Below are positions 1-64,000 of a DNA stretch of 64,000 nucleotides, in pieces; position 1 is the first letter of the stretch; every line of letters begins with the position of its first letter. Position numbers and translations under genes: made by a program. The stretch is taken from NCBI GenBank assembly GCA_037447605.1, contig CM074810.1, forward strand, positions 3,010,880-3,074,879. The letters are read 5' to 3'. The notes beneath the pieces were generated by a model. That model saw only the letters and a list, made by a program, of their open reading frames with translations, did not search any database and had not been told where the DNA came from. This DNA comes from Zygnema circumcarinatum SAG 698-1b (Eukaryota > Plantae > Zygnematophyceae).

Positions 1-766
1 TTTTGAATACTGTATCCCGCCTCCCTGAATTTTTTTTTTGAGGGAAAGAAATATCTGCCTGCTCGAATCCGCTCGGAGCGGAAGATCCGTCCGCCACGAG
101 ATCGTTCGCGGGTGTCCGTCCTTCACACGTGTGTGTCAATCGCAGCTGTCGATTTCCCTCGCAGATCGCACCACTGCAGATCACCGTTCGATCTGGAGCC
201 GGGCTCAATTTCAGCGAATGGAAAGCGCCCACGAGTCCCGTCAAAGACGGATCGCACGTGCGAGTGCGCGCGTCCGTCGGCCCGAGATCTCGTCATTGTC
301 AGTTTCCAACCAATCAACATCTACCACGTGTTACATATCGACGTGGAAAATATTGATTGGTTCAAGCTCTCAATGTATTTTGGGTTCCTCAAAGTTGCAA
401 CCATACGACATTTGTACGGACAAGTTTTGGAGACGAGTTTGGCGGGATACGTGGGCACGTGCCATTCGCTGTGACCGAGCCCGGCTGCAGAGCAAATAGT
501 GATCTGCCGTGTTGCGATCTGCGAGGGAATCGACGGCTGCGATTGACCGCACGCGTGAAAAAAAAATTCAGGTAGGCGGGATATTCAAAATGGGGTGACG
601 GGTTATCATTTTCCTTCATTCGCAAAAATAAAATCTGCCGATAGAGGGTGGGTATCGATTCCAAAAAGGTGTGAAAAAAGCATTTTCCGTTTTTAATCCT
701 TTTTGAAATCTGCCCGGCCGGGAAGGGGTGTTTGGATCCAAAAAAGGGGTGGAAATATCACTACCC
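1..766. mobile_element. Non-autonomous long-TIR DNA transposon (MITE family A), copy 1, left end cut off by window start
   Basis: Ends in ...GGGGTGGAAATATCACTACCC (766). It is the reverse complement of the complete element at 17497-18441. No transposase-like ORF. Confidence 0.85.
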
Positions 767-891
767 TTTTCAATGGGCGCAATTTACTGTTTTGTAACTA
801 GGAGCCATAACATTTGCGATTGACAAAATTTTGAATGTTCGACTATATGAAACTGCAATCTTGGAAAAGTGGTTGAGAACAAAAAAGTGTA

Positions 892-1007
892 GTGGGTGCG
901 ACACCGGGACTTCCCGGGAGGTCACCCATCCGAGTACTATTCCGGCCCACAAGCGCAAAGGAGTTCTGATGGGATCCGGCGTAGTAGCCTAGGTATGATC
1001 GCACCAC
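892..1007 (-). pseudogene. 5S rRNA-derived copy 1 (near full length, ~5-nt deletion plus substitutions in the box A region)
   Basis: Reverse complement reads GTGGTGCGATCATACCTAGGCTACTACGCCGGATCCCATCAGAACTCC...GTGGGCCGGAATAGTACTCGGATGGGTGACCTCCCGGGAAGTCCCGGTGTCGCACCCAC, followed by a T6 run. CGCAGCTAAGCGCCT is replaced by CTTTGCGCTT. Confidence 0.9.
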
Positions 1008-1251
1008 AAAGTTTTTGAAACCGGTAATTTTCTCATATTTTTCTTAACTTCAAATCCTCGAAGCATTCGGCCGACTTTGTGGGACCCACGCTTCAGTTTC
1101 CGAGCGATATATTTTTCAAAGTACGATACGATACTAAGCGATCCGATATTGTTTCGGATCTCAAGCTTCTAATTACAGAATCTACATACAGGGCCGGGCC
1201 CTCTTCTGCAAGCTCGCGGCCTCCCTCCCTCCCTGCTCGGCCAGCGTAGCC

Positions 1252-3496
1252 ATGGCGCTCGCTCTCAGGGCGGGCCTGGCGGCGCCATGGCGGATGCAGG
1301 GGTCGAGGGACCCGTCATTACCTGCCACGTGGCTTGCGACGGAGCCTCGTTGGCGTCTTTCCCCTGCGGTGAGGGCAGGTGGCAGTCGGCGACAGCGGTT
1401 GCAGGCGGGGAATAGGTGCAGGGAACCCTAATTCCTGAAGAGATGTGAAGAAATTAAAAAAAAATTGTAAAAACAAGAATCAAATGCATCGCGAACAGGT
1501 TACGTGAGGGGTGTCGTTGATTTTTTATCTTTGTTTGAAGCGTTTTTCGATGAATTTGAACTGATACGGAACAAGAGAGGAATGAATAAGACATAAGATA
1601 CATTTGAAGTTTCAAATTATTTTTCGTTCTTGATGAGTTGTGTGCAGAGCCGCCACGCCACGTGGCGCGTATTCAGGCAGTGAGGGGACGGCGGAGGCTG
1701 CGACCATCGACGTGGTGGCGCAGGTCAGGAACGAGAAGGTACGCCATGGCCATGCCAGCTCTCCCATGCCATGTCATGCCATTTCATGCCATGCCATGCC
1801 ATGTCATACCATGCCAGCTGTCCCATGCCATGCCATGGCAGCTGTTCCATGGCTTGGCATGCCATGCTCCCTCCTATGTCATGCGGGCAACAGGCATGGC
1901 ATGGATGTCAGCATGGCGGCACTTCGGGCATACATGGGCGGGGTTCTCGCTTGGGGCAGATGTGCATGCATGGGAGAGGAGCGAAGGGTCGGGCAGGGAG
2001 TGTAGAGGAGAGGCGGGTCAGGGAGGGAGCGTGCAGGAGAAGTTGGGGAGGAGGTAGTAATAGGGGAGAGGGAATGGAAGGAGTGAGGTGGTGAGGCAGA
2101 GAGGAAGAAGGGGGAAGGAGGGAGGCGCGTGAGTGGGAGGGAGTAGGAAAAGTTGGGAGAACCCAATTTCCAATTTCCGAAACTCCTTTGTTTGCGCAGA
2201 TTTTAGTTCTCGGGGGAAACGGATTTGTGGGTTCGGCTGTTTGCCGCGCTGCTATTGGTCAGGGCATCGAAGTGGTCAGTCTGAACAGGTACTACCTTTA
2301 GGGTTTTCCAATCTTTATCTTCTTTTTGAATTTTAGGTTTGAGATTATCCGGATTCTTTCACATAGCGCTTACAGAAGTCGGTGGCTTTTCAAAAAAAAG
2401 TTGCCTGCATAAACCTCTAATCGATAATTGATTAATTAATTAATTAATAGTTCAGATTTTAATTGCAATTCATCGTGACGGAGTTCCATGCTGCTCCACA
2501 GATCAGGCCCGCCCTCATACACGGATTCGTGGGTGAATGACGTCACTTGGGTTCGAGGTTGGGGCGCTAAAACCCCAAAACCCTACAATTCAAACTCCTA
2601 AATTCTAAAGGCTGAAAAAATGATGACGTCAAGGTCTAAAGAGTTTCAGAAGCCTCCTGAAGAAGCCGAAGCTTGACTCTTTTTTTTCCTGAAAGTCTTC
2701 GTTTCTTGAAAAGGAGAAAGGTTTATTGATGGTCTCTCCCTCTCTCTATCTCTGTCCCTCTCTCTCACTCTCTCCCTCTCTCTCTCCCTTCCTCTCCCCT
2801 TTATTCCATCCTTTCTACCAAAATCCTCCGTCCCCGTTTTCTATCCAAACTGAGGTTCAGTCCGAATCGAAATTTTTGAATGGCTCCGATTATGGTCCTC
2901 AATGACCCGGCTGATGTCTCCACAGTCTGAAATTGTATTAATTTACAAATTTTGTGGAAGACAGTTTTCTTTGGTGCGCAATTATAATTGTAATGTTTTG
3001 ATGATTTGCAGGCGACGTGTTTTCCGTGGATTGGGATAAGCTCGTTTCCGGAATATTCACCGTTGTTTCGTGCATTGGCGGATTTGGAGATAACGAAACC
3101 ATGGAACGAGTCAACGGCGACGCAACAGTTGCAGCGGTCAACGGAGTCATAGAGAGCCGTGAGTGAGTCCAGTTTGAGTGATATTTCTGAACTTATTTAT
3201 AGGCTTATTTATAGTTTCATTCTCAATGTATCGATTATTTTTCTATAGTTTGTTTACCTGGTTGCCTCTTATCTTAGCTTATAACTCATGATCCGAAATT
3301 TGCAAAGGAAAATTAAAAGGGAAGAAGGGAAGGGAAGGATTTGAACGCTGAGAAATGCTCTTCAATCTTTGGAATCTTGAAGTAGTGAAAAGCTGCGATC
3401 TATTGAAAATTCAACAGATTTAAGGTTGTAAAGTTGAAATTTAGAAGGCCTTCATCAAAATGTTAAAGGAGACTAAAGAGCACTGTAACCCTAAGA

Positions 3497-3531
<35 letters not shown>

Positions 3532-4298
3532 ACTTTCTGTCTCTTTCGCTCCCTCTCCTCGCTCTCCCTCCTCCCTCCCATCTCTCTTTCATTTTCTTGC
3601 TGTTTCAATGGCAGCCGTTGAGCGCTTCATTTTCATTTCAGTCCACGACTACAACCTTCCGTCCTTTGCCTTGAATAACGGATATTTCAACGGAAAACGG
3701 AGAGCTGAAGCATGTGTCCTGGCGAAATTCCCCGCCTCAGGTGAAAATACCTCCACCCCAAAAACCTCGGAAATCTTCTCAGAAAACTCCAAACTTTGCC
3801 CAAAACCCTAAACCCCAAAACCCTGAACACTTCAAACCCTAAGTACCTTAACCCTAACCAAACCCTAAAAATCTTCACCCTAAACCCCAAAACCCCAAAA
3901 CCCTAAACCTTAAACCCCAAAACCCCAAAACCCTAAACCCTAAACCCCAAAACCCTAACAACTGCAGCAACAGCATCATCCACAATCCCCCGCCCGTTCC
4001 ATGTGGCCGTTGAACAGGCGTGGTGTTGCGCCCCGGATTCATTTACGGAAAACGGCGCATGGGTTCCGTTGAGATTCCGTTGGACCTCGTGGGCCGCCCT
4101 TTGGCGGCGGCTCTCAAGGCGACCGAAAATTGGACCAATCCGGTCGCGGCGCTGCCCGGGTCGGACCTCCTCTTCGCGCCGCCCCTCGCCGTGGAGGAAG
4201 TGGCGGCGGCGGTCGTGGCGGCGGTCATGGACAAGGGCATAAAGGGGGTGTTGCCGATTAACAGAATTAAGGAATTGGCGGACCAAGTAAGGACTTGA
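1252..4298 (+). CDS. NAD(P)-binding Rossmann-fold protein, At1g32220-like (probably plastid-targeted), 7 exons
   Basis: GT-AG exons 1252-1415, 1648-1738, 2200-2288, 2502-2557, 3012-3158, 3615-3740, 4018-4298 join in frame: ...TIDVVAQVRNEK-ILVLGGNGFVGSAVCRAAIGQGIEVVSLNR-SGPP...SCIGGFG...RFIFISVHDYNLP...GYFNGKRRAE...GVVLRPGFIYGKR. GxxGxxG motif. Ala/Arg-rich N-terminus. Confidence 0.9.
3800..3960. repeat. Degenerate telomere-like (CCCTAAA) tract in intron 6
   Basis: Repeated AAACCCTAAA/AAACCCCAAA units. Confidence 0.85.
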
Positions 4299-4520
4299 GG
4301 AGTTAGGGTTTAGGGTTTAAGGGTTTGGGGTTTGGGGGTTTAGGGTTTGGGGTTTGGGGTTTAAGGGTTTGGGGTTTGGGGTTTGGGCTTTGGGAAAGGT
4401 TTGGGGTTGAGGGTTTAAGGGTGAGGGTTTTGGGTTTAGGGTCTGGGGTTTTCGGTTTTAGAGTTTAAGGATTAGGGTTTAGGGTTGAGGGTCTGGGATT
4501 TGGGGTTTAGGGTTTAAGGA
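4299..4520. repeat. Degenerate telomere-like (TTTAGGG/TTTGGGG) tract directly after the stop codon
   Basis: gttagggtttagggtttaagggtttggggtttggggg... Confidence 0.85.
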
Positions 4521-4699
4521 TTGGACCTAGGGGAAAGTGACATCTCGAAATCGGTACGTGTTTACAGTGCTATAGGTAACAATGTCGGAATGAAGAGGAC
4601 TAGTTTCGAACCGACTCTCCTTGAGGCAAAAAAAAGTGAATAAATAGACAAGCAGACCCTAGTGTGTATTAACCCGAGCAAGCGTGACGTCAGCGAATG

Positions 4700-4900
4700 G
4701 CCATGCCAGGAACTCGATCGAGCCGTCCGATGTGCCACGTCAGGTCCATTCTTGTCTCCGAACCGTCCGATGCGGTGCCACGTGGAATAGTCTTGGGGGC
4801 CCCTACATCCAACGACCCCATGCAGCAATCCAACGGTCCGCATCTTTCGGGCACCCCCGTGGAACATCCGCGCCTGCCTCGCATATTCAACGGTCGCATC
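4700..4900. repeat. Cluster of CCACGT and ATCCAACGGTC motifs (dispersed small repeat family)
   Basis: ccgtccgatgtgccacgt, ccgtccgatgcggtgccacgtgg, atccaacgacc, atccaacggtcc, attcaacggtcg. Related sequence at 31500-31560, 52885-53225 and 56770-56960. Confidence 0.55.
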
Positions 4901-5326
4901 CATTTTAATCAAGAACCACTGTTTTTAAAATTCTGAAGTATTTTATTTTTTTATGAAATTTGAGGCACCCGCCTTTTTTTTTGCATTTTCACAATTACTA
5001 TATTTTAGTGTTCTCCAAAAAATTCCAAGAGCTCCCAAGAAAGCCCAAAATAAAGCCCCTATATACAATGGATGCCCCCCCCCGTCGACGTGACATGGAC
5101 GACTATCGTACACCTTCGCATCTCCCAAAACCCTACATCGCTGTGAAACCTAAAAATGATCTAAAACCCTAGTTGATCTAAAACCCTAGTTGCTCCAAAA
5201 CCCTAGTTGATCCAAAACCTTCACAAATGATCCAAAACCCAACAATTGCTCCAAAAACCTAGTGGATCCAAAACCCTAGTTGCTCCAAACCCTAGTTGAT
5301 CCAAAACCCTAAAAACCCTAATTCTC

Positions 5327-6819
5327 TCAAAGGCGTGCTTTAAGGCTGTGATTTGACTGCCTGCGCGCCACTCCCTCTCCCTCTCCCTCTCCCTCCCCTC
5401 CCTCCCTCCCCCTCTCCTCCCTCCTCCTCGCCGCCTTCATCAGGATCAAATGGACGGCGGAAAAATGCGGACTTGTGCGCTGCTCCACTCGCTCCATCCA
5501 CTTCTTAACTTTATCGAAAGTTTCCATTATCGAGGATTTCTCCACTTGATCAAGGAGCTGCGAAGTTGAGCATTTCAGGGCTTCAGCACTTTACAGAGGG
5601 AAAGGTCCAAGTGAGAGGAGGGCTCATGACTTTTGGGTTTCTATGAACAGAAAACTGCAAACTAAATATGATTCAAACAATCAAACCCTCCTTTCTTCAT
5701 TTTTTGAAAAGTTTCATCCACATCGTCCTGCATAGCCCTAAAATTTTGAACTTTCACATTACTGACAGCAATTCCTTTTCCTTTTCCTGTTCTTTCTTTA
5801 CTGGCGGCTATTTACACACCTTTTTTGGCTAGATACACACCTTTTTCGCCGGTCAGTTTTTAGTTCTCTTATTTAACCAAAATGGTGTGTATGTAGCCAA
5901 AAAAGGTGTGTAAATAATAGACTCCCCCCTTTTTTTTTGGTTCACTTTTCAGACCCTCACCTCAAGCTGCTTCAGTTCACACGCGAGACTGAGATCTGCA
6001 ATCGACGGCTGCGATGCTCCGTTCAGAAAGGGAGAATCTCCACGGAGCCAAACTGTTTCCATGCTCCCCAGTGCCCCCCTCAGTAACTTTTTGGCCTCAT
6101 CTGCCGCCCTCTCATCGAGGGGCAGTCCGAGGGAGGGGGCCAACACCTTCTGCATCACAAGACCGGCTGGAAAAACCCAAAACCCTTCCCAGATTCCATT
6201 AAGAAAAAGGAAAAAAAAGCATCTCTAAAACCCTAAGTCCAAGACGAGACGATCCCTGCAAACCCTAAATCTGCAAGAAGCCTAAAGCCCTTACTTAGGC
6301 CCCAAAATCTTCTGCTATTGAGTTGAGTCTGACTAAAGCCTGACTGACTGACTGACTGACTGACTATGAAACAGAAAAGAAACGGAACGGAACGAAACGG
6401 AAACAAGAGTGGTAGACAACGACGTTAACGGAACGGCAGTGCATGGAGACAGTTAGAGCTAACCCGCCCCCCTCCGCAGGTTGTTGTGATGCCAATCCAG
6501 AACCGCGTCCACCTTCGCACGCCGCGTCACATCGGAAGGATACCTGAACACTCAGTTTCAGTTTCAGTTTCAGTTTCAGTTTCAGTTTCAGTTTTAGTTT
6601 CAGTATCCGAGTCACCCAACCGCCAGCCCTCCCCTTGTCGTGTTCCAATGCAGAGCGGCATCTTTTGGAGGATAAAACAAAAGCAGGGCGGCCCAGAACT
6701 GAATTCTGAGCTGCTTCTTCCCGCCACGTGGCGGCCGTGCATTGGTCCGTTTGTCCGCGCGCGCTCACCAGTGGTCGGCGCAGCGCCGAGACGCCGCGAG
6801 GTAGCGGAGGACCGCGTGG
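5327..6819 (-). CDS. GSTT: Glutathione S-transferase, theta class (3' four exons; N-terminal ~65 aa not visible), C-terminal PTS1 ARL
   Basis: Exons 6769-6819 (HAVLRYLAASRRCADHW), 6464-6543 (YPSDVTRRAKVDAVLDWHHNNLRRGA), 5961-6166 (VLAPSLGLPLD...FLNGASQPSIADLSLACELKQLE), 5327-5557 (...VKKWMERVEQRTSPHFSAVHLILMK...ARL*). These match plant GSTT motifs. Confidence 0.88.
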
Positions 6820-6829
6820 CTGCGCACAG

Positions 6830-8558
6830 CATGGGGAGGGAGGGAGGAGGGAGGCGGTAAGGAGTAGGGGTAAGAGGGGTGGGGGGGTGGTATTGGGAGG
6901 GGGTAGGGGGGTAGGGGGGATTAATGGGGGTGGGCGGGGGTGGGGGTGGGGGGGTGGGAGGGGTAAGAGGGGTGGGGGGGTAGGGGGGTAGGGGGGTAGG
7001 GGGGCAGGGGGCTGGGGGGTAGGGGGTTGGGGGGCTGGGGGGTGGGGGGCAAGGGGGGGTGGGGGGTGGGGGGGGGGGGGGGGGGGGTGGGGGGGGGGGG
7101 GTGGGGGGTGGGGGGGGGGGGTGGGGGGGTGGGGGGGGGGGGGGGGGGGGGTGGGGGTGGGGGGTGGGGGGGGGGTGGGGGTGGGGGTGGGGAGTGGGGG
7201 GTGGGGGTAGGGGGTAGGGGGTAGGGGGTAGGGGGTAGGGGGTAGGGGTAGGGGGTATGGTGTAGGGTGTAGGGGTAGGGGGTAGGGGGGGGTAGGGGGG
7301 TGGGGGGGTAGGGGGTAGGGGGTGGGGGTGGGGGTAGGGGGTAGGGGTGAGGGGTGGGGGGTGGGGAGGTAGGGGTAGGGGTGGGGGGTAGGGGGTAGGG
7401 GGTAAAGGGGTGGGGGGTGTTAGGGGGTGTGGGGGGTGGTGGGGGGTAGGGGGGGTGGGCCGGGGGTAGGGGGTAGGGGGTGGGGGGGGTGGGGGGTAGG
7501 GGGGATGGGGGTAGGGGTAGGGGGTGACAGGGGGTGTGGGGGTATTAGGGGTAGGGGTAGGGGTGAGGGGGGTAAAGGCGCGGGGGTGTTAGGGGGGGTA
7601 GGGGGGTAAGAGGGGTGTTAGGGGAGTGGGGGGGTAGGGGGGTAGGGGGGGTAGGGGGGGTAGGCGGGGAGTAGGGGGTGAGGGGGTAGGGGTAGAGTGT
7701 TAGGGGGTGGCCCGGGGTAAGTGGGGGGTAGGAGGGGTAGGGGGTAGGGGTAGGGGAGCCAAGGGAGTGGGGGGTAGAGTAGGCGGGGTGGGGGGGTGGG
7801 GGTGGGGGGTGGGGGTGGGGGGGGTAGGGAGGGTAGGGGGGTAGGGGGGTAGGGGGGTAGGGGGGTAGGAGGGGGGGGGTAGGGGGGGTAGGGGGGTAGG
7901 GGGGTAGGGGTTATGGGGGTAGGGGGTTCGTAGGGGGTAGTAGGGGGTAGGGGGGGTAGGGGGTAGGGGCGTAGGGAGTAGGGGGGTAGGGGTTGGGGGG
8001 GGGGGGGGTGTGGGTGGGGGGGGTGGGGGGGTAGGGGGTAGGGGGGTGGGGGGGTGGGGGGTGCAGGGGGTGGGGGGGTGGGGGGTAGGGGGTAGGGGGG
8101 ATGGGGGGTAGGGGGTAGGGAGGGGTAGGGGGTAGGGGGTAGGGGGTAGGGGGGGGTAGGGGGTAGGGGGTGATGCAGGGGGTGGGGGGGGTAGGCAGGG
8201 TGGGGGGTAGGGGTGGGGGGGTGGGGGGTGGGGGGGTGGGGGGTAGGGGTGGGGGGTGGGGGGTAGGGGTGGGGGGTGGGGGGTAGGGGGGAGTAGGGGG
8301 GTGGGGGGTAGGGGGTGGCCGAGGGGTAGGGGGTAGGGGGGAGTAGGGGGGTAGGGGGTGGGGGGGTGGGGAGGTGGGGGGTGAGGGGTGGGCGGGGTAG
8401 AGAGGGGGTGGGGGGTAGGGGGGTAGAGTAGGGGGTGTGGTGAGGTGGGGGTAGGGGTAGGAGGGGTGGGGGGTGCAGGGGGTAGGGGGTAGGGGTGGGG
8501 GGGTAGGGGGTGGGGGGGGGTGGGGGGTAGGGGGGTGGGGGGTAGGGGGTAGGGGTGG
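6830..8558. repeat. ~1.7-kb G-rich low-complexity tract (GGGGT/GGGGGTA units), running into a 100-N gap
   Basis: Nearly uninterrupted G runs separated by T/TA. Confidence 0.9.
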
Positions 8559-8658
8559 NNNNNNNNNNNNNNNNNNNNNNNNNNNNNNNNNNNNNNNNNN
8601 NNNNNNNNNNNNNNNNNNNNNNNNNNNNNNNNNNNNNNNNNNNNNNNNNNNNNNNNNN
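8559..8658. other. Assembly gap (100 N; further 100-N gaps at 22211-22310 and ~60023-60122; several 10-N gaps)
   Basis: N runs. Confidence 1.
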
Positions 8659-10461
8659 TAGGCATTTGAAAAAACGAGAAGAAGCACCGGAACCAATTCA
8701 AAAACTTCTATTACTAAACTTGCTTGGTGTGCGAAATTGATAGTTAGAACCGTACGAGGAGTTGCTTGTGGCTATTTTCAATGAAACCATGGCTCTGTTT
8801 CACTTGTTTGGTAGACCCCTTGTGCTTAGTTTTGCAAGTTGTGTGTCTATTAAGGTTTGTAGGATTGCAGCGCTCTCAATGGCATTGGTGCGGCCATATA
8901 AGGCACTGCCTCTGTGTGGGAATGAGAGAGAGAGAGACGGAGGGAGTGTGCGTGCGTAGAGTTCACAGTCAACAGACATCGAAAAACGTCTTGCAAGGTT
9001 TTAGGCTATGACGTCTCGCAATGTTCAATTGTTCAAATCGTCCAATGAGATTTTAAGGACTTACCCCCTCGGGTCTCTCTGTTTCTCTCTACTTCTCTTC
9101 CTCTCTCCCCTCTCTCCGTCTCGCCCTCTTTGGTCTCCTTGCGTCCCCCTGCCCCTCGACCTGCCTCTCTCCCTCTCCCCCGCTCTCGACTTTTCCAAAT
9201 TTCAAAGGTCAGAAACGATGTCAGCATTCATTAGGAAAGACAGAGACGGGCGCTTTCATTCTGAGCCCATCCTTTTATTTACAAATTCGGCCCTCTCCCA
9301 CAATTGAGGCAGATTTCAACCCTGACTTCAGCCAGAGCCTTGGCCACTTCCTAGCTTTGAAAGCGAAATTTTAGTGCTTCAGAACTGCCCATCCACCACA
9401 TTACAACTTTCAAACTACTGACCTGCCAAATACTCCCATTCTCAATGTTTCTGCGTATCCTAAAGGGGCTAAAACAGGGCCCCATTCCCTTAGTAGCTCT
9501 GCTCCACAAACTTCTCCCGCCTGCACAACAATATAAAAGGAAACAAAATCAGTCCCAGCCCTTCAAATTAGGCACACACTCGCATGACGACTCCCTCATT
9601 TCGTTTCGTCTGAATACATGTCACAGTTTAGCCGTCCTTCAGCCCTCCCTCGTCGAAATCCTTGTCGTCTCCCTCTCCCCTCTTCCCTCTCCCTCTCCCA
9701 TTCCCTCTTCCCAATCCCTCTCCTCTCCTTCGATCAGCCCTCCCCTTCAGGAAGCCACTCTCCCTCTCTCACCTGAACAGCTTCTTCCCGCGATGCCTCC
9801 AACCCCCTGTCACTACTCAAAGACGGAGTGGTCCGCCATGGGCCTGCAGGAAAAGAGGAGGCCGGCAAAAAAGCAGATGAGAATGTGATGGGAGAGAATA
9901 ACGAGATGTTTCAGACTCCTCAACATCGTCATTGTGGAGACGCAGCTGAAGGATCCATGTAAGGGATCCACGTCAAGAAGGAAGTTAAAAAAGCCTTGCA
10001 ATAACTGCAGCAATGCAAAACGCAGGCAATGGCAGGAGTCTACAACCAGTAACTCTTCGAATTAGTTTCCTTAATCGCGTTTTCTTGCAGCTGTTCATTC
10101 TAAGCATCAAATAGTAAACAAATAATCTTCAAATAAGTCAAACGAGCACCTCTGTGAGGTAATGCTGCTCATTCATTTCAAGCCTTCGACACTGCATTAC
10201 AGTTGTCGACAATACTTACCTTCAGAAGAGAGAGAGAGAGAGAGAGGAGAGACAGAGAGGAGAGAGAGGAGAGAGGGAGAGAGGGGGAGGAAGGGGGAGA
10301 GAGAGCGGGGGAGAGAGTAAGGGGGGAAGAGAAAGGGAAAAAGAGGGGGAAAAAGAGGGGGAGAGAGAGGGGGAGAGAGGGGGAGAGAGACGGCAAGAGA
10401 GAGAGGGGGGGAGAGAGGGGAAGAGAGAGAGGGGAGAGAGAAGGGGAGAGANNNNNNNNNN

Positions 10462-13039
10462 GGGAGGGAGGGAGGGAGGGAGGGAGGGGAGGGAGGGAGG
10501 GAGAGAGAGATATAGAGAGAGTGAGTGAGTGTGTGAGAGAAAGGGAAAGGGAGACTCGTCTTGCAAGCTCTTTTTCTCCTTCGTTGACTCCTTTCCCTAC
10601 CTTTCCACCTACGCAAGCTCTCCCCTCCCACACTCTCTCTCCCTCTGTTCTTACGCCCTCTCCCTCTTTTCCAACCTCCCCCTGCTCCCTCCTCCCCCTC
10701 CCACCCTCACCATGCTCTCTCTTTCCTTCTTCACACACTCTACCCTCCCTCTCCCCCTCTGTTTCCTCCCATCCTTTCCATGCTCTCCCTCTCTCCCCTC
10801 GCTCCATCCCCCTTATCTGCCTCACCTGATGGCAGAAGGGCGCTCCTCAGTCCATGCATCTATTCGAGTGAGTCTTCAGCAGATCGTCTTTGCTCGCATT
10901 GGCCAGCACCTCCCCTTACTCCTTCACCTCTCCTCCGGGGCTTTGTGTGGGAGTCTCTCTCTCTCATAGTTCACAAAACCTCGATGCGGAATCTTTGACG
11001 GCCTTATCTTCTTACCCTGAAGGCATGGAACGACGAAACTAGAGTAAGAGAAGCAAGAATGTATCACAGAGAAGGACAGTAGCATGATAGTGTAAAAATG
11101 ACAAATTGCAATTGAAGAGATGCAATGAAGGAGGAGAAAGAAAAGAAGGCAAGGAAAAATGTAAGAAAAAAGGGACGACCAATGTAATAAGGAGAGGGAA
11201 GTGGGAGCAACTAACATACCAATCATCTTGGTCGTTCTCTTATAGAGTAGTGTCTCAATTCAATCTTTTCCTTTCTTCTTCCCTGATTCAGGTGTGCTAT
11301 AAGCACACATTATTCTTTTATTTTTGACGGCATTTTCTAAAACACCTTTTGCCTGAGAAGGAAACTTCCCCACAACTCCCATAGGCGATACGTCATCGAC
11401 ATGTCCATTTTTTCCCCTTCCTCTCAAGGCTCGAGCTAAACCATCAATGGTGGAAGGTTTAACTGATTTCATCATAGAGCGAACATTCCGCATTGCCGTT
11501 TGGACATCTTTGTCACCCTCGTACATGTTCCACAAAATTTCAACAACAATAGGATACATGCGATTCCACCAAGCATTTTTCCGATTATTATCTGCTCGTG
11601 GTCCTGTACTATACCAGCGTCTTACACCATAAAATGCCATCAATTCGATGATGGGTTTCTTCCCTTCAGGTCCAACTATCCAGAATTCAGTCCATAAACT
11701 GTCGATATCTTTGTGCAAGCCAACTAAATACCTCTCTAACCCCATNNNNNNNNNNGGGAGGGAGGGAGGGAGGGAGGGAGGGGAGGGAGGGAGGGAGAGA
11801 GAGATATAGAGAGAGTGAGTGAGTGTGTGAGAGAAAGGGAAAGGGAGACTCGTCTTGCAAGCTCTTTTTCTCCTTCGTTGACTCCTTTCCCTACCTTTCC
11901 ACCTACGCAAGCTCTCCCCTCCCACACTCTCTCTCCCTCTGTTCTTACGCCCTCTCCCTCTTTTCCAACCTCCCCCTGCTCCCTCCTCCCCCTCCCACCC
12001 TCACCATGCTCTCTCTTTCCTTCTTCACACACTCTACCCTCCCTCTCCCCCTCTGTTTCCTCCCATCCTTTCCATGCTCTCCCTCTCTCCCCTCGCTCCA
12101 TCCCCCTTATCTGCCTCACCTGATGGCAGAAGGGCGCTCCTCAGTCCATGCATCTATTCGAGTGAGTCTTCAGCAGATCGTCTTTGCTCGCATTGGCCAG
12201 CACCTCCCCTTACTCCTTCACCTCTCCTCCGGGGCTTTGTGTGGGAGTCTCTCTCTCTCATAGTTCACAAAACCTCGATGCGGAATCTTTGACGGCCTTA
12301 TCTTCTTACCCTGAAGGCATGGAACGACGAAACTAGAGTAAGAGAAGCAAGAATGTATCACAGAGAAGGACAGTAGCATGATAGTGTAAAAATGACAAAT
12401 TGCAATTGAAGAGATGCAATGAAGGAGGAGAAAGAAAAGAAGGCAAGGAAAAATGTAAGAAAAAAGGGACGACCAATGTAATAAGGAGAGGGAAGTGGGA
12501 GCAACTAACATACCAATCATCTTGGTCGTTCTCTTATAGAGTAGTGTCTCAATTCAATCTTTTCCTTTCTTCTTCCCTGATTCAGGTGTGCTATAAGCAC
12601 ACATTATTCTTTTATTTTTGACGGCATTTTCTAAAACACCTTTTGCCTGAGAAGGAAACTTCCCCACAACTCCCATAGGCGATACGTCATCGACATGTCC
12701 ATTTTTTCCCCTTCCTCTCAAGGCTCGAGCTAAACCATCAATGGTGGAAGGTTTAACTGATTTCATCATAGAGCGAACATTCCGCATTGCCGTTTGGACA
12801 TCTTTGTCACCCTCGTACATGTTCCACAAAATTTCAACAACAATAGGATACATGCGATTCCACCAAGCATTTTTCCGATTATTATCTGCTCGTGGTCCTG
12901 TACTATACCAGCGTCTTACACCATAAAATGCCATCAATTCGATGATGGGTTTCTTCCCTTCAGGTCCAACTATCCAGAATTCAGTCCATAAACTGTCGAT
13001 ATCTTTGTGCAAGCCAACTAAATACCTCTCTAACCCCAT
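10462..13039. repeat. Tandem 1294-bp-offset duplication (10462-11745 = 11756-13039), each copy preceded by a 10-N gap
   Basis: Identical ORFs at offset 1294 (10529/11823, 10780/12074, 11260/12554). The first copy ends exactly at the N gap. Probable assembly artefact. Confidence 0.85.
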
Positions 13040-15764
13040 CGTTCGCCTGCCTTGCCCTTGGCCTGCTCTTCCCTCTTCTGTCCTTTGTTGCATGTCGCTC
13101 GGCATGCCTTGACTTCCCTCCTCCATACTTGGCCCCATGCTCGGCCCCATGCCCATACCCTGCCCCATGCCCATGCTCGGCCCCATGCCTCCATGCATGC
13201 CTCCTTGCATGCCTCCCTGCATGCCTCCCTGCATGCCTCCCTGCATGCCTCCCTGCATGCCTCCCTGCATGCCTCCCTGCATGCCTCCCTGCATGCCTCC
13301 CTGCATGCCTCCCTGCATGCCTCCCTGCATGCCTCCCTGCATGCCTCCCTGCATGCCTCCCTGCATGCCTCCCTGCATGCCTCCCTGCATGCCTCCCTGC
13401 ATGCCTCCCTGCATGCCTCCCTGCACGCCTCCCTGCACGCCTCCCTGCACGCCTCCCCTGCTCCTGCACCTCCCTGCATGCCCTCCCTGCATGCCTCCTG
13501 CATGCCTCCCTGCATGCCTCCCTGCATGCCTCCCTGCATGCCTCCCTGCATGCCTCCCTGCATGCCTCCCTGCATGCCTCCCTGCATGCCTCCCTGCATG
13601 CCTCCCTGCATGCCTCCATGCATGCCTCCTTGCATGCCTCCTTGCATGCCTCGTTGCATACCTCCCTGCATGCCTTGCCCCCAGCCTTCTCATCATTACA
13701 CAACAAAAAAATAGACTTTTGAAAAAGTTACAACAAGTGTAAACATGAAAAAGACTGCAATGAAAAGGAGGACAAAGGGGAACAAGATTCCTTGTAAGTT
13801 TTTGTTTTAGAGTGATAAAACATAGTTTTTTACCACCAAAGATTGGCTCCATTCCTCAATGGTTGATACTGTTACAGGGCGACCCCTTTCATATGCCTCC
13901 TTCATCTTCTTCCCCACTATCTTGGATGCACTCGCGAAATTGGAAAATTCTTCACTGAAAAAACATCCTCAACACACACAGCATAGAAAACGAACCAAAC
14001 AAAAGTAATTAAAACAAGATCATATAAGTGATGATGATGATCGATAGTAGTTCCTTTTGAAATATTATTTTTCAGTACAATAAGGTAGAAAACTTCCACA
14101 GCAATTCAACAGAAGTTAAATGACAACCAAAGAATGTTACTCCCCACTCCTCACCTTCGAAACTCTTCATTCTTCGAAAACATTGAAATTTCTGGAGCAT
14201 ATACTGCGTCTTGCAACAGAATACATGCAAAATAATGGAGCATTTCCACAAAGGCTTCTGCAGAAATCAGCTGCTTGCTAAAAGCCAGTTTACGGTTCCT
14301 CTACACAAAAAAAAAGCACAAATAAACAAGTAAGAAACGTTAAAGAACTATGACATAAACAAGACAAGAATAAACGATAAAGAGAAGAAAGAAAGAAAAA
14401 GAAAAAAAAAGGTCTACCAATAAAAAAAGCAAAAACATATGATGAAGATGCTACAAAGATGTTACGAAAAAAAGTCAAAAGATAGCTTGAATATGATAGA
14501 TTACCTCCCGTACAGCAGCTTTAAGCCCGGGAAGAAAAGGGAAGATCTTTGTCACAAGAGTTTCACTCGGTGCAAGAGAAGCTCGCTCTATGAAATAATT
14601 TCTGTCACCTTTATCCCCTGGAAATCCTGCAAGCAAAAGTGCAATAGGACGGGCAGTACACCCCCCCAAAATTTTTGCCAGAGCCCTACTAGAGCTTATA
14701 TTCGAACTCCCTGCACACTTGATATCAGCTAAAGGACAACCGTGTATAGCTGCTTCAAATTTTGCAGCTTCACAGAATATGTCCAAGTCGTCTAAAGCAG
14801 AAACATCCAACTCTTCAAAAATTTCAGTTATGAATGTCTGATGGTCTTGATGAGTAATTTGAACCACTGTCGAATCTTTTGACGGCCACAATAAAGTCTC
14901 AAACCTGCAAACAATTCACAATTGACAAAATTGTATCAATAAGAAAGAAAACACGTTTATACAGTTATTGGAAACAGAAAAAACTGTACATATACAACAC
15001 GTTGTAGTTGATTGGATAAAATTGAACTCACCAGTCTTTATTGTTGAGAAGGTTTGGAGGAGGTTCTTTTAATACATTGAACCTGAGGAAAAGCAGTCGT
15101 GCAATCCATCCTTGAACGCAAAGAAGCGGATCTTTATGTCTGAATGCAGATGCATACTGGGTAACACCGGGAACATTTTTTTCCCCCCCATGTAATATTA
15201 TCCGTAAGGCTGTACAGGGGGATGGGCCAACAGCTGTGGTTGGATAATCTTCAGTATAAAGATCAACTAATCGAACACCTCTCAGGTCATCTCCTCGAAA
15301 AATCATTTGCTTTGAAGCAGCAACCATACTACCAAACTTCAGATAAATTTCATCATCAAATTTGGCCATGTGTCTTAAAATCTTTTTGAAGCCCGCAGGC
15401 TGAAGTGCTCGTCGAAGATCAAAGTAGTTCCTATAGACATAAAAAGAACATACTATTAATAACGTAATATATTGAGAGGGGAGAGTGGTGGGCGAGAGAG
15501 AGAGAGATAGAAACACAGAGACGGAGGGAAAGAGAGAGAGACAGAGAGAGAGACAAAGAAGGAGAGGTAGGGGGAGAGAGAGACAGAAAGAGAGACAGGG
15601 AGGGGAAAAAGGAAAAAAAGTGACAAAGAGGGAGAGAGAGAGTACAGTTATACATACCGTTGACTAGACGGTATGAACCGCCGTTCTTCCGCGCCGATCG
15701 CAAACTCGTTTGCAACTCCCTCGTCCGAATAAGGACGACGACGAAAGAAAGGGGTTGCCATTCC
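12554..15764 (-). CDS. Crypton/Ndc10-type tyrosine-recombinase-fold protein with (MQGG)n tract and C-terminal GCR1_C DNA-binding domain; catalytic residues substituted
   Basis: GT-AG exons 15658-15764, 15032-15430, 14505-14904, 14155-14300, 13834-13954 and ~13690-12554. Translation: MIFRGDDLRGVRLVDL...GPSPCTALRIILHGGEKN..G..QYASAFRHKDPLLCVQGWIARLLFLRF...PPNL...DWF; LLAGF...YFIERA...IFP; ILLQDAV; DIDSLWTEFWIVGPEGKKPIIELMAFYGVRRWY...RKNAWWNRMYPIVVEI (GCR1_C-like). The splice phase into the last exon and a net frameshift in the repeat are unresolved. The true 5' end is uncertain (candidate ATG at 15761). Confidence 0.8.
13190..13672 (-). repeat. 12-bp coding minisatellite (ATGCAGGGAGGC = MQGG), about 40 copies
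   Basis: catgcctccctg units on the + strand, with single-base indels at ~13455-13500. Confidence 0.92.
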
Positions 15765-16551
15765 CTGAATAGAAGCAAGGAGCGAGTGAAAGGAATAAGG
15801 TTACAAAGAGAGAAGGGGAGAGAGAAGGGACCTCTCATTAGAGGGAAAGAATGAGAGGGAGAAGTAGAAGGAAGGGGAGAAGGAAAGTGAAAAGAATAGG
15901 GGGGGAACGGGGAGAGGGCGAGATAGAAGGAGGGTGCCAATTGCCATCAATAGAGAGAAAGAGAGTTCAAGAGCGAGGCCTCTGTTTGCATCCATTAGAG
16001 GCAGGTCGGGCAGGCAAACAGAGCGGGCAGGGCAGGCAAGGTAGGGCAGGGCAAGGCAGGCGAGGGCACGCAAAGTAAAAACGTAGAATAACAGGGAGCA
16101 TTTGTAACTAAGTTAAAAGGATTTAAATAACTTGAATAGGAGGGCTAAAGGTAACCAGTGCTAGACGTGTCGAGTCAATAGAATAGAACCACTGAATGAC
16201 ACAGCTACTATCTTTATATTTTCATAAGCAGCAACAACAATACGCCTCAAAATATTTTGAAAGTGACTTCATAGAACAGTCTGGAAAAATCAACCAAAAA
16301 AAAATACCTTCATACCTTGTCCTTCCCTCCTCACATCTCAAATGCAGCATAGCATTGGCAGCAAATGATGCCATTCAGATGTGACATTTTCCACAAGCTC
16401 CTTTTTCCCTCCCTCTTTTTTCCTTTCCTACCTTTTTATTTTCCCTCCCTCCCTCTGCTCCCCTCCCCACCCTCCCCGGCATAAAATGCTGATGAGAGGT
16501 AAGCTTCAAACGGCAATTTTTCGCAGCCAGTTAGCACATAAATTCACCGAA

Positions 16552-16745
16552 GGATGGATGGATGGATGGATGGATGGTTGGATGGATGGATGGATGGTTG
16601 GATGGATGGATGGATGGTTGGATGGATGGATGGATGGAGGGATGGATGGATGGGTGGATGGATGGATGGATGGTTGGATGGATGGATGGATGGATGGATG
16701 GATGGATGGATGGATGGATGGATGGATGGGTGGATGGATGGATGG
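16552..16745. repeat. (GGAT)n microsatellite
   Basis: ggatggatggat... with occasional ggtt/ggag variants. Confidence 0.95.
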
Positions 16746-16817
16746 AGGCGTACCTGCAGCAACGGGCAGTGCGTGGGCGCAGCCACACAACGTTCTCCAC
16801 GTCCGTCCGATCGGCTT

Positions 16818-16997
16818 CGCAGGGAGGGGCGCAAGCAGGGAGGGGCGCAAGCAGGGAGTGGCGCAAGCAGGGAGGGGCGCAAGCAGGGAGTGGCGCAAGC
16901 AGGGAGGGGCGCAAGCAGGGAGTGGCGCAAGCAGGGAGGGGCGCAAGCAGGGAGGGGCGCAAGCAGGGAGGGGCGCAAGCAGGGAGGGGCGCAAGCA
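16818..16997. repeat. 16-bp minisatellite GCAGGGAG(G/T)GGCGCAA, ~11 copies
   Basis: Directly visible tandem array. Confidence 0.9.
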
Positions 16998-17295
16998 GGC
17001 AAGCAGGCGAGCGGGCCCCTCGCTTGGGCTATGGCGGGCGGAGGGCAGGGGGCGGCAGGGCGTTCAAACGCGGCAGCCAAGTCCACGAAACCACGAGGAG
17101 GAGGACCCGCCGCGCGCTCTCCCGCTCGCTCTCGAAGGAGCCGTTGCGTTGCGCGGAACGCGGACAGCGGACAGCACCGAACGGCCTTGCCAGCGTGGCA
17201 CCGACGTGGCGAAGTCGATCCCGGTTGATCTTTGGCATGGTGCCAGCGTGGACACAATGATCCTGTGTAAATTGTAAATGTAAATAAAAGTGTGG

Positions 17296-17450
17296 AAACT
17301 TTCATTGAACTCGCGATGGCGAGGCCATCAAATGTACATGGACAAAGGCAAAATGTGGAACCACGAAGGACTGGTCACAAAGGACCAAATGTAAATAAAT
17401 GTTGTAATGTAAATTTGATGGCCTCGCCATCGCGAGTTCAATGAAAGTTT
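17296..17450. repeat. Perfect 38-bp inverted repeat with 79-bp spacer
   Basis: 17296-17333 AAACTTTCATTGAACTCGCGATGGCGAGGCCATCAAAT, and its exact reverse complement at 17413-17450. Confidence 0.95.
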
Positions 17451-17496
17451 GCGTTGCCTCCTGTGTATGGTTAGTGTTTAAAGATATTATAATTTT

Positions 17497-18441
17497 GGGT
17501 AGTGATATTTCCACCCCTTTTTTGGATCCAAACACCCCTTCCCGGCCGGGCAGATTTCAAAAAGGATTAAAAACGGAAAATGCTTTTTTCACACCTTTTT
17601 GGAATCGATACCACCCTCCATCAGCAGATTTTATTTCTGCGAAACAAGGAAAATGATAACCCGTCGACCCATTTGAATATCCCGCCTACCTGAGTTTTTT
17701 TTCACGCGTGCGGTCAATCGCAGCCGTCGATTCCCTCGCAGATCGCAAACGGCAGATCACTATTTGATCGGCAGCCGGGCTCGGTCACAGCGCATGGCAC
17801 GTGCCCACGTATCCCGCCAAAGTCGCCTCAAAAGTTGTTTCGTACAAATGTCGTACGGTCGCAACTTTGAAGAACCCAAATTTCGTACATTGAGAGCTTG
17901 GACCAATCAAAATTTTCCACGTTAAAAATGTAACACGTGGCACCTGTTGATTGGCTGGGAGCTAACAATGACGAGATCTCGGGCCGATCGACGCGCGCAC
18001 TCGCACGTGCGATTCGGCTTTGACGGGACTCGTGGGCGCTTTCCATTCGCTAAGATCGAGCCGGGCTGCAGATCGAACGGTGACCTGCAGTGATGCGATC
18101 TGCGAGGGAATCGACAGCTGCGATTGACACACACGTGTGAAGGACGGACACCGGCGAACAATCTCGTGGCGGACGGATCTTCCACTTCGAGCGGATTCGG
18201 GCTGGCAGATATTTCTTTCCCTCAAAAAAAAATTTCAGCTAGGCGGGATACAGTATTCAAAATGCAGTGACGGGGTATCATTTTCCTTGGTTAGCAAAAA
18301 TAAAATCAGCCGACGGAAGAAGGTGGGTATCGATTCCAAAAAGGTGTGAAAAAAGCATTTTCCGTTTTTAATCCCTTTTGAAATCTGCCCGGCCGGGAAG
18401 GGGTGTTTGGATCCAAAAAAGGGGTGGAAATATCACTACCC
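17497..18441. mobile_element. MITE family A, complete 945-bp copy, long TIRs starting GGGTAGTGATATTTCCACCCC
   Basis: TIRs of ~190 bp, with further inverted similarity to ~290 bp. Flanks ATAATTTT (17489-17496) and CTAATTTT (18442-18449) form an 8-bp TSD with 1 mismatch. No coding capacity. Confidence 0.88.
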
Positions 18442-18468
18442 CTAATTTTAATATATATTCTAAATTTT

Positions 18469-18548
18469 GTGGTGCGAGGCTACTACGCCGAATCTCATCA
18501 GAACTCCACAGCTAAGCGCCTGTGGGCCGAAATACTACTGGGATGGGT
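18469..18548 (+). pseudogene. 5S rRNA-derived copy 2 (5' deletion, truncated after GGATGGGT)
   Basis: gtggtgcgaggctactacgccgaatctcatcagaactccacagctaagcgcctgtgggccgaaatactactgggatgggt. Confidence 0.85.
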
Positions 18549-19757
18549 TACTCTTTCCTTTCATGTTTGGAAATGGTCAAACATCAACATCGATGGCGTG
18601 ACCAATAATGTTGGACGTTGTTCTTGACTTGTTCTTGGCTGACGTCACAAGGTGACGCCTTGGCGGACTGCTTGTCTCGGCAAGCCGGTCCGAAACAGCA
18701 ATTGCCAATGGTTGGTTGGAACCATCGCCACCCGACCGACACAACCATTGCCATCGGACCGAAACAACCATTGCCATCGGACCGAAACAACCATTGCCAT
18801 CGGACCGAAACAACCATTGCCTACGGTTGCAACGATGGGCAATGGTTTTCCGTGTTGCCAACCATTGCCGCCCGCCCTAAACAACTATTGCCAATGGTTG
18901 ACAATCTTGGAATTCCAGGGCCGGCGGGCTGCATTCCAAGGTCGCCAACCATTGCGACGGGACAAATAAAAACAACGATTGCCAATGGTTCCAACCATAC
19001 CATTGCCTGCGATACGGTTGCAACCATCGGCAATGGTTTTCAATGTTGCCAACCATTGCCGCCGGCCGATGGTTGCAACCGTATCGCAGGCAATGGTATG
19101 GTTGGAACCATTGGCAATCGTTGTTTTTATTTGTCTTCATATTGTCGAACATTCAAAATTTTGCCAATCGCAAATGTTATGGCTCCTAGTTACAAAACAG
19201 TAAATTGCGCCCTTGAAAATGATTGTTTCTTTTTGGAATTGAAGGGCCGGCGGCAATGGTTGCCAATTGAAAACCATTGCCAATGGTTGCAACCGTACCG
19301 CAGGCAATGGTATGGTTGGAACCATTGCCAATCGTTGATTGTTTTGTCCCGTCGCAACGGTTGGCGACCTTGGAATGCAGTGGTTGCAACGATGGGCAAT
19401 GGTTTTCAACGTTGCCAACCATTGCCGCCAGCCCTAACAACTATTGCCAATGGTTGGCAACCTTGGAACTGAAGTGCCGGCGGCAATGGTTGGCATTATT
19501 GAAAACCATTGCCAATGGTTGCAACCGTAGGCAATGGTTGTTTCGGTCCGATGGCAATGGTTGTGTCGGTCGGGCGGCGATGGTTCCAACCAACCATTGG
19601 CAATTGCTGTTTCGGACCGGCTTGCCGAGACAAGCAGTCCGCCAAGGCGTCACCTTGTGACGTCAGCCAAGAACAGGTCAAGAACAACGTCCAACATTAT
19701 TGGTCACACCATCGATGTTGATGTTTGACCATTTCCAGAAATGAAAGGAAAGAGTAA
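18548..19757. repeat. Long inverted repeat (arms of ~290 bp starting TTACTCTTTCCTTTCAT) enclosing CAATGGTTG/CAACCATTG satellite
   Basis: 18548-~18840 is the reverse complement of ~19510-19757 at high identity. The centre contains the same 5S-downstream segment (19140-19220) seen after 5S copies 1 and 4. Confidence 0.85.
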
Positions 19758-19762
19758 AATGT

Positions 19763-19850
19763 GTGGGTGCAGTACTATTCCGGCCCACAGGCGCTTAGCT
19801 GCGGAGTTCTGATGGGATCCGGCGTAGTAGCCTAGGTATGATCGCACCAC
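19763..19850 (-). pseudogene. 5S rRNA-derived copy 3 (internal deletion of the 3' third, 3' end CACCCAC retained)
   Basis: Reverse complement: gtggtgcgatcatacctaggctactacgccggatcccatcagaactccgcagctaagcgcctgtgggccggaatagtactg-cacccac. Confidence 0.88.
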
Positions 19851-19929
19851 GTGCATAGTAATTTAGCAGAGTTATTTACTTTCACGTGCCCTTTTTCTCC
19901 ATTCGGCGGACATGGACGGCTCCTTTAAA

Positions 19930-20285
19930 CCCAATGGTTGTTTTTGCAGGTCCGTCGCAATGGTTGGCAACCTTGGAATTCAATGGTTGCAACCATTACC
20001 TTCGGTAGCGCGGCTTGATTGGTTCCAACCATACCATTGCCTGCGGTACGGTTGCAACCATGGTTTTCAATTGGCAACCATTGCCGCCGGCCCTTCAATT
20101 CCAAGGTTGCCAACCATTGGCGATCGTTGTTTAGGGCCGGCGGCAATGGTTGCCAATTGAAAACCATTGCCAATGGTTGCAACCATCGAATTCCAAGGTT
20201 GCCAACCATTGCGACGGGACCGAAACAACCATTGCCACTGGTTCCAACCATTGCCGCCGGCCCTAAACCACCATTGCCGAAAGGA
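19930..20285. repeat. Degenerate CAATGGTTG/AACCATTG satellite upstream of 5S copy 4
   Basis: Dense self-complementary CAACCATTG/CAATGGTTG motifs. Confidence 0.8.
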
Positions 20286-20365
20286 GGCGTCCGATGTCTT
20301 CCCTTACGAAAGGAGAAAAAGAAAAAGGAAAAACGAACAATGCATAACACTGGATGTCCGAACAC

Positions 20366-20486
20366 GTGGTGCCATCGTACCTAGGCTACTACGCCGGATC
20401 CCGTCAGAACTCGACAACTAAGCGACTGTGGGCCGGAATAGTGCTGGGATGGGTCACCTCCCGGGAAGTCCCGGTGTCGCACCCAC
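20366..20486 (+). rRNA. 5S rRNA gene or recent pseudogene, full length (121 nt), several substitutions, T5 terminator at ~20493
   Basis: GTGGTGCCATCGTACCTAGGCTACTACGCCGGATCCCGTCAGAACTCGACAACTAAGCGACTGTGGGCCGGAATAGTGCTGGGATGGGTCACCTCCCGGGAAGTCCCGGTGTCGCACCCAC. Confidence 0.85.
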
Positions 20487-20555
20487 GAACTCTTTTTGTG
20501 AACCACTTTTCCAAGATTGTAGTTTCATGTTGTCGACCATTCAAACTTTTGCAAA

Positions 20556-21311
20556 GGGGGCGACTATTTACAGTGTACTTTATTCTGAATGTAGTGTACG
20601 ATTTCACCGGGCAGCAAAAAAAGGTTTTTTTGGCGAAAAATGCTGTTTCACACTTTTCAGAATAGATACAGACCTTTTTTCGTCGGATGTACGGATGGTG
20701 ATTTGAAATGTACGAAGCGCGCGCGTCTACAAGGTGTAAGGGCGCAACACGTGGAGCGACATGATTGGTCGCGGCAACATATGACGTGGCAAGTATGTTT
20801 GGGACCGTGACGTGACGAAAAGAGACGCGACAAAAGTGGAGTCCGTGGACGGCTGTCGGAAATGGCGGGAATTAAAACTGACAGAAAATGATAGGGCACA
20901 TAACGTAGTGTGTTTCAGNNNNNNNNNNTAAAACTGACAGATTTTTCCTGAAACACACTACGTTATGTGCCCTATCATTTTCTGTCAGTTTTAATTCCCG
21001 CCATTTCCGACAGCCGTCCACGGACTCCACTTTTGTCGCGTCTCTTTTCGTCACGTCACGGTCCCAAACATACTTGCCACGTCATATGTTGCCGCGACCA
21101 ATCATGTCGCTCCACGTGTTGCGCCCTTATACCTTGTAGACGCGCGCGCTTCGTACATTTCAAATCACCATCCGTACATCCGACGAAAAAAGGTCTGTAT
21201 CTATTCTGAAAAGTGTGAAACAGCATTTTTCGCCAAAAAAAACGTTTTTTTGTTGCCCGGCGAAATCGTACACTACATTCAGAATAAAGTACACTGTAAA
21301 TAGTCCCCCCC
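20556..21311. mobile_element. Foldback/MITE family B, TIRs >350 bp starting GGGGG(C/G)GACTATTTACAGTG, perfect 8-bp TSD TTTGCAAA, 10-N gap in the centre
   Basis: TSD at 20548-20555 and 21312-21319. The arms are near-identical inverted copies with a few substitutions. Removing the element restores the 5S-downstream consensus (CATTCAAA..TTTG..AATCGCA.ATGTTATGGCT). Confidence 0.9.
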
Positions 21312-21752
21312 TTTGCAAATCGCATATGTTATGGCTACTGGGCATCGCCTAACACCTGTGCGCGTACGAAAATAGCCGGTACACCGGAAAATGGAGAGTT
21401 TTTGCGTGTATCTATGTGTTCCAATCGGGCACTTTTAAAAAACTTTGGCGAGGGAAGGGCACATCATGTGGCTTTAGGCGGCTATTGAGCGCGTTTTGTG
21501 TGTGAATATGATGCTAGGGTTAGGGTTTAAGGTCTAGGGGTTTAGGGTTTCGGGTTTAGGGTCTAGAGTGCGTGTGGGTGCACGTATTACCGAGGATGTA
21601 GATAACAACACAGCATAAACCTTTACATGAAAGGGTGTGTACATCTCGAATCTCTGACAATATGCAAAGTACAAACTCTAAAACAACCCTAAGAAAACCC
21701 TCCTAAGTATCCTAAAACCCTTTGAACCTAAACCCCACGTTCTCCTTAAACC

Positions 21753-24739
<2,987 letters not shown>

Positions 24740-24751
24740 GGCCGCCCCCTC

Positions 24752-24910
24752 CCCTGAACCCTAAAAGTTGCCCCTTAAACCCTGCACAGGGCTGGCTTCC
24801 AACCTTCAACCTCAAGGATCCCTGAACCCTAAAAGTTGCCCCTTAAACCCTGCACAGGGCTGGCTCCAACCTTCACCCTCAACGCTCCCTGAACCCTAAA
24901 TGTCGCCCTA
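24752..24910. repeat. ~68-bp tandem repeat (2.3 copies) with telo-box-like AACCCTAAA immediately 5' of the RRP4 start
   Basis: ccctgaaccctaaaagttgccccttaaaccctgcacagggctggc... units start at 24752, 24820 and 24887. Confidence 0.85.
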
Positions 24911-24944
24911 AAGGGCAGGCCTTCGGAGTTCGGACAACCAAACA

Positions 24945-25295
24945 AGCCATTCGGATGGTCGCGAACCATTAGTTTCGCGACCAACCAAACATTGGTAATA
25001 TTAATATTTGCAACGATTGGATTCTATGGTTGCCAACCATTCGTATGGTTGAGGATCATTGGCTCGGACGCAGGCAATCGTTGCCAATAATGGTCGCTAC
25101 CATTGTTGGTCGAAGGCTGGCCAAAAAAACCCATTCAATGGTTGGCGAACCATTCCTACCAATGGTTGCCAATGGTTGCCCTTGCAATGGTAGGTCAACG
25201 ATTCCTATTCAATGGTTAGCCTCTTGTTGCCCAACCATTCCCCTCCAATGGTTGGCTTCTGGTTGCCAATGCAATGGTTGGCCAACCATTCCCAT
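24945..25295. repeat. Isolated patch of the CAATGGTT/AACCATT satellite in the RRP4-SPL2 divergent intergenic region
   Basis: Same motif family as 18700-20285, more diverged, with no 5S attached. Confidence 0.7.
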
Positions 25296-26078
25296 CCATC
25301 CCCAGCCAGTTCCGCACATCCTGTCTAGTCACGTCTCGTCACGTCCTGTCACGTTATATCACGTCAAGCTGTTGTTACAGCGCTGAACGGAACTGAACGC
25401 AAACGGCGCAGTCCCGTCACCGTCCTGAGGAGTCCTCCAATGGTGTTACGCCACGTGGCTCGCCAACATTGGATTGAGACGAGGTGGTCGGTCGAAAGGG
25501 ACGCTGAAAACAAGTACTCTTCAAAACCCAGATTGCGATGTACTTTGTGTACTCATTGCGGTTTGTGATTTCGATCTCAAGTACTGTAGAACATTTGGGC
25601 GGTCCAAGGGTCGACCTTCCTCACTGCGAGATTTTGCGCAAAACAGTCAACTTCTAATCCAAAGGTACCGTATCGCAGGCTGAGGTCGCGGGTTCGAGCC
25701 TCGAGGCGCGCACTCCTCAGTACTGTACGCGGCCGGGACCATGCCCCCTTTCCTTCACTTCCCCCGCGCCCACTGCTCGATTGTCGCTGCACTTACTGTC
25801 TTACTACTACGAGTCTACGATACCATTCTCCCCCTCCCTCCCCTTTCCCTCCTCTCTACCCTCATCCCCTTCTCCTATCTCTCTCCCCCTCCCTCTGCCC
25901 CCCCCCCCTTCCCCTCCCACTCCACTATTGCTAGAATCTCGTCAATCATTTCTCCCTCGCCCTCGCCCTCGCCCTCTCCCTCTCCCTCTCCCTCTCCCTC
26001 TCCCTCTCCCTCTCCCTCTCCCGCTTCCTTTGCCTCTCCCTCTCCCGCTTCCTTTTCCTCTCCCATCTCTCTCCCCTC

Positions 26079-28495
26079 ATGGACGACGAGCTCCAGACGC
26101 TCATCCGCATTGCCCTCGCTCAGGACGGCCTCTTTTTCGGCCTGCTATCCGCATTCCTCGCAGCGAAGGCGTGGGTGTGCTACCGCTCCAACGCCCACGC
26201 TCTCTCCCAACTCAAAAGAACTCCTTCCACCGAAATTTCTGACCTTCCAAAGCTTTTGAACAGTCCTGCAAACTCTTCAGGGGCAAGACAGGGCTCTCTG
26301 CAGGAGCCTTCGCCTGCAGGAGATGCAGCCGCAAACCCTAACCTTAACTCTAAATCCTTAAATTCCAAACCTTCAAATGGAGGAAACACTTCTTCCTCTT
26401 GGAGAGGAGCTCTTTTGGGCACTCCACAGATATTTTCTTCAGAAAAGAACGCTGTTTCAGACCTTGGAAGCAGAATGATGTTAAGGAATATTGCAGGAGT
26501 TCCGACTCCTGCTTCCGAATTGGGACCTGGAAATCAGCAAAGTCCAGGGAATGCTTTTTCACTTTCCCGGCGTTGGACGTTTCCAAATTGGAGTATTTTG
26601 AAGGAGTGGAGGGCCTCAGGGAGGCGGAGAGGTATAGAGAGGAAGAAGGAGCAGCAGCAGTTGGTTGTTGTGCGCGGAAAAGTGCAGCCCATGGATTTGG
26701 AAAAACCGAAATCGCATGCGGAGGGATTGAAATCGGAGCATTGCACGGAAAGAGGCGTGTATGTCGAGAAATCGCAAACTGTGAGTATAGCTTTTGGCAT
26801 TTTTTTTTTCTTGGTTCGTGTTTGTTTGTTTGTTTGCTTGCTTGTTGCTGTAGTTTGTTGTCTATTTTGTTTGACAATGTTTGGCAGTGTCGGATAAACA
26901 GTTTATTTTTGCTTGTTAGAGGAATCAAATGCTTTGTTGATTACTATTTGGTCGTCTGAAACTGTTATGTGCATTTCACCAGGAATGCATGACTGGTGTG
27001 TCAGGATGTGGCATCAATTGAAGTTGGTTTCTGGTGTTTTAGGGCGAGAGAGAGATGGAAAGGGCGGGAGGGAGAGCGCGCGCGAGAGAGAGAGGAGGGA
27101 GTGGGCGACAGAATGGTAGAGGGAAAGAGAGAGTGAGAAAGAGATAGACAGTGAGAGAGAGTGTGAGAGAAGAAGAGGGTGATGAGAGTGTGTAGGAGAG
27201 AGGGGGGAGGGGGAGTGAGGAGAGCGAGGGAGAGTGTGTGTGAGAGAGAGAGGGGGAAGGGGGGAAGGGGGGAGGTAGGGAGGTGGAGAGAGGGAGACAG
27301 AGAGAGCGAGGGAGGGAGAGGGAGAGGGGGAGAGAGAGAGAGAGTGAGGGAGAGAGAGAGGGAGAGCGAGACCCATAGTGGAGTGTTTTGCAAGTTCACA
27401 TACTAAGACATGCCGATTTAGGGCGCACATTCAGTACGTGTACGCGGAGAAGCGCGGCCTGTTCGGGTGGATGACGCAAAAGGAGCAGGTCAGCGTCACC
27501 AAGACGTCAGTAAGTGTTGGCTTTATCGGACATCTTGGAAGGCTGTTTGCATAGAGACTGGGGTGTGCCCAGAGAGAGAGAGAGAAAGGTGTGCCTATTT
27601 TCCTGCTTTTGAATTGCCTTTCAAGCACTCGGATTCGCTGAAAAGCGACAAGTTGTTCCTCCTTTGAAAACTTTCTCTTTAATTTGAAAGACCCTTTCTC
27701 CCTCTCTCTCTCTCTCTCGTTCTCCTCCCTTCTATATCCTCCATTGTGCGCTTATTTTCTGTTGTCACGTTTTACTCCCCCTACAGGTCCCCTTCGTCTT
27801 AGCTGAGAACAAGTGGCCGGTGGGCCATGTTGTACGGGTTTACATGGAGGGCTCTCGCCATTCCGTTCCGTTACAGTGCGTTTATTCGCACATGAATCCT
27901 GCGGAGCCGTCGTGGAACAGAACAGCGCTGCATGCGTTGTTTGGACATCGTCTTCCGGTACGTGCCGTCTTCTGATTGGTCCTTTGCCCTATGATTTAAA
28001 GTGGGTTTTAGGGGTTTTAGGGTTTTTAGGGTTTTTAGAGTTTTTAGGGTTTTAGGGTTTTTAGGGTTTTAAGGATTTTTAGGGTTTTTAGGGTTTTCAG
28101 GGTTGTCTTAGAATGTTTGGATTTTGGGTTGGGGTTGTGAGAGAGTTTTGAGTCTTGCTGTTGTCATGGAGCTCTCAGTTACAGTTTAACAGTTACAGTT
28201 ATGGGCACGGACCGTTAACGTTACTGGCACAGCTATGTAGCTTTTGTGTAAAGAGAGGGGTATGAGAATGAGTACTAGTGGTTTCGGGGAAAGTGATGAT
28301 TTTCTGCTCTTTCACATCCAACAGGTGGGTTTTTTTTTCTTTTGCTTCAGTCACAACGGAAACGACGTCTTGCGTAGATAAATTATCACGTAGTTGCAGT
28401 GGAGAGTGGAATACGAGAGGGGAAAATGATAAGGAAAGAGCGAGAGATAGACGGAGTGGCGGAGCGAGTGGGGAGGATTAAGGAGAGCGGTGAAG

Positions 28496-28544
<49 letters not shown>

Positions 28545-30267
28545 AAATTTTCTTTTCTGTTTTTTGTATTACAGGTAGGACTTATACATGAGGAGAAAAT
28601 TTTGAAAGTAGGAACAGACATTACCGCCGTCGGGCATTTGGACCGAACTCCGGAAGGACTGCCGATAATCCGGGCAGCAAAAAATATGCCCCTCTTCATG
28701 TAAGTTTTGCATACTCATCGCTTCAGATTTTCACAAAAAATGGTTTTCCTTCGCATTATTGTGACAAGGATTTAGAGCCTTCTTTATGCAAAATGGAGAA
28801 CAGCATTCTGTACTAGATAGATATTATATAGTATAATATAAATATACCCTATGTTGAGGTTTTCCACCATCATGTTATATGGATCGGTAACGTATACTAG
28901 TTGATTATAGCTGGTCATAATTGATCGATAAGTCCACTGTTATTTCATCGTAATTGATCTATTGAGTGTAACTGATAGTAATTGAATGTAATTCATCGAT
29001 AACTGATTGTAATCGATTACAATTGATCGATCGATAATATCGATTCCAATTTCATCGCAAGATTGATTCTGTTGTGCAGGACGGGCCTAACCCGCGAGGA
29101 GATAATCGGCCACGTGGCGCAGAATTGCCGGCTGCTCTTTTGGGGGAGTGTGGCGGTAACCACTGTAGCTGTGGGCGTAATCTCATATTCGTGCTTCAAG
29201 TGAGAGCCTCCCTCTCCCTCCCATTTGTTGTTTGTGTCTCTCACCACATTGACTTCGCATTCTGCATATAAATGTTATATAGAGGGGTTTTTAGGGTTAC
29301 ATATAGGGTTATGTAGGGACGTGCTTTAGAAACCCTAAAAGCCCACAAGACCGTTTGCTCGTGTGAGATTCTTTGCGTTTCAGGTGTGTGGGGACCCTGA
29401 AGGTTTCTGAGTGTTTTTAGGGTAATGATTTTTTGTTCCTTTTTTCATACGACTGCGGCTCCTTTTATGATGAAGTAAATTAATTGCTGCATCGCTTAAT
29501 GCGATAACAGCAGATTCACTGAATGCAATGTTGACCAGATTCACGGAATGCGATGTTGACCAGATTCATTGAATGGAATGTTGACCAGATTCACTGAATG
29601 GAATGTTGATCAGATTCACTGAATGCGATGTTGACCAGATTCACTGAATGCACGTAGACCAGATTCACTGTATCTTTACCCTCCCACAACGGCCTTCCCT
29701 TATTTTCCAAACCGTTCCAACTCTTGTCTATGTCCTCTACACTCTCACTCCTCCTTCCATCCCAAAACATCCATACACCACCTTCTCTATGCAGAGTAAT
29801 CTCTCACCCTTAGTTCTCTCGGACTGCCCAACATACATCAACACAGTATCATTCAAAAACAAACCTACTCCACATTCACCCCTCCCTTTCCTCCTCATTA
29901 CCTCCTTACTCACTCCCTACTTACTCCTTCTCCACTTCTTACCTACCTCCTTCCCAGAAACTGGCGAAGATGGAAAGACGAATTCCAAAGGGCTCGCCGA
30001 AACAATAGCGCTTCTGCCGCCCGTCTCCGTAACGCCGCCGCCCTTGTGGACGAAGAGGAGGGGGAGAGGGGGGAGGATGGTGCCCCTCCCCGCGACGGAG
30101 AGCTCTGTGTGGTGTGCCTAACGCGGCGGCGGAGGGCGGTGTTCGTGCACTGCGGGCACAGGGTTTGCTGCGCTTCCTGCGCGCGCTGCATACAGGAGAG
30201 CGCTACGCCGCGCTGCCCCATTTGTAGGGAGGAGGTGGCCTCCGTGTATCGCGTGTTTGATTCGTGA
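26079..30267 (+). CDS. SPL2: SP1-like RING E3 ubiquitin ligase SPL2 (TM - GIDE - TM - C3HC4 RING), 6 exons
   Basis: Exons 26079-26780, 27435-27509, 27787-27957, 28575-28699, 29081-29199, 29957-30267 in frame: LIRIALAQDGLFFG..., LVVVRGKV, VPFVL, GLIHEEKILKVGTDITAVG, LFWGSVAV..., LCVVCLTRRRRAVFVHCGHRVCCASCA...PRCPICREEVASVYRVFDS*. Confidence 0.9.
28005..28100. repeat. T4-5AGGG telomere-like tract in SPL2 intron 3
   Basis: gttttaggggttttagggtttttagggttttt... Confidence 0.85.
29508..29670. repeat. 25-bp minisatellite TTGACCAGATTCACTGAATG(C/G)(G/A)ATG, ~6.5 copies, SPL2 intron 5
   Basis: Contiguous units without spacers. Confidence 0.9.
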
Positions 30268-32644
30268 GGGAGGAGGGGGTGGGGAGGAGGGAGGAGGGGG
30301 GAGGGAGGGGGGAGGGAGAGGGAGGGGGAGGGGGAGGGGGAGGGGGAGGGGGAGGCGGAGGGAGGGAGGAGGGGGAGGGGGAGGGGGAGGGAGGGGGGGA
30401 GGGAGGAGGGGGAGGGGGAGGGGGAGGGGGAGGGGGAGGGGAGGGAGGAGGGGGAGGGGGAGTAGGGAGGGGGAGGGGGAGGGGGAGGGGGGGAAGGGGA
30501 GAGAGGGAGAGAGGAAGGGAGAGAGATGGACCTAAAAGCAGTGGTTGAGGGTCCGTGATTGGGTAATGCCAAGGAGGGAGGGAGAAGTGGGAGGGAGTGA
30601 GGGAAGGGAGGAAGGGAAGAGAAGGAAATCAGAGACGGGATGGATAGAAGAGGAGGGATCTAGAGACGGGAGGGAGTAAAGCGAAGGTACAGAAGTGCGA
30701 GTAACGAGGAGGAAGGCAGGGAAAGAAGGGAGGAAAGTGAAGGGAGGGAGGAAAGGAGGAGAACTGCACGAAGGAGAAGGGAGGGCCGGCATTCACATAA
30801 TGCGGGAAGTGGCCTGAAGGCGGTGTGAGGGAGATGTATGTAGTAGGGGAGGTATGAGAGTGTGTGAGGGAGGAGATAACGTAGAAAAGAGAGTGCTTTT
30901 AGGGAGAGGCAGGAACCTCAAGAAGGAGGTCGGTTTGTTATATTCATGGTGTAAATTCTGATGTAAGTTAACGATGAAATAGGGAATACTCCTAATGGCT
31001 AGTTTTGTAAATACATTAAGTTCCCTTCGCGAGTACAGTAGTACTGATATTCTATGTTGTAGGCTCTGCTGTTCCTACGTGATAAGTCCGGCTCCGCTTC
31101 TCCGTTTCTCTCCATTTGCAAACCTAAAGTTGATTTCGGAGGCAGTGTAGTAGAGACGGAGTGTCGTTCAGCTGTTGCTTTTTAGGGTTCAGGGTTTGTA
31201 GGGTTTTAGAGTTTTGGGATGTCGGCTACGAGGGAGCTGAGAAGAGGAGTATTCCATTTCACTGCAAAGCGATGGCACGGCCACGCGTCCTCGTAACTCG
31301 TTGAGCTCACGAAAGGAGAGCTTAAAGTTAGTGCCAGATGCAGCTTCGGACCGGTGTGGAACTGATGTTATGTGGGACCATGCCTGTATTCCATGGATGC
31401 ATGCATGAGTGTAGCCGCATGTGTGGCATGGCATGGCATGGCCGATTGGCTGTAAGTGCCTATGTGCTGATGGGACATGTCACTGGTGGCATTCACGGTC
31501 AGGAGGGACATCCTGCACGTGCGAAATCCAACGGTCAGGAGAATTCTCCGGCACATGTATGTCACTACACTGCATCTGGCTTGCTAAGTCGCAGTCATAA
31601 GTAATCCGCGATTGAGCTGCTGCAGTTTAGCGGGAAGGGAAACCCTACAGCGCTTTCAGTGACAAGTCTAAAGGGAGTTTCTTAGGATTCAAAGCCAGAG
31701 TTCAATTTTTTACGTTCCTGGTCAATTGAGAAATCGTTGGTAGTGGTAAGCGTTCACAACTTCGCAGTCAATCTGTGTACCACTTTTCACATATAGACCA
31801 TTCTCCTTTTGTTGTTTTTCTTAATAATCTTAGTTGAATGAAGCCAAAAACCTTTCACGTTTCAGAAACCGTACTCTCTACGGTAAAAAACCCCTGCGCA
31901 GAATGGAATCGTATTACCAGTGAGGGCTACAATCTGAATAGAGCATATACTGAAGAGGAAATTCATGCATTACGATCCTGAACCCTTTTTGCCTACTGGA
32001 GGGGTTTTAGACTGAGAGCTGAGGAGTGCCCCAACCGGCCTGAGGCTCCCAGCACAACGAAATCACACGGATATCTCATGTGATGTGATCACATGGAGAT
32101 GCGCATCATTTCGGGAGTACCTGAGAGAAGCACCACGCAAACACGGCTCTAAGCAGGCGCAACAGCGGACTCCTTTTTTACAGAGGAAGAATATAAGAAA
32201 TCTGCTGAGACCCTACAACTCACATGCACCTCCATGAGCAGGAGTGAATGTCAACGTGTAAACGAGGTGAGTCAAACCGCTGTAGAGACGAGACATATTA
32301 TAGTGTTTAATAGGGGAAGGAACCATCTGATAGGGTTTTAGGGTTTCTAAGAACGAATACCCGTGCTTCCAACACGAATGCACCAAGTGCACACCAAAAG
32401 TCCAACACAACATAAAGACTGAGGGGAAAAGAGTGCGAGCGAGAGAGAGACAGGGAGGGGAGAGAGAGCGAGAGTCAGAGAGAGAGAGAACAACACAAAA
32501 TTAAACCATCAAAAGAACCTTACAATCTCCACAATCAGACTCCTTCGCTCTGCCTAAGCAGCAGAGCAGACTTCGCAGTCAGCTTCAACACAATATTCGT
32601 ATGGAACGGAGTCATCAAAAGGGGAGACATTAAGAGTCCCGCCT

Positions 32645-35600
32645 TCAGTCTTCCTCCTTACCGAACTCCTTGGTGTTGGTGGGGCTTCTGGGGAGGAAGG
32701 ATGACAAAACGTTGACGCGGATGGTGAACTCATCCAGCTTCCCCTGACTCACTTTCTGCCAACCCACACCATTTCAGCAGGACTAACCACTTAGAGAAGG
32801 AGGAAGATTGCGAGGGACTAAGAAGCGAATGGAGAGAGGAGGTGGTTAGTAGGAGGGAGGGAAAAGTGGCAGAGGAAGGTGAGAGAGAAGGATGGGGTTG
32901 GTGTGGGCGGGGAGGAGGTAGGGTGCACTGGGAGGGAGGAAAGCGAAGGAGAGAGAGGGCAGAGGAGGAGGAGGGGGTTAATGTGGGCAAGGTGGGGAGG
33001 GTGAACTGGGAGGGAGGAAAGAGTGGGAAGGGGAGGGGGGGTGAGCGAGGAGGGGGTTGGGGGGCCGGAGTGGAGAGGGCTGGTGGGGTTGGAGAGGGGG
33101 GAGGTTTGAACTGGGAGAGAGAGAAGAGTGGGGAAAGGGAGGGGGAGGGAGGCGGGGGCTGGTGTAAGTGGGGACGGGAGGGTGGGGGAGAGAGAGGGTG
33201 CCTTAGATCCTAGCATGGAAAGACAGTCGAAGAGATTTGAGACCCTCACCACTGCACGTTGGAAAGCATGGGATGAGAAGCACAGAGGTCTCGCTTACAT
33301 CTACGAGTGCCTGAAAATATTGTAAGGACATACTGAAAGCCCCTCTAAGATCAGGAGGCAGGCAGGGCAAAAAAAAGAGAGGGCTCTCACCCCTGCCATC
33401 ATGCGTTGTAGCCGGGCAGTCTCCTTCTGGGGATAATCGTCTCCCTTCTCATTGATCGATTTCACCACCTTTGCATACTGTGCGGCACTCCTGCATTCGC
33501 AGGTGTCCAAAAGTAACGATGAATACACGAGTCAAGAATATCATAGACCTACAAGATAATAAATGGAGTCGCTTCCAAGAGAGTTTCTTAATCCCAAATG
33601 CCAAGGAAAAACGCAGTCCAGAGGTCAATAACCAGCTTGTTTGTCTCCTTTAGCAGTTATATGTACTCAGATAGTCATATAAACACTGCATATAGAGGTC
33701 TTAGCTGCACCTTTTCAGTAACACGATAAACGGGTGCAATTTTACTCTCCTTGCTCTCCCTCCGAACCCTTTCTAACTCTTTCCATAGGCAACAAGGATC
33801 TGGAGGTCGCAGATAACTATAAAATATCTATTTTTCTGCTAAAGAGGATTTGCTCTCACAGCCCTCGCCCTCTTCCCCCACCTCCCCCCCCGCCCCCACC
33901 ACCACCACCGTTTCCCACCCCGCTGATCCAGTCCCTCACAAACCAAGATTCTGAATTTGAAAAAAAAAGTCCGTCCAAACCCTTCTCTTTCGCCCCCTTC
34001 GCTCTTTCTGCTATTCCCTTCCTTTTCTCCCTAAATTCCTCTCCACCCTCTATCATTCACTCACTTCACGGTGGAAGCCGCCACAGCCTCCGCAATCTTT
34101 GCAACAACAGCATCGCGAGCCTCCCCTGATGCTTTCAAGAACTCCTCCGCCAGTTCATCCAATACTGAAATTTTGCCCGCCTGCATTGAAAGAGAGAGTG
34201 CGAGAGTGAGCGTCGAACTGTCACCAAAACGCTCGAAGTCTACGTTTATTAACACAACCTACGCCCACTTGAAGGTTGACTTCCCAGGGCATACCTGTCC
34301 ATTCAAGCTGCCGCTGGTGGAGCGGAAGGTCCCGGCCTGTTCATTCACAAAGTCCACAAGGCCGCTCAAAGAACGATCGCCTTCAAAATTTTCGGCGACC
34401 TCGCTTCCTGGAACAAAGTACTTGATGGTAGGGAATCCTTCAACTCCATATCTGCTCAGAATTTCGAAAAAAAAAAACTTTCTTTTTGAGTAAAACATTC
34501 TACAAAATGGTTAACATTCTCATTAGCTGACTTAACAGAGGTGCTGATAACTTTGAGGAGTCTCTTGCAGGCGAGTGAAAACAGACACGGAAACAACAAG
34601 GACATATGCTTTATGAAGCATTGTAACAGCTGCAAGGGCGATCACATATATAAAGCGGGAAAATAAAGGGCGTCAGTGTACACATGTTCCCTAAGTCACC
34701 CTGTTCATTACTCTCACGAATCTAACTCTACTTCAGGCCCACACATCCCGTTACAGCACATCACGTTGTCATCATCTCACATCATACTACACTCACATGT
34801 CTGTAACAATCTTTGAAATTAATTAAGAAAACCGCACAAAACATCATTACCGTAATATATGGTGACTTACCTCTCACCCAGACTCCTGTGGCTGTCAGCA
34901 TCACACTTCGCAATCACCACATTCTTCTCCGCCTTGAAAGCAGTAGCTAGCTTCTCGTAGACCTGCAAGAACCGACAAAGAAGGGGGTAGGCAATTAGAT
35001 CAGCTCATTGAATTTTGGTCCCCCTGAAACAACTTCATTTATGAGCAAATGAAGGTAGGTTGTTAAACGTATCTAGTAATAGTCATTACATTATATGTTA
35101 TGCATTACATTATATTAATATACAGACAATGTTTAATATGAAATGGGAAGGGAAGGCCAGAGATAGGGAAAGAAAGGAAAAGAAAAGTGAGAAAGAGGAA
35201 CATAAGCAGGTGACCACATCACTCATGAACATTTAACTAAAAGTTTCACTTGAATCATTCAAATTTCACAATTTCAATTTAATTATCCTCCAGTGCTCAG
35301 TGATGAATTGCATCCTTACCGGAGCCAAGCTCTTGCAATGCCCGCACCTGCACAAAGCCTCCCCCCCGCCCAACAATAACTTGCTGCTGTCAGTAATAGT
35401 CATCATCACTGACGATAGCTAGCAGAAGAACGAGAAAACCAGAAAAGAAATGAATTAGAATTGACCAATTAAAAATTCTCATCCTCCTGCGTGCCAAAAA
35501 CTCATCAGAAATTCAAGAGCTCTTCAAGCAAAGCCCAACCAGCATACTAATTTCCAAAAGGGCTGTTTCCACCCTCCTTACCAGGGGGCATAGAATTCAA

Positions 35601-36984
35601 CCAATTTAAACTTCTCTTTGTCCAACACTACTTTATCGAAGTTGGATGGAGTAAGAACAACGACATCAGAGGGAGCAGCTCCGATTGAAGCCGACGTGCC
35701 TGCATTGCATAAACCTTGATTCAATTTAGTAATTTTCAATCGAGCTTCTAATACATTAGACGACTTTTGCAATGCCTTTGCAGGATGTTCTCAACAAAAC
35801 ACATTTTTCTCAGTGAATAGAATTGCTCCTCTTCACAATAATGTGGGAAAACTTCAAGCTCCAGTGCAGACTACTATGATAAGAGCACATCGGACTTCAT
35901 CTAGTTCCAACATGACAAGAAGATCAAAGGTATTCTACATTAACCAACAAAGCAAGAGACCCGTTTCAAGTCTGACAGTTTGTGCACATACCAGCCTTTT
36001 CATTTACGAAGTCAATGATATCTTGTGCAGTGCGGCCCCCATTATATCTGCATCCACATTGGATGAAAAACAACAAATTAAGTTTACGCTTTGAAGTCAG
36101 TCAGCATAATACCGGCTACCTTGCAAAGGAATATTTGGAACATATAATTTACACCTGACAAGATATACACTAATTAAAGCGGTTGATAACTGGTCCACCA
36201 GTAGACGAGTTCTTAAAATGAGGAGACATCCTGCACTTACGCTTCAGGCTCAAGCGATCCCTTAGGGAAAAACTTCAACGTAGGGTATCCTGACACGCCA
36301 AACCGCGAGCAGAGTTCCTTGTGCTCATCACAATCTACCTGCTCCCAAAAAAATGAAAGACCCAGTCAGAATGACAATGGTTCCAGAATGCCTTTGCACA
36401 AAATGAGAGCTTTAGAAGGGCTTAATAAGCATATAAAAGCAGGGGGAGAGGCATTCATTACCTTGGCAATAACCGCGTTCTGTTTCTTGAAAGCTGTTCC
36501 AACTTGGTCGTATTCTGGTGCCAGCTTCTTACAGTGCCCACACCTGAGATAGTGCCAGACCACATCATATCAGTAAAAAACGAATAAGTAGAAACAAAAT
36601 AATAGTATCTCAAACCTGAAGCTGAATCAGAATAGCAGTCAGCTACACGCCAGTGAAGCTAAGCCATTTCCCCTCCCCTTGTTTAGGTATTTGCTTTGAG
36701 AATATCCGCCGAAAAAGCACATCGTGCAGCTTTATAGACCTCTTGCATGTTGCTCAACTCTGAGCTCCCATCATCAAGTTGACCAAATATCCAAATTCCT
36801 GGACCTTCACCACTTACCAAGGGGCGTAAAACTCCACGAAAGCGTCTTTGCCTTTTCCAACAAAGTCATCAAAGTTGTCAGGGTTCAGCACCGTCACATC
36901 GGATGCCTCCTCTTCAGCTGAAGAAATATAAACGAGTGCAGAGAATGTCAGCCATAGCAGCAGGATTCTGCTGCAGGCAGCCAT
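32645..36984 (-). CDS. PDIL2-1: Protein disulfide isomerase-like 2-1 (two thioredoxin CGHC domains plus ERp29 C-terminal domain)
   Basis: Signal peptide [42 protein letters not shown] (36817-36984, ~36460-36545); [28 protein letters not shown]; YNGGRTAQD; second [16 protein letters not shown]; [12 protein letters not shown]; [14 protein letters not shown]; [17 protein letters not shown]; [15 protein letters not shown]...KEED*. Confidence 0.93.
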
Positions 36985-37260
36985 GGCTTCAACCTTCGAA
37001 CCTTCCAACCTTCAAAAAATTCTGCTTCCTTGATTCCCGAGTCCCTGTTTGGCACTTATGCGGAGCTTCCTGGGAGGCAGTTACGTTTGGTAGAGAAAAC
37101 TAATTGCAAAATTGGGTCGTCTAATTCCGGGCAGCAAGGAAGAAACATGAAAAGCCCGCATCGCCGTCAGATATATCTTGAAATCGAATGGACGGTCATA
37201 AACTTCTTGAAGCGAAATCGCTGAAAAATTCCGCTCCAAATTTTTTTATGCGACGAGCAA

Positions 37261-37285
37261 TGACGTGGTTCTGCGACACGATTGG
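37261..37285. promoter_or_regulatory. UPRE-like TGACGTGG with nearby CCAAT box, ~280 bp upstream of the PDI start
   Basis: TGACGTGG at 37261-37268 and ATTGG at 37281-37285. TGACGTGR is the known bZIP60-type UPR element, and PDI genes are UPR targets. Confidence 0.45.
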
Positions 37286-39935
37286 TTCCGTACACTCTCG
37301 AGGAAAACATTTGAGTCGTCCGATTCACTATTGCTCGTGTACTCGACGGTGGTGGTGTTCAGAGTCACGCGATTGGTCCGTCGGCGTCCTAAATTTTTTT
37401 TCTCGAGCTTCCGAAGTCATTTGATTTCGGATATTTTCTTGATTTGTACGGAGGCTCTCCGATTGGATCCATTGCGAACTCGAAGGAGTCACACATCCAA
37501 TGGGAAGACGCCACATGTACTTTTTATGTACGTGGCATATATTCATTGGACAATGGAGAATTTTGATTTAGGGGCACTTTCCGTCCGCTAAACCTGGTTT
37601 TCGAGTCTGGTTTCGGAGCATATGGGACCAGAAAGGCGGCGGTTTCTGCGATAAAACGTGGGGGGGGAGGAGTTGCCTGCAGAGTCTTCCAATAGAGTGG
37701 CTTGCAGACTTTGAAAAAATAAAAAGTAGAGACCGTATGGAATTTGTATTAGAGGAAGAGCTTTGGATTTTGGATTTTAGATTTTCTCTGTCACCACTCA
37801 TTTCGCAGAAGGCGTGTCACCGATTCTGAATATCGGAAAATGTGAAACCCTCTGTTAGAAGCTAGCAGGTTTCATTTGCCAAGTTCAGACTTCAGAAGTC
37901 TGAAAGTGTCCAAGAGGAGCTTCCCATTTTGGAAAACCGCTTTGAGACGGCAAGCCCTGAACCCCAAATACTCAAAACCCTAAAAAATTCTAAAGCCCTA
38001 AAATGTCAGCGCCCTAAAGAGCCGTTAGAAATGGAGCCCTATCGTCTAATTCTTCAATGCTTTGAATTCCCTAAGCATCCAATACCAGAAAGCCTTGGAA
38101 ATTGAAACCCTAATTTTTCAGAACCTCTACTTCTGAAACCCTAAATGTTCCAAACTCTTAAATTTTGGGTCTATCTGTTTAGCATTTCTGTCAAGTCTTT
38201 TGGTTCTTTGGGTCGACAGTTGCAAGACACGGAACCTTTGATTTGCGGCGTCGTTTAATTCTTATGAGGCCTCATTGATTGTGTGTTCAAAACCGTCATT
38301 CCTACTTTAGATGTTGCAAAGGTTCGTTCGAGATTGTCTGCATGCACTGCTCATGTTCTATGCCAACAGTGGGATGCGAGAGAGGTGGAAATGAAGTGAT
38401 GGGAAGGCGGGAGAGGCTTCAGCAAAGAGGGGGAGAGGGAGGAGAGGAGTGGGAGCGAGCCTGCAGTTGCCGAGGATGACCCGCTATCCTTGCGCTATGA
38501 CTGGAGTGTTTCGACACTTCAAAGAAGAAATGCAATTGTTGCCAAACTGCTAATCTTGGCACCTGAGGCAGCTTTTGGCTCGGCTCGGCTCCTTTCTTTG
38601 AGTGCTTGAGTTAGTTGAGGGTTTCATGTATGTTGTACTGTGGGAAACTGAAAAGCCACTAGACCAGAGTTGGAAAATTCATTGTTTACGGTATCGATGT
38701 GACCTGAACGGCTAGAGAAGGCGTGATTTGCATCATATTAACACGACTTTGTTTGGTTTTTTACACCTTGCAGAGCCTAATGTGCCAAGACAAGGTCTTT
38801 TGTTGTATTCTCAACTTGTAAAGAACGTTGAAGAGTATGGTTCTGCATGGATGGATTCGGGGAGCTACTTATCGACATTCAGAATCATCCGTCCTTGCAG
38901 TCGAATCTGAAAGCTGCGAGTTTGGGCCGGGCACCACGTGGTGTTGCTTAAAGGTCTGCAGAGTGGAGAGGCTAAAAAAATTAGAGCAGCTGTTGAAAAG
39001 GTTAGCATTGCGGCCAAGCATCGCAAGTTCGCGATGTGGAACATACGGGTTATGTATTTTTAACATTGAACGAGCGAGTATGGAGTTAAGACCACCTATT
39101 GGAGCTTGGGTGTCTTGCTACCTGTGATTGGGGTTTATTGTACGAGTGAGCAGCGGTGAGAACTGTATTAGTGCGATCCACCACTGGCTACGAACTGCCT
39201 GTGATTGGAGTGCAGAGGGAGGGAGGGGGGGGGGTGCGGGAGGCGCTGTGTGGGGCTTGAGGGAGAGTGAGGAGGAAGTGGAGAAGGGAAGAATCCCACA
39301 ACAACACTGAAGGGCCGTCGAAATTCACAGGGTTACACAGTCAGAGCAACATTCAATTGAACAGGTTAGGCTTTTTAACGTTTTGAGAGAAAATATGTGG
39401 AGGGATGAAAAATTGAGAAGTAGAATGTGTTGACAAAAGAAAATCGCAGCAATTACATAAGTAGAAGCGCACTTCCCGTCAAATCTCACTTTAGGCCGAC
39501 TATCTATTCCCCTGCATGACTTCACACGCTACCAGATGGGCTTGCTTTTGCGCCGCCCCCTCCCCCTCTCCCAGCATTCGCTCCCCCCATCCCATTCCCT
39601 TCCCCCTCCCCACTTCCTCTTCCCCCCCCCCCCCCTCCCCCCCCCGTCCCCCTCCCCGATTCCCCCTTCCCCTCCCCGGCCTACCACTCCCCCTCCTCCC
39701 CCTCTCGCCTTTCACCTGAGACCTCACCCTTCCCCCCTCAACCCCCCCTACCCGCGCAACCCCCCTCTCTCTCTGCCTCTCTCTCTCCCCCTCTCTCACT
39801 CTCTGCATTAAAAAAAAGGCTGACTGAACCATCTAACGTTCCAGAACGTCTCTTCGTGATAGAATCCAGCGGAAACATTTCCACTTCATTTAGTAAAAAT
39901 AACCATTTTCAAAGAACATCCTTTCAAGGGAATAG

Positions 39936-42018
39936 TCAAGTTTGCCTAAATCTCAATCTGTAAACGTCCACATCATCGCACTGATATACATCGTCGAGAT
40001 CACTCGCCGAAACCTTCTCTCTGTCAAAATATCGATCTGCCTGAGCATAGAACAACTCTTCCGCCGTTCTGTTCCGTCCGTATGCAATGTAAATCACCGT
40101 TTTTGTTCCGCACAAAGAGCGGAGTACTTCCAATAACGGCGAAACTAATACACAATCATATAAAACATCTGTTGTAACGACTAAATCTAAGGGAGGGTCA
40201 AGCTCCTGTATGGAAGAAACCCCCCACTCAAGCTCTCTCACATGTGTCGCCTCTCCCAACCCATTCCGTTTACAGTTCCGTAAAATCAACGGAATGTTAA
40301 CTCCCAAATCGGTTATGTACATGGAAGATGCTCCGAGGAAGGCTGCCACTACACCTGCCCTCCCCACTCTCGCCAAATAACAAATATATTAACAGCTATC
40401 TCCTTGGTCACAACATCAGACATAGGAGCTGGGCATTGTACTTACAACAAAGCCTATAAGGTGTTACAAAAAAAGGGAAGTGAAGGCAGCGAATTTAAGA
40501 GTCCTTAAATATTCTTAGCTTACCAACAAGACCGCATCCGGCTCCAAGTTCAACGCATCGTTTATTCTCTACTAGTTGGGGAGATTTCTCAAAAAGCTTG
40601 GACAAAACAATGGAACTATCCCAAACTGCATTGGAACATCACCAAACATCCAAAGTATAAGTCAATGAGTTCATCGCATGCTTCGTGTTTCCGTCCCCTC
40701 TCTCTCCTTCTCTCTTCCCCCCATCTCCCCCCATCCAGTCTTCCAGTCATCGTGAAGTGAATCTCATCTGCTTCTCTTTCGTTTATTCTTCTAAAAAAAA
40801 TCCTTTCTTTCCGAATCCAAAAGTAAAAGCACGACTTTTCGCAAGCGAGAAGCATACGAAGAAAGGACTAACGAAAATCGTAGGGTTCCTTCAAGAATGA
40901 GAAAACCCTAGCGATGCCCAACTCAAATTTGTAGTTTTCTTTTGCCTTGCAGGTTCACCTTACGGCTTTTGGAGACCTTCAAATTTCACATACCTTCTCT
41001 TTTCCGAACTTGTCTGCAAGTCTCTGAACTGTTTTGCACATTACCTGTGGATGCGAAGCCCAACTCCTTAAAGCGCGCCTGTTCGATAGTTAAAGTCTGC
41101 AGCTCTCCCTTAACTTTCAAAGTATGCAAATAAGGGCGATCGAACCGATCCCTGTCTGGCCTGCCAAAAAGAACACAAAAGGTGCAGGGAAAAAAGGGTA
41201 AAGCAAGAGAAAAAGGACAGTCTCCCAGGCCCCTCCGTTAGGGTTTCCCAGGGTTATCAGATCTTTGACCATTCTTTTAAGGCTTTCAGATATTGATGAG
41301 TTCGTTGTTGAGTACTTTCAAGAAGTTGAAGGTTTCGGGATTTTCGAGGTCTTTAGAGATTTCAGAGTTGCGAATTGCTTAAGGATTCAAGAAGTTCAGG
41401 AATTTAAAGTCTATTGGCATTCATGAGCCTTCTTTAAGGTTTCAAGAAGTTTACAGATTATTAAGGGTTCGTAAAATAGGGGGTTCTTCAGTTCAGCAGA
41501 AACATCTAGGAAACTGAAACCTTGGAGATGTCTTGCAACATTTCTGAAACTCAAGAAAATGCACAAGTGCTCACACAAGTCACATTCATCCAAGAACACA
41601 TCAGTTTTAGTTCTCGTTGGTTTTTCATTTGGACCGTTGGATCAGAAATGGACAACATACACAAATGCATGCATGGATGCTTTCGTCATATGACTCACTT
41701 GCCCTCGCGCTTCCAAACCCACGCCTGCAAAAAGGCATTCCGTGGTTCTGCCTTCTCTATTACCCCCTCATCCACATCCGCGGGCCTCTCTCTTTCTCTC
41801 CCTCTCCCCCTCTCTCCCTCCCTCCCTCTACTCACTCCCTCCCTCCCTCTACTCTCTCCCTCCCTCCCTCTACTCTCTCCCTCCCTCCCTCTACTCTCTC
41901 CTTCCCTCCCTCTCTTCGCCTCCCTCCCTGCCTCCCTCTTCCGCACTCTCCGCTCGGTTCGGCTCCGACTATGACTCCGCTTCCTCTCCGTTTTAACTTC
42001 AGCAGAGAGCGTCTCCAT
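39936..42018 (-). CDS. Methyltransf_16 (METTL21/EEF1AKMT-like) protein lysine methyltransferase
   Basis: Exons ~41705-42018, ~41044-41161 (RFDRPYLHTL...TIEQARFKELGFAST), ~40523-40628 (VWDSSIVLSKLFE...VENKRCVELGAGCGLVG), ~39936-40370 (YITDL...VRELEWG...DLVVTTDVLYD). Confidence 0.88.
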
Positions 42019-42279
42019 ACTTCCCAAAAGTAAAACTTAAACAGCTGGTGTTAACAACCATCAAAAACCATGTTCAGGAAAATCTGAATCTTCAACTTTA
42101 ACATTTCAAACTCTTCAAGTTCGTCCGCTCTTGAAACCCTAGAAAGGGGCGCCATGAATGAGTGACGAAATTTGGAAGGGGCAAAAACCGACAAACACAG
42201 GACGTACAGCCACCACGAAAGGCGTAAGGTCCAACGTGTCATATGCCACGTCAGTGATAATCTAGCTGGCTCTTTGTCA

Positions 42280-42492
42280 TTGGTTGAAATGAGATTTGGG
42301 TTGTGTCTTGATCAGTTTGTAATGCGCCTCCATTGGTTAACGGGAGATTTGGGATTGTGCCTTGAGCAGTTTGTGGTGCGCCTCCGTTGGCTGACATGAG
42401 ATTTGGGGTGTGCCTTGAGCAGTTTCCGGTGCGCCTCCGTTGGTTGACGCGAGATTTGGGATGTGTCTTGAGCAGTTTGTGGTACGCCTCCA
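42280..42492. repeat. 53-54-bp minisatellite, ~4 copies
   Basis: GAGATTTGGG..TGTG(T/C)CTTGAGCAGTTT...GCGCCTCC(A/G)TTGG units start at 42291, 42344, 42398 and 42451. Confidence 0.9.
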
Positions 42493-43168
42493 TGAAGTCC
42501 GTACTTGTACTTTTTCCTCGTGGTTTCACATTTCCTCCCTTTGAACCAGCCACTGAAGAATCGCCGCAGCATTGAATTATTTGCTGACTTGCACATTCTT
42601 AGAATGTGAAAATGAGCATTTTTAAATATTTTTTACAATAAAAATCGATTCCAAATTGGCATGTCCAGCAGTACGGAAGCTTGCCAAAATGCAGACTTTT
42701 TAGTGGGGATAGACAGGCGGCAGCCTGCAAGAAGCACTAGTATAAAACGGACGGAGGGGCAGGAGGGAGGCAGGAAAAGAGGGGAAAGGGGGAGGAGAAT
42801 GGCGAACGATGGAGGGAGAGGTACAAGGAAGCGAGAGAGAGTGAGACGGAGAAAGGGAAGGTGGGGGAAGGGGGAGAGGGTGAGAGGAGAACGAGGGAGG
42901 GAGAGGGAGAGGGAAGGCGGGTAAAGGCGGCGAGAGGGGAGAGAGAGGGAGCGAGAGAGGGAGGGAGAGTGGGAGGACAGGGAGAGATTCTCGAGCTTTG
43001 GTCCTGCAATTTTGCTGTAATTCTTATTATGGGCCGCCTTATTAACAAAATAGGCAAAAAACTGCCCAATATTCCAGACCATAAAACTGCATGTTTCTCA
43101 AAGAAACCAACCCTAATCCCTTACTTCCAGCATTGTTTAACCAATTCATGTCACGCTTCTCTTACGTC

Positions 43169-43724
43169 CTACTTTTCGTATATACTGGCTGCCATCTCTT
43201 CCACTTCCTTCACTACCTCCTCATATTCCGACAAAAAGGCTGCTGCACTCTCTTCATCCACTTCTACCTTCGCTTCCTTTGGAGGCTTCGGCAGAATGAG
43301 CATGCAGCTGGTTGGTCTCTTTGTGGCTCCAGCTGCTCCCAAATCCTGACGAAAAAACACACAGTCAATGCACTGTTTTCTTGAGGAAAAATGTCTTACA
43401 TTCCTAGTGTTTGATTCTCTCATTGTGGTCTTGATGAAGCATGCAGGGTGTCTGATGAAGACTGTCGGCAAACGGAAGAGTACAACAATCCAAACATTTC
43501 ACTCCCTGCATAGAAATTAGCTCTCATGAATGAAATGAGGTCGAGGCAACTCACTTCCTTGGAAGGCACATAGACATAGGGAACATTGGCCTCTTCGCAG
43601 AGGATGGGTAAATGGGTGATGACATCAATTGGAGATATATCGCCAGCTATTAGGCACAGCCTGCATATCGCAAAGCACCAAAAGGGACAATCGAGTTAGG
43701 GGAAACAGGAGAAGGGAGGAGGCG

Positions 43725-43780
<56 letters not shown>

Positions 43781-43995
43781 GAGAGGAGGGAGAGAGGGAG
43801 AGTGTGCCGCTCCTTCCAGAAGGTCCTTGGATACCAAAGGGAAGGAGAGAAACTGGGAAGAGGGAGGGGAAGAGGTGAAAGTGGCAGAGCGGGAGAGACG
43901 GGAGAATTGAAAAAGCAGTGCAGAGACAAAGTGATTTTGAGAAGCAGAGAGGAGACACAAGGGGGGGAGGGGGCGAGGGAGGCCGAGAAAGAGTT

Positions 43996-44031
<36 letters not shown>

Positions 44032-44694
44032 GGGGGGATAGAGATGCCTCACACATTCACATACCCTTTTTGTCCTTTCCTCAAAGCTTTGACCACCTCC
44101 TTCACGCCTCGCTTCAGTTGCTTCGTTTTCGCAGCTGGCAATTGTCTCCCAATGCGCATACAGAGGCTAATCAGAATTGGACACTTTCACAACGTATTTC
44201 TGGAAAAGTCGTCCAAAAAAAAATAGACAAGCTTGGACGCACGAAAGGAAGCAATGTAGACAATGAATTGTGAAGTGCGCAATATTTCAAAATTCCAACT
44301 TTGAGAGAAGGAAACGAAATTGGAGATTTCATGTTCCAAACCAAAGCAATAATTGCTCCAATAATGAAGCTGTCTACTAACAAAACACATTGAGATATAC
44401 GCAGCTTGGTTCAACAGTGCGTTGATTCCAAACTGAAACTGTTACTCATAGAAGAGTCCAGCATTCCTCCGCATGTACTAAGCAGCTGCTTAGAAAACAT
44501 CAAACTTAAGGAAGCCAAGAAAAAATACATTAAGAGGAAAATAAACTGCACATCTGCTTACCCTTTTTAACAATTTTCAGCGCTTTTTTGTTCAGCTTTT
44601 TGGAGACGAGAGGTTTCGCAATCGGACTGAGAAAAAGCCATTTCTTCTTGTCCTTCTCCTTCTCCTTCTTCTCATCCTCCGCGACATTCGCCAT
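43169..44694 (-). CDS. NHP2: H/ACA snoRNP subunit NHP2 (L7Ae family), 4 exons
   Basis: LSPIAKPLVSKKLNKKALKIVKK / AAKTKQLKRGVKEVVKALRKGQKG / LCLIAGDISPIDVITHLPILCEEANVPYVYVPSKE / DLGAAGATKRPTSCMLI...YEEVVKEV. Confidence 0.95.
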
Positions 44695-45591
44695 GGCTCT
44701 CGCCCTCACCTAACCCTAACCCTAACTCTCGCACAGGTCCCCTCCTGCGATGGATCTGAACAAAAACCTCCTTCAACCCTCACGCTTTTTGCAATCCGCC
44801 GCACTCACAGCACTGGAGATATGAACAAAAAAACCTTCAAATTCAGGTTGTATGCAGGGTTCTGTCCAAGCCTGCACTGGCAGCAGCAGCAAACCCTAAA
44901 AGGCTCCTCCTGCAGCCAGCGGGAGGAGGGTAGGGCTCTGCTGCCCTTCCTGCACGACCCTGAACCCTCTCCGTACAGTGGCTTGAGGTACCGTACAAGG
45001 ATGACTTCACACGCGCGAATCCGTCTTCAACCGTCCATACAGTACAGTACTTTCTGAGCAAAATCCTCCGTACGAAAGGACAATCGGACTGGCAATTTAC
45101 TGTAACTGCGTACATGGAGCTTGATAAGTCTAACAGGGTTCCATGTGAACTCACGTGAACAATTTTCAAATTAACTGGATGAAATGTTGTGGAGAGCTTT
45201 GATTGGTTCCGACATTATCGGAGAACTGTAACAGATACGTCAACGGGTTCTTCACATTTTGCTCCTTTCAGAAAAGTGGGTTTGGGATTGTTCTGAAGAA
45301 GCTTCCAGGCCCGCGAGGACCAACAGCCAAGAAATAGGGTAGGATTAGGGTTAGGGTTAGGGTTAGGGTTCAAGATGAGGGTTTGGGCTTGCAGGGTCTA
45401 GGGTTCATGTTTGCAGCATTCCGGCCGTTGACGGCCTCACGGTACTCAATTCCGACAAGTGCAAGAGCCTGATTGGTCGGGCTTTCGGTCGCTAACTGCA
45501 TCAGTTAAACATTTCGTTGTGAGGGTTTTTCTAGGTTTCAGGGTTTAGGGTTTAGGGTTTAGGGTTGTGAGGGCCCCACCCACCCGCCGCC

Positions 45592-52329
<6,738 letters not shown>

Positions 52330-52884
52330 CTTCTATGTTGCTCGCTGTTCCGTTAAAGTTAAACGGCAACACCGTTGTATAGAACTTGTACCCTATTTCT
52401 CAGGCGTCTCAAGGAGAGAGCAGAAATGCATTTTTCATGTAGAAATAAGTGAAGTCGAGCATCCGGTTTTACTTTTGTATTGGAGAAGTTTAGTTATGTG
52501 CGCGGGGAGGTGATGTCGCAAAGGCACCGTTTGCATCACTTTTGTTTTCATAGGAAACTGTTATTCTTTTGTCGCTGTCTTTCTTCCTTCGCCCAGTTTT
52601 TTTTTTTTTTTTTTTACAAGTTTTTTACTTTGTTATTATGTAACGCCTGAGAACAGCGATGTAATTTCCTCTAAAGCGAATCCTCCCTGTAAAGGAGAAG
52701 CTCTTTTTGAACATCTGCTACGGATTCTTGAGACTGTTTGTATTTGACATGGAACCTGTTGTGCGCACAATCAGAATTTCTGATTCTCTCGGCCCTGCGC
52801 CCTTGGCCTTCCGCCTTCTCGTTTTTGCCTTCGTTCGTACTTTGGCCGTCCCTTTGCGGCAACGGACAAGCACATCGGCTCAAC

Positions 52885-53225
52885 GGCTTCCGGACTGCCA
52901 CGTGTGATAAAGGTTTCGGAATTTGGCCGTTGGATATGCCACGTGTACACGCCTGGACTGTCGCGTGGGGTGAAGGCTTCGGTTTTTAACCGTAGGATAT
53001 GTCACGTGTACCAGCGCCAAATGCCACATAATGATGAGGGTTTTGGATTTTGACCGTAGGATATGCCACATGTACACGCCTGGACTGCCACGCGTGACGA
53101 GGGTTTCCGGTTTTGACCGTAGGATATGTCACGTGTACCCACTCAAATTGCCACGTGTGATAAAAGCTTTGGATTTCGACCGTTGGATATGTCACGTCTA
53201 CTCGCGCAATTGCCACGTGCGAGGG
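52885..53225. repeat. 63-bp minisatellite (5 copies) carrying ACCGT(T/A)GGATATG(C/T)CACGTG
   Basis: GGATATG cores at 52932, 52995, 53059, 53122 and 53185. Confidence 0.88.
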
Positions 53226-53700
53226 TTTCTGCTCATGGGCGTTCCACGTAAGCAAGAGTGTACACGTGGCGAATTTTCGCTAGGCGATGCTCGACTGCCA
53301 GTTCGCACCAGGGACGAGAGTTCAAACCCCAACGCTAACGCTTGCAAGGGAGGCACTGCCAAGCTCTGCTCTGCTTATAACCCGAATTCAACTCTTACCA
53401 AACCCAAAAAAAAAACAAAAAAAGACAATCTAATTTCACCAAACTCTCTGGTTTTCTCTCTCTCACCAAACTCTCATTTATTTCTAGCTTCAGTTCTAAA
53501 CTTCTCTCAATTTTATTCGATAAACTTACTTAAGCCTACCAAACCCTAAGCAAACCAAGATTCTCCATCTCCAACCCTTACCCTAATCTGAGCCCTCTTT
53601 TTTTGTGCCTGACAGAATTAACTTCGGAATTGCCTCAAACTTACATTCACCTTCATTCTTCTCCACTTTTATTCCAAACTCTAGCCATCCTTGCAGAACC

Positions 53701-56330
53701 ATGTCTGCCTCTCCTCCTCCTTCCGCGTGCCATTCCCTCCCCCGCTCTCACCTCTCCTCCTTCCATTCTGCCCGTCCCTCTCACACCTCCTCTCTCTCTC
53801 TCTCTCGTAGCTCTCTCTCTCGGCGAACTCATTCAACCATGGATCCACCAACCACTTCATCTCCGGAAGAAAAAACGTGCTTTTTAACAAAACCCTTTCG
53901 CAGAGCAAAGTATCGCAGAAGCTCTCTGCATAGCAGCATGTCTCATTCTGCCATTTCCCGCAAATACACGGAAAGAAGAAGCAGCGCAGCAATGGAAGCG
54001 TGGGCGAAGCTGGAGGAGGGGGATGAAGAGGGCGAGAAGATAAGCTCAGCCATGGCGGCTGTGAGAGCCGTGGGTGGAGTCATTACGGCTGTTCGGCTTC
54101 CGGGTTCCGAAAACGCCGTGAGAGTGGTTGGGCCCGGGGGGGCCGGCGATGAGATAGTTGGAGGTGAGTTCATACATTACATGCAGGTATGCATACATGC
54201 ATACATTTGGGAGTCATGCATGCATTCCCCTTGACCATCATGAATGAATGTGGTAAAAGTACAGGTTTCGTCACATATTGTCTGGAGCTTGTTGTGAATG
54301 AATTTAAGAATCAAGCAAAGAGTTTGCCGTTTCACGCAAACCTAACTGGTCGATGCTGATCGACTTCCTCTCGAACTAGTGATTCTATGCAAAAAAGTGA
54401 ACTAATTAGCGATCATGCGACTTGCAAGGACGCAAGCTATTCGTGGCCTTCCTTTTACTTCTGCAGCGTTTCTCCTTGCAGCTTTTTTGGTCCTTCAGCT
54501 CACTCCATCCCCTTGACTCTGCTTTTTTTAATCTTAAAAATTCACACACCTTCTGTGTGCTTATTTTCCACGTTAAGCAGTACCCATGCGACTCTTTCTG
54601 TTGTCTTTGAATGTCCATTGAAAGACCAAACCAAACCAAACCAAACCATGAATAGAATCAGTACACTCCTGCCAAACCGTTCCTTTACTAAGGGTGCTTA
54701 TTTCGTATTGTAGATTTCGGTCCCATTCTCACATTCGACGAGTTCTTTATCACCCCAAATACGGGCCCCATTCCCTTTCCCGAGCCCGGAGTTCCCTTAG
54801 AATCTCTCATCTACTACCTCGAAAATCCGCAATTGGAGGACGACGATGAGCCCAGTTTTGACGGAAACGAGAGCGTCTCTCAGCCTAGACATGGAATTCA
54901 AGTCTTTATCGATTCAAAAATAAGAATTCCGGTTTCGGTTTCTACTCATACAAGTACAAGTCCTTCTTCAAATTCGACTCTGAGCTCCTTTCAGAGCATA
55001 ACCCACGTCAGAGAAGCTTCCTTTTCACCAACAGTGCAAATAGGAGAGGTTATAGGTAGCCAGGTCTCCTCTCTACCACCTGTAATGGCTGCGGATGAAG
55101 GTAGTGATGTTGGAGTTGCTGAAGGAGGGGTTCAAAAGATGGGAGTGGAGGGAGGGAGGGAGGGAGGGAGGAGAAAGGAGGGATGGTGGGAGGGGAATTC
55201 CGGAGCTACAGTTCGAGTTGTGGCGGGAGAATGTGGTGATGTCAGAGCACCTCCTCCCCTCGAAGACATAGTAAGGAAAAATTCCATTCCATTTTCTGTT
55301 TTTCCTTGTATTTGTGATCGAGATGGGAAGGCTTAAGGATACAACTTGTTGTTCATGACAGAGTTTTTAGGGTTTTTAGGGTTCAGAAATTTGTAAATCG
55401 GAAGTAGGGAAGTAGAAGTTTGAAGGTGGAATGCCAATGAGCGGTTTAGGGTTTTTCCTTGACAACTTCAAACTGGTTATGTACTGAAAATATGTCTGTT
55501 TTGTGATGCGTCCAACCAACGCCTGCCACCTGTCCAGCTCCTATTGGATGTTGTGATGCGGCCTTCTGCGTCGGTGGAGCTTCCAATTCCAGCTTCGTAC
55601 GGAGCTCTTGTCTACATTTTGGAGGTCAGTGACCCAAAAAAAAAGATTAAAAAAAAAAAAACTGAAAGAAAAGGAGGAGGAGATGCAGGTAGGTCTTCTC
55701 CGATTCCCAGATGCTCAGTTTCATTCACTTTTTTGGCTTCTTTCTGGAAGATGAGAAAAGTGTAAAACAGCAGAAGTGTTCTACAGACAAAAGATGGTTT
55801 TAAGGGTTTTTAGGGTTTTAAGGAAAACCCTAAAAATCCTAAAACGACCGATGATAAGCTGAACATGTAGTTGCTTCCCAGCATCATATGTTGTCGTTTT
55901 CCTCCTTCTACTTATTCGATAACCGTTAATTTTTTACGCCTTTTTGAATAATGATGTCTGCGGGGACTATAGTGGTTTTACATTTTAAGGGTTTTGGGAT
56001 CTGAAACGTTTTGGGGCATGCAGGGAGTTGGGCTTTTTGGAGGCTCGCCCAATGGGACGGCGACAGGTGTCACGTACCAAAACGAGGGCCACGCTCTGTG
56101 GCTGCCCAAAATGGGCAGCGAAGAAAACAAGAGAAGGGGAGAGAGCTCGGTTTGGGTGCGGACCCATCAGTGGTCGCATCTTCGCTTCATTCTTTTGGGC
56201 ACGCAATTGTGAATATGTCTGTGATGACTTCATGGCCCCTCATGGTCCCACAAGTTGTTGTTGTTGTTGTTCGTGCCTTTGTGAAGGGATGTGGTTTAGA
56301 TGGAAAGGAATGACAGAAGAGAGACATTGA
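53701..56330 (+). CDS. Highly divergent pirin-like (bicupin) gene lacking the metal-binding residues; possibly a pseudogene at the 3' end
   Basis: Exons ~53701-54163, 54714-55273, 55539-55625, ~55970-56330. Pirin-like blocks: [81 protein letters not shown]. Start codon, last acceptor and last frame are uncertain. Confidence 0.6.
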
Positions 56331-56550
56331 GGGATTTTGCATTGGTCTCAAGATGATGGGATGGCGATGGGATGGGAATGAATGGCACATGGACACAAAC
56401 AACAACATGGAGAACCACGAGGAGGCAGCCAACCCGGGATCCCAAAGGACCCGAGGACGAAAGCAGAGAGCTATGAGCTGAAACCTTTCCCTTCTCTTTA
56501 TGAGGAAGGTGTGAGGCCATCCCCGCTATGGCTATGGCTTGGTTATGCCC

Positions 56551-56640
56551 ATGGCTATGGCTATGGCTATGGCTATGGCTATGGCTATGGCTATGGCTAT
56601 GGCTATGGCTATGGCTATGGCTATGGCTATGGCTATGGCT
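56551..56640. repeat. (GGCTAT)n microsatellite
   Basis: Direct observation. Confidence 0.95.
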
Positions 56641-57247
56641 CCTGCGAGCGCATGGCTCGACCTTCCATGGCTGCTACCGTCTGAGTCGATTCGGAGGGCG
56701 CGGCCACCGCAGGCACTGCGCACTGGGCGCACAGCCGTGTGGAAAGCACGTGGCCGCACTGTGCATACGTGGTATACCAACGGTCATTTTTTTCGGATAA
56801 TCTACACGTGGCAGACGGCACGAGTACACGTGACATATCCAACGGTCGAAAGTATACAGTCTTGCTATTGACACATGTTTTGGCCTACGTGGCACATCCA
56901 ACGGTCGGAGGCCTTGCGATGGTCGATTTGATGGACCGTCCGATGGGGTATGTGCACAGCAAATAAACTTTTTGAATTCGATTTTTAGTTTTTACGACGT
57001 CAGCATAGTGTCTGAAATCGTCATGATCCGTACATGTCGTGCGTCATGTCCAGCGTAGCCCTAAATCCCCCCCCAGGGCTTCGCCTCATGTTCAGACGTC
57101 AGCCATAATCTCAACTCTCTTGTATCTCAAAGCCTAATTTATCCTCATGGCAACCTGAACTCTAACTTTAGGTCTAAGCTTAATCTCTTTAAAGAAGAGC
57201 CCTATAATTAACCCTAATTTTAACCTAATATTATTCCTTTCTTAATC

Positions 57248-59968
57248 ATGATGGCATCGCCAGCTGCCCTCTCTCTTCGGCCCACTCCCTTTATCACTCA
57301 AGCTGCTTCCGAGGGCGCCTTGAAGCTGCGGGAAGGGGGCGCAGTTCCCTGTGCAGGGCGCAGCGTTCTGAGAGGAGGTGAAAAAAAGGAGCGAGATTAA
57401 TGTCATGTTTCAAATATTGGGTCAGTTTCAAAAAAAAGTTATTGAGGTTTCAGTTTTGTAAAAGCAGATGTGTTTGGTTTGGTTCTAGCATGTGTAAAAG
57501 AAACAAACCGAAGGTCTGTCAAAGGGCTGCTGAGGAAGCAGCTTCTTGAGGGAGGGAGGGAGGGAGGGAGGGAGGGAGCATTCATTTTTATTACAAAGTG
57601 ATAATGCAGTGAGTGACAATAAATTGATCTGTGATTCAGTGCGTTGATCCTTTCCACCCTATGTTGCCTGCTTTCAGGCTCTCCCGGAACCGAGCTGCAT
57701 TCTGCCTGCATTGGAAGGAGGGGCCAGAGGCCACAGAGGAGCTTTACAGTTAGGGCGGACGTGGCAGTGAAGCAGGCTGTCGTCAATGCCACTGCTGAAG
57801 TGGTAAGATATAACCTGCCAGCTGGTTCGCTTCTCTCTGCACCTTTCTTTTTCCCTCTCTCTCACTAACTCTCACTCACTCGCTCTCCCCCATGCCCTTC
57901 GCACCCTCTCTTCCTTCCTCTTCCCTCCCTCTCCGTCCCCTTTCCCTCCCTCACTTTTTCTTCCTCCCTATCTCTCCCTCCCTCCCTCCCTCCCTCGCAC
58001 TCTCTCGCTCTCTATCTCCCATGGAACTGATCGATGACGTACTGGCATTGAATCATGTCTTTTGTTTGCGAATGAATATGGGGAGAGGTTTTCTGCTTTT
58101 CCTTGCAGGAGGTGCCAGCTGGCAGCGTCTCCGTGGTGCTCTTGGCGGGAGGAGTTGGAAAGAGAATGGGGGTAGGCGTTGCATGCAGAATTTCAAGAGC
58201 TTGAACCTCTAGGCTATATCGATTAGGATTAAGGGTTCAGGGTTGAAGGTTGTGGTTTAGATTGGGGGTTTCGGATTAGGGTTAGGGTTAGGGCTAGGGC
58301 AGGGTTAGTAGAGTTTGGGTTAGAGTCAGTATCTCGGATTAGGGTTAGTTTTTAAGATTTAGGGTCAAGATTGAGCTCTGAGAAGTTCTGTGCTTGCAGG
58401 CGGACATGCCAAAACAATATCTTCCGCTATTGGACCAACCCATCGCACTCTACAGGTGAGACAAAAAGCCATTTTGGACGTAGAATTTTAGACAAGAATA
58501 GGCTTTTTGCACTTTCTGTGTTGATGTTTCCAGGTCTTGCAGATGGATACAGCATCTGCAATGCCGTGTTGACCCTTGCTTTCTTCCTATTATGCTCTTT
58601 TTTTCTGCACTCTTACTTTCCACAGTAGGCTTGAATCGATAAGAAGTTTGGGGAGGGAGTGGCAGCTTGTACTTGTTTTCAGAGCTGCCGGAGGTCGGAG
58701 AGATCGTTGTGGTGTGTGACCCGTCATACAGACACATCTTTTTAGGTACACGCTTTACCTTTTTTTTTTTTAGTTATTATGTACATAACATTACATATTT
58801 GTTTTCTAATCCTTCATGAACTCTCCCAGATGGGTTTTCCATATCCATCTTTTAAAAAATATGAACAACTTACAACCTTAACAATAGCCCTAGTCCTAGC
58901 CCTTTTCACTACGTTAACATAACACTAAACATAACTTCAACGTGATGCTAATCTTAACTCTGAATCTTGTCCATTCCAATTTTTTTCTATTTCCCATCCC
59001 TAATGTGAGGTACACACATTTCTAGAATTTCCTACAATGTTTTCTATACTGCACTGCTTACAACTCTTCCTACACATGACCAAAGTCTCTGGAAACCATC
59101 AACCCTGTCCTTTGTTCAGCATGAAATTGTGAAGCAGAGAAATGTGACGCTAAAGTTATGATTAACTTGCATTCTATCACTATGGTAGTCAAACATATGA
59201 GCTTCTCCCCTCACAGACAGCCCACTGACGCATGTGAACCCTAACCCTAATCATTTCTCTTTTTAAATCTTCAGTGTGCGTACACTGAGAGAAACAATAA
59301 GTAAATCAAACGACCATCTTCCTTCTCCTTTATAGAAGAAGAAGATCTCTCTTCAAAGATTAGTAATCATAAAACGAAAAACATTCCTTGAAACTAAAGG
59401 CGGACCATCCCTGCATGCATGCATGCATGCAGAAGCTGCCTCAAACATTACGGTTCCGATTCGATTTGCACTGCCTGGAAAAGAGCGGCAAGACTCTGTC
59501 TACAGCGGCCTGCAGGTCCTCGCCCACCCTTCCTCCCTCTCTCCCTCCCTCCCTTCCCTCCCTCGCCTCTCTCCCTTCCCTCCCTCGCCTCTCTCCCTTC
59601 CCTCCCTCGCCTCTCTCCCTTCCCTCCCTCGCCTCTCTCCCTTCCCTCCCTCGCCTCTCTCCCTTCCCTCCCTCGCCTCTCTCCCTTCCCTCCCTCGCCT
59701 CTCTCCCTTCCCTCCCTCCCTCGCCTCTCTCCCTCCCTCCCTCTCTCCCTTCCCTCCCTCGCCTCTCTCCCTTCCCTCCCTCGCCTCTCTCCCTTCCCTC
59801 CCTCGCCTCTCTCCCTTCCCTCCCTCCCTCTCTCCCTTCCCTCCCTCCCGCCCCTCCTTGACCAATGAGGTAGTGCCACGTGGCGTGCAGGAGATCAGCA
59901 AGGCGGCCGCCCTTGTGGCAGTTCACGACTCCGCGCGGCCGCTCGTCACGGCAGAGGACACGCGCAAG
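57248..59968 (+). CDS. ISPD: 2-C-methyl-D-erythritol 4-phosphate cytidylyltransferase (MEP pathway), 5' part; remaining exons beyond the gap/window
   Basis: Transit-peptide exons, then EVPAGSVSVVLLAGGVGKRMG (~58110-58171) / ADMPKQYLPLLDQPIALYS / LYLFSELPEVGEIVVVCDPSYRHIF / IRFALPGKERQDSVYSGLQ / EISKAAALVAVHDSARPLVTAEDTRK (59891-59968). Confidence 0.93.
59555..59850. repeat. 22-bp pyrimidine minisatellite CCTCGCCTCTCTCCCTTCCCTC in an ISPD intron
   Basis: Direct observation. Confidence 0.9.
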
Positions 59969-60122
59969 GTGGGGCGTAGGGTAAGGGGGGTAGGGGCTAG
60001 GGGTAGGGAGGGGCATTGGGGGNNNNNNNNNNNNNNNNNNNNNNNNNNNNNNNNNNNNNNNNNNNNNNNNNNNNNNNNNNNNNNNNNNNNNNNNNNNNNN
60101 NNNNNNNNNNNNNNNNNNNNNN

Positions 60123-63100
60123 AGGATGCAGACAAAGGAGAGGATCAGACAGGGCAGGGACTAGACAAGGAGGGTATTAGGACAGGCAGGGGGTGCGCAG
60201 GACAAGGAGAGAATCAGGACAGGCAGGAGGGACCAGACAAGGAAAGGCTACCAGGACAGGGAAATGCAGAACAAGGAGAGGCACCAGGACAGGCAGGGGA
60301 ACTATACAAGGAGGGTTAGGACAGGGCAGGGGATGCATACAAGGAAGGCATCAGGAACAGGGCAGGGAAACTACAGACAAGGAGAGGCACCAGGCAACAG
60401 GCAGGGATGCATACAGAGGAGAGGATTAGCACAGGCAGGGACTATACAAGGAAGGCACCAGGACAGGGCAGGGAATGCAGACAAGGAAGGAGGCACCAGG
60501 ACAGGCAACAGGATGTATACAAGAGAGGCTCAGGACAGGCAGGAAATGTATACAAGGAAGGACTCAGGACAGGGCAGGATGCAGCACAGGAAAGGACTAG
60601 GACAGGCAGGCAATGAGACAAGGAGGGAATTAGACAGGATGTATACGGGGGACAGGACAGGCAGGGAACCAGACAAGGAAGGACTAGGAACAGGCAGGGG
60701 TGCACACAAGGAAGGAATCACAGAAGGGAGGGCGCAGAACAGGAAGGGGTCAGACAGGCAGGGGATGCAGACAAGGGGAGGGACCAGGTAGGGAGGGAAT
60801 GCAGACAAGGAGAGGAACAGGGAGAGGGGACTAGGACAGGGAGGGTCAGGGACAGGGAGGGTGAGACAAGGAGGGTACTAGGACAGGAGGGGGGTGCAGG
60901 ACAAGGAAGGGCATCAGGCAGGAGGGGGGCCCAGGACAGGGGGGTAGGGACCAGGACAGGCAGGATGTAGTACAAGGGACAGGGGACCAGGGAACAGGAG
61001 GGGCCAGAAGGGAGAGGACTCACAGGAGGGTGAGGAACAAGGGAGAAACTCAGGCAGGCAGGGGGGCCAGAGAAGGGAAGATGCTCAGGACAGGCAGGGG
61101 AACTAGACAAGGAAAGGATTAGGACAAGTAGGGTGCAGGACAAGGAGAGGCACCAGGAACAGTAGGGATGCAGTACACGGAGGAGGATCAGGACAGGGCA
61201 GGGATGCAGTACAAGGGAGGGATTAGGACAGGGCAGGGGATGTAGTACAAGGAAGGCACCAGGCACAGGAGGGAGTGACAGTACAAGGAAAGGATCAGGA
61301 CAGGCATGGAACTAGACAAGGGAAGGCACCAGGACAGGGAGGGGGCCAGAGCAAGGAGAGAGGCTCAGGACAGGGAGGGATGTGATACAAGACAAATTTA
61401 TAACAGTAGAAAAACCCAGTACAGGGAAGGACCTAGGACAGGGCAGGGGAACTGACAGACATGGTAAGAAGACCAGGAACAGCATGGCCATACAAGGTGA
61501 GAAAACTCAGGACAGGGCAGGGGGACTCAGGACAAGGAGGATCAGGACAGGGCAGGGAATGTAGACAAGGAAGAGGACCAGAACAGGTAGGGAAGCTCAG
61601 ACAAGGAAGGACTCAGGACAGGTAGGAGGGTCAGGACAAGGAGAGGACCAGGACAGGCAGGAATGACAAGGAAAGATCAGACAGGCAAGGAAAGCTCACA
61701 GACAAGGAAGGTCAGGACAGGGCAGGGAATGCATAACAGGAGGATCAGGACAGGTAGGGGAATCAGGACAAGGAAAGGACCAGGGAAGGGAGGGGGACGC
61801 ACAGGACAAGGGAAGGAGGTATTAGGACAGGGCAGGGAAACGCAGTACAAGGAAGGACCAGGACAGGCAGGGGGCCAGGACAAGGGAGGATCAGACAGGC
61901 AGGGGGGTGCAGACAAGGAAGGCACCAGGCATAGGGATGCAGTACAAGGAAGGGACCAGGACAGGCAGGGGGGTCAGAGGAGTGAGAGGATCAGAACAGG
62001 CAGGATGCATACAAATAAAGGTACCAGACAGGCAGGAAACTACAGACAAGGAGAGGACCAGGACAGGCAGGCAACTATACAAGGAAAGGCACCAGGACAG
62101 GCAGGGACGCAGAACAAGGAAGGGTCAGAACAGGCAGGGGCTGCATACAAGGAAGGTGTCAGGGGACAGATAAGCTCAGACAAGGAAGAGGACCAGGACA
62201 GGCAGGGGATGAGACTAGGCAAGAGGACCAGGACAGGCAGGGGAACCAGGACAGGAGAGGCACCAGGACAGGCAGGGGAACTAGACAAGGAAGGTCAGGT
62301 ACAGGATAGGACGCATACAAGGAAGGTGCACCAGGACAGGCAGGAAAGCTCAGTACAGGAAGAGCACCAGAACAGGCAGGGGAACCAGACAAGGAAGGAT
62401 TTATAAAATGACAAGGAAGGTATTAGGACAGGGCAGGGGATGTATACAAGGAAGGGACTGAGGCAATAGGGACTATACAAAGTAAGAGGACTCAGACAGG
62501 CAGGGAATGACAGACAAGGAAGGTATTAGGCAGGAGGGGAATTTGGATACAAGGCAGGAATCAGAACAGGCAGGAAATGCAGGACAAGGAAGGCGTCAGG
62601 ACAGGCAGGAAACTATAACAAGTAACAGGATCAGGAAGGGGGTAGGGGTCATAAGAGGAAGGCACAGGACAGGACAGGAATGCATACAAGGAAGGATCAG
62701 AACAGGCAGGATGCATACAAGGAGAGAATCAGGACAGGCAGGGTGCATACAAGGAAGGACTAGAACAGGAGGGGGGCTACAGGACAAGGAAGGGACCAGG
62801 ACAGGCAGGAAATCAGACAAGGAAGAGGCACCAGAACAGGCAGGAAACTATACAAGGAAGAGGCACCAGGACAGGCAGGATGAGCACAAGGCAAGGCACC
62901 AGGCAGGAGGGGACCATACAAGGAAAGGTGACTCAGGAAGAGGCAGGGGGGCCACAGACAAGGAGAGGCACCAGGACAGGCAGGGGGACCAGACAAGGAG
63001 AGGCACCAGGCAGGAGGGGGGTGCAGGCAGGAGAGGACCAGGAACAGGGCAGGGGAACTAGACAAGGAAGGTATCAGGACAGGTAGGGGAATGCAGTACA

Positions 63101-64000
63101 GGAGAGGGTCAGGGCAGGAGGGGGGTCAGACAGGGTAGGAATCAGGCACAGGCAGGGGATGACAGACAAGGAGAAGGACTAGTACAGGGATGCATACAGG
63201 AGAAATCAGACAGGTAGGATGTATACAAGGAAAGGCACCAGGACAGGGCAGGATGTATACAAGGAAGAGGTACTAGGGACAGGCAGGGGACTCAGACAAG
63301 GAGAGGTACTAGAACAGGCAGGAAACTATACAAGGAAGAGGCACCAGGACAGGCAAGGACGCATACAGGGAGGGTGTCAGGCAGGCAGGATGCATAGAGG
63401 AAGAGCACCAGGACAGGGCAGGGAATGCATACAAAGAGAGGATTAGGACAGGGAGGAAAGCCACAGACAAGAAAGGTCAAACAGCAGGAATGATACAAGG
63501 AAGGTATTAGGACAGGCAGGGGGGCTACAGGAAGAAACTCTACAGGCAACAGGCAGGAAACTATACAAGGAAGGATCAGAACAGGCAGGGGAATGATACA
63601 AGGAGAGGTATCAGGACAGGCAGGGGAACTCAGACAAGGAGAGGCACCAGGACAGGCAGGATGCAGCACAAGGAAGAGGTACCAGGACAGGGAAAACTAG
63701 CACAAGGAGAGGACTCAGCACAGGGCAGGGATGAGACAAGGAAGGATTAGGACAGGGAACTAGACAAGGAAGGATCAGGTACAGGCACTATACAGGGAAC
63801 AGGTATCAGGACAGGGCAGGGGCCAGACAAGGAAAGGACCAGGAACAGGCAGGGGAACTATACAAGGAAGGGTAGGACTGAGAACAGGCAGGGAATGCAG
63901 TACAGGGGGGGAGGGAGCAGGGGACAGGGCAGGGGGGTCAGACAAGAACAGGATCAGAACAGGCAGGGAATGCATACAAGGAAGGGATCAGTAACAGGGC
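60123..64000. repeat. Purine-rich variant minisatellite, ~33-38-bp units (ACAAGGA.AGG-var-CAGGACAGG(G)CAGGG-var), >3.8 kb, runs off the window end
   Basis: Alternating constant ACAAGG and CAGGACAGGCAGGG blocks with variable linkers. Very low T on the + strand. Confidence 0.92.

Follow-up and report, generated by a model that had tools for sequence, protein, structure and literature searches.

The window (the whole 64-kb stretch of DNA that was analysed) was found to contain one copy of a predicted Crypton-derived gene, which lies on the minus strand at 12554-15764 and has alternative 5' exons that reach ~16845. Neither Crypton termini nor further copies were seen within the 64 kb, and an apparent second copy of the last exon was rejected as an exact scaffold duplicate beside N gaps. 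DNA depth was even at 30.6 on one 3980-nt contig, a value that has no genome-wide baseline for comparison. A foldback element was also observed upstream of the gene. The features of the locus, in the 5' to 3' direction of the minus strand, are:

16754-16845, minus strand: alternative 5' exon B, at least 92 nt, spliced to 15764 (92-letter loose end at 15767 in run X12)
16316-16425, minus strand: alternative 5' exon A, untranslated, spliced to 15764 (joint 15763/16315, cut +1, in runs X7 and X8)
15658-15764, minus strand: exon 1, 34 residues plus 2 nt, start codon 15759-15761 (joints in X7, X8 and X12)
15032-15430, minus strand: exon 2, first half of the recombinase-like (NDC10_II) domain (Pfam match, joints, alignments)
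14505-14904, minus strand: exon 3, second half of the recombinase-like domain, with the predicted dead site (alignments, codons, contigs)
14155-14300, minus strand: exon 4, conserved helical segment past the recombinase core, with the ILLQDAVY motif (joints)
13834-13954, minus strand: exon 5, ending in phase 0 (joints 13954/14155 and 13664/13833; translation)
12554-13665, minus strand: exon 6, the last exon, 1112 nt (joint 13664/13833 in X8 and X12)
13184-13675, minus strand: 12-nt tandem array coding for (GGMQ)n, ~41 copies (Tandem Repeats Finder, 41.6 copies, 94% matches)
13440-13500, minus strand: irregular array junction, units of 11, 13, 10, 6 and 13 nt (sequence, three-frame translation)
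12692-13036, minus strand: putative divergent GCR1_C-like domain, an intact ORF in its own frame (tblastn to relative L001, E 1e-20)

Gene structure and expression

The exon-intron structure was studied using assembled contigs from RNA-type and DNA sequencing runs. Spliced contig joints in the RNA-type runs X7, X8 and X12, which come from three studies, defined six GT-AG introns, while the contigs of the DNA run X2 showed no splice joints at this gene. The earlier note on this DNA had proposed a gene of at least six GT-AG exons, and the joints fell exactly at the predicted places; every junction that it had suggested checking by RNA was recovered in RNA-type contigs and none in X2. Overall, 14 runs contained 60-75% of the sampled sequence words, in agreement with an exonic share of ~0.68. 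Several independent data sets show that the gene is transcribed and that its introns are removed correctly.

Translation of exons 1-5 gave 390 residues without a stop. When the interval 13640-16500 was compared with the RNA and DNA contigs, no base differences and no indels were found in any run, so the unusual active-site residues described below are not assembly errors. The absence of stops and indels from the recombinase-like exons, as first read from the letters alone, was in this way borne out.

A spliced 5' exon had been missed by the earlier gene model. Contig pieces from X7 and X8 cover exon A at 16315-16425, and this exon carries an in-frame TGA six codons ahead of the ATG at 15761. 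For exon B, the letters of the X12 loose end correspond to 16757-16786, followed by GT, in a region where an ORF is listed at 16544-17305. Since exon B is open in frame with the ATG, the protein may carry an N-terminal low-complexity extension.

Crypton homology and the active site

Exon 2 alone matched the Pfam family NDC10_II with an E-value of 3.8e-10 and 39.8 bits (cut-off 26.3). Protein library searches returned 218 matches at E <=1e-3, and all those that were scanned with Pfam carry NDC10_II. Alignment of the translation with CryptonF extended over the entire CryptonF protein, C-terminal domain included. These results agree with the original reading of a Crypton/Ndc10-like translation, and by sequence comparison the gene is assigned to descent from a Crypton-type tyrosine recombinase. 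A Pfam search of the gene gave no match to DUF3504, and similarity to solved Ndc10 chains lay below detection by sequence.

The nearest relatives are intron-containing Crypton genes on metagenome contigs, at 33-47% identity; exon 4 is 45-51% identical to three of them (L001, L002 and L004). No orthologue, and no paralogue closer than this intact ~47% group, was found in the protein libraries and metagenome contigs, a set in which sister genomes may not be represented. The N-terminal segments of a library protein (P0002) and of fungal proteins do match L001, L002, L004 and L006, but in the window they gave no match ahead of the gene. In phylogenetic analysis the gene was placed within the clade of intron-containing metagenome Cryptons and apart from fungal Cryptons, and any domestication would therefore be independent.

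Two alignments define the residue register of the active site: an ungapped one, 133 columns long, that includes three intact relatives, and another of 57 sequences. The first catalytic Arg (FRGDD, codon 15295-15297) is kept, as had been claimed, and the 57-sequence alignment gave the same result; it is the sole catalytic residue to survive. The earlier claim that the catalytic Lys is also retained is now doubtful, because the canonical Lys column holds Glu (codon 15181-15183; GGEKN versus SGKKN/NGKTN in relatives) and only the codon next to it encodes Lys. In exon 3, the HLFR of the relatives aligns without gaps with DIFC, which places the predicted loss of the His-x-x-Arg box at codons 14781-14783 (His to Asp) and 14772-14774 (Arg to Cys). 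The relatives' GRWH aligns with GSSN, confirming the reading of GRW as GSS (Arg-Trp to Ser-Ser, 14703-14708), and their AMAYLG aligns with AKILGG, so that the Tyr nucleophile is indeed absent and Leu (14667-14669) occupies its column. Taken across the catalytic columns, the gene reads R-E-D-C-S-S-L compared with R-K-H-R-x-W-Y in 37 relatives. With these residues lost, the product is predicted to be unable to cut or rejoin DNA.

The (GGMQ)n array and the C-terminal domain

The 12-nt array in exon 6 was also recovered as one family by a separate repeat search. It is missing from the relatives, for example L001, and is peculiar to the window gene. Exon 6 is entered in the GGMQ frame, and the stop codon in the frame of the C-terminal domain lies at 12554-12556. 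The frame derived from exon 5 and that of the C-terminal domain diverge by one base at 13440-13500, where the irregular units leave the 1112-nt exon with a length of 2 mod 3. In the assembled sequence, translation continuing from exon 5 meets a stop at 13030-13032 before it reaches the C-terminal domain, and the product would be a 601-residue protein with an (EACR)n tail and no GCR1_C. Note that the comparison with read contigs began at 13640, and the array junction lies beyond it; past the exon 5/6 joint, the X8 contig extends 841 nt and the X12 contig 385 nt. Most likely the one-base frame break either was introduced during assembly or arose very recently.

The C-terminal ORF is free of stops over ~160 codons and 34% identical to L001. 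An intact ORF with a match to L001 at E 1e-20 indicates a sequence that was coding until very recently at least. The domain itself did not match Pfam GCR1_C (PF12550), even at E 10. The L001 counterpart scored 21.5 bits against this family (cut-off 23), and a further clade member, P0041, scored 23.4 bits. A profile comparison by hhalign with four fungal GCR1_C domains gave E 1.4e-4 and a probability of 53% in the expected register. In the ESM Atlas, GCR1_C clusters formed the main named set, which serves as a lead only, while the AlphaFold model of the C-terminal domain had a pLDDT of 51 and was unusable. The GCR1_C-like ending that had been proposed thus stands in part: the hhalign result and the L001 and P0041 scores suggest a GCR1_C-like domain by remote homology only, through matches that are sub-threshold or transitive, and the direct Pfam match did not materialize.

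Interpretation and comparison with known systems

The pattern of residue loss was evaluated against 37 active-type Cryptons as the conservation reference. All 12 non-catalytic columns conserved at >=90% are kept in the window gene, compared with one of the six catalytic columns (Fisher p 7e-4). At a threshold of >=80% the figures are 25 of 28 versus the same 1/6 (Fisher p 1e-3), and two of the three losses among these columns adjoin the His. Neutral decay was then simulated starting from the 441-codon coding sequence of an intact relative. The chance of losing at least five of the six catalytic residues without any stop was <=3e-4 at every divergence, and the chance of remaining free of stops alone fell to as low as 0.4% at 0.1 substitutions per site. 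Neutral decay accounts very poorly for these data. The comparison supports an active site that was specifically ablated while the fold-defining residues were retained, in keeping with the earlier proposal of selection for a non-catalytic fold rather than decay.

One interpretation of these data, to which we assign a probability of roughly 60%, is that the locus represents an exapted Crypton-derived gene, neither a working nor merely a decaying transposon copy; Crypton domestication is, in other words, the probable explanation. The ancestor would have been an intron-containing, CryptonF-like Crypton encoding a tyrosine recombinase (YR) and GCR1_C, which would then have lost its N-terminal domain together with the Lys, the His-x-x-Arg box, the Arg-Trp pair and the Tyr nucleophile. 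Selection would have held the recombinase fold and the reading frame of a gene that continued to be transcribed and spliced. Analogy with yeast Cbf2/Ndc10 and Gcr1, and with the animal DUF3504 genes, makes a non-catalytic DNA- or chromatin-binding protein the most likely product. DNA contacts may be made by its dead recombinase fold and by its divergent GCR1_C domain, with the long Gly/Met/Gln-rich (GGMQ)n stretch as a possible flexible linker or region for interactions. For the independent domestication that had been suggested, the components of Crypton descent, dead site, selection and expression were all supported, but no orthologue was found in the libraries and metagenome contigs.

It could be that the gene is instead a defective or non-autonomous Crypton copy, a transposon relic that is transcribed by chance and whose open frame reflects an active element in its recent ancestry. 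Active CryptonF elements are known from another green alga (PMC9977147), and the lack of an orthologue in the protein libraries and metagenome contigs, the missing N-terminal domain, the frame break in exon 6 and the upstream foldback element would all be compatible with a relic. However, all the top-conserved structural columns survive although five of the six catalytic residues do not, neutral evolution of that length brings stops with near certainty in the simulation, splicing is clean in three studies, and the nearest sequence of any kind is just 47% identical in exon 2, so that no recent active parent is visible. A relic is therefore considered unlikely. A similarly low probability is given to the idea that the gene was once exapted and is now a young pseudogene in this strain, with a real frame break in the array, no GCR1_C and an (EACR)n tail. 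The 2 mod 3 length of exon 6 and the stop ahead of the conserved domain are what this would produce, and the array is nearly perfect and therefore mutable. The irregular units, however, differ by single G's in G-runs, which is a typical signature of assembly error; moreover, the C-terminal ORF still runs without a stop at 34% identity to L001, and the RNA contigs continue for 385-841 nt beyond the exon 5/6 joint, where the frame is not readable.

The least probable of the readings is that of a dominant-negative 'poison subunit', in which the dead recombinase would bind Crypton ends, or join the recombinase tetramer, and so block transposition of resident Cryptons. The active form of a tyrosine recombinase is a tetramer, and subunits with catalytic mutations poison it; a protein that keeps a DNA-binding fold and has catalysis removed would suit such a role. 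The identity to the nearest intact Cryptons of 33-47% makes shared DNA specificity or co-assembly doubtful, though, and the N-terminal domain of the active relatives is absent. We know of no Crypton-derived gene for which a transposon-repressor role has been described. It is a long shot that either the host or the Cryptons have retained the gene to restrain Crypton transposition; if so, a green-lineage genome would hold a transposon repressor derived from a recombinase.

Exaptation, the preferred reading, can be set against several known systems. The nearest relatives, L001-L005 (ENA GROS21 assemblies) and L006, are 44-48% identical in exon 2, 33-35% in exon 3 and 34% in the C-terminal domain, and they have exon boundaries and a distinctive C-terminal motif in common with the window gene. 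Their N-terminal domain and complete catalytic set are preserved, unlike those of the window gene; the (GGMQ)n array is absent from them, and at least three similar variants exist. Their tree branches measure 0.40-0.53 versus 0.78-0.97 for the window gene. A second expressed member of the clade, P0015, is a 526-residue ORF in transcript contigs of SRR8128904/5/8 with the dead site R-R-D-A-E-A-Y. It shares the His-to-Asp change, again within LD[IV]F, but is only 30% identical to the window gene, still has its N-terminal domain and Tyr, and lacks a GCR1_C-like tail. P0015 was recovered as sister to the window gene (99/92), a placement that was lost once the catalytic columns were removed (AU p 0.55). 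With intact relatives, an expressed dead gene and perhaps more dead paralogues available together, the steps of domestication could be compared directly.

Within the green lineage, a limited literature search returned no report of a Crypton-derived gene, and only active CryptonF elements have been published there. One of these, CryptonF-1_cRei of the green alga Chlamydomonas reinhardtii (Lopez-Cortegano et al. 2023, PMC9977147), shows that elements of CryptonF type live in green algae; it is autonomous and mobile with CACCG termini, whereas the window gene is predicted to be catalytically dead and shows no termini or copies in the window. The animal DUF3504 genes (KCTD1, KIAA1958, ZMYM2-4, QRICH1 and WOC) are derived from Crypton recombinases, expressed and conserved, and have lost the catalytic Tyr and second Arg in all cases and the His in most (PMC3212892). 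The window gene has the same three losses, although the animal genes stem from another Crypton group, have no GCR1_C and are conserved across jawed vertebrates, whereas no orthologue of the window gene was found in the collections searched.

The background given in the earlier note, that CryptonF elements encode YR plus GCR1_C and that yeast Gcr1, Msn1, Hot1 and Cbf2/Ndc10 and the animal DUF3504 genes are Crypton domestications, agrees with the literature (PMC3212892; Kojima and Jurka 2011), which also describes the loss of H, second R and Y in domesticated Cryptons, the same pattern as in the window gene (PMC3212892). Such domestication has given rise to a core yeast kinetochore protein, Cbf2/Ndc10, to yeast transcription factors such as Gcr1 and to conserved vertebrate regulators. 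Should the window gene prove to be a conserved host gene, it would add a third, independent instance in which the fold was re-used for DNA binding after loss of catalysis, and a tractable algal example of Crypton domestication. Cbf2/Ndc10 and Gcr1 of Saccharomyces cerevisiae are themselves CryptonF-derived, non-catalytic DNA-binding proteins. The window gene differs from both in having the (GGMQ)n array and no N-terminal domain, but like them it would combine, in the same domain order, a dead recombinase-like core with a C-terminal GCR1_C-type domain, and it matches the Pfam family built on Ndc10 domain 2.

Transcript structure of the Crypton-derived gene

The minus-strand Crypton-derived gene at 12554-15764 (the window gene) was translated, and its five coding exons, each bordered by canonical GT-AG introns, were found to join in frame to encode 390 residues. 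Splicing was tested on 13640-16500 with contigs from one DNA run and from three RNA-type runs, each of a different study. Each predicted junction appeared as a joint in the RNA-type contigs, as listed below, while the DNA-run contigs over the same interval contained no splice joints. The spliced gene claimed in the earlier note, for which confirmation of the junctions from RNA reads had been proposed, was thus recovered in the RNA-type runs. The claimed absence of stops and indels from the recombinase-like exons also held, exons 1-5 being open and none of the four runs displaying a base difference or indel relative to the window over 13640-16500.

Splice joints and 5' exons of the window gene (plus-strand coordinates)
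15429/15657, splice joint in RNA-type contigs
14902/15030, splice joint in RNA-type contigs
14300/14505, splice joint in RNA-type contigs
13954/14155, splice joint in RNA-type contigs
13664/13833, splice joint in RNA-type contigs
16316-16425, minus strand, 5' untranslated exon A, with a further joint at 15763/16315
16757-16786, minus strand, match of a 92-letter loose end of a contig from RNA-type run X12, an alternative first exon (exon B)

By the joint 13664/13833, the final exon begins at 13665, within a 12-nt tandem array. Between 60 and 75% of sampled words were present in 14 runs, and the exons make up ~68% of the query, indicating that the last exon is transcribed too. The transcript carrying exon A has an in-frame TGA six codons 5' of the ATG at 15761. 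In the exon B transcript the frame is open upstream of the ATG, so that a low-complexity N-terminal extension may be encoded through this exon. The alternative first exon and its surroundings contain two arrays, (GGAT)n with ~49 copies (16552-16746) and a 16-mer with ~11 copies (16819-16999), which generate long spurious ORFs on both strands. Intron 4 was present unspliced (13927-14184) in a contig of RNA-type run X8, at a depth of 24.6 compared with 45-53 for the spliced form, and also in a low-depth contig of RNA-type run X7, which suggests some intron retention.

Relatives and the recombinase-like active site

Exon 2 alone matched Pfam NDC10_II (E 3.8e-10), in line with the CryptonF/Ndc10-like identity that had been proposed with HMMER as its check. 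An exhaustive HMMER search with this exon returned 218 proteins at E <=1e-3, all of them at <=47% identity; the full-length matches were CryptonF-type proteins carrying NDC10_II with or without GCR1_C (e.g. from the fungus Emergomyces), and the closest were exon-sized fragments on five metagenome contigs (L001-L005). Sequence search of the PDB with exon 2 and exon 3 profiles matched neither a recombinase nor Ndc10. The homologous gene on L001-L005 has exons ending at the same residues as those of the window gene, with identities of 44-48% for exon 2, 33-35% for exon 3, ~50% for exon 4 and 34% for the C-terminal domain. This Crypton gene is intact, has introns and combines YR with a GCR1_C-like domain; at least three similar variants of it occur on ENA GROS21 metagenome scaffolds (L001; L002/L003; L004/L005). 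Its GC content of 41-43% is like that of the window gene, and it is probably an element present in multiple copies in some uncultured alga. The N-terminal domain is present in these metagenome relatives and in the related protein P0002, and a search for it upstream of the window gene gave no match.

No orthologue or close paralogue of the window gene was found in the protein libraries and metagenome contigs searched. Exon 3 had no match among the 90% clusters, a search with the C-terminal domain gave none, and the exon 3 profile had none among the metagenome contigs; the exon 2 profile found a single distant metagenome locus (L006). The related protein P0015, used as a query, returned only itself.

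The register of exon 3 was fixed by ungapped alignment to three intact relatives, and an alignment of 57 sequences yielded the same catalytic columns, for which the codon coordinates in the window gene were checked. In the larger alignment these columns are R-K-H-R-W-Y in 37 sequences and R-E-D-C-S-L in the window gene.

Catalytic motifs of the relatives and of the window gene
HxxR box: HLFR in the relatives, DIFC in the window gene
R-W pair: GRWH in the relatives, GSSN in the window gene
Tyr nucleophile: AMAYLG in the relatives, AKILGG in the window gene

Both alignments therefore bear out the loss of HxxR, GRW and Tyr that had been read by eye, and no alternative HxxR or Tyr, intact and displaced, was found elsewhere in exon 3. 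The first catalytic Arg is retained in its column, as claimed. Retention of the catalytic Lys is doubtful: the canonical column holds Glu, and Lys occurs only at the following residue, close relatives having Lys-Lys at these two positions.

The final exon and the C-terminal domain

Exon 6 is entered in the GGMQ frame of an array at 13184-13675 (~41 copies) and measures 1112 nt, or 2 mod 3. As assembled, the product would have 601 residues and an (EACR)n tail, with its stop at 13030-13032, while one additional base would give ~760 residues with (GGMQ)n continuing into the conserved domain. The array is irregular at the junction 13440-13500, where units measure 11, 13, 10, 6 and 13 nt. Because the irregularities are single-G differences within G-runs, and because the C-terminal ORF has stayed open and conserved, the frame break probably reflects either a mistake in the assembly or a change of very recent date.

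The window C-terminal domain itself had no match in Pfam. Its counterpart on L001, which matches it at E 1e-20, scored 21.5 bits against GCR1_C (model positions 6-79; cut-off 23), and P0041, a related protein of the same clade, scored 23.4 bits. When its profile was compared with that of four fungal GCR1_C domains, 71 columns aligned in the expected register (E 1.4e-4, probability 53%). In an ESM Atlas search GCR1_C clusters were the main named set, with low recognition, and the AlphaFold model obtained from a four-row alignment was of too low a quality to be used (pLDDT 50.6). The GCR1_C-like ending claimed earlier thus stands as remote homology and not as a direct Pfam assignment; it is plausible that the domain is a GCR1_C, though without clean membership.

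Decay, transposition and domestication

Conservation was scored among the 37 active-type sequences at thresholds of 90% and 80%. At columns conserved in >=90%, 12 of 12 non-catalytic residues survive in the window gene, compared with one of six at catalytic columns (Fisher p 7e-4). With the >=80% threshold, 25 of 28 non-catalytic residues are kept, and two of the three exceptions are adjacent to the His. Free decay should leave stops, and is disfavoured for that reason. In a substitution-only neutral simulation starting from the coding sequence of an intact relative (441 codons), a frame free of stops had a probability of 5% once 0.05 substitutions per site had accumulated, and of 0.4% at 0.1. 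The probability that five of the six catalytic residues were lost exceeded 10% only from ~0.3 substitutions per site upward, and the joint event of this loss with no stop never exceeded 3e-4; adding indels would lower it still further. In the trees the window gene has a terminal branch ~1.8 times as long as the one leading to its intact sister group, which fits relaxed or changed constraint.

One copy of the gene was present within the 64-kb window. An apparent duplicate of the 3' part of the last exon (ORF 11260-11925) was rejected: 10452-11745 is identical base for base to 11746-13039, each copy of this 1294-bp tandem block opens with a 10-N gap, and the duplicate is almost certainly an artefact of scaffolding or of a redundant contig. 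The DNA contig over the gene had an even depth of 30.6 compared with 100-700 for repeat-derived contigs, a contrast that is suggestive only. Inverted repeats at 1-336 and 17928-18262 were considered as element termini and set aside, as they derive from a foldback element and a related copy of it and do not bound the gene. This foldback/MITE-like element of ~970 bp (17484-18454) lies ~700 bp upstream of alternative exon B and has terminal inverted repeats of 139 nt (94%), reaching ~190 nt; the related copy stands in inverted orientation at the window start (arms 1-336 versus 17928-18262).

Two exon-sized ORFs elsewhere in the window resemble host genes by eye, one with a thioredoxin/PDI-type CGHC motif (36495-36554) and one with an L7Ae/NHP2-type segment (43423-43695). 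These ordinary-looking ORFs suggest that the Crypton-derived gene is located in normal gene space. At 20616-21250 there is also a 303-nt inverted repeat, 99% complementary, whose arms are separated by 29 nt that include a 10-N gap (20919-20928); this is either a palindrome created during assembly or a genuine hairpin. The probability that the window gene is a domesticated Crypton is put at roughly 0.6.

P0015 is an expressed, Crypton-derived ORF of 526 residues, found on transcript contigs L007-L009 of SRR8128904/5/8. Its site is dead, with K, H, R and RW lost and Tyr kept; the N-terminal domain is retained, the GCR1_C tail is absent, and its LDVF aligns with LDIF of the window gene. The two were paired in the tree with support of 99/92. 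When the catalytic columns were removed and a mixture model was applied, trees splitting the pair were equally good (AU p 0.55-0.56), and a shared ancient inactivation is for this reason not claimed. It is possible that P0015 represents a second domesticated lineage within the same clade.

The background put forward in the earlier note agrees with the literature: CryptonF combines YR with GCR1_C, and four Crypton domestications are described in yeast, namely Hot1/Msn1, Gcr1, Cbf2 and Cdg1 (Kojima and Jurka, PMC3212892). Active CryptonF elements occur in Chlamydomonas (PMC9977147), so green-lineage Cryptons were already known, and the novelty would be a non-catalytic, Crypton-derived gene in the green lineage. 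In the animal DUF3504 genes the Tyr and second Arg are lost in all and the His in most (PMC3212892), and these same losses recur in the window gene.
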